Virus record (IMG/VR): IMGVR_UViG_2681813233_000003 | Reading direction: 5' to 3' (one strand) | Origin: a virus | Lineage: Duplodnaviria > Heunggongvirae > Uroviricota > Caudoviricetes | Length of the DNA stretch: 24,003 nucleotides | In this document: one piece after another, positions 1 to 24,003 of the stretch | Layout: every line of letters starts with the position of its first letter | Numbering within the stretch: the first letter of the stretch is position 1 | Program-made: the position numbers and the translations under genes | The notes under the pieces: generated by a model | Databases searched by the model: none | Seen by the model: only the letters and a program-made list of their open reading frames with translations | Told to the model about the DNA's origin: nothing

Positions 1-144
1 TGCTCAGAAAAAAGAGTTTCTTCTGAAGCAAACAAAGAAAAGAGTGACATTACTGAATTGCTCAGAAAACAGGTCAGACCAGATTGAAGCAATTTAGATA
101 ATCGTGCAGACTACGCCCCCTCATATCACATGGAAGGTTTATCT

Positions 145-555
145 ATGGATCAGGTAGTCATTTTTAAACAAATATTTGATAAAGTTCGAAACGATTTAAA
201 CTATCAATGGTTTTATTCTGAGCTAAAACGTCACAATGTCTCACATTACATTTACTATTTAGCCACAGAGAATGTTCATATTGTATTAAAAAATGATAAT
301 ACAGTGTTATTAAAGGGCCTAAAAAACATTGTGTCTGTCAAATTTTCAAAGGATAGGCATCTTATAGAAACGACCTCTAATAAGCTGAAATCCAGAGAGA
401 TCACATTTCAGGAATACAGAAGAAACCTTGCTAAAGCAGGAGTTTTTCGATGGATTACAAATATCCACGAAAACAAAAGGTATTACTATACCTTTGATAA
501 TTCATTACTCTTTACTGAGAACATTCAGAACACTACACAAATATTTCCGCACTAA
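145..555 (+). CDS. AT-rich prophage accessory protein, resembles DLP12 YbcV (DUF1398-type); start taken at MDQVV
   Basis: ORF 130..555; internal ATG at 145 gives ~136 aa; sequence recalled as similar to E. coli cryptic-prophage YbcV/YdfO family; low GC. Confidence 0.5.
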
Positions 556-1046
556 ATCATAACGTCCGGTTTCTTCCGTGCCAGAACCGGACTCGCTGGC
601 ATGATGAAATATGTGTACCCGGTAACCCCGGTGTGCATCGTTTTTGATTATTCCCGCACACTCGCGCAGAAGGAGTTCCCCGTCGGGCTACGGTCTCTGT
701 TAATACGGGAATACGGCGACGATACAGCGCATGATGTGTCAGGCTTGAATACCTTTATCCTTTAAAAGGGATATCAGTTAAGTTATCCCGTGTAGGGTAT
801 AAGCCATTATCAAAGCCACTCTGTAGGAAGTGGCTTTTGTAATGGCAATAAAAAGCCCCGCGAATGCGAGGCTAAATCCTGGTATTTGTAATGACTGGCT
901 CTTATCTCAACGCAGCCCCTTACCGCGCGCAAAATGCTCAATATCAAGCATCAGCAATGAGATGTTTAATCTGGATTCACTCCAGAAGTGAGCACCACCC
1001 TGTCTACAGAGCCAGATGTGAAGGATGATGAGTAAAATTATCGCTA

Positions 1047-1514
1047 TCATCGAAGGCATTGCGTCCTGATGTATTCCTGAAGCGTTCTCAGTGCTGTTTG
1101 GTCGCGGATAATTCCGTCCCGGATACCGAGAACGTTTCGTCCAGCAACTGGAGAGAGTTCGACGGTGGCATCATTGCCCATGCCGGAGGCGCTGGAGGTT
1201 TCGGCTGAGGATGGCACAGGGCATTTTCCTTTGACGAGCACCCGACCACCATTATCAAGCTTGCGCCGAAGAGCATCATTTTCAGCTTTCGCATCAGCTA
1301 ACTCCTTCGTGTATTTATCATCGAGTGCATCAGCATCACGCTGGCGCTGCTGCATGTCAGTAATGGTGGCGTTCGCCTTCTCCAGTTCACTGGCCTTGTT
1401 ATCGCGCTGTTCTTTGTAGGCGATTGCATTATCACGGTAATGATTAACAGCCCATGACAGGCAGACGATGATGCAGATAACCAGAGCGGAGATAATCGCG
1501 GTTACCCTGCTCAT
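1047..1514 (-). CDS. Rz: Rz i-spanin (inner-membrane spanin subunit)
   Basis: N-terminal TM segment then coiled-coil-like charged region; ATG overlaps endolysin stop (ATGA); position after endolysin. Confidence 0.85.
1088..1294 (-). CDS. Rz1: Rz1 o-spanin lipoprotein, embedded in +1 frame of Rz
   Basis: 68-aa ORF wholly inside Rz; lipobox-like IMVVGCSS; proline-rich [11 protein letters not shown] typical of Rz1. Confidence 0.7.
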
Positions 1515-2008
1515 TGTTGCCCCCACAAACAGACCTCACGCTCAATCTCACGACGAGTCATCAGGCCTTTCCATTGCTTACCGCCAGCGTATGCCCAGCG
1601 ACGTAGCTGGTCACATGCGCCCTTGATATCGCCCTGGTTTATTTTGCGAAGAAGAGTAGATGTTCTGAAATTGCCTGCGCCCACGTTATAGACGAACGAG
1701 TAAAGAGCGCCGCGCGTTGTTTCCGGTATATCGACTTTGATGTACGGGTTAATTTGTCTGGCTACCGTGGCAAGGTCTTTATTCAGGAGGGCTTTGCATT
1801 CTGCTTCGGTATACGTTTTACCGGGAATGATGTCTTTTCCTGTATGCCCGTGACATACAGTCCATACGCCAACGATATCTTTGTATGGTATGTAGCTGAC
1901 ACCTTCCAGACCATCGTTACCACTTGGGCCAGTGATTAACACTGATGCTATAGCAATTGCTCCGCCACCAATAGCAGCAGCAACAGCTTTTCGTAATGAT
2001 GGAGGCAT
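1511..2008 (-). CDS. R: SAR endolysin (phage 21 R21 / DLP12 RrrD-type lysozyme)
   Basis: 165 aa; N-terminal Gly/Ala-rich signal-anchor-release segment; lysozyme-like body; start overlaps holin stop. Confidence 0.9.
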
Positions 2009-2223
2009 TATCCACCTCTCGCAGCCTTGCGCTTATCTTCTTTAATCTTGAAATAAAGGTTTGTCAGGTACGTCAGCAGGCCAAATACCAGGCTACCCAG
2101 CACTCCAATTGCCGCCCACTGTGAGGGCGTGACTTTATCTAGCAGCTGTAAAAACCAGTACCCGGCACTACCTGCTGAGGTGCCATAGGCGACACCCGTT
2201 GTTAACTTATCCATGGATTTCAT
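2008..2223 (-). CDS. S: Pinholin S21-type (class II holin) with dual start MKSMDK (antiholin S71 / holin S68)
   Basis: 71 aa; close match to recalled phage 21 S / DLP12 EssD sequence; two TM helices; Met1 and Met4 dual-start motif. Confidence 0.9.
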
Positions 2224-2335
2224 AACCCCACCTCGCAGACAAAGCGGGTGTAAATTGAGGGAATACTACGAAACGTAACAGACTCGGAGTCAGTGAATAA
2301 CTCAGGTATTGGGTTATCAGCTAATATCGAGACTC

Positions 2336-2368
2336 AAAAAATGGAAAAACCCGCTCGACGGCGGGTTT
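2336..2368 (-). terminator. Intrinsic terminator on minus strand between porin and holin (possible tR'-like)
   Basis: Hairpin aaacccgc-tcgacg-gcgggttt; on minus strand followed by TTTTTCCATTTTTT. Confidence 0.4.
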
Positions 2369-2796
2369 AAGCTGTGTGACGAAGTAACCACTCTTAACAG
2401 CATAACCAATTTTTTACGTACGTAAACCACTAAATGATATTTGCGAGAATGCTACCGAGTATTGAAAACACCACTACAAATACATAAGAAAATCTCAACA
2501 AATAACCAATAAATAATTTCCAGTGTTATTTTTAGTCGGTTTAAATTGAACCTTCAAATTATAGAGCACTTATAAATAACAGCCGTTAATATAAATTGGC
2601 TAATAGATTTATTTTTATTCAGCCAAGAGCCATGAATAGGATTCGATAGAAAAAAGTTCAGATAAAAATAGAGATCTACTTCACAAATCAAACGAGAAAC
2701 TAAAACTTACATCTTGAAATAATCACATTGATTAGATGAATATTTATCGCGCAGTGACATCATTTTTTAATAATAGTTCAAAAAAAAGGGCTCACG

Positions 2797-3879
2797 ATGA
2801 AAAAATTAACAGTGGCAATTTCTGCTGTAGCTGCATCAGTACTGATGGCGATGTCTGCTCAGGCAGCTGAAATTTATAATAAAGACAGTAACAAGCTGGA
2901 TCTGTACGGGAAAGTTAATGCCAAGCACTACTTCTCCTCTAATGATGCAGATGATGGTGATACTACTTATGCCCGTCTTGGCTTCAAAGGTGAAACCCAA
3001 ATCAACGATCAACTGACTGGTTTCGGTCAGTGGGAATATGAATTCAAAGGCAACCGCGCTGAATCTCAAGGCTCCTCCAAAGACAAAACCCGTCTTGCAT
3101 TTGCAGGCCTGAAATTCGGGGACTACGGCTCCATCGATTACGGCCGTAACTACGGTGTAGCATACGACATCGGTGCATGGACCGACGTTCTGCCAGAATT
3201 CGGTGGCGATACCTGGACCCAAACAGATGTATTCATGACTGGTCGCACCACAGGTGTTGCAACTTATCGTAACAACGACTTCTTTGGTCTGGTTGATGGC
3301 CTGAACTTTGCAGCTCAGTATCAGGGCAAAAATGACCGAAATGAAGTAACTGAAGCTAATGGCGATGGTTTCGGTTTCTCAACTACTTATGAGTATGAAG
3401 GATTCGGCGTGGGTGCAACCTATGCTAAATCTGATCGCACTAATAATCAGGTTATCTACGGTAACAACGGTCTGAATGCTTCTGGTCAAAATGCTGAAGT
3501 ATGGGCAGCTGGTCTGAAATATGATGCGAACAACATCTATCTGGCCACCACCTATTCTGAAACCCAGAACATGACTGTTTTTGGTAATAACCATATTGCC
3601 AACAAAGCACAAAACTTCGAAGCTGTTGCACAATATCAGTTCGACTTCGGCCTGCGTCCATCCGTTGCTTACCTGCATTCTAAAGGAAAAGACTTGGGTG
3701 TTTGGGGTGATCAGGACCTGGTTGAATATGTTGATGTAGGTGCAACCTATTACTTCAACAAAAATATGTCCACTTTTGTTGACTACAAAATCAACCTGAT
3801 TGATAAGAGCGATTTCACGAAAGCATCTGGCGTTGCTACCGATGATATCGTTGCTGTAGGTATGGTTTACCAGTTCTAA
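2797..3879 (+). CDS. Outer-membrane porin, OmpC/OmpF family (phage-encoded Lc/NmpC-like lysogenic-conversion porin)
   Basis: 360 aa; signal peptide ending AQA-AEIYNK; porin motifs; C-terminal VYQF; located between Q and lysis genes in opposite orientation as in DLP12 nmpC / PA-2 lc. Confidence 0.9.
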
Positions 3880-4016
3880 TTTGATTACTAAAAGATATGT
3901 TGTGGGAGGCTTTGCCTCCCACAACATATAAGTGGCTCCCTCAAGCCACTTCCTTTAGAAGCACAACCTTGCTTCTAACTATATAAACCTTCTGTTATAT
4001 ATTACCCTTTATTTTT

Positions 4017-4041
4017 GGGGGCGTTTCAACGCCCCATTTTT
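4017..4041 (+). terminator. Intrinsic terminator downstream of porin gene
   Basis: 8-bp GC-rich stem ggggcgtt/aacgcccc followed by ATTTTT; preceded by further hairpins at 3885-3990. Confidence 0.5.
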
Positions 4042-4068
4042 AATAACTTTTAGTAAATAATTAGCGTA

Positions 4069-4452
4069 TTAATTAGAGTTATTAACAACGATATCCATCT
4101 CTAACCGGATATCTAATGCCATTAACATCCCTTCAATTATGCCCTCAGCCTTTTGTAACCTTTTCCCGATATAACCATCAGAGCAGCAATGCTTACCTGC
4201 CAGTGACATGAATGTCATACCGACTATATAATAATCTACTAATAAATCGTGCAAATCGCTGTTGTTCTTTTTCAGACGGGCCATGCACCCGCAAATGATC
4301 ATCGCGTCATCGTCACAACATTGCGGGCGAGATTTTACTTTTGAAGGAATTAATCCCTTAAAACCGGCGGCAATGGACGACCAGGTCACATCTTCATGAT
4401 TATTAGCCGCCCACGCTCCCCAACGCTCAAGAACCATCTGAATATCACGCAT
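4069..4452 (-). CDS. Q: Late antiterminator Q (phage 82 / DLP12 QuuD type)
   Basis: 127 aa from [11 protein letters not shown]; recalled near-identity to DLP12 QuuD; position upstream of lysis cassette. Confidence 0.85.
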
Positions 4453-4537
4453 CAACTTACTCCACAAAAATCAGACCAAAACGCCAATTACAAGCAAAAA
4501 TCAACAAAACAGTATTAGTTGATTGTTATCTCTAACT

Positions 4538-4660
4538 TCATACTCCTGCTCCTGTCAGGGTTTTGGCGTAACTCTTCAGTATTCGGTAATCGGTCAAAAC
4601 AGAACCGGGGAAACGATATAAGCGCAGGCGCACCCAGCGGCGGCGAAGACGTTCTGCCAT
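4538..4660 (-). CDS. Small Arg-rich protein, YlcG-like (40 aa)
   Basis: Manually translated MAERLRRRWVRLRLYRFPGSVLTDYRILKSYAKTLTGAGV; lies between rusA and Q as ylcG does in DLP12; below ORF-track size cut-off. Confidence 0.5.
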   Translation of the reverse strand: MAERLRRRWVRLRLYRFPGSVLTDYRILKSYAKTLTGAGV

Positions 4661-4674
4661 ATAAGACTCAAACA

Positions 4675-5037
4675 TCATTCATCTCCCAGTTCAGTGATGG
4701 TCAGTTCCAGCCTCCCACCTTTGGTAACAGGCATCTTCACAACGCGGTAATCAACGACCTGAGCATCATCCAGCCAGAAACCTGCTTTGGTGAGTGCGTC
4801 AAAAGCGGCCTTTTGCAGATTATCCAGGTCACGGCGACGGCGATCCGGCATGTGGCACTCAATGCGGATTTTCACAGGCATAGCCAGGCCGATATCCAGC
4901 ATTGCGTTTTTAATGATTCGGGCGACGTTATCGCGGTATGCCTGCCCCTCTGCGCTGATGTGCGTGCGCCCGCGATTATGGCGGTAATAGCGATTATTGC
5001 TCGGAGGCCAGGGTAATGTGATGCTGTAGGTATTCAC
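4675..5037 (-). CDS. rusA: Holliday-junction resolvase RusA (GTG start)
   Basis: 120 aa; characteristic RusA sequence recalled from DLP12/phage 82; nin-region position. Confidence 0.9.
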
Positions 5038-5039
5038 GC

Positions 5040-5250
5040 CTTAATAACCCCCCTCTTTCAGCCAGATAACCTGTGTTCTCGCCATACCTTCCAGCGCGCA
5101 TTCTTTTGCATATGCAGCATCGACTTGCTTGGCATGCCCTTTACCGGCAATCTTCTGTATGCGCTAAACCTAGATAGAATCCACTCTGTGCACATTGAAG
5201 CCCGCTCTATGCTTCCTTTCAGGTATTGAAGGGATTGAGATGGGCTAAGC
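5040..5250 (-). pseudogene. Degraded ybcO-like (DUF1364) remnant, fragments in two frames
   Basis: One frame translates ...HAKQVDAAYAKECALEGMARTQVIWLKEGGY*, recalled as matching the YbcO C-terminus; in-frame TAG upstream; no intact start. Confidence 0.3.
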
Positions 5251-5592
5251 ATTATTGGCCTCCTGCATCAGGAGAAAGACAATCATGGCGGCGCGGAGAG
5301 GTCTGGTATCAAATATTGGGCTTACGCCTTTTGCATCCACACACCATTCAGTTAACTGGTCTAAGATAGAAATCCTGTATTTCTCAATAATCGGCCATGA
5401 AGCGCTCGGATCATTGCAGTAGTCAGGCAAATGATTTAATGGCTCAAAAGTTGTATCAGCATTTCCGTAATACCATTTGTTGGTGTTATTCCCTGATGTT
5501 TCCGGTTTACTTGCCCAAAGGCCTTTAAAAATTATGTCTCCTACCATTCTGTTAATTTCAAAATCACTTAACTGTGAATAATCCATTGTCAT
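5245..5592 (-). CDS. Hypothetical nin-region protein (115 aa from MTMDYSQL)
   Basis: ORF 5245..5628; RBS gagga precedes ATG at 5592, which overlaps the ninE-like stop (ATGA). Confidence 0.55.
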
Positions 5593-5765
5593 TTCCTCGC
5601 ACGATATCTTAGCCACCGGATATCCCACAGGTGAGCTGTGTAATTGAAGGTTTTTACGTCAGATTCTTTTGGGATTGGCTTGCGTTTATTTCTGGAGCGT
5701 TTCGTTGGAAGGTATTTGCAGTTTTCGCAGATGATGTCGGTGAAACTTCGTCGCTGTCGCCTCAT
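5589..5765 (-). CDS. ninE: NinE-like small protein (58 aa)
   Basis: Manual translation [58 protein letters not shown]; start overlaps Dam stop, stop overlaps next start. Confidence 0.6.
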
Positions 5766-6289
5766 GCCGCCCTCCTGACGCCCTGCCCGATCGCCATCAA
5801 TGCCGCTTTGGATACGGTAGTAAACATCCGTCGAGGACTAATGAACGGTCGCCAAATCAGCAGCATGGAGCCTTTGCTGTTTCCCTTCTTCTCCAACCCT
5901 GTCGATGGTTCGATAAAATTAATCCGTCCATCAGTGATAATGCGAACTTCGTCGACACTCTCCAGAGCCTTGCTGAACCATCCGACTGACATATCCTCTG
6001 GCACAAGCATAACTACCGTCTGTCGCTGTTGTATGCACTGCTCAGCGGCTTTTTCCACCCACGGCCTGATATTGCTGTACGGTGGGTTATTCCAGATTGC
6101 ACCGTGGCTTACCCACTCAGAATTGAGCGCGTCGTCGGCCTCAGTTAGCCAGTGAGCACACAGAGCATTTTTGTCGCTCGCTGCCGAATCCAGCCAGAAT
6201 CCAAACTCAATATCCAGTGCATCAAAAAGCCAAAGCGGCGTTTGCCAGCAGTCCTTGTCGTGTGCTGGCGTATTTGATTTGATAGTCAT
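5762..6289 (-). CDS. Phage DNA N6-adenine methyltransferase (orphan Dam-like) in place of lambda ninC
   Basis: NPPY catalytic motif (IWNNPPYS); ~175 aa from MTIKSNTP; ATG overlaps ninB stop; start could lie further upstream in the same ORF. Confidence 0.75.
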
Positions 6290-6726
6290 GCAGCCCGATC
6301 TCCCCATCTCGCTTTCCACTCCAGAGCCAGTCTCGCTTCGTCTGACCACTTAACGCCACGCTCTGTACCGAATGCCTGTATAAGCTCTAATAGCTCCGCA
6401 AATTCGCCTACACGCATCCTGCTGGTTGACTGGCCTATTACCACAAAGCCATTCCCGGCAAGGTTAGGAACAACATCCTGCTGCTTTAATGCTGCGGTAA
6501 ACACACACTTCCAGCTTTCTGCATCCAGCCAGCGACCATGCCATTCAACCTGACGAGAGACGTCACCTAAGCAGGCCCATAGCTTCCTGTTTTGGTCTAA
6601 GCTGCGGTTGCGTTCCTGAATGGTTACTACGATTGGTTTGGTTGGGTCTGGAAGGATTTGCTGTACTGCGTGAATAGCGTTTTGCTGATGTGCTGGAGAT
6701 CGAATTTCAAAGGTTAGTTTTTTCAT
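6286..6726 (-). CDS. ninB: NinB (Orf recombination mediator), lambda-type
   Basis: 146 aa from MKKLTFEIRSPAHQQ; recalled lambda NinB sequence. Confidence 0.9.
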   Translation of the reverse strand: MKKLTFEIRSPAHQQNAIHAVQQILPDPTKPIVVTIQERNRSLDQNRKLWACLGDVSRQVEWHGRWLDAESWKCVFTAALKQQDVVPNLAGNGFVVIGQSTSRMRVGEFAELLELIQAFGTERGVKWSDEARLALEWKARWGDRAA

Positions 6727-6799
6727 GACTTCCCTCTCCCCCAAATAAAAAGGCCTGCGATTACCAGCAGGCCTGTTATTAGCTCAGTAATGTAGATGG

Positions 6800-7090
6800 T
6801 CATCTTTTAACTCCATATACCGCCAATACCCGTTTCATCGCGGCACTCTGGCGACACTCCTTAAAAATCAGGTTCGTGCTCATCTTTCCTTCCCGTTCTT
6901 CCCTGGTAGCAAACCGGTAATACACCGTTCGCCAGACCTTACCTTCGATAACCAGAAGACCTGCCCGTGCCATTTTAGCCGCGGCCTGATTTATGCTGGT
7001 TACTGTTGCGCCTGTTAGCGCGGCAACGTCCGGCGCACAGAAGCTATTATGCGTCCCCAGGTAATGAATAATTGCCTCTTTGCCCGTCAT
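6800..7090 (-). CDS. ren: Ren (Rex-exclusion resistance) protein, lambda-type
   Basis: 96 aa; position immediately downstream of P; start overlaps P stop. Confidence 0.8.
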   Translation of the reverse strand: MTGKEAIIHYLGTHNSFCAPDVAALTGATVTSINQAAAKMARAGLLVIEGKVWRTVYYRFATREEREGKMSTNLIFKECRQSAAMKRVLAVYGVKR

Positions 7091-7788
7091 ACACTTGCTC
7101 CTTTCAGTCCGAACTTAGCTTTGATTTCTGCGATCTTCGCCAGAGCCTGTGCACGATTTAGAGGTCTACCGCCCATGACAGGAAGTTGTTTTACTGGTTC
7201 AGGGATCGCCTCACCACGGTTAATTCTCGCAGTCATATGGACAAGCTCATCTGCGGCCTTACGGCGTAATTCCGCATCAGTAAGCGCATTGGCCCGCATG
7301 TTCTGATACAGGTTGGTAACCAGCCAGTAGTGCGCGTTTGATTTCCACGGATAAGACTCCGCATCCGGATACAGGCCTCGCTTCCGGCAATACTCGTAAA
7401 CCATATCAACCAGCTCGCTGACGTTTGGCAGTCCGGCGATAACGGATGCTTCTTCCCGGCACCATGCAACAAACTGCCCGGGTGATGGCAGAAATGGTCG
7501 ATTCTGCCGACGGGCTACGCGCATTCCTGCGTTAACCTGTTCCATTGTGGTGATCCCGTTTTCCCGGAAAGCCAGCACCCACTGGCGGCGGATTTCGTTC
7601 AGTTCGTTCTGGTCACGGTTAGCCAGACTCGCCGGGAAAGTTGCCAGTAACTGGCTGAACACACCGTTGATGATCTGCGCTACCTGCTGTACCTGCGGCT
7701 TTTCGTCGTACTGTTCCGGCATGTTGTTGGCGATCCGACGCATCTGCTCACGGTCAAAGTTAACCATCTGTGCGGCGATGTTTTTCAT
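7087..7788 (-). CDS. P: Replication protein P (DnaB helicase loader), lambda-type
   Basis: 233 aa; recalled lambda P sequence; overlaps O stop. Confidence 0.95.
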   Translation of the reverse strand: MKNIAAQMVNFDREQMRRIANNMPEQYDEKPQVQQVAQIINGVFSQLLATFPASLANRDQNELNEIRRQWVLAFRENGITTMEQVNAGMRVARRQNRPFLPSPGQFVAWCREEASVIAGLPNVSELVDMVYEYCRKRGLYPDAESYPWKSNAHYWLVTNLYQNMRANALTDAELRRKAADELVHMTARINRGEAIPEPVKQLPVMGGRPLNRAQALAKIAEIKAKFGLKGASV

Positions 7789-8684
7789 AGATCCACCCCG
7801 TAAATCCAGTCTGTGTTTGTCAGGTCGAGTTTTGGTTTGCTGGCTGTCACGACTGCCTGTTGCTTGTTACGGTTGATTTCGAGCTGGGTCCACTTGTCGC
7901 GGAGTTTGGCCGGACTCAGCACGTTACCGGACCAGAAGTTGTCCTGGCAGGCCCAGCGGAAAAGCACACACATATCGCGGTGGTTACGTCCGTCACGTTC
8001 ACGCATCAGGCGGATATCGTTAGCCCACCCAGCAAAATTCGGTTTTCTGGCTGATGGTGCGATAGTCTTCACCATGTCAAACATCCACTCTGCGGCGGTC
8101 AGGTCTTCTGCTGTCCCCCACTTGCTGCCGCTCTGAATTGCAGCATCCGGTTTAACCACAGAAAGATCGTTTTCTGGCTGGTCAGAGGATTCGCCAGAAT
8201 TCTCGGACGAATAATCTTTTCTTTTTTCTTTTGTAATAGTGTCTTTTGTGTCCCCCTGTTTTGAGGGATAGCAATCCCCCAATTTGAGGGATGTTTTATC
8301 CCTCGTTTTAGGGGATTTTCCCTCGTTTTGAGGGATACACCATTCTGAGATGTTTTTATTTGGTCCAAACATGCCGCCTTGCTGCTTGATAATATTCATT
8401 CTGACGAGTTCTAACTTGGCTTCATTGCACCGTTTGACAGGTAACTTTGTAATCTCGCTAAGTTGAGAATCGGTGATTCTGTCCATTGGTTTATTCCACC
8501 CATAGGTTTTACGCAGAATGGCAAGCAGCACTTTAAACTGTCGCTTGGTCAGATCTGCGCCTGAATAAGCCTCAAGCAGCATATTTGATAGTCTGGCGTA
8601 ACCATCATCGAGATCTGCCACATTACGCTCCTGTTTGGCAAAGTTACCTCTGCAGAAGTTGAGTATTTTTGCTGTATTTGTCAT
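7785..8684 (-). CDS. O: Replication initiator O, lambda-type
   Basis: 299 aa; contains the ori-lambda iterons within its coding sequence. Confidence 0.95.
   Translation of the reverse strand: MTNTAKILNFCRGNFAKQERNVADLDDGYARLSNMLLEAYSGADLTKRQFKVLLAILRKTYGWNKPMDRITDSQLSEITKLPVKRCNEAKLELVRMNIIKQQGGMFGPNKNISEWCIPQNEGKSPKTRDKTSLKLGDCYPSKQGDTKDTITKEKRKDYSSENSGESSDQPENDLSVVKPDAAIQSGSKWGTAEDLTAAEWMFDMVKTIAPSARKPNFAGWANDIRLMRERDGRNHRDMCVLFRWACQDNFWSGNVLSPAKLRDKWTQLEINRNKQQAVVTASKPKLDLTNTDWIYGVDL
8251..8336. repeat. ori-lambda iterons (four ~19-bp repeats) with adjacent AT-rich region 8205-8245
   Basis: Repeated tccctcaaaacgagggaaa-type units visible as reverse complement; flanked by an A/T tract. 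Confidence 0.85.
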
Positions 8685-8716
8685 AATGACTCCTGTGGAT
8701 TGATCCAGTAATGACC

Positions 8717-9013
8717 TCAGAATTCCATCTGGATTTGTTCAGAACGCTCGGTTGCCGCCGGGCGTTTTTTATTGGTGAATCCATCAAGCGCATACTTAAA
8801 AGCCCTGCTAATCGGACTTATGTCTGATGCCATTCCGAAAGCACACAAGACCGAAGCAATAAATCTCCAGTCCGTTCTGCTTATCTTCGATTCATGACAG
8901 CCAATCATCTTTGCCAGACCGCGCTGGGTAATAGCTGACAGATTGATAAGTAAATCTGTTTCTGCGCGATCAACGTCACGCTGTGATAGTTTGCTGTAAC
9001 TTGTTCTTTCCAT
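8717..9013 (-). CDS. cII: CII-like transcriptional activator, chimeric (non-lambda N-terminus, lambda-identical C-terminal ~20 aa)
   Basis: C-terminus ...TNKKRPAATERSEQIQMEF matches lambda CII; N-terminal HTH region differs. Confidence 0.8.
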   Translation of the reverse strand: MERTSYSKLSQRDVDRAETDLLINLSAITQRGLAKMIGCHESKISRTDWRFIASVLCAFGMASDISPISRAFKYALDGFTNKKRPAATERSEQIQMEF

Positions 9014-9098
9014 TTCTTAAGATTTCCAATAGTGAATAGTTAGTTGAAAGGTATGCGTGGAAACGCATATGGCCTTAGTTGGTCAGATATCTTGGAAC

Positions 9099-9144
9099 TC
9101 GCTTTTCAGCGACGTAGGACGAATGTCCGTTGTTACAAAGAGCG
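9099..9144 (-). promoter_or_regulatory. nutR-like site (boxA cgctctttgtaacaa, boxB hairpin tcgc-tgaaaa-gcga) between cro and cII
   Basis: On minus strand, boxA-like consensus followed ~15 nt later by a GAAAA-loop hairpin; same architecture as the nutL candidate. Confidence 0.5.
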
Positions 9145-9154
9145 GATCCGCTTA

Positions 9155-9370
9155 TTAAGCGGCTTTGTGTTCCGGCGGGAACACGTCATCAAGACTGACT
9201 TTTGCGCCTAACTTGTTTAGGCATGCAACAAGAGCACGGCATGTTTTAAGGTCTGGGAAGCGACGACCAGATTCCCAATGTCCGATAGCTCCCTGTGTGC
9301 ATCCAACTGCCTTAGCAAGTGTTGTTTGAGAGATATTCAGTGACTCTCGATATTTTCGTAGGTTGCTCAT
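9155..9370 (-). CDS. cro: Cro-like HTH repressor (non-lambda immunity specificity)
   Basis: 71 aa; HTH motif QTTLAKAVGCTQGAIGHWESG; divergent from cI; strong GGAGG RBS. Confidence 0.75.
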   Translation of the reverse strand: MSNLRKYRESLNISQTTLAKAVGCTQGAIGHWESGRRFPDLKTCRALVACLNKLGAKVSLDDVFPPEHKAA

Positions 9371-9479
9371 ATGCCCTCCATAGTAAACACGAATAAAAAT
9401 ACAATATGTACTTTACGAATACAAGTAAAAATACACATTGTGCATGGATGGTTCCAGTACAAAGCGTAATAATAAGGAC
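9371..9479. promoter_or_regulatory. Divergent pR/pRM promoter-operator region (OR) between cro and cI
   Basis: AT-rich 109-bp gap with repeated partially palindromic motifs (tacaatatgta, cacattgtg, ttacaagtaa). Confidence 0.45.
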
Positions 9480-10139
9480 ATGAAAATGAAATGGTATGAA
9501 CTGGCTAGATCCAGAATGAAAGAGCTCGGCATAACTCAAGAGAAGTTAGCCGAAGAGCTAGGTATGACGCAGGGTGGGATTGGACACTGGTTGCGCGGAT
9601 CTCGTCATCCATCTCTTAGTGATATTGGTGTGGTGTTTAAATACCTTGGTATTGATAACATATCATTCAACCACGACGGGACATTTTCACCTGTTGGCGA
9701 ATACTCATCGGCCCCAGTTAAAAAACAATATGAGTACCCTGTTTTTTCTCATGTTCAGGCTGGGATGTTCTCTCCAGAACTCAGAACCTTTACCAAAGGC
9801 GATGCGGAGAGATTGGTAAGCACAACCAAAAAAGCCAGTGACTCTGCATTCTGGCTTGAGGTTGAAGGTAACTCAATGACCGCACCAACAGGTTCCAAAC
9901 CCAGCTTTCCTGACGGGATGTTAATTCTGGTTGACCCTGAGCAAGCTGTTGAGCCCGGCGATTTCTGCATAGCCAGACTTGGTGGTGATGAATTTACCTT
10001 CAAGAAACTGATCAGGGATAGCGGTCAGGTGTTTCTACAGCCACTAAACCCACAATACCCAATGATCCCATGCAATGAGAGTTGTTCCGTTGTGGGGAAA
10101 GTTATCGCCAGCCAATGGCCTGAAGAGACGTTTGGGTGA
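9480..10139 (+). CDS. cI: CI repressor, chimeric: heterologous N-terminal DNA-binding domain fused to lambda-identical C-terminal LexA-like autocleavage/dimerisation domain
   Basis: From ~[14 protein letters not shown] to ...SQWPEETFG matches lambda CI; N-terminal ~95 aa differ; start at MKMKWYE preceded by aagga. Confidence 0.85.
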
Positions 10140-10178
10140 TGAAACCACTTTTATCTACAATTTACAGGGCGGTAAACA

Positions 10179-10736
10179 TTGGCAAAAATAGATGATTATC
10201 AGCCAAGCCAAGTAGAAGTTGATAAAGTACTTTATTGTAAAAAAATAGTTAACTTTTCTGGCGTTAAATGGAAACAGAAACCAAGTCGCTCTGATATGTG
10301 GCTACAAGCTCATATCATCCCCTTGGATGAGGATTGTATACCTATACAAGGGCTAAAGTTTGAACTGAAATGGAAACCAGATCAGGATTCAGAACCTGAT
10401 GACCCGATTTCTTACCCTAAAATAAATATTATTGCTTTCTATCATAACAAGAGGGTTTTCGCGGTAGATACCTATCACTTTGACAAACACACGAATAGTT
10501 ACAAGGTCGATCATCCGAAGTACCAAGATATCATTTACGGTGCTCACTACCATGTATACTATGAAGAAGCTGGATACTATAGTGATAGAATAGCGTTTCC
10601 AATCGAAGATGACATAAACCCAGATGACCTGGTAGGGTATTGGAATTACTTCTGTAAACATCTGAACATAACTTACTCTGGGAGAATACCTTTACCGCTT
10701 GAAGATGAGTCGGGGCAAATGGGGTTTGGAATATGA
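10179..10736 (+). CDS. Unknown protein A (185 aa, aromatic/acidic-rich, no TM) at the rexA position; candidate exclusion/defence component
   Basis: ORF 40 bp downstream of cI stop; probable TTG start (first in-frame ATG only at codon 40); many rare codons (ATA/AGA/AGG/CTA); stop overlaps gene B start. Confidence 0.6.
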   Translation: MAKIDDYQPSQVEVDKVLYCKKIVNFSGVKWKQKPSRSDMWLQAHIIPLDEDCIPIQGLKFELKWKPDQDSEPDDPISYPKINIIAFYHNKRVFAVDTYHFDKHTNSYKVDHPKYQDIIYGAHYHVYYEEAGYYSDRIAFPIEDDINPDDLVGYWNYFCKHLNITYSGRIPLPLEDESGQMGFGI

Positions 10737-11485
10737 TGTGCTCAACAGTGATCTCACAACTAGGTTTCGAATGCCATCCAATAGGCAAGACCTTGAGAAT
10801 TATCAGTCCATTCACTTACTGTGATGATGGAGAGCATGTCGGTGCCTTTATCCGTGAAGTCAATGGTAGGTATTTAGTTAGTGACAGATGCGATGCCTTA
10901 ATGAATATGGAGGCAAGAGGGATCTCGCTTACCAAAAAACGACTTGATGAGATACGACAATTACTGCTTAAAGAAGGCGCAGAACTCAATGCTCGAGGAG
11001 AAATCATTGCTTGGGCAACAGAAAAGGATGTCGGTGCGATTACATCGAACATAATTAGAGCTGGTATACTCGCATCAACTTTGTCGTTAGACTGGTATCA
11101 GCCAGTTCAAGCTGAAAAGTTTGAAAGTATGGTTATTGATTATCTATATCACACAGAGCTTAGAGACGCACTTTCTCTTCGTGAAAACGTATATGGCTTG
11201 AGTGGACATCAAATTACCGTCCCTGTAACAATAAAAACCGACATACCTAAATACGTTTTTACATCAAGCGTGAAACACGGAGGAAGCTGGAATAGTGCTT
11301 ACTCATTGCTTGGGAAACTAATTGATCTTAAAGCTTCAAGTGAGGAGTATAACAACAGATTTGTTGTTATAGACAGCGAAGCAATTGGTGATCAAATGCA
11401 ACAACTCTCCTTACTCTTCCATGAATCAAGCCAAGTTCTACCATTCTCCAAAAGAGAGACTTGGATTAAGAGACTTGCAGCATAA
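10733..11485 (+). CDS. Unknown protein B (250 aa, soluble) at the rexB position; candidate exclusion/defence component
   Basis: ATGATG start overlapping gene A stop (translational coupling); AT-rich with rare codons; followed directly by an intrinsic terminator. Confidence 0.65.
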   Translation: MMCSTVISQLGFECHPIGKTLRIISPFTYCDDGEHVGAFIREVNGRYLVSDRCDALMNMEARGISLTKKRLDEIRQLLLKEGAELNARGEIIAWATEKDVGAITSNIIRAGILASTLSLDWYQPVQAEKFESMVIDYLYHTELRDALSLRENVYGLSGHQITVPVTIKTDIPKYVFTSSVKHGGSWNSAYSLLGKLIDLKASSEEYNNRFVVIDSEAIGDQMQQLSLLFHESSQVLPFSKRETWIKRLAA

Positions 11486-11487
11486 TA

Positions 11488-11517
11488 CAACCCGGCCTCA
11501 GCGCCGGGTTTTCTTTG
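11488..11517 (+). terminator. Intrinsic terminator ending the cI-A-B transcription unit (timm analogue)
   Basis: cccggc-ctcagc-gccggg hairpin followed by TTTTCTTT. Confidence 0.6.
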
Positions 11518-11684
11518 CCTCACGTTCGCCCACCTAAAAACACATAACCAATTATATTTATTGAAAAATAAATAGATGCAACCCACTAAACCACGCAATT
11601 CTGATCTCTCCTTACATCGCCGAGACAATACATCCACGCTAAAAAACAACACTATTAAATACAAAGCGTTATAAAAAACCACGC

Positions 11685-11760
11685 CAACTTACAACAAATT
11701 GTATTGATCTTGTAAAGTACATATCGTACTATTTAACCGTCAGCAGGACGCTGGAAGCCA
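11685..11760 (+). promoter_or_regulatory. Putative pL/OL promoter-operator region
   Basis: AT-rich; palindromic motifs acaaattgt and gtacatatcgtac resembling the OR motifs; directly upstream of nutL and N. Confidence 0.35.
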
Positions 11761-11777
11761 AATGGAACAGACTGGCA

Positions 11778-11823
11778 GGCTCTTTAAACAACGTCGACTC
11801 TCGACTACGTGGCTGAAAAGCCA
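11778..11823 (+). promoter_or_regulatory. nutL-like site (boxA gctctttaaacaa, boxB tggc-tgaaaa-gcca)
   Basis: boxA consensus-like element followed by a GAAAA-loop hairpin, ~100 nt upstream of N start. Confidence 0.5.
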
Positions 11824-11921
11824 GATCACCCAACCACATAAGCTGTGGGATGCAATGCCGAAGCAACCGTCTCAGGAGGAGCTTCGAGATTGCATCGCCA
11901 AAGTTTATTCGGGAGGAATCC

Positions 11922-12194
11922 ATGTCCAGAAAAACAGAATTTAAAGGCACCGCAGCTTCTCGCCGTAGAGCTCGTCGCGCAAATCTGCAAAGTCAGGAGG
12001 CGATCAGCTCCGACAAGCTACACAGGCCAACCCCTTCACGAGTGGTCTTGCAATGCAAGCGCAAACCAGCAATGAGAGCAGAAGTAATAACACTGACAAC
12101 GTTGACCAGAAAATATGAAGGTTCAACTTGTCTTCCGAACGTAGCTCTTTACGCGGCAGGCTACCGGAAATCCAAACAACTGACAGCAAGATGA
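11922..12194 (+). CDS. N: N-type transcription antiterminator, P22 gp24-like (Arg-rich motif near N-terminus)
   Basis: 90 aa from MSRKTEFKGTAASRRRARRANL with gggagg RBS; C-terminus ...VALYAAGYRKSKQLTAR recalled as P22 gene 24-like; not lambda N. Confidence 0.7.
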   Translation: MSRKTEFKGTAASRRRARRANLQSQEAISSDKLHRPTPSRVVLQCKRKPAMRAEVITLTTLTRKYEGSTCLPNVALYAAGYRKSKQLTAR

Positions 12195-12252
12195 CTTGTG
12201 TTGGTCGCCAGAAAATGAAATTAGGCAGCAAACCACTTATTTGAGGTGAGAT

Positions 12253-12339
12253 ATGGAAGAAGAATTTGAAGAGTTCGAAGAGCATCCTCAGGATGTGATG
12301 GAACAATACCAGGACTATCCGTATGACTACGACTATTGA
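12253..12339 (+). CDS. orf28-like acidic micro-protein (28 aa), overlaps ral start by 17 nt
   Basis: Manual translation MEEEFEEFEEHPQDVMEQYQDYPYDYDY; gaggtg RBS; size and 17-nt overlap match the recalled lambda orf28/ral arrangement. Confidence 0.45.
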   Translation: MEEEFEEFEEHPQDVMEQYQDYPYDYDY

Positions 12340-12420
12340 TAAGAATCAATGGTGTGGACAATACGAACGACGACAATGATTGCCAGAGAACTTGGTAAAC
12401 AGAACTACAAGGCTGCCTGA
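12323..12420 (+). pseudogene. ral: ral (restriction alleviation) pseudogene: ~103-bp internal deletion with frameshift
   Basis: N-terminal MTTTIDKNQWCGQ then premature stop after 18 codons; C-terminal IRTTTMIARELGKQNYKAA lies in a different frame; lambda Ral recalled as 66 aa. Confidence 0.5.
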
Positions 12421-12438
12421 TGGTGGCCTTTATTTTTG
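12408..12438 (+). terminator. Intrinsic terminator after ral (G·U-containing stem aaggctgcc/ggtggcctt then TATTTTTG)
   Basis: Hairpin plus T tract; T-tract segment ggcctttatttttg is repeated at 12946. Confidence 0.45.
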
Positions 12439-12478
12439 TCCGTAAATAATTTCATGCTTATTACAATCAAGGTGATAT

Positions 12479-12928
12479 ATGGAAGAACAAGCAAACAAGA
12501 TTCTCGTAGAACTACTGCAAAAAGCCAGTAATGGAATAGACGCGGCTGTTTCATTTAGCCAGGCACAGATTCCTGATGTTGTTCATCAGTTGCTGCTATG
12601 GAATATGGTTGACAGTCTGATTAAAACATTAATGGCCATTCTAACAATCCCACTGGTTTTCTGGTTTATGAAGAAGCAGTGCCAAAGAGTTGAGACAGGT
12701 AAAATCGGTGATGAAGGATATTCATGGGAGAAAGGAAATCCCAAATACAGGCCGACAATGGTTTGGGATAGCAAAGGTGATATTAATCTTCTTATCATGC
12801 CATTGGTTGGAGTTTTGACTCTGTGGGGGATTTTTATTATTGGTGTAGTAACCAATATGACTTGGTTAAAAATTTGGCTGGCCCCAAAGCTTTACCTTAT
12901 CGAATATGCAGCATCATTGGTTAAGTAA
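12479..12928 (+). CDS. Small membrane protein (149 aa, two predicted TM helices); moron between ral and ea10, possible superinfection-exclusion function
   Basis: Hydrophobic stretches LIKTLMAILTIPLVFWFM and INLLIMPLVGVLTLWGIFIIGVV; aaggtg RBS; own terminator; AT-rich; flanked by 14-bp direct repeat. Confidence 0.6.
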   Translation: MEEQANKILVELLQKASNGIDAAVSFSQAQIPDVVHQLLLWNMVDSLIKTLMAILTIPLVFWFMKKQCQRVETGKIGDEGYSWEKGNPKYRPTMVWDSKGDINLLIMPLVGVLTLWGIFIIGVVTNMTWLKIWLAPKLYLIEYAASLVK

Positions 12929-12932
12929 TTTC

Positions 12933-12958
12933 AGGCCGCATAGTCGGCCTTTATTTTT
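12933..12958 (+). terminator. Intrinsic terminator of the 149-aa moron
   Basis: aggccg-catagt-cggcct hairpin followed by TTTATTTTTGG. Confidence 0.55.
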
Positions 12959-13077
12959 GGCATAAACAACAGAATAAACACTGCACTGTGTATTCATTCC
13001 AACGAGTGAATACACGGAGCAATGTCGCTCGTAACTAAACAGGAGCCGACTTGTTCTGATTATTGGAAATCTTCTTT

Positions 13078-13104
13078 GCCCTCCGATGTGAGGGCGATTT
13101 TTTA
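13078..13104 (+). terminator. Intrinsic terminator-like hairpin upstream of ea10
   Basis: gccctc-cgatgt-gagggc followed by GATTTTTTAT; preceded by 9-bp-stem hairpin gtgtattca...tgaatacac at 12989-13016. Confidence 0.4.
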
Positions 13105-13123
13105 TCTATGAGGATATGAATAG

Positions 13124-13492
13124 ATGTCAAACATCAAAAAATACATCATTGATTACGACTGGAAAGCATCAATAGAAATTGAAATCGACCATGACGTAAT
13201 GACAGAGGAAAAACTTCACCAGATTAATAATTTCTGGTCAGACTCTGAATACCGACTCAATAAACACGGCTCTGTATTAAATGCTGTATTAATCATGCTG
13301 GCGCAACATGTTCTGCTTATAGCAATTTCAAGCGACTTAAATGCATATGGTGTTGTGTGTGAGTTCGACTGGAATGATGGAAATGGTCAGGAAGGATGGC
13401 CTCCAATGGATGGTAGCGAAGGAATAAGAATTACCGATATCGATACATCAGGAATATTTGATTCAGATGATATGACTATCAAAGCCGCCTGA
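13124..13492 (+). CDS. ea10: Ea10 (lambda early protein, Ssb-associated)
   Basis: 122 aa; position between ral and cIII; recalled lambda Ea10. Confidence 0.8.
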   Translation: MSNIKKYIIDYDWKASIEIEIDHDVMTEEKLHQINNFWSDSEYRLNKHGSVLNAVLIMLAQHVLLIAISSDLNAYGVVCEFDWNDGNGQEGWPPMDGSEGIRITDIDTSGIFDSDDMTIKAA

Positions 13493-13564
13493 GCGCTGCG
13501 TTACCGCATACCAATAACGCTTCACTCGAGGCGTTTTTCGTTATGTATAAATAAGGAGCACACC

Positions 13565-13729
13565 ATGCAATATGCCATTGCAGGGTGGCCTGTTGCTGGC
13601 TGCCCTTCCGAATCTTTACTTGAACGAATCACCCGTAAATTACGTGACGGATGGAAACGCCTTATCGACATACTTAATCAGCCAGGAGTCCCAAAAAATG
13701 GATCAAACACTTATGGCTATCCAGACTAA
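13565..13729 (+). CDS. cIII: CIII (FtsH inhibitor, stabilises CII)
   Basis: Manual translation [54 protein letters not shown] (54 aa) equals recalled lambda CIII. Confidence 0.9.
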   Translation: MQYAIAGWPVAGCPSESLLERITRKLRDGWKRLIDILNQPGVPKNGSNTYGYPD

Positions 13730-13841
13730 ATTCACTATCGCCACTTTTATTGGCGATGAAAAGATGTTTCGTGAGGCCGTCGACGCTTATAAAAAATGGA
13801 TATTAATACTGAAACTGAGATCAAGCAAAAGCATTCACTAA
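13698..13841 (+). CDS. kil: Kil (host-killing / FtsZ inhibitor), overlaps cIII 3' end
   Basis: 47 aa from [12 protein letters not shown]...; internal start within longer ORF 13572..13841. Confidence 0.8.
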
Positions 13842-14212
13842 CCCCCTTTCCTGTTTTCCTAATCAGCCCGGCATTTCGCGGGCGATATTTTCACAGCTAT
13901 TTCAGGAGTTCAGCCATGAACGCTTATTACATTCAGGATCGTCTTGAGGCTCAGAGCTGGGCGCGTCACTACCAGCAGCTCGCCCGTGAAGAGAAAGAGG
14001 CAGAACTGGCAGACGACATGGAAAAAGGCCTGCCCCAGCATTTGTTTGAATCGCTCTGCATCGATCATTTACAACGCTGCGGGGCCAGCAAAAAAGCCAT
14101 TACCCGTGCATTTGATGACGATGTTGAGTTTCAGGAGCGCATGGCAGAACACATCCGGTTCATGGTTGAAACCATTGCTCACCATCAGGTTGATATTGAT
14201 TCAGAGGTATAA
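13796..14212 (+). CDS. gam: Gam (RecBCD inhibitor)
   Basis: 138 aa; recalled identity to lambda Gam ([18 protein letters not shown]...). Confidence 0.95.
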
Positions 14213-14217
14213 AACGG

Positions 14218-15003
14218 ATGAGTACAGCACTCGCAACGCTGGCTGGGAAGCTGGCTGAACGTGTCGGCATGGATTCTGTCGACCCACAGGAACTGATCAC
14301 CACTCTTCGCCAGACGGCATTTAAAGGTGATGCCAGCGATGCGCAGTTCATCGCATTGTTGATCGTCGCCAACCAGTACGGCCTTAATCCGTGGACGAAA
14401 GAAATTTACGCCTTCCCTGATAAGCAGAACGGCATCGTTCCGGTGGTGGGCGTTGATGGCTGGTCCCGCATCATCAATGAAAACCAGCAGTTTGATGGCA
14501 TGGACTTTGAGCAGGACAATGAATCCTGCACATGCCGGATTTACCGCAAGGACCGTAATCATCCGATCTGCGTTACCGAGTGGATGGATGAATGCCGCCG
14601 CGAACCATTCAAAACCCGCGAAGGCAGAGAAATCACGGGGCCGTGGCAGTCGCATCCCAAACGGATGTTACGTCATAAAGCCATGATTCAGTGTGCCCGT
14701 CTGGCCTTCGGATTTGCTGGTATCTATGACAAGGATGAAGCCGAGCGCATTGTCGAAAATACCGCATACACTGCAGAACGTCAGCCGGAACGCGACATCA
14801 CTCCGGTTAACGATGAAACCATGCAGGAGATTAACACTCTGCTGATTGCCCTGGATAAAACATGGGATGACGACTTATTGCCGCTCTGTTCCCAGATATT
14901 TCGCCGCGACATTCGCGCATCGTCAGAACTGACACAGGCCGAAGCAGTGAAAGCTCTTGGATTCCTGAAACAGAAAGCCACTGAGCAGAAGGTGGCAGCA
15001 TGA
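14218..15003 (+). CDS. bet: Bet (Red beta single-strand annealing protein)
   Basis: 261 aa; recalled lambda Bet. Confidence 0.95.
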
Positions 15004-15680
15004 CACCGGACATTATACTGCAGCGTACCGGGATCGACGTGAGAGCTGTCGAACAGGGGGATGATGCGTGGCACAAATTACGGCTCGGCGTCATCACCGC
15101 TTCAGAGGTTCACAATGTGATAGCAAAACCCCGCTCCGGAAAGAAATGGCCTGACATGAAAATGTCCTACTTCCACACCCTGCTTGCCGAGGTTTGCACC
15201 GGTGTGGCTCCGGAAGTTAACGCTAAGGCGCTGGCCTGGGGAAAACAGTACGAGAACGACGCCAGAGCCCTGTTTGAGTTTACTTCCGGCGTGAATGTTA
15301 CTGAATCCCCGATCATCTATCGCGACGAAAGTATGCGTACCGCCTGCTCTCCGGATGGTTTATGCAGTGACGGCAACGGCCTTGAGCTGAAATGCCCGTT
15401 TACCTCCCGGGATTTCATGAAGTTCCGGCTCGGTGGTTTCGAGGCCATAAAGTCGGCTTACATGGCCCAGGTGCAGTACAGCATGTGGGTGACGCGAAAA
15501 GATGCCTGGTACTTTGCCAACTATGACCCGCGTATGAAGCGTGAAGGCCTGCATTATGTCGTGATTGAGCGGAATGAAAAGTACATGGCGAATTTTGACG
15601 AGATGGTGCCGGAGTTCATCGAAAAAATGGACGTGGCACTGGCTGAAATTGGTTTTGTATTTGGGGAGCAATGGCGATGA
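15000..15680 (+). CDS. exo: Exo (Red alpha 5'-3' exonuclease)
   Basis: 226 aa; recalled lambda Exo; start overlaps bet stop. Confidence 0.95.
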
Positions 15681-15859
15681 AGCATCCTCACGATAATATC
15701 CGGGTAGGTGCGATCACTTTCGTCTACTCCGTTACAAAGCGAGGCTGGGTATTTCCCGGCCTTTCTGTTACCCGAAATCCCCTGAAAGCACAGCGGCTGG
15801 CTGAGGAGATAAATAATAAACGGGGAGCTGTATGCACAAAGCATCTCCTGTTGAGTTAA
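15677..15859 (+). CDS. orf60a-like small protein
   Basis: 60 aa from [18 protein letters not shown]; ATG overlaps exo stop (ATGA). Confidence 0.65.
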
Positions 15860-16023
15860 GAACGAGCATTGAGATGGCACATAGCCTCGCTCAAATTGGA
15901 GTCAGGTTTGTGCCAATACCAGTAGAAACAGACGAAGAATTTCATACGTTAGCCGCATCCCTTTCACAAAAGCTGGAAATGATGGTGGCGAAAGCAGAAG
16001 CAGATGAGAGAGACCAGGTATGA
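15832..16023 (+). CDS. Hypothetical small pL-operon protein (63 aa)
   Basis: ORF overlapping orf60a 3' end; part of the coupled small-ORF chain in the lambda orf61/orf63 region. Confidence 0.45.
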   Translation: MHKASPVELRTSIEMAHSLAQIGVRFVPIPVETDEEFHTLAASLSQKLEMMVAKAEADERDQV

Positions 16024-16103
16024 CAACCACGGAATGCATTTTTCTGGCAGCGGGCTTCATATTTTGTGTGCTTATGCTTGCCGACATGGGACTTGTTCAA
16101 TGA
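16020..16103 (+). CDS. Putative 27-aa hydrophobic micropeptide
   Basis: Manual translation MTTTECIFLAAGFIFCVLMLADMGLVQ; ATG overlaps upstream stop and its TGA overlaps downstream ATG. Confidence 0.3.
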   Translation: MTTTECIFLAAGFIFCVLMLADMGLVQ

Positions 16104-16315
16104 CACCTCAGCAAGAAAACGCCCTTCGCAGCATTGCCCGTCTGGCTAACTCTGAAATCAAAAAAGCCAGACAGCAGTTTCCGGATAAAAACGTCGATGA
16201 CATTTGCCGTAGCGTACTGAAGAAGCACCGCGAAACGGTAACGCTGATGGGATTCACACCGACTCATTTAAGTCTGGCGATCGGCATGTTAAACGGCGTC
16301 TTTAAGGAGCGATGA
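16100..16315 (+). CDS. Hypothetical small pL-operon protein (71 aa from MTPQQENALRS)
   Basis: Internal ATG of ORF 16004..16315 at the coupled junction with the micropeptide. Confidence 0.5.
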   Translation: MTPQQENALRSIARLANSEIKKARQQFPDKNVDDICRSVLKKHRETVTLMGFTPTHLSLAIGMLNGVFKER

Positions 16316-16335
16316 ACATGAAAAGCAAAATCATC

Positions 16336-16360
16336 AGGGAGCTACAGGCTCCTTTTTTAT
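16336..16360 (+). terminator. Terminator-like hairpin within pL operon
   Basis: agggagc-tacag-gctcctt followed by TTTTTT. Confidence 0.35.
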
Positions 16361-16413
16361 TGTTCGCATTCACCCTCAAGCGTATTAACCAACAATTCAG
16401 GGATTAATGGAAG

Positions 16414-16635
16414 ATGGCAGACATCATTGATTCAGCATCAGAAATTGAAGAATTACAGCGCAACACAGCAATAAAAATGCGCCGCCTGAACCACCAGGCT
16501 ATATCTGCCACTCATTGTTGTGAGTGTGGCGATCCCATAGATGAACGAAGACGCCTGGTCGTTCAGGGTTGTCGGACTTGTGCAAGTTGCCAGGAGGATC
16601 TGGAGCTTATCAGTAAACAGAGAGGTTCGAAGTGA
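16414..16635 (+). CDS. DksA/TraR-family C4 zinc-finger protein
   Basis: 73 aa; CxxC...CxxC (HCCECGDPIDERRRLVVQGCRTCASC) typical of the TraR/DksA C-terminal zinc finger. Confidence 0.75.
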   Translation: MADIIDSASEIEELQRNTAIKMRRLNHQAISATHCCECGDPIDERRRLVVQGCRTCASCQEDLELISKQRGSK

Positions 16636-17048
16636 GCGAAATTAACTCTCAGGCACTGCGTGAGGCGGCAGTAGCAATTGAAACAGTAGCAACGCCTCAA
16701 AAATTGCTGGCATTTCGTATGAAAGTCACACCTCAGGTTGTGCTGGCACTGCTGGATGAACGGGAAAGAAACCAGCAATACATCAAACGCCGCGACCAAG
16801 AGAACGAGGATATTGCGTTAACGGTAGGGAAGTTGCGCGTTGAGCTTGAGGCAGAAAAACAGCGGGCAAAGGATCTGTTTATGGAAAATGCTCGGCTTAA
16901 GTCAGGTATAGCCGGTCTGATACACCTCGGTATTCGATATGCAGATGTTGAGGTCATGAGAATTGCTGGAGATGCCCAGCTTTCTACCCCATGCACTGAC
17001 AGCATCATAAACAGCATTGCAACAGGCATTCGCATCAAAGGAGAGTGA
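16632..17048 (+). CDS. Ea22-like protein, short variant (GTG start)
   Basis: 138 aa; N-terminus MSEINSQALREAA and C-terminus ...GIRIKGE recalled as lambda Ea22-like, middle differs; GTG overlaps TraR stop. Confidence 0.6.
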   Translation: MSEINSQALREAAVAIETVATPQKLLAFRMKVTPQVVLALLDERERNQQYIKRRDQENEDIALTVGKLRVELEAEKQRAKDLFMENARLKSGIAGLIHLGIRYADVEVMRIAGDAQLSTPCTDSIINSIATGIRIKGE

Positions 17049-17049
17049 T

Positions 17050-17718
17050 ATGAGCGCTATAACCAAAGAACGTATCAAATTATTCATTAAAAATCCGCTT
17101 GATAACGGACTTACTCGTGGCGAACAAATGGAACTGGCACGAATTGCACTGGCATCACTGGAACGCGAACAGATTCGCCACGAGCATGCCAAATGGTCTG
17201 ACTCCACATTTGGCTGCGTTGGCCCCATTGGTCCGCTGAAACATCTCTCAAAAGAGGCACTGGAAGCCGCAGCCGAACCAGACGATCTTAGCGAGTGGGC
17301 TGATATGCAGTTTCTGTTGTGGGATGCACAGCGCCGTGCTGGCATCAGCGATGCTGAAATTACCGCTGCTATGGAAGATAAATTGAAGATCAACATGGAG
17401 CGCCAGTGGCCTGAGCCAAAAGATGGTGAGCCTCGCTTGCACATTAAAGAACCCGGCAACTATCCGGTAACTCCGGATGGTTGGATAAGCTGTAGTGAGC
17501 GAATGCCAGAAATGGGAGAGCGACAATGCTATGTGTTAGCAGCTGACTTTAAAAACAACTACCCACCAAACATCCCCAACACTCAGGTCGGCGTATATGG
17601 CGACTGGTTTAATGATGGCAATCCAACTTGGGATGACGGTGATGGCGAAGACCTGTATCTCAAAGAGGTAACCCACTGGATGCCTCTACCAGAACCGCCT
17701 CGATTAAAGGAGCTATAA
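17050..17718 (+). CDS. Prophage protein with N-terminal pyrophosphohydrolase-like (DUF550-type) and C-terminal DUF551-type regions (tentative)
   Basis: 222 aa from MSAITKER with aaggag RBS; C-terminal Trp/Asp-rich ...THWMPLPEPP; domain assignment from memory only. Confidence 0.5.
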   Translation: MSAITKERIKLFIKNPLDNGLTRGEQMELARIALASLEREQIRHEHAKWSDSTFGCVGPIGPLKHLSKEALEAAAEPDDLSEWADMQFLLWDAQRRAGISDAEITAAMEDKLKINMERQWPEPKDGEPRLHIKEPGNYPVTPDGWISCSERMPEMGERQCYVLAADFKNNYPPNIPNTQVGVYGDWFNDGNPTWDDGDGEDLYLKEVTHWMPLPEPPRLKEL

Positions 17719-17832
17719 TAGTGAACTATTATATCTATTTGTATTAAAAGAGTTTTTATAAAATAAATCTTCCAAAGCATGTAAAAACACTGTTAATCTT
17801 AACGTGTGTGAAACGTGAAGAGAGGTGTTGAA

Positions 17833-18114
17833 ATGAGCATTCATGATTTGTGTGAAGATCAAGAGCAATGGGCTATGCAGACCCTTATGGGATCAGGAGT
17901 TCTTGCAAGGTGCAGAATCCATAACGATGTAATTTTAGACAGCGGAAATGATGCTTCTTCTGCTTATAAATTAGGAACTTACCTATATCAAAAAGATAAT
18001 AGCTGCAACTTATTCAATACTCTTACTGAAGCCCGCGACGCAATAAAGGATGCATATGAATCGTATTGTGGGATTGATGATTGCCCACAATGCTCAAAAT
18101 ACATTGACGATTAA
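17833..18114 (+). CDS. ea8.5: Ea8.5-like protein with C-terminal Cys cluster
   Basis: 93 aa from MSIHDLCEDQEQWAM with agaggtg RBS; Cys motif CGIDDCPQCSKYIDD; position before xis. Confidence 0.7.
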   Translation: MSIHDLCEDQEQWAMQTLMGSGVLARCRIHNDVILDSGNDASSAYKLGTYLYQKDNSCNLFNTLTEARDAIKDAYESYCGIDDCPQCSKYIDD

Positions 18115-18202
18115 TAATATGAACAAGTAACTATCCTCGCACTCGCGGGGATTTCTTTTATCTGAACTCGCTACGGCGGGTTTTGTTTTATGGAGATGAT
18201 AA

Positions 18203-18370
18203 ATGCACTTTCGAGTCACAGGTGAATGGAATGGAGAGCCATTCAACAGAGTTATCGAAGCAGAGAACATCAATGACTGCTATGACCACTGGATGCTATG
18301 GGCGCAGATAGCACATGCAGACATAACCAATATTCGAATTGAAGAACTGAAAGAACACCAAGCCGCCTGA
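18203..18370 (+). CDS. orf55-like small protein
   Basis: Manual translation gives 55 aa (MHFRVTGEWNGEPF...); between ea8.5 and xis as in lambda. Confidence 0.5.
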   Translation: MHFRVTGEWNGEPFNRVIEAENINDCYDHWMLWAQIAHADITNIRIEELKEHQAA

Positions 18371-18383
18371 TGGCGGTTTTTTC
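18361..18383 (+). terminator. Intrinsic terminator-like hairpin overlapping orf55 stop
   Basis: agccgcc-tgat-ggcggtt then TTTTTT; resembles the post-ral terminator. Confidence 0.45.
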
Positions 18384-18409
18384 TTGCGTGTAATTGCGGA
18401 GACTTTGCG

Positions 18410-18628
18410 ATGTACTTGACACTTCAGGAGTGGAACGCACGCCAGCGACGCCCAAGAAGCCTTGAAACAGTTCGTCGATGGGTACGCGAGTGCAGGATAT
18501 TCCCTCCTCCGGTTAAGGATGGAAGAGAGTATCTGTTCCACGAATCAGCGGTAAAGGTTGACTTAAATCGACCAGTAACAGGTAGCCTTTTGAAGAGGAT
18601 CAGAAATGGGAAGAAGGCGAAGTCATGA
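18410..18628 (+). CDS. xis: Excisionase Xis, lambda-type
   Basis: 72 aa MYLTLQEWNARQRRPRSLETVRRWVRE...; overlaps int start. Confidence 0.95.
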   Translation: MYLTLQEWNARQRRPRSLETVRRWVRECRIFPPPVKDGREYLFHESAVKVDLNRPVTGSLLKRIRNGKKAKS

Positions 18629-19676
18629 GCGCCGGGATTTACCCCCTAACCTTTATATAAGAAACAATGGATATTACTGCTACAGGGACCCAAGGACGGG
18701 TAAAGAGTTTGGATTAGGCCGAGACAGGCGAATCGCAATCACTGAAGCTATACAGGCCAACATTGAGTTATTTTCAGGACACAAACACAAGCCTCTGACA
18801 GCGAGAATCAACGGTGATAATTCCGTTACGTTACATTCATGGCTTGATCGCTACGAAAAAATCCTGGCTAGCAGAGGAATCAAGCAGAAGACACTCATAA
18901 ATTACATGAGCAAAATTAAAGCAATAAGGAGGGGTCTGCCTGATGCTCCACTTGAAGACATCACCACAAAAGAAATTGCGGCAATGCTCAATGGATACAT
19001 AGACGAGGGCAAGGCGGCGTCAGCCAAGTTAATCAGATCAACACTGAGCGATGCATTCCGAGAGGCAATAGCTGAAGGCCATATAACAACAAACCCTGTC
19101 GCTGCCACTCGCGCAGCAAAATCAGAGGTAAGGAGATCAAGACTTACGGCTGACGAATACCTGAAAATTTATCAAGCAGCAGAATCATCACCATGTTGGC
19201 TCAGACTTGCAATGGAACTGGCTGTTGTTACCGGGCAACGAGTTGGTGATTTATGCGAAATGAAGTGGTCTGATATCGTAGATGGATATCTTTATGTCGA
19301 GCAAAGCAAAACAGGCGTAAAAATTGCCATCCCAACAGCATTGCATGTTGATGCTCTCGGAATATCAATGAAGGAAACACTTGATAAATGCAAAGAGATT
19401 CTTGGCGGAGAAACCATAATTGCATCTACTCGTCGCGAACCGCTTTCATCCGGCACAGTATCAAGGTATTTTATGCGCGCACGAAAAGCATCAGGTCTTT
19501 CCTTCGAAGGGGATCCGCCTACCTTTCACGAGTTGCGCAGTTTGTCTGCAAGACTCTATGAGAAGCAGATAAGCGATAAGTTTGCTCAACATCTTCTCGG
19601 GCATAAGTCGGACACCATGGCATCACAGTATCGTGATGACAGAGGCAGGGAGTGGGACAAAATTGAAATCAAATAA
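18606..19676 (+). CDS. int: Integrase Int (tyrosine recombinase), lambda-type
   Basis: 356 aa; near-identical to recalled lambda Int including the catalytic C-terminal region. Confidence 0.97.
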   Translation: MGRRRSHERRDLPPNLYIRNNGYYCYRDPRTGKEFGLGRDRRIAITEAIQANIELFSGHKHKPLTARINGDNSVTLHSWLDRYEKILASRGIKQKTLINYMSKIKAIRRGLPDAPLEDITTKEIAAMLNGYIDEGKAASAKLIRSTLSDAFREAIAEGHITTNPVAATRAAKSEVRRSRLTADEYLKIYQAAESSPCWLRLAMELAVVTGQRVGDLCEMKWSDIVDGYLYVEQSKTGVKIAIPTALHVDALGISMKETLDKCKEILGGETIIASTRREPLSSGTVSRYFMRARKASGLSFEGDPPTFHELRSLSARLYEKQISDKFAQHLLGHKSDTMASQYRDDRGREWDKIEIK

Positions 19677-19679
19677 TGA

Positions 19680-19764
19680 TTTTATTTTGACTGATAGTGA
19701 CCTGTTCGTTGCAACAAATTGATAAGCAATGCTTTTTTATAATGCCAACTTAGTATAAAAAAGC
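19680..19764. mobile_element. attL (B-O-P'): P' arm 19680-19749 plus 15-bp core ttagtataaaaaagc at 19750-19764; prophage/chromosome junction
   Basis: Reverse complement of lambda core GCTTTTTTATACTAA; P' arm sequence on the int side; bacterial B arm (gcaggcttca) on the ybhC side. Confidence 0.85.
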
Positions 19765-19810
19765 AGGCTTCAACGGATTCATTTTTCTATTTCATAGCCC
19801 GGAGCAACCT

Positions 19811-21094
19811 GTGAACACATTTTCAGTTTCCCGTCTGGCGCTGGCATTGGCTTTTGGCGTGACGCTGACCGCCTGTAGCTCAACCCCGCCCGATCAACGT
19901 CCTTCTGATCAAACCGCGCCTGGTACCTCTTCTCGCCCGATTCTGTCGGCAAAAGAAGCGCAGAATTTCGATGCTCAACACTATTTTGCATCCCTGACAC
20001 CAGGTGCTGCAGCGTGGAATCCTTCCCCGATTACCCTGCCTGCGCAACCTGACTTTGTTGTCGGCCCGGCGGGCACTCAAGGTGTAACGCATACCACGAT
20101 TCAGGCGGCGGTAGATGCGGCAATTATCAAGCGTACCAACAAGCGCCAGTATATTGCCGTGATGCCTGGTGAGTATCAGGGAACGGTATATGTCCCTGCC
20201 GCTCCGGGTGGAATTACTCTGTACGGTACAGGTGAAAAACCGATTGATGTGAAGATTGGGCTTTCCCTTGATGGTGGCATGAGCCCTGCCGACTGGCGTC
20301 ACGACGTCAACCCGCGCGGCAAATATATGCCAGGTAAACCAGCGTGGTATATGTACGATAGCTGCCAGAGCAAACGCAGCGACAGTATCGGTGTTCTCTG
20401 CTCTGCGGTCTTCTGGTCACAAAACAATGGCCTGCAACTGCAAAATCTGACCATCGAAAACACGCTGGGCGATAGCGTAGATGCAGGTAACCATCCGGCG
20501 GTGGCACTGCGTACTGATGGTGACCAGGTACAGATTAACAACGTTAACATTCTCGGTCGTCAGAACACCTTCTTTGTCACCAACAGCGGTGTGCAGAACC
20601 GTCTGGAAACGAATCGTCAGCCGCGTACGCTGGTGACCAACAGCTACATTGAAGGGGATGTGGATATCGTTTCTGGTCGCGGCGCAGTGGTGTTCGATAA
20701 CACCGAATTCCGCGTGGTGAACTCACGTACTCAGCAAGAAGCGTATGTGTTTGCACCGGCTACGCTGTCCAACATTTACTACGGTTTCCTCGCCGTAAAC
20801 AGCCGTTTCAATGCTTTCGGTGATGGTGTGGCGCAACTGGGCCGCTCGCTGGATGTTGATGCCAATACCAACGGTCAGGTGGTGATCCGTGATAGCGCCA
20901 TCAACGAAGGTTTTAACACGGCTAAACCGTGGGCCGATGCGGTGATCTCTAATCGTCCGTTTGCGGGTAATACCGGCAGCGTAGATGATAACGACGAAAT
21001 ACAGCGCAATCTGAATGACACTAACTACAACCGCATGTGGGAATACAATAACCGCGGCGTGGGTAGTAAAGTGGTTGCAGAGGCGAAGAAGTAA
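19811..21094 (+). CDS. ybhC: YbhC, pectinesterase-family outer-membrane lipoprotein (GTG start); chromosomal
   Basis: 427 aa; lipoprotein signal ...LTACSS; gene known to flank attλ in E. coli. Confidence 0.85.
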   Translation: MNTFSVSRLALALAFGVTLTACSSTPPDQRPSDQTAPGTSSRPILSAKEAQNFDAQHYFASLTPGAAAWNPSPITLPAQPDFVVGPAGTQGVTHTTIQAAVDAAIIKRTNKRQYIAVMPGEYQGTVYVPAAPGGITLYGTGEKPIDVKIGLSLDGGMSPADWRHDVNPRGKYMPGKPAWYMYDSCQSKRSDSIGVLCSAVFWSQNNGLQLQNLTIENTLGDSVDAGNHPAVALRTDGDQVQINNVNILGRQNTFFVTNSGVQNRLETNRQPRTLVTNSYIEGDVDIVSGRGAVVFDNTEFRVVNSRTQQEAYVFAPATLSNIYYGFLAVNSRFNAFGDGVAQLGRSLDVDANTNGQVVIRDSAINEGFNTAKPWADAVISNRPFAGNTGSVDDNDEIQRNLNDTNYNRMWEYNNRGVGSKVVAEAKK

Positions 21095-21110
21095 GAGCAA
21101 TTAACTATTT

Positions 21111-21315
<205 letters not shown>

Positions 21316-21327
21316 ACATGGCGCTTT

Positions 21328-23589
21328 TTACATCTGACGGTTTTTATTGAAGTTAATCAAACTACCCGCCTTGATAATCTCGCGCTCTTCAGCAGTCAGA
21401 CTTTCCATATAGAGCGTAATTTCCGTTACCGGCGCATCTTCATGGATCACATAACCTTTAAACGTCGTACCCGGATTATCCAGCGCCGCTTTAATGCCAG
21501 GGATGTAAATGTAATCCCCCACTTCAAAGGTTGGCACTTCCGCCATCTGCAGCGGTAACATCCCCCAGTTGATGACGTTAGAACGGTAGCGTTTAGTCGC
21601 GTACTCTTCGGCAATATTCGCCAGACCGCCAATCACACGCTGGCAGCTCGCCGCCTGTTCACGCGCAGAACCATCGCCTGGTTTCACCGCATATACCATG
21701 CTGCCAATTTCAGTTTGCAGCGGATCAATATGCTCCTGACCAGCAATCTGCTTAATGCGCGCAAACACCTCTGTCAGCTCGCTGACATTCCCCGCCAGAC
21801 GCTGATTTTCCAGCTCAGCAGTCGCTTTACTTCTGCCAACATAACCGGGATCGCGGCGTGACAGGGTAAACTCCGCCAGACCAATCGGATTTGAACGATA
21901 AGAAGAGGTTTCACCGGAAGGAATCAGTTCGTCGGTGGTGGTCACTTCGTCGAGGATCTTCGAGCACACTTTCAGGACGATATTGTCAGTCAGCGCACCC
22001 AATTCCGGCCAGTCTTTAATGTTCGGTCCGTAAATCAGCGGTTGCTGAGTTGCCCCTTTCACAAAGCCCTGATAAACACGGTTTTTATACGGCGTTACAT
22101 CGAAGGCGTACTCCGGCACGTTGTCCCAGCAATCAAGTTCGCTGGCAGAGGTTAAATAGCCACCGTTTGCCGCAGTCGCAGCGATAGAACGAGCGTCCAT
22201 CAACGCCACCGCTGACATCTGCCCATTAGCTGGCTTAGAGCCTTCGCGGTTCGGGAAGTTGCGCGTGGTGTGGCGAATACTTAATCCGTTGTTGATTGGC
22301 GTATCGCCCGCGCCAAAGCATGGGCCGCAGAACGCGGTTCTGATGATTGCGCCTGCGCCAATCAAATCTGCTACCACACCTTTTTTGGCGAGATCCATAA
22401 ACACCGGCTGTGATGACGGGTAAACTGCCAGCGAGAAGGTGTCATTGCCACAGGATTGACCGCGCAGTGCATTCGCCGCCGCGATGACGTTTTCGTAGTT
22501 ACCGCCAGAACAGCCCGCGATAATCCCCTGCTGCACTTTCAGGCGACCATTTTCCACTTTATCCAGCAGCGAGAGTTTGGCTTTACCGTGCGCCACGCGT
22601 TCGGACTCAATTTCAATCTCACGCAGAATGTCGGTCAGGTTCTGGTTCAGTGTGTCGATTTCATACACGTTGCTCGGGTGGAACGGCAGCGCAATCATTG
22701 GTTTGATGGCGCTTAAATCAACGCTGATGCAGCCATCGTAGTACGCCATCGGTTGAGGGTTAAGCTGGCAGTAATCCTGGCCGCGACCGTGCAGCGCCAG
22801 CCAGTTATGGACTTCTTCATCGGTTTGCCAGACAGAACTTAAACAGGTCGTTTCAGTGGTCATAACGTCAACGCTGTTACGGAAATCGGTAGAGAGCGCA
22901 GCAACACCGGGACCTACGAATTCCATCACTTTGTTTTTGACGTAGCCGTTTTTGAACACGGCACCGATGATAGCCAGCGCCACATCCTGCGGCCCCACAT
23001 ACGGCGCTGGTTTTCCGGTCAGATGCACCGCAACAACTCCCGGATAGTCGATATCCCAGGTGTCATTAAGCAGCTGTTTTACCAACTCACCGCCGCCCTC
23101 ACCGACTGCCATTGTCCCTAATGCACCGTAACGGGTGTGGCTGTCTGACCCGAGGATCATTTTGCCGCCGCCTGCCATCATCTCACGCATATATTGATGG
23201 ATGACCGCAATATGCGGAGGCACAAAAATACCGCCATAACGCTGAGCTGCCGATAAACCAAAAACATGGTCATCACCGTTAATGGTGCCGCCGACGGCGC
23301 AGAGTGAGTTATGGCAGTTGGTCAGCACATACGGCAGCGGGAAACGTTCCATTCCGGACGCTTTAGCGGTCTGTACAATACCAACAAAGGTAATATCGTG
23401 AGAGGCTAATGAATCAAACTTAATTTTAAGTTTATCCATATTTCCGGACGTATTATGAGAAGAGAGAATAGACCAGGCAATAGTGCCTTTTTTGGCTTCT
23501 TCTTTTTTAATTTCGCCGGTGAAATGTTCTTCGGCAATTATTTCGTTATTACTGGCGAGAAACACGCCTTTTTCAGATAACTTGATCAT
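21328..23589 (-). CDS. ybhJ: YbhJ, aconitase-family putative hydratase; chromosomal
   Basis: Aconitase-like sequence; ATG at 23589 (MIKLSEK) preceded by GGAG, giving ~753 aa. Confidence 0.85.
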
Positions 23590-23771
23590 CAAATGCTCCA
23601 GATATCTGCGCACCGTGAAGTGCGCAGAAAGATAATAAATGGATATACTCTAAATAATTCGAGTTGCAGGAAGGCGACAAGTGAGTGAATCCCCAGGAGC
23701 TTACATAAGTAAGTGACTGGGGTGAGCGAACGCAAACGCAGCACATGCAACTTGAAGTATGACGAGTATAT

Positions 23772-24003
23772 TTACAGCATGTTCCAGCCGATCAGCATAT
23801 TCCACCACCACACGCCGAGGGTGATATGCACCAGGAAGGTTAATATCGTCAGTACCGCACCGACCAACCACCAGGATTTAATATCGTTATAACCCACGCC
23901 AAAGATGACCGGACCTGCCGCGCCGCCATAGTGAGTAACCATGCCGCCATAGGAGTTGGAGAACAACAGTGCCAGCGCGGTTAACATTAACGGTGCGCCG
24001 GAG
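23772..24003 (-). CDS. ybhI: 3' end of ybhI-like DASS-family transporter gene (partial, continues beyond window)
   Basis: Highly hydrophobic C-terminal segment; open frame runs to the window edge; identity inferred from synteny with ybhJ. Confidence 0.5.
   Translation of the reverse strand, partial: SGAPLMLTALALLFSNSYGGMVTHYGGAAGPVIFGVGYNDIKSWWLVGAVLTILTFLVHITLGVWWWNMLIGWNML

Follow-up and report, generated by a model that had tools for sequence, protein, structure and literature searches.

A mosaic early control region in a lambda-like prophage, most probably of the VT2-Sakai immunity type

The region between cII and N in the prophage studied here (positions 8717 to 12194 of the 24,003-nucleotide stretch of DNA that was analysed, referred to as the window) appears hybrid when set beside phage lambda, which raises the question of which immunity it specifies and whether its composition reflects a new exchange or a type already on record. 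The answer proposed, with a probability of about 0.9, is that the region is the lysis/lysogeny control (i.e. immunity and early regulation) of a lambda-like prophage, that its immunity is of the VT2-Sakai type and that it operates as a CI/Cro switch of the standard kind. Gene identities, junctions and identities to known phages were obtained from searches and alignments, segments and junctions being delimited by blastn and by alignments with lambda, HK97, HK022, P22, AP005153 and PhiR57_1, while regulatory behaviour was deduced from homology. The prophage is integrated at the lambda attachment site, adjoining ybhC, and its late region falls outside the window. Relative to the lambda map the gene order is reversed, with cII and cro on the minus strand and cI and N on the plus strand.

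A preliminary description of this DNA had presented the module as mosaic relative to lambda, and the segment alignments bear this out. The lambda-type segments comprise ren, P, O, oop and the cII tail, the CI C-terminal domain, a terminator, and orf28/ral without sieB; the cII core and nutR are of HK022 type; cro, OR and the CI N-terminal domain, as well as OL, pL and nutL, are of Sakai type, N itself belonging to the HK97 family; and a foreign two-gene cassette, between cI and the lambda-type terminator, replaces rexAB.

The repressor gene cI (9480..10139, plus strand) lies in an open reading frame extending at its longest from 9438, and its product matches Pfam HTH_3 and Peptidase_S24 (E 1e-28). 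Database annotations start the gene at the ATG at 9444, the candidate starts being 9444, 9480 and 9486; 9480 is the probable one, since the ATG at 9444 would put OR3 within cI. As had been proposed, a non-lambda DNA-binding domain is joined to a C-terminal part that matches lambda: in the PDB comparison, the sequence from YEYPVFSH to the end matches the lambda CI C-terminal domain (3bdn and 8gmu; E 1e-89 to 1e-96), whereas the N-terminal domain matches lambda weakly (E about 2e-3). The protein combines a VT2-Sakai-type HTH domain with a lambda-type S24 autocleavage/oligomerisation domain, and the alignment places the recombination junction, rightly expected inside cI, at about 9727, in the hinge. 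In blastn, window positions 9729-10140 correspond to lambda 37638-37227 at 93.4% DNA identity. The 27 nucleotide differences from lambda in the C-terminal domain yield 26 synonymous and 1 non-synonymous codons, with 136 of 137 residues unchanged, a ratio that shows strong purifying selection on this domain. Because the same domain is 6.6% diverged from lambda DNA, the junction is taken to be old. All the features of a self-cleaving repressor of the LexA/CI kind were found, namely an N-terminal HTH domain, a C-terminal S24 domain, an Ala-Gly cleavage site (AGMF), the serine of GNSM and the lysine of FKKL. The N-terminal domain is 100% identical in AP005153, 1717, 2851 and YYZ-2008 and 98.8% identical in VT2-Sakai; a total of 56 phage records, the PA series as well as 1717, 2851 and YYZ-2008 among them, have it at an identity of at least 99%. 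A lambda-identical CI C-terminus on a different N-terminus is already described (PMC3430580; PMC10742460 citing Fattah 2000), the chimeric CI thus being on record (Fattah 2000; Smith 2012).

The partner gene cro (9155..9370, minus strand) encodes a 71-residue XRE-type HTH protein (Pfam HTH_3, E 4e-12), for which no similarity to lambda cro was found by Pfam, PDB or pairwise comparison, in agreement with the earlier remark that the two Cro proteins are unrelated. It is 35% identical to the N-terminal domain of CI from the same module, of which it is a paralogue.

The operators, too, had been said to differ from those of lambda, and six predicted 17-bp sites, roughly AAnTACA-N5-GTAnTT, were indeed mapped in their place. 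OR (9397..9471) holds OR1 at 9397-9413, OR2 at 9429-9445 and OR3 at 9455-9471, with pR and pRM interleaved with the sites; OL and pL (11657..11733) hold OL3 at 11657-11673, OL2 at 11690-11706 and OL1 at 11715-11731, a candidate pL being read by eye from the hexamers TTGATC (-35, at 11705) and TACTAT (-10, at 11728). Of the 10 occurrences of the motif TACANNNYGT in the window, 7 lie within the two OR/OL stretches of about 75 bp. Four of the six sites are identical to, and the other two one base off, the AP005153 annotation and the VT2-SA sites of Table S1 in PMC10742460 (OR1 and OR2 identical, OR3 with one mismatch); the operators are those annotated and tested for VT2-Sakai, listed as OR1-3 and OL1-3 of VT2-SA in that table. 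The sites are 32 and 26 bp apart, centre to centre, in OR and 25 and 33 bp in OL, and this difference in spacing means that lambda-style pairwise cooperativity is not simply to be assumed. Both the occupancy of the sites and the positions of the promoters are probable. The OR and OL stretches contain neither lambda-type (TATCACCGC-type) nor 434-type operators, nor any lambda half-site. Assignment to imm lambda was rejected on the weak match of the CI N-terminal domain, the HTH_3 Cro and the lack of a lambda half-site in OR and OL; assignment to imm434 was rejected on the absence of 434 repressor and Cro chains from the PDB matches at E<=0.01 and of any ACAA-N6-TTGT site in the window.

The second chimeric gene, cII (8717..9013, minus strand), matches Pfam Phage_CII (PF05269) over its full length (E 4e-33) and aligns with PDB 1xwr. 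It had been described as a different N-terminus on a lambda C-terminus with a junction inside the gene, and this composition is confirmed: over its last 20 residues the protein does not differ from lambda CII, the remainder being about 25% identical, while residues 1-78 are of HK97/HK022 type and the whole protein is 82% identical to HK97/HK022 CII. The switch from HK022/Stx-type to lambda-type sequence falls at 8778..8785 in a five-way DNA alignment, the lambda blastn segment ending at 8778. Just within this lambda-like segment lies the lambda-type oop antisense RNA region (8696..8772, plus strand), transferred through a 98.9% alignment from lambda 38675-38599, the position of oop in lambda; a terminator-like hairpin with a T-run is found at 8741-8768. 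A pattern scan based on TTGC-N6-TTGC at pRE inside the cII 5' end returned TTGC-N6-TTGT at 8991..9004 (plus strand), which, by analogy with lambda, may be the CII-binding repeat of pRE and lies within the first part of cII, in antisense orientation.

Hetero-immunity to lambda is an assumption. That the module would instead be lambda-immune or cross-immune with lambda, through mutual action on operators or mixed oligomers, so that a lysogen excludes lambda by repressor immunity, is improbable. Such a reading would draw on the lambda-type C-terminal domain together with a few shared recognition contacts, and on the resistance to lambda of E. coli Nissle 1917, a carrier of the module. The clone to which the Nissle effect was mapped, however, is in reality one of cII and not of cI (the cloned 'phage repressor pr' of Bury 2018 is the same cII gene and allele as here), and Nissle has further barriers. 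Moreover, the DNA-binding domains are distantly related, OR and OL offer no lambda-type half-site, and the EMSA data in PMC10742460 give apparent Kd values of 3.7-6.4 uM for VT2-SA sites against 0.2-0.35 uM for lambda OL1/OR1, so that even the weakest of the lambda sites is bound at least as well as those of VT2-SA.

Downstream of cI, rexAB is replaced by a two-gene, 1.3-kb cassette (10179-11485), which the preliminary description overlooked despite its position within the region described. The first gene, orf185 (10179..10736, plus strand), encodes a mostly beta protein for which no informative structural match was found; the second, orf250 (10733..11485, plus strand), overlaps it by 4 nt and combines an N-terminal DUF1828 domain, YbjN/secretion-chaperone-like, with a C-terminal domain of predicted restriction-endonuclease-like (nuclease-like) fold, which may place it among the PD-(D/E)xK nucleases. 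Pfam and PADLOC gave no matches to Rex homologues, i.e. the slot is the same and the proteins are unrelated, and blastn found no similarity to lambda between 10141 and 11488. Past the cassette, 11489..11610 (plus strand) is 90% identical to lambda 35827-35709, a stretch that follows rexB directly, and carries a terminator-like hairpin (11489-11510). In every case the cassette sits next to a prophage repressor, on its downstream side, and it is probably distantly related to the PADLOC candidate PDC-M24: the PDC-M24B model gives a full-length but remote match (E 6e-10), that of PDC-M24A being limited to residues 104-163 (E 5e-4). PDC systems are unvalidated candidates, and PDC-M24 was found by 'guilt by embedding'. 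A tentative proposal, to which somewhat less than an even chance is given, is that orf185 and orf250 form an uncharacterised anti-phage system expressed in the lysogen by co-transcription with cI from pRM, in which orf250 would be a sensor-plus-nuclease effector and orf185 its partner or regulator; if so, the role that RexAB has in lambda would fall to the cassette in this family of phages.

On the far side of OL, the antiterminator gene N (11922..12194, plus strand; longest open reading frame from 11850) encodes 90 residues matching Pfam N_peptide (E 2e-32) and including the arginine-rich motif GTAASRRRARRAN. It had been called P22-gp24-like. The shared C-terminus stands, the last 21 residues (CLPNVALYAAGYRKSKQLTAR) being close to P22 gp24 (LPGVALYAAGHRKSKQITAR), but they are identical to those of HK97 N, and by sequence comparison the protein is an N of HK97/Stx-phage type that has undergone a deletion in its interior, P22 gp24 being more distant. 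The predicted sites of N action are nutR (9099..9144, minus strand), with boxA CGCTCTTTG (9144-9130) and candidate boxB UCGCUGAAAAGCGA (9112-9099), and nutL (11779..11823, plus strand), with boxA GCTCTTTAAACAA (11779-11791) and candidate boxB UGGCUGAAAAGCCA (11810-11823). Boxes resembling boxA, CGCTCTTTG and GCTCTTTAA, are each followed by a hairpin, as expected for N-type antitermination, and the two candidate boxB hairpins have a common CUGAAAAG loop and one compensatory stem change; minimum-free-energy folding of the nut regions is ambiguous (nutL folding z-score -2.05), and the boxB hairpins named here are the probable choice.

Between the N stop (12194) and the orf28-like ATG (12254) there is no sieB; the 59 bp measured agree with the absence of sieB and the gap of about 58 bp already pointed out. 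Directly after the N stop, and out of frame, lies a relic of a lambda-type N 3' end (12194..12244, plus strand; TCVGRQKMKLGSKPLI and a stop), which matches the lambda N end at 30 of 51 nt and 11 of 16 residues, resembles N ends of lambda/21 type and is the genuine N C-terminus in mEp213. The same relic directly follows HK97 N and is present in 255 phage records; it marks the junction where lambda has sieB, lambda homology resuming at 12228 (lambda 34382). The presence of this relic suggests that the lack of sieB reflects an arrangement of HK97/Stx type and not the mere deletion of the gene.

From these parts, a conventional switch can be envisaged. CI, via its own HTH domain, would bind the three OR and three OL operators and shut off pR and pL, its C-terminal domain supplying dimerisation, cooperative contacts and RecA-stimulated self-cleavage; with a lambda-like domain of this kind, the prophage should be SOS-inducible. 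During lytic growth, Cro would bind the same operators, and N would act at nutL and nutR to allow terminator read-through. CII, with its HK022-type DNA-binding core, would activate pRE and so establish lysogeny, its tail serving in lambda as the signal for degradation by FtsH and being overlapped there by the oop antisense RNA. In favour of a loss of function one may cite that ral is broken by an internal deletion and related copies are defective or IS-interrupted, Nissle 1917 prophage 3 being non-inducible and CEA106S having IS3 copies in cII, gam and Q; in addition, the VT2-Sakai cI has a stop codon according to PMC3430580. That the prophage is decaying and the module an inert leftover, its regulators no longer functional, is nevertheless quite unlikely: none of cII, cro, cI, N and the two cassette genes is truncated, each having a plausible ribosome-binding site; the operators, the nut sites and int/xis, bet, exo, O and P are likewise intact; and the 26:1 codon ratio in the CI C-terminal domain shows selection for function. 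Even where a prophage is defective, moreover, its resident repressor remains of use to the host.

There remains the age of the hybrid. The preliminary description had likened it to imm434/imm21 exchanges and taken collinearity with a single known phage as counting against its reading. The principle of exchange is the same, but the type is old and widespread, and such collinearity is found: window positions 4999-12194 (nin to N) align with PhiR57_1 at 98.7%, collinear from the nin genes via P, O, the chimeric cII, cro, cI and the orf185/orf250 cassette to N. PhiR63_2, ev017, ev207 and Nissle 1917 prophage 3 match the same stretch at a similar level, ev017 and ev207 being likewise near-full matches; unlike the window, PhiR57_1 and Nissle 1917 have sieB directly after N and are without the orf149 insertion between ral and ea10. 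Of 5426 complete E. coli genomes, 236 contain the module at a coverage of at least 80%, Nissle 1917 being one of them, and it is complete from cII to N at 99.5-100% in wild boar and poultry isolates, APEC O1, ATCC 11775 and Nissle 1917. That it is a recent recombinant unique to this genome, with a new immunity specificity, is hardly tenable and, for the immunity core, already refuted. O and P, 98.3% and 99.0% identical to lambda, do make the cII tail junction look recent, and among phage records none spans as much as 80% of the entire 24-kb window; yet the cII-to-N module recurs almost unchanged in many unrelated E. coli and isolated phages, the CI N-terminal domain, Cro and operators are identical to those of phages sequenced around 2000-2003, and the divergence of the CI C-terminal domain from lambda DNA makes that junction old. 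Given the PhiR57_1 collinearity and the 100% identity of CI, Cro and N to the proteins of the Stx1-converting phage AP005153, the hybrid is an old, widespread and described immunity type and not a new exchange.

This type, VT2-Sakai, was first described in the Shiga-toxin phages VT2-Sakai, the Stx1-converting phage and Stx2 phage II. The module is ordinary, because the same assembly is already described in Stx phages and found in hundreds of E. coli genomes; none of the features pointed out in the preliminary description is new. VT2-Sakai, AP005153, Stx2 phage II, 1717, 2851 and YYZ-2008 have the same nut sites and the same sieB-less N-relic-orf28 junction, with 96% DNA identity over cII-cro-cI and 94% over OL-N; they differ in their HK022-type cII tail and HK022/P22-type replication genes, where the window is lambda-type, and in the unrelated ORFs between cI and N. 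With lambda are shared, besides the attachment site adjoining ybhC, ren, P, O, oop, the CII tail, the CI C-terminal domain, the post-rex terminator, orf28/ral and ea10 through exo. The differences from lambda lie in the operators and nut sites, in N, in the fold of Cro and in the DNA-binding domain of CI, along with a replaced rexAB, a missing sieB, a broken ral and an additional membrane-protein gene. The cII likeness to HK97/HK022 rises to about 90% in the core, while HK97 has lambda-like cI and cro, an N of 127 residues that is 41% identical overall, and other cargo between cI and N. P22 is related through the C-terminus of gp24, whereas its C2 repressor is only 37% identical; in both 434 and P22, as here, Cro and the HTH domain of the repressor are paralogues. 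P22 immC and the imm434/imm21 hybrids illustrate the same principle, in which the immunity cassette is swapped and the junctions fall in flanking sequence that is conserved.

The lambda-like prophage in the window runs in the gene order opposite to that of the lambda map and ends at int (18606-19676), adjoining ybhC, the lambda attachment locus. Its immunity module comprises cII (8717-9013) and cro (9155-9370) on the minus strand and, on the plus strand, cI (9480-10139), two overlapping ORFs termed here orf185 (10179-10736) and orf250 (10733-11485), and N (11922-12194), with O, P and ren flanking it on one side and orf28, ral, an extra ORF and ea10 on the other. When each segment is assigned to its closest type, a mosaic emerges: (i) ren, P, O, oop and the cII tail (6370-8778) are of lambda type (98.9%); (ii) the cII core and nutR (8779-9145) are closest to HK97/HK022 (87-90%) and to the Stx1-converting phage AP005153 (96%); (iii) cro, the operator region OR and the CI N-terminal domain (9146-9728) are found only in the Sakai type, i.e. 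the VT2-Sakai (VT2-SA) immunity group of Stx phages; (iv) the CI C-terminal domain (9729-10140) matches lambda (93.4%), HK97 (94.3% by blastn) and the Stx1 phage (98.3%); (v) a two-gene cassette (10141-11488) is common to PhiR57_1, ev017 and Nissle 1917 and is not present in AP005153; (vi) a terminator region (11489-11610) is 90% identical to the lambda sequence directly past rexB; (vii) OL, pL, nutL and N (11611-12194) are again of Sakai type; and (viii) a relic of an N 3′ end (12194-12244) leads into orf28, ral and beyond, of lambda type from 12228 onward. The divergence from lambda is about 1-2% in O and P versus 6.6% in the CI C-terminal domain, and these unequal values indicate that the exchanges took place at separate times.

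The preliminary description had read this region as a hybrid module with chimeric CI and CII, a Cro unrelated to that of lambda, non-lambda operators and an N ending like P22 gp24, and this architecture is borne out throughout. From YEYPVFSH onward, CI is virtually identical to the crystallized lambda CI C-terminal domain, and its helix-turn-helix (HTH) domain is only distantly related to that of lambda. Junction alignment places the switch in the hinge, directly ahead of the Ala-Gly cleavage site; beyond it, window positions 9729-10140 match lambda 37638-37227 at 93.4%, and the 27 nucleotide differences translate into 26 synonymous codons and a single non-synonymous one. Cro is an XRE-type HTH protein in which no similarity to lambda Cro was found, and it is 35% identical to the HTH domain of its own repressor.

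The operators are six 17-bp sites with the core TACA-N3-YGT, starting at 9397, 9429 and 9455 in OR and at 11657, 11690 and 11715 in OL, and seven of the 10 matches to this core in the 24 kb fall inside the two operator stretches of about 75 bp, within which no lambda- or 434-type operator site occurs. The shorter core TACANNNYGT was informative where a 13-mer consensus was not: allowing three mismatches, ATACAANTTGTAT was found 15 times against 13 expected, i.e. with no enrichment. An inverted-repeat search with a 6-nt seed detected neither the OR nor the OL sites, the arms of which are too short and too imperfect for it, and, since a sigma-70 promoter scan did not detect pR, pL or pRM, the candidate promoter hexamers were read by eye. 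The centre-to-centre distance between O1 and O2 is 32 bp in OR (9397-9471) versus 25 bp in OL (11657-11731), and that between O2 and O3 is 26 versus 33 bp, so that the two regions do not mirror each other; in lambda, by contrast, all operator spacings are about 23-24 bp. Lambda-style cooperativity is, therefore, not to be presumed.

By homology, CI and Cro most likely form a bistable switch, in which the CI HTH domain would read the six operators, candidate promoters overlap OR1 and OL1, and the lambda-type C-terminal domain, with cleavage site, Ser and Lys residues intact, would provide for oligomerization and RecA-stimulated self-cleavage. The sequence leads one to expect that a lysogen would be homo-immune with Stx phages of the Sakai type and hetero-immune with lambda. 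Cross-immunity with lambda is a minor rival to this expectation: lambda CI does bind all VT2-SA operators in an electrophoretic mobility shift (EMSA) study, but with apparent Kd values of 3.7-6.4 µM, compared with 0.2-0.35 µM on lambda OL1/OR1 (PMC10742460).

The second chimera, CII, carries a lambda-identical stretch in its last 20 residues, the first approximately 78 being of HK97/HK022 type, and is 82% identical to HK97/HK022 across the whole protein. The DNA switch lies at 8778-8785, a few bases past a lambda-type oop terminator; in lambda, the region coding for the CII tail is overlapped by oop. The flexible C-terminal tail of lambda CII is the signal for its degradation by FtsH. The swapped part thus corresponds to the degradation-signal tail, which sets the junction at a functional seam; together with the switch in the CI hinge, it illustrates module exchange that leaves the proteins unbroken. 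CII would activate pRE at the candidate site TTGC-N6-TTGT (8991-9004). A perfect CII-type repeat of the form TTGC-N6-TTGC, TTGCGTGTAATTGC, is also present at 18384-18397, upstream of int, where a pI-like promoter is expected, and would be recognized by the CII core, which is of HK022 type.

The same cII allele bears on a published observation. In Bury et al. 2018 (PMC5987069), EcN_1294 from prophage 3 of E. coli Nissle 1917 was cloned as a 'phage repressor (pr)', and the clone was reported to lower the plating of lambda and Stx phages more than 200-fold. Their cloning primers flank window positions 8692-9059, precisely the cII gene, the qPCR amplicon spans 8758-8816, and the cII of the window is 99% identical in Nissle 1917. 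On this primer mapping, pr is the cII allele described here, and the reported protection comes from a cII clone, not from a repressor; the effect is, therefore, ascribed either to CII over-expression or to the oop antisense region. This changes how the Nissle 1917 plating result is to be read and amounts to a correction to the literature.

N is a protein of 90 residues belonging to the N-peptide family. It shares its last 21 residues with HK97 N, and P22 gp24 ends in a closely similar way; across the whole protein it is about 41% identical to each of the two, and it has undergone an internal deletion when compared with HK97 N. A PDB sequence search with N gave no match. The predicted sites of N action are nutL and nutR: in both, a boxA-like element precedes a hairpin with the common loop CUGAAAAG, and the two hairpins differ by one compensatory stem change (UCGCU/AGCGA versus UGGCU/AGCCA). 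Between boxA and the CUGAAAAG hairpin there is another hairpin, which is not conserved, and minimum free energy folding of the 54-nt nut segments pairs boxA with the candidate boxB; the whole-site folding being ambiguous, the boxB assignment is an inference.

As the preliminary description had stated, sieB is absent, the N stop at 12194 being followed by an orf28-like ATG at 12254. Directly past that stop lies an out-of-frame relic of 51 nt (12194-12244), which would encode TCVGRQKMKLGSKPLI*, the C-terminal end of an N of lambda type. Agreement with the lambda N end is 30 of 51 nt and 11 of 16 residues, and in phage mEp213 the same sequence forms the authentic C-terminus of N. A local, private deletion of sieB was considered and rejected, since the relic also follows N in HK97 and is present in 255 phage records. 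PhiR57_1 and Nissle 1917 are 98.7% identical to the window up to the N stop, but have sieB at that point. The sieB-less state is thus a widespread alternative allele, joined by recombination exactly at the N stop codon; the full N-ral-orf149 layout occurs in 48 complete E. coli genomes. In lambda itself, a faint copy of the last few N codons is visible just upstream of orf28, which suggests that sieB was inserted between N and orf28.

Further along, ral is a pseudogene (12324-12421) that has the normal start MTTTIDKNQWCGQ but has then lost, compared with lambda, about 70 bp internally, which shifts the frame; the same gene is marked 'frameshifted' by PGAP in E. coli CEA106S, which matches window positions 11700-13200 at 100%. 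The near-identical prophage of this strain (NZ_CP166722) contains four copies of one IS3-family element, in Q, cII, gam and near xis, and exemplifies how IS insertions rapidly degrade prophages of this type. Between ral and ea10 lies orf149 (149 aa, 12479-12928), absent from lambda and PhiR57_1, which belongs to phrog_3054, of unknown function, shows by eye two hydrophobic stretches resembling membrane helices and gave no PADLOC match. Terminator-like hairpins stand on either side of it (12409-12430 and about 12935-12960), as is typical of a moron, and the product may be a membrane-level exclusion protein. The Rfam Lambda_thermo model, for the thermometer that controls cIII translation, matches at 13552-13610 with 88.5 bits, so that the lambda-type control element of cIII is intact. 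In the host DNA past the prophage end, Rfam naRNA4 (nucleoid-associated RNA, REP-type) matches at 21163-21233, barely over threshold (60.7 bits versus a cut-off of 59.5).

The preliminary description did not mention the cassette at 10179-11485, which occupies the exact lambda rexAB slot, between cI and the lambda-like terminator and with lambda-like sequence on both sides. Its two genes, encoding 185 and 250 aa, overlap by 4 nt. The orf250 product has a DUF1828 domain and matches the PADLOC model PDC-M24B over its full length (E 6e-10), that of orf185 matches PDC-M24A in part (E 5e-4), and the cassette thus appears, at the level of profile matches, to be a remote relative of candidate PDC-M24; PDC systems are PADLOC candidates that were identified within BREX, DISARM and type I RM loci. 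Homologues of both proteins are found together in a number of gamma-proteobacterial genera (Enterobacterales and Aeromonas), Salmonella, Yersinia, Pectobacterium, Photorhabdus and Aeromonas among them. Immediately upstream of the pair, and in the same orientation, there is a cI-like repressor in Aeromonas, Pectobacterium, Thorsellia and Photorhabdus, the prophages differing in other respects. AlphaFold models of both proteins are confident (pLDDT about 83); the C-terminal domain of orf250 is restriction-endonuclease-like by predicted structure, and no informative structural match was found for orf185. Residues H159, K173, D198 and D214 of the orf250 product are invariant. Searching the PDB with a profile built from the orf250 alignment yielded nothing above noise, and a literature search on DUF1828, DUF6978 and PDC-M24 returned nothing relevant. 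A defence function expressed in the lysogen is plausible, and a pair conserved after prophage repressors is a reasonable candidate defence system that would be cheap to test.

To the hybrid architecture has now to be added its standing as a known and common immunity type. The CI, Cro and N proteins are 100% identical to those of AP005153, and 56 phage records have a CI HTH domain with at least 99% identity to that of the window, the value for VT2-Sakai being 98.8%. Four of the six operators are identical to the putative ones annotated in AP005153 and the other two differ by one base, and these operators are the ones used as VT2-SA OR1-3 and OL1-3 in EMSA (PMC10742460). The chimeric CI, with a lambda C-terminus and a different N-terminus, is stated in PMC3430580 and is attributed to Fattah et al. 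2000 in PMC10742460. Positions 4999-12194 are, moreover, collinear with a single known phage, PhiR57_1, at 98.7%, the outcome that the preliminary description had named as a refutation; this refutes novelty and leaves the mosaic ancestry standing. The phages ev017, ev207 and PhiR63_2 match at a similar level, and a literature search found no paper on the PhiR phages. The module (8700-12260) is present at 80% coverage or more in 236 of 5426 complete E. coli genomes, among them APEC O1, the type strain ATCC 11775 and Nissle 1917. There is nothing new in it as an immunity region; it is, rather, a textbook example of lambdoid mosaicism, and its set of alleles has already been recorded in Shiga-toxin phages as well as in common E. 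coli prophages.

Follow-up and report, generated by a model that had tools for sequence, protein, structure and literature searches.

The window analyzed here is the whole 24,003-nucleotide stretch of the Caudoviricetes record IMGVR_UViG_2681813233_000003 of IMG/VR. On its plus strand, a cI-type prophage repressor gene, identified by its Pfam HTH_3 and Peptidase_S24 domains and annotated in relatives, occupies positions 9444 to 10139, and is followed by a 39-nt spacer without terminator (10140 to 10178) and then by two genes, herein referred to as A and B. Gene A (10179 to 10736, plus strand; phrog_2017) starts with TTG and encodes a protein of 185 aa. Gene B (10733 to 11485, plus strand; phrog_1960) starts with ATG and encodes a protein of 250 aa with the domains DUF1828 and DUF1829. 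The stop codon of A overlaps the start of B within the tetranucleotide ATGA, which includes the ATG of B. These coordinates agree with the initial annotation, in which two translationally coupled ORFs of these lengths had been described, and the same two coding sequences have been annotated by both GenBank and RefSeq in two phages, PhiR57_1 and ev017, as well as in E. coli Nissle. The cassette is closed, as had also been noted, by an intrinsic terminator at 11489 to 11517 (plus strand), which consists of an 8-bp stem (six GC pairs) capped by a loop of 6 nt and followed by a T-run, with a folding energy of −16.8 kcal/mol (z = −3.8). This element (11489 to 11510 plus the T-run) is the sole terminator-like site on the plus strand between cI and N, and no plus-strand terminator was found between cI and position 11489. 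Transcription of the cassette is presumed to start from the pRM and pRE promoters of cI. The rexB gene of lambda has, in addition, a separate promoter of its own.

The relation of this region to lambda was determined by blastn. Positions 9729 to 10140 of the window correspond to lambda 37637 to 37226, that is, to the C-terminal part of cI up to its stop codon, and homology to lambda resumes at window position 11489, corresponding to lambda 35826, immediately next to the rexB stop at 35825. The terminator is the same sequence as that following rexB in lambda, and the search against lambda was empty for 10141 to 11488. Thus this segment substitutes base for base for the cI-rexA spacer, rexA, and rexB, with the left recombination junction in the cI-A spacer and the right one at the terminator. 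The proposal that the cassette occupies the rexA-rexB slot is therefore correct in the strict sense of an exact replacement, the junctions coinciding with the stop codon of cI and with the shared terminator. The repressor gene itself is chimeric, its N-terminal domain being of the phi80 type and its C-terminal domain sharing 93% DNA identity with lambda cI; the accession of the accompanying cro is identical in the phi80 prophage of DH5alpha.

The base composition of the cassette had been taken as a mark of foreign origin. At 39.5%, its GC content is lower than that of the window (46.6%), and GC3 is 0.34 to 0.36; the AT-richness is thus confirmed. However, equal AT-richness is found in rexA (40.2% GC) and rexB (42.5% GC) of lambda as well as in ea10 and orf149 nearby, and the rare-codon fractions of 0.10 to 0.11 overlap the values for cro, cII, and N. 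The composition is therefore typical of this slot and not discriminating, and the distinctive foreign signature did not hold. Among the lineages compared, the GC content of the cassette follows that of the host over a range of 0.33 to 0.62, indicating long residence of the pair in several lineages.

To describe the conservation of the pair, we compared 12 lineages, from E. coli, Aeromonas (two immunity types), Thorsellia, Klebsiella, Izhakiella, Yersinia, Providencia (two), Xenorhabdus, Pantoea, and two metagenomic sources. In all 12, A lies directly upstream of B with its stop codon overlapping the start of B, the overlap being ATGA in ten, TAATG in one, and 13 nt in one. B was never seen without its partner A in the loci examined. 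Judged from these sequences, A and B are inherited as one unit, and the presence of homologues down to 21 to 32% identity with the same order and overlap indicates that both genes are real. The view that the ORFs are decaying or non-functional passengers can draw on the E. coli copies, which are at least 99% identical and thus nearly clonal, so that selection is unreadable within the species. Between genera, in contrast, full-length homologues of 21 to 78% identity keep the length, order, overlap, and invariant residues, and AlphaFold gave confident models for both proteins (pLDDT 82 for each; pTM 0.81 for A). This conservation effectively refutes the passenger reading.

Protein B, contrary to the initial statement that neither protein could be assigned to a family, is composed of two recognizable domains. 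Residues from about 1 to 120 form DUF1828 (33.5 bits in Pfam, against a cutoff of 22), with similarity in fold to type III secretion chaperones and YbjN, and residues from about 129 to 250 form DUF1829, with the alpha-beta-beta-beta-alpha-beta core fold of PD-(D/E)xK restriction endonucleases; the assignment of domains and folds includes the HHpred values given in Table S5 of DefensePredictor. The invariant residues of the DUF1829 domain are F130, V134, L138, G155, S157, G158, P164, T177, G194, and D198. No canonical catalytic D...(D/E)xK motif was detected in B: core strands 2 and 3 (160 to 167 and 173 to 178) are devoid of invariant Asp, Glu, or Lys, and nuclease activity is therefore doubtful, although a non-canonical site may exist, for instance one including H159 or D198. 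A Cys/His zinc site in the N-terminal domain was considered and rejected, invariance of such residues being limited to C3 and C14. The sequence search of PDB with B gave nothing useful.

Protein A is small and rich in beta structure, and belongs to a very small family. A profile search against 1.84 billion representatives yielded only 20 proteins, all stand-alone and of about 100 to 185 aa, and no informative domain fusion was found among them. For A, the statement on family assignment needs less change, since its match to Pfam DUF6978 is marginal (22 bits, under the gathering cutoff of 29.6); DUF6978 was matched by four of ten remote relatives of A. The invariant residues are K22, W31, R92, D97, N106, G121, H123, H125, F158, and P173, together with the nearly invariant H104, and they include a D/H/N/HxH cluster, itself invariant, on neighbouring beta-strands. 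The start codon of A is other than ATG in 10 of the 12 lineages. No structural relative of A was found in PDB or BFVD, and its mechanism could accordingly be new. Two candidate relations were rejected. The sole matches in the PDB search were designed SAKe propellers (E = 4e-6 with the single sequence and 6e-12 with the profile), with no individually significant stretch, and these scores are inflated by the six identical repeats of the propellers and do not represent homology. The motif GxHxHxxxE is suggestive of a cupin, but remote members do not conserve its Glu, and A does not have a cupin fold.

The position of the pair is conserved together with its structure. A cI-like repressor gene is located 29 to 650 nt upstream on the same strand in 11 of the 12 lineages, with a divergent cro-like HTH gene adjoining the repressor in most of these 11 loci; in the remaining lineage, L014, no recognizable repressor was found upstream. 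The repressors of the other lineages are 13 to 54% identical to that of the window, as compared with 32 to 78% for B and 21 to 65% for A. The cargo is thus transferred between immunity types with its position retained. Such ancient and tight linkage to the repressor gene, maintained although the immunity types are unrelated, together with the restriction-endonuclease-like and possibly DNA-binding domain of B, is what might be expected if A and B were accessories of the phage life cycle made along with the repressor and acting in lysogeny maintenance, in induction, or in DNA transactions, for instance as a nuclease-like protein that binds DNA and its partner, with the prophage or the homoimmune DNA of a superinfecting phage as target. 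The slot is, however, dispensable and variable. E. coli strain 7784 carries an identical cI followed by different cargo, identical cI/cro alleles elsewhere are accompanied by other cargo or none, and lambda carries rexAB; close relatives of the phage vary the cargo while the regulatory genes stay constant. Genes for core functions are not expected to be swapped so freely, and we consider a role in the phage life cycle to be unlikely. The position next to the repressor is compatible with other lysogen-expressed functions as well.

The link to defence comes from family matches. PADLOC, one of the checks suggested at the outset, was run on both proteins and returned models of a single candidate system, PDC-M24, as the sole matches for each. 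B matched PDLC04540 (PDC-M24B) with E = 6.1e-10 over nearly its full length (residues 2 to 248, against 4 to 253 of the 256 in the model), and PDLC04539 with E = 1.3e-7. A matched PDLC04536 (PDC-M24A) with a marginal E = 4.8e-4, within residues 104 to 163 of its C-terminal third only. Six of the ten remote relatives of A matched PDC-M24A and nothing else in PADLOC (E = 2e-4 to 0.04). PDC-M24 consists of two adjacent genes on the same strand, one of the DUF6978 type (A) and one of the DUF1828/DUF1829 type (B), and such adjacency was found in the window with its ATGA and as an overlap in all 12 lineages. The PDC families were defined through the location of their members inside loci of BREX, DISARM, or type I RM ('guilt-by-embedding') and are termed '145 untested phage defence candidates' (bioRxiv 10.1101/2024.01.29.577857). 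The order A then B is common to PDC-M24 and the window pair, but the sequences are very divergent, the match of A being marginal and below the gathering score of DUF6978, and the contexts differ, PDC-M24 residing in BREX, DISARM, or RM loci and the window pair lying downstream of a prophage repressor, in the interval between cI and N. The pair is probably a divergent, prophage-borne branch of PDC-M24. As PDC-M24 is itself a candidate family, membership in it explains little.

Both proteins are also listed as 'predicted novel defense gene' in Table S5 of DefensePredictor (Science 2026), WP_000968518.1 with a log-odds of 5.64 and WP_001062368.1 with 4.90; both are the exact accessions, and both values lie above 4. 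WP_001062368.1 and WP_000968518.1 are annotated on identical DNA in Nissle. The pair is absent from Tables S6 to S8, which cover the tested and validated units (118 transcription units cloned); by our own count from the tables, 10 of 26 units with comparable log-odds (3.6 to 7.6) were validated. The novelty of the cassette was thus overrated in the initial annotation, the exact proteins being already on a published prediction list, and the pair has already been flagged by two published computational screens as a probable anti-phage defence. In the literature on DUF1828, DUF6978, PDC-M24, the accessions, and the phage names, no functional study was found; this coverage did not extend to Brenes & Laub 2025, from which the PhiR phages probably derive.

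The cI-N interval is a documented hotspot of cargo, including rexAB, bstA, and DS-34. RexAB shares with the window pair the slot and both flanks, being bounded by the 3′ end of cI and by the terminator, and is likewise a two-gene operon of similar AT-richness, presumably transcribed with cI in the lysogen. Homology to RexA or RexB was not detected in Pfam, PHROGs, NCBIfam, or PADLOC, in agreement with the view that the two proteins resemble neither. RexB is described as a membrane ion channel (PMC8585504), but the window proteins are without TM segment, as had been predicted, the maximum 19-residue Kyte-Doolittle mean being 0.45 for A and 1.19 for B. BstA of prophage BTP1 and DS-34 similarly represent defence cargo located right after a prophage repressor in many prophages, presumably under a common promoter. 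DS-34, consisting of cI and a downstream gene, has been validated as defence (DefensePredictor). BstA is, unlike the window pair, a single protein accompanied by an aba DNA element, and has no homology to A or B, for which PADLOC returned PDC-M24 only. Shedu SduA and Can2/Card1 combine a sensor with a PD-(D/E)xK domain; in contrast, B lacks the canonical D...(D/E)xK, and its N-terminal domain is similar to type III secretion chaperones and YbjN rather than to CARF or the N-terminal domain of Shedu.

A parallel in layout is offered by DS-6/HipAD, a validated anti-phage system interpreted as toxin-antitoxin-like (DefensePredictor; Brenes & Laub 2025), in which two genes overlap by 4 nt and the downstream protein consists of an N-terminal DUF and DUF1829. 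The upstream protein of DS-6/HipAD is, however, a HipA-type kinase, and no kinase domain is present in the window pair; its partner carries DUF3037 where B carries DUF1828. A relation between B and DS-6B was rejected, as hhalign of the B family against DS-6B gave a probability of 0.07%, and the two are linked solely through the matches to Pfam DUF1829 that HHpred gave for each separately, as listed in the DefensePredictor tables. This parallel bears on the possibility that A and B constitute a toxin-antitoxin-like addiction module, which stabilizes the prophage or its cryptic remnant and has no dedicated anti-phage role. An effector followed by a DUF1829 partner with a 4-nt overlap, as in DS-6/HipAD, two small and translationally coupled genes with a conserved overlap, a weak upstream start codon in 10 of the 12 lineages, as for a dosage-sensitive toxin, and retention of the cassette in prophage 3 of Nissle, which is defective (PMC5987069), are all in line with addiction. 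Against it, neither protein matched any family of toxins or antitoxins on searching Pfam, NCBIfam, and PADLOC, the likeness being confined to the overlapping two-gene layout, neither carries an HTH or a classic antitoxin DNA-binding domain, and similarity between B and DS-6B is absent by hhalign. Addiction and defence are, moreover, not exclusive, since many toxin-antitoxin modules are abortive-infection systems. An addiction module without anti-phage role is improbable.

We therefore favour, with moderate confidence, the reading that A and B form a two-protein anti-phage exclusion or abortive-infection module that is co-transcribed with the repressor. An anti-phage role is supported indirectly by four independent lines, namely the PDC-M24 matches, the DefensePredictor scores, the linkage to a repressor in 11 of the 12 lineages, and the location in the cI-N hotspot. 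On this anti-phage reading, the cargo operon would have entered the rexAB slot by recombination at two conserved sites, the 3′ end of cI and the terminator following rexB. In the lysogen, read-through from cI, initiated at pRM, would supply both cytoplasmic proteins at a low and constitutive level and in coupled stoichiometry. B would act as the sensor or regulator, its chaperone-like DUF1828 binding a phage protein or the partner protein, and its degenerate PD-(D/E)xK domain (DUF1829) might bind DNA or serve as a non-canonical nuclease. A would then be the effector, made sparingly from a weak TTG or GTG start, with the Asp/His/Asn/His-x-His cluster as a site that putatively binds metal and may be catalytic. 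When a heterologous phage infects, the A-B complex would be released or activated, leading to a block of phage replication or to cell death. A bolder form of this proposal, which we put forward tentatively and consider rather doubtful, is that the pair represents a mechanistically new type of abortive infection, in which A is a His/Asp-metal effector of new fold and B is a chaperone-like sensor joined to a dead endonuclease fold, and in which the PDC-M24 superfamily has been recruited both to BREX/RM islands and to repressor operons from Aeromonas to E. coli.

The distribution among E. coli raises a further possibility. Among the complete E. coli genomes, the immunity segment is present in 773 and the cassette in 239 (about 4%), and carriers are found among ExPEC lineages and include Nissle 1917 and the UPEC-like 'clone D i14', together with an Stx1a-converting phage. 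This frequency and the occurrence in Nissle 1917, 'clone D i14', and the Stx1a phage would suit cargo for lysogenic conversion that serves the host in stress tolerance, colonization, or virulence and is unrelated to phages, and bstA, another occupant of the slot, was first tied phenotypically to virulence. Yet A and B are both cytoplasmic and lack signal peptides and TM segments, their domains are of the kind usually seen in conflict systems, and relatives of the family sit inside BREX/RM loci. The hosts belong, in addition, to insect-, plant-, fish-, and gut-associated genera and share no common niche. A conversion function of this kind appears quite improbable.

If validated, the anti-phage module would represent a defence with the distribution given above (about 4% of the complete genomes of E. 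coli, with the probiotic Nissle 1917, ExPEC, and an Stx1a-converting phage among the carriers), and would bear on phage therapy and on the spread of Stx phages. It would provide the first function for DUF1828, for the DUF6978-like family of A, and for PDC-M24, and would add, beside RexAB and BstA, a third and non-membrane solution to expression from the repressor operon of temperate phages. Such a finding would be unsurprising in kind: the slot is an established hotspot of defence, and these very proteins have been listed in a published prediction. The 'phage repressor' phenotype reported for Nissle (Bury et al. 2018) was also considered as an effect of the cassette or of cI, and was set aside because the cloning primers map to cII.

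The window was found to carry the early and immunity region of a lambdoid prophage, inverted in orientation relative to the lambda map. The genes for O (7785–8684), cII (8717–9013; a CII-like activator, phrog_191) and cro (9155–9370) lie on the minus strand, and cI (9444–10139; HTH_3 and Peptidase_S24 in Pfam), gene A (10179–10736; 185 aa, TTG start) and gene B (10733–11485; 250 aa) on the plus strand, A and B sharing an ATGA stop/start overlap as the initial annotation had described. A plus-strand hairpin terminator begins at 11489, directly after gene B, and an N-like gene is located at 11850–12194. By blastn against lambda, the C-terminal domain of cI through its stop codon (9729–10140) matched lambda 37637–37226 with 93% identity, similarity was absent between the cI stop codon and 11489, and it restarted at 11489, equivalent to lambda 35826, one base after the first base of the rexB stop codon (35825). 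The segment 10141–11488 is thus a precise substitute for the lambda cI-rexA spacer, rexA and rexB, in agreement with the proposal that A and B occupy the rexA-rexB slot. The flanking terminator is identical to that of lambda, base for base, and its 8-bp stem with 6 GC pairs (fold −16.8 kcal/mol, z = −3.8) bears out the intrinsic terminator noted initially. As no other plus-strand terminator-like site was found between cI and this hairpin, read-through from cI is the simplest expectation for transcription of A and B. A function of A and B in lysogeny or induction of the phage itself is considered unlikely. The cassette is AT-rich (39.5% GC vs. 46.6% for the window) and does contain rare codons, but its composition, initially taken as foreign, is normal for the region and no special mark, because lambda rexA (40.2%), rexB (42.5%), ea10 and orf149 are similarly AT-rich and its share of rare codons overlaps that of nearby genes.

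The slot has been described as a variable cargo site (Owen et al. 2021, citing Degnan et al. 2007). Of 5426 complete E. coli genomes, 773 carry the same cro/cI-N segment but only 239 the cassette, and in strain 7784 an unrelated hypothetical protein (173 aa) comes after an identical cI; these comparisons confirm the slot as a site of variable cargo. Among the 239 is Nissle 1917, in which the prophage with the cassette adjoins icd. A and B are annotated as the same two CDS in GenBank and RefSeq entries of phages ev017, ev207, PhiR57_1 and PhiR63_2 and of the 239 genomes, with DNA 99.9–100% identical, and an Stx1a-converting phage carries the DNA unannotated. That A and B are host-fitness cargo unrelated to phages is a still less likely reading. 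The cro protein has the same accession as in the DH5alpha phi80 prophage, and cI combines a phi80-like N-terminal domain with a C-terminal domain 93% identical in DNA to lambda, so that the immunity region (9155–10139) is chimeric. From Nissle prophage 3, a 'phage repressor (pr)' gene was cloned that was reported to lower the plating of lambda and stx phages about 200-fold (Bury et al. 2018, PMC5987069). The cloning primers map to 8689–9059, that is cII and not cI, and the phenotype was therefore probably an effect of cII overexpression.

We then compared 12 independent lineages: E. coli, Aeromonas caviae prophages of two immunity types, Thorsellia, a Rac-like Klebsiella prophage, Izhakiella, Yersinia, two Providencia, Xenorhabdus, Pantoea and two metagenomic contigs. 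The proteins were 32–78% (B) and 21–65% (A) identical to those of the window. In all 12, A lies directly 5′ of B with stop overlapping start (ATGA in 10, TAATG in one, 13 nt in one), and in 11 a same-strand cI-like repressor is located 29–650 nt upstream of the pair, in most cases beside a divergent cro-like HTH gene. The repressors carry HTH and S24 domains (HTH only in Klebsiella) and are only 13–54% identical to cI of the window. The GC content of the cassette (0.33–0.62) follows the host. Conservation of the overlap and of the repressor-side position, with such divergent repressors, marks the pair as an old, mobile cargo that repeatedly reached, or stayed in, the repressor operon. Conservation contradicts the idea that A and B are non-functional ORFs, which is very improbable. 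In several lineages (L008/L009 of Thorsellia, L016, L018, L020 and L021) the gap between repressor and gene A is 370–650 nt, and two of these gaps, in L009 and L016, contain an additional small ORF (114 and 82 aa) to which Pfam gave no confident assignment; a third gene may sometimes belong to the cargo unit.

Neither A nor B resembled RexA, RexB, BstA or any toxin-antitoxin family in Pfam, PADLOC, PHROGs or NCBIfam, and no TM segment was found in either, both as anticipated for the Rex proteins and TM helices. A toxin-antitoxin-like stabilisation module is rather unlikely, at about the level of a role in lysogeny or slightly below. The pair had been regarded as unassignable to any family, which did not hold. 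B matched Pfam DUF1828 above threshold and phrog_1960, and its two-domain AlphaFold model (pLDDT 82) agrees with HHpred values published for exactly this protein, DUF1828 at 99.5% and DUF1829 (clan PDDEXK) at 98.8% (DefensePredictor, Science 2026, PMC13092281). In an alignment extending down to 31–32% identity, the invariant residues of the C-terminal domain were F130, V134, L138, G155, S157, G158, P164, T177, G194 and D198, and no invariant acidic residue or lysine was detected on core strands 2 and 3. B thus lacks the canonical nuclease site, and any catalysis is doubtful or would be non-canonical. A B fragment 82% identical to enterobacterial B, with the end of A, occurs on a 518-bp contig of an Actinomadura rugatobispora assembly (L025), almost certainly as contamination rather than a genuine actinobacterial homologue.

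A is a member of phrog_2017, and its family is tiny, with 20 cluster representatives, every one stand-alone, in 1.84 billion proteins searched. In the extended family K22, W31, R92, D97, N106, G121, H123, H125, F158 and P173 are invariant and H104 nearly so. D97, H104/N106 and H123-x-H125 fall on successive beta-strands of the model, and may be read as a metal-binding, possibly catalytic site. Ten of the 12 lineages (L004, L010, L016 and L018–L023, beside 10179 in the window) start gene A with TTG or GTG; the exceptions, with ATG, are Thorsellia and one metagenomic contig. A MAK motif at the N-terminus is conserved. The conserved weak start suggests selection for a low dose of A relative to B.

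In PADLOC, both proteins matched only PDC-M24, a two-gene candidate system, B over its full length (E = 6e-10) and A partially (E = 5e-4); weak matches to PDC-M24A and DUF6978 recur among remote relatives of A. The PDC set comprises 145 untested candidates, picked because their homologues sit inside BREX, DISARM or type I RM loci. The pair would be a divergent, prophage-borne member of this candidate family. DefensePredictor (PMC13092281) lists both exact proteins, from an ECOR genome, as 'predicted novel defense gene' (B, WP_000968518.1, log-odds 5.64; A, WP_001062368.1, log-odds 4.90); neither is present in its tables of cloned, validated and domain-annotated units. By our count, 10 of 26 units with maximum log-odds of 3.6–7.6 in its Table S6 were validated. 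DS-34, a cI repressor plus downstream gene with validated anti-phage activity, supports the generality of the slot. In the literature covered, which leaves out Brenes & Laub 2025, no functional study of DUF1828, DUF6978, PDC-M24 or the A/B accessions was found.

The most likely reading, and a fairly probable one, is that A and B are two proteins expressed in the lysogen that together form an anti-phage module, acting by exclusion or abortive infection. This estimate starts from the validation rate of about 40% at such scores, and was raised on two independent grounds of context, the conserved post-repressor position in the rexAB/bstA slot and the family members embedded in BREX/RM loci. The anti-phage interpretation is plausible as a prediction and better grounded than initially, and novelty is lower, since named DUF families account for B, a catalogued candidate system resembles the pair, and the exact proteins stand in a published prediction list; the pair is of a kind already predicted. 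In a tentative division of labour, favoured but of fairly low probability, B would be sensor and regulator, with a chaperone-like protein-binding domain and a degenerate nuclease fold possibly capable of DNA binding, and A would be an effector limited by dose and carrying a metal site. In layout the pair is parallel to the validated HipAD/DS-6 (PMC13092281), also a pair overlapping by 4 nt with a DUF1829-containing second protein. Homology of B to the DS-6 protein was rejected as hhalign detected no direct similarity, and the link is treated as an analogy of layout only. The roles may also be reversed, with B a non-canonical nuclease and A an adaptor.

Farther along the window, a plus-strand 149-aa ORF (12479–12928; phrog_3054, function unknown) follows N on the pL strand and has two strongly hydrophobic segments. 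In PhiR57_1, ev017 and Nissle the matching interval holds sieB on the opposite strand, and homology to the window is broken at 12195–12940, which marks a second cargo swap; the ORF possibly encodes another membrane exclusion protein. Rfam models detected, over gathering score, a Lambda cIII thermoregulator element (13552–13610, plus strand; 88.5 bits) and a REP-type naRNA4 element (21163–21233, minus strand; 60.7 bits), the latter marking the chromosomal flank beyond a 356-aa ORF (18606–19676) read by position as the integrase.

Follow-up and report, generated by a model that had tools for sequence, protein, structure and literature searches.

The window that we analysed (the whole stretch of DNA, 24,003 nt) is lambdoid prophage DNA whose + strand has the orientation of the early-left (pL) operon, and all of the features described here lie on that strand. 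The cI gene (9438-10139) is followed by two genes at the position of rexAB, and an N gene of the H-19B/933W type occupies 11922-12194. Downstream of this N, at 12191-12253, the last part of an N gene of the CUS-3/HK633 type survives as a relic, together with the post-N Shine-Dalgarno sequence (TGAGGTGAGAT); it is near-identical to the N ends of CUS-3 and HK633 and forms the left boundary of a cassette containing orf28 and ral (cassette A). The first gene of this cassette, orf28 (12254-12340, 28 aa), corresponds to lambda orf28 in sequence and in position. The next gene had been named ral in a preliminary description of this DNA; it does consist of ral sequence (12323-12420, aligned with lambda and Sf6 ral), but it is a pseudogene that has undergone a 103-bp out-of-frame internal deletion between the imperfect 8-bp repeats TGGACAAT and TGGGCAAT. 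In an E. coli CEA106S prophage that is 100% identical over a 951-bp stretch of the window, PGAP labels ral as 'frameshifted'.

The ral remnant ends in a hairpin and T-tract (12409-12438), the 5' arm of which lies inside the end of ral. The hairpin proper (12409-12430; z -3.9) has nine pairs, AAGGCTGCC-TGAT-GGTGGCCTT, and a folding energy of -13.9 kcal/mol alone and -15.8 kcal/mol in a 41-nt stretch. A 40-nt leader (12439-12478) then precedes the ATG of a gene for a 149-aa protein with two transmembrane (TM) segments (12479-12928; cassette B), which, as the preliminary description had it, possesses both its own Shine-Dalgarno sequence (AAGGTGAT at 12469-12476, with GGTGAT at 12471-12476) and its own predicted terminator. 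The latter is a hairpin with T-tract at 12933-12959, of which 12933-12950 forms six pairs (AGGCCG-CATAGT-CGGCCT, -9.7 kcal/mol, z -1.7). Both hairpins are followed by TTATTTTTG and are predicted intrinsic (rho-independent) terminators. The spacer that follows (12960-13123) is conserved and common to lambda, Sf6, HF4s, HK633 and SPN9CC; it contains the stretch annotated as 'bsq4 boundary sequence' in the Sf6 record, and its hairpin at 13076-13097, with a T run behind it, matches tL2A of the same record. Beyond it lie ea10 (13124-13492) and then cIII, kil, gam and bet. 

Two direct repeats mark the region. The 14-mer GGCCTTTATTTTTG occurs in exact copies at 12425-12438 and 12946-12959, 521 bp apart, each copy comprising the 3' arm and the T-tract of one of the hairpins; no third copy was found in the window, even at one mismatch, and the chance expectation is 0.01 copies, with two copies in none of 100 shuffles. 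The second, a 21-nt repeat made of the Shine-Dalgarno sequence and ATGGAAGAA, is found at the start of orf28 (12244-12264) and at the start of the membrane-protein gene (12470-12490), with 19 of the 21 positions identical. A 15-nt repeat, TAAATAATTTCATGC / TAAGTAATTTCAGGC, was discarded as chance-level (an estimated ~0.5 expected in 1 kb), and no Rfam RNA was found in the 521-bp segment between the 14-mers.

The segment had been described as an insertion, and it is absent from lambda itself: in the alignment, lambda has a single GGCCTTTATTTTTG and lacks exactly the intervening 521 bp, as had been predicted, so that ral and ea10 are 182 bp apart there and 703 bp apart in the window. Sf6 has both junctions as in the window, around its gene 34. 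More generally, some lambdoid phages have the segment and others that are otherwise collinear with them do not, the empty sites having one 14-mer. Among the IMG/VR matches listed, with the lambda, Sf6 and Stx2_EH2086 records included in the count, at least 104 ral-end junctions are empty (running into lambda-type spacer) and at least 19 are occupied. All 19 occupied junctions listed have the identical joint, (T/G)CCGTAAATAAT, and no cargo other than the membrane-protein family was found at such junctions among these matches, the gene being present as 149-aa or 140-aa alleles. The post-ral hairpin is intact at every occupied site and at about half of the empty sites, and degenerate in lambda. 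Elsewhere the two 14-mers are not always identical, with GTCC variants of the right copy in Stx2 phage EH2086, HF4s and others, and the gene's own hairpin has decayed in HF4s and at 6 of 19 related loci.

Origin of the tandem arrangement

Comparison across lambdoid phages separates three forms of the locus: lambda carries cassette A only, SPN9CC, Oslo and HF4s carry cassette B only, and the window, Sf6 and CUS-3 carry A followed by B. HK633 retains only the last ~12 nt of ral, the hairpin and the joint before B. In SPN9CC, the sequence upstream of orf28 in lambda (...CACTATTTAAGGTGATATATGGAAGAA) leads into the membrane-protein gene, which replaces orf28-ral and is followed by GGCCTTTATTTTTGG, the spacer and tL2a, and Oslo switches from orf28 to the membrane-protein gene at ATGGAAGA. 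These boundaries imply that orf28-ral and the membrane-protein gene are alternative cassettes, which by all appearances occupy one and the same slot. Its left edge would be the post-N Shine-Dalgarno sequence with the ATGGAAGAA start, and its right edge would be GGCCTTTATTTTTG followed by the conserved spacer ending in tL2a. The 21-nt repeat is then evidently the left boundary present twice. For the 14-mer, we infer that it is the left edge of the right boundary, common to both parents; since it follows cassette A in lambda and cassette B in SPN9CC and HF4s, this is a better reading of the repeat than the insertion of a gene into a pre-existing terminator, as had been proposed.

The leader of the membrane-protein gene carries the trace of how the two cassettes came together. 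Positions 12439-12478 are a decayed 3' end (~40 nt) of an N gene of the Sf6/HF4s type with the Shine-Dalgarno sequence overlapping it (GCTTATTACGATTGAGGTGAGATATG in HF4s compared with GCTTATTACAATCAAGGTGATATATG in the window). The ungapped comparison with the HF4s N end gives 29 of 43 matches, and 19 of 29 outside the Shine-Dalgarno region, a score that was reached by none of 200,000 shuffles and by one other position among 47,948 in the window. Directly to the left of the leader the identity drops to 3 of 17, and the homology ends at the T-tract. The relic implies that a functional N once stood immediately in front of the membrane-protein gene, the arrangement seen in HF4s, and its presence in the joint implies that the tandem A+B form is derived. 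Even where the lambda spacer is absent, the gene is accompanied by its hairpin and T-tract, as in Oslo (AGGTCGCAATGCGGCCTTTTTTATTG), in a different context.

Taken together, we consider it probable, from these sequence comparisons, that the 521 bp constitute an optional cassette in the pL operon of lambdoid phages, joined in tandem by unequal crossover. A single illegitimate event would have joined an A-only genome, broken just after the T-tract, to an HF4s-like B-only genome, broken ~43 nt upstream of the membrane-protein gene; the joint would then have spread by homologous recombination, and the centre of the gene would later have been swapped among alleles. What stands of the preliminary interpretation is the addition relative to lambda; its mechanism does not, as neither insertion into a terminator nor duplication of a target is called for.

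The tandem could instead be ancestral at this locus, with lambda-type empty sites arising by RecA-independent deletion between the 14-bp repeats. The single 14-mer at the empty sites is exactly the product expected of such a deletion, and comparable events are at hand: the ral deletion, 100 bp away, lies between imperfect 8-bp repeats, the right T-tract has been lost by another small deletion in one related locus, and deletions flanked by direct repeats readily arise in evolving Sf6 (PMC5630979). However, the N relic places the gene once directly after a functional N, so that the tandem itself is derived, and the B-only and A-only forms have both outer boundaries in common. As a general account we therefore consider this unlikely, although it may hold for some individual empty sites: the direction of change is not provable from extant sequences, and some of the lambda-like sites could be secondary deletions between 14-mers.

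The preliminary description had favoured a moron, that is, a promoter-gene-terminator unit inserted into the post-ral terminator with duplication of the T-tract, which would supply the prophage with an exclusion factor like SieB or Imm. Several features fit: lambda lacks the segment and has one 14-mer, the post-ral hairpin and T-tract are intact at about half of the empty sites, the product is a small two-TM protein, and the gene comes with its own hairpin and T-tract. It is also found at unrelated genome positions: the PhiR46_1 copy occupies a classical late moron site, between Rz and Nu1. No promoter, however, is detectable. A consensus scan, which can miss weak or activator-dependent promoters, gave no sigma-70 promoter-like site in 11700-13700 of the + strand, and none upstream of the PhiR46_1 copy; TTGTCC-17-TATTAC, at 12436-12464, matches at 4+4 positions but does not satisfy the rule that the scan applies to the last -10 base, and the Tyr-Tyr codons of the N relic are the source of its -10-like TATTAC. 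The leader is the decayed end of an N coding sequence. Nor is the composition atypical (GC 39.0%, versus 38.2% in ea10 and 40.9% in the spacer), there are no terminal inverted repeats and no transposase, and B-only phages have the 14-mer after the gene before any joining to ral. The protein shows no similarity to SieB and matches no exclusion or defence family in Pfam, PHROGs or PADLOC, and it has homologues in virulent phages. An insertion of this kind is, in our judgement, quite improbable.

Two further candidates were rejected. A transposon with target-site duplication is contradicted by the lack of terminal inverted repeats and by element ends that differ between contexts (HF4s, Oslo, HK639 and PhiR46_1 have only the ORF in common, with or without the hairpin), and an integron-like or site-specific cassette by the same variable ends and by the presence of only one gene family at the site. 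The arrangement is ordinary lambdoid mosaicism with an unusually legible scar. It offers a worked example of gene gain and loss in a lambdoid early operon, in which alternative cassettes have a ribosome-binding-site start and a terminator or boundary in common and the tandem form retains an N-gene relic as the scar of joining, and it cautions against reading short direct repeats around phage genes as scars of insertion.

The membrane-protein gene and its family

The two hydrophobic helices noticed earlier in the 149-aa ORF were recovered as two Kyte-Doolittle peaks (19-residue windows above 1.6), at residues ~43-65 (peak 1.87) and ~100-130 (peak 2.45), which place the hydrophobic segments themselves at about 46-64 and 102-126. 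The protein is identical to WP_000392425.1, which PGAP lists as a hypothetical protein. It belongs to PHROG 3054, matching the profile over its full length (residues 1-149 against positions 1-137 of 137, E 4.2e-64) and having the architecture common to the family, exactly two TM segments being predicted in 238 of 268 retrieved members of 110-190 aa. PHROG 3054 was the only significant PHROGs match (one further match was non-significant). Pfam gave no family at E<=1, NCBIfam nothing and PADLOC no model at E<=10, and Pfam scans of ten distant homologues yielded sub-threshold noise only. A profile search of PDB sequences found nothing; the AlphaFold2 model, built from 53 sequences, is poor (pLDDT 63), and its Foldseek comparison with BFVD gave no match at E<=0.001.

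Selection acts unevenly along the protein. For five lambdoid copies (Nei-Gojobori; the segments are short and the values rough), the overall dN/dS is 0.09-0.34, with 0.06-0.13 for residues 1-45 and 0.02-0.17 for residues 127-149 in most pairs, and 0.6-1.1 in TM2 and 0.2-0.5 in the loop in most comparisons. The conserved parts are the acidic N-terminal ~45 residues and a C-terminal helix of ~23 residues, WLKIWLAPKLYLIEYA (family pattern WLKIW.APKLYL.EYA), and the TM1-loop-TM2 centre is fast-evolving. Alleles of 149, 140 and 121 aa (the last in HK633, N7 and SPN9CC) have near-identical DNA at both ends of the gene and unalignable centres, which suggests that recombination within the conserved ends has replaced the centre. 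The topology is less clear: in 173 of 238 family proteins the loop has more K+R than both terminal segments combined, and the N segment is net acidic, so that a cytoplasmic loop with N-out/C-out is slightly favoured, but the lysines flanking the C-terminal end of TM2 point the other way.

This pattern indicates that the ORF is a real gene under purifying selection. The contrary view, that it is not a functional gene, could appeal to the lack of any function, name or domain on record, but it is effectively refuted by the 149-aa length kept across Escherichia, Salmonella, Citrobacter, Cronobacter, Kluyvera and Pantoea (516 matching clusters at 90% identity, nearly all of 149 aa), by N- and C-terminal dN/dS values of <=0.13 against HK639, the most divergent homologue, with synonymous sites saturated, and by thousands of homologues.

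The family is indeed very large. A profile search of 1.84 billion representatives returned 2,490 clusters (50% identity) at E<=1e-3 and 1,178 at E<=1e-10; in no source does a cluster member carry a functional name, all being 'hypothetical', and we found no functional data on PHROG 3054 or Sf6 gp34 proteins in the literature. By tblastn, the gene is present in 178 phage records, and it is found in 245 of 5,426 complete E. coli genomes. Its usual place in lambdoid and P22-like phages is the early-left operon, where it follows ral in Sf6 and CUS-3, a 3' remnant of ral in HK633, N directly in HF4s, the sieB region in Oslo and SPN9CC, and a putL-type antiterminator in HK639. In virulent phages, homologues lie in early or DNA-metabolism regions: in the N4-like Schitoviridae the gene adjoins RNA polymerase II, dUTPase or thymidylate synthase genes, and it occurs in the phi92-like 146-kb myoviruses (Justusliebigvirus) and Vibrio siphoviruses. 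A Pseudomonas phage also has it, and a Ralstonia jumbo phage has three matching places. No conserved partner gene was found in the virulent phages; among the neighbours there are a collagen/YadA-anchor protein, an AAA ATPase, DUF2800 and a pentapeptide-repeat protein.

Expression, possible roles and comparison with known systems

Given the strong hairpin upstream and the N-antiterminated operon, we infer delayed-early, N-dependent expression: the gene would be transcribed from pL, and only when a polymerase modified by N passes the strong post-ral terminator, its product would be a delayed-early lytic protein, and it would be silent in the lysogen. Because no promoter is detectable and the gene sits in an N-antiterminated operon, expression from the prophage is unlikely.

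The label SieB/Imm-like, which the preliminary description had attached to the product, finds no sequence support. An hhalign comparison of the family profile with lambda SieB gave a probability of 0.3%, there is no SieB match in Pfam or PHROGs, and no model of Imm, SieA, holins or defence systems matched, in so far as these are represented in Pfam, PHROGs and PADLOC. The presence of the family in early regions of virulent phages also argues against an exclusion role specific to the lysogen, and early-region homologues in temperate and virulent phages alike make any service specific to lysogeny unlikely. Exclusion during lytic growth would be a guess. Somewhat more broadly, a lytic role at the envelope, for example in shutting out or outcompeting other phages or in counteracting a host response linked to the membrane, is a possibility that we put forward tentatively, on the grounds of early expression, membrane location and conserved ends around a fast-changing, allele-swapping centre. 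The conserved N- and C-terminal segments would then work at a single face of the inner membrane, to which the TM hairpin would anchor them. Extending this to the whole family is a little more speculative still: PHROG 3054 might be a widespread, unrecognised class of early phage inner-membrane effectors, common to temperate lambdoid phages and virulent N4-like, phi92-like and Vibrio phages, whose conserved ends, at one membrane face, exclude competitors or disarm membrane-linked host defence and whose swappable TM-loop-TM centre sets the specificity.

The main alternative to a part in such envelope conflict is a role in lysis timing or host takeover, the protein being a holin- or antiholin-like factor of lysis or envelope timing, or a Kil-like takeover protein acting on division or transport, and not directed at other phages. 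In its favour, the protein is small and has two TM segments, the expression context beside kil and cIII is early, and the family is also present in virulent phages, which as a rule take over the host. However, there is no holin or other Pfam match at E<=1, and the gene lies between ral and ea10 and, in virulent phages, among early genes, with no endolysin or spanin neighbours except, loosely, in PhiR46_1. Lambdoid phages of the type in the window have late lysis genes of their own, and the fast-evolving, allele-swapping centre fits the target of an arms race better than a housekeeping function. We thus regard this alternative as improbable.

Whatever its role, the gene in the window is an accessory early-operon gene of a large uncharacterised family, and it is of more interest than the manner of its arrival: a very large family of phage membrane proteins stands without a Pfam model, and a function for this one gene could extend to thousands of 'hypothetical' phage genes.

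Among known systems, SieB, SieA and T4 Imm resemble the product in being small inner-membrane phage proteins, and SieB is encoded in the matching region of the operon. The window protein nevertheless has no sequence relationship to lambda/P22 SieB, P22 SieA or T4 Imm. SieA and SieB are expressed in the prophage from their own promoters, unlike the expression proposed for the window gene; T4 Imm is also made early in lytic infection. 

The lambdoid morons (lambda bor and lom, HK97 gp15) are similar in being extra genes with their own hairpin and T-tract at several genome positions, but the window gene has no detectable promoter, is not of atypical composition and lies inside an N-antiterminated early operon. 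By the moron criteria of Juhala and Hendrix, a place between genes that adjoin each other in related phages and a predicted terminator are found here, and a promoter (by the consensus scan) and atypical composition are not. 

The closest counterpart is Sf6 gene 34 (protein AAQ12224.1), which is likewise a member of PHROG 3054, has the post-ral position, the joint and the downstream boundary in common with the window gene, and is near-identical in DNA over the 5' ~125 nt and the 3' ~70 nt of the gene. It differs in length (140 versus 149 aa), and the two proteins are 50% identical overall, with TM1-loop-TM2 unalignable. The borders themselves resemble the boundary sequences of Sf6 and CUS-3 (bsq4, bsq5), which are short conserved stretches marking the borders at which alternative genes are exchanged. 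The 14-mer of the window lies ~24 nt upstream of the annotated bsq4, and the window differs from these boundary sequences in having the boundary twice, as would follow from the joining of two alternative cassettes in tandem.

Alleles of the membrane-protein gene

Set against its counterparts in three other sequences (L001:1858-2280, L131:1575-1940 and L137:901-1266), the membrane-protein gene at window positions 12479-12928 (+ strand) proves to have three alleles, encoding 149 aa in the window, 140 aa in Sf6 and 121 aa in HK633, N7 and SPN9CC. The DNA ends of the three alleles are near-identical, the centres, which encode TM1, the loop and TM2, are unalignable, and the loop of the 121-aa allele is short, at only ~8 residues. 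In the HK633 record, the gene is wrongly split into two ORFs. We also observed that in Shigella phage B2, an N4-like phage, the homologue is followed by gp84 (L004:4473-5462), whose product has both collagen triple-helix repeats and a membrane-anchor domain like that of YadA, a type of gene that is atypical of phage early regions.

Elements around cIII and gam

The start of cIII (window 13552-13600) matches the Rfam family Lambda_thermo, the cIII thermoregulator, with 66 bits, the match being clipped where the searched stretch ends; this is an already known element. Farther along, gam is intact in the window (13796-14212). In the otherwise identical E. coli CEA106S prophage, an IS3-family element is inserted in gam (L133:4717-6327).

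Genes between cI and ral

Two overlapping genes lie directly 3' of cI (window 10179-10736 and 10733-11485), at the position of rexAB in lambda. The pair matches the PADLOC candidate defence system PDC-M24, with E-values of 5e-4 for subunit A and 6e-10 for subunit B, and the second gene is named a DUF1828 protein by PGAP. The N gene that follows is mosaic (window 11922-12253): an H-19B/933W-type ORF ends at 12194, and the ~55 nt after it match, almost base for base, the 3' end of a CUS-3/HK633-type N gene (...GRQKMKLGSKPLI*). These nucleotides are a second N-gene relic and mark an earlier joint.

The ral remnant and the hairpin after it

The ral gene of the window is a pseudogene (12323-12420) with a 103-bp out-of-frame deletion relative to the ral genes of lambda and Sf6, flanked by two imperfect copies of a direct repeat, TGGACAAT and TGGGCAAT. 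Among complete E. coli genomes, 53 carry this deleted form together with the membrane-protein gene. The lambda counterpart of the post-ral hairpin (12409-12438 in the window; L002:1774-1814 in lambda) folds poorly because of two substitutions, reaching -5.8 kcal/mol (z 0.1), no better than shuffled sequences, and roughly half of the empty sites in the sample, where ral ends with no membrane-protein gene after it, carry the same degenerate hairpin form as lambda.
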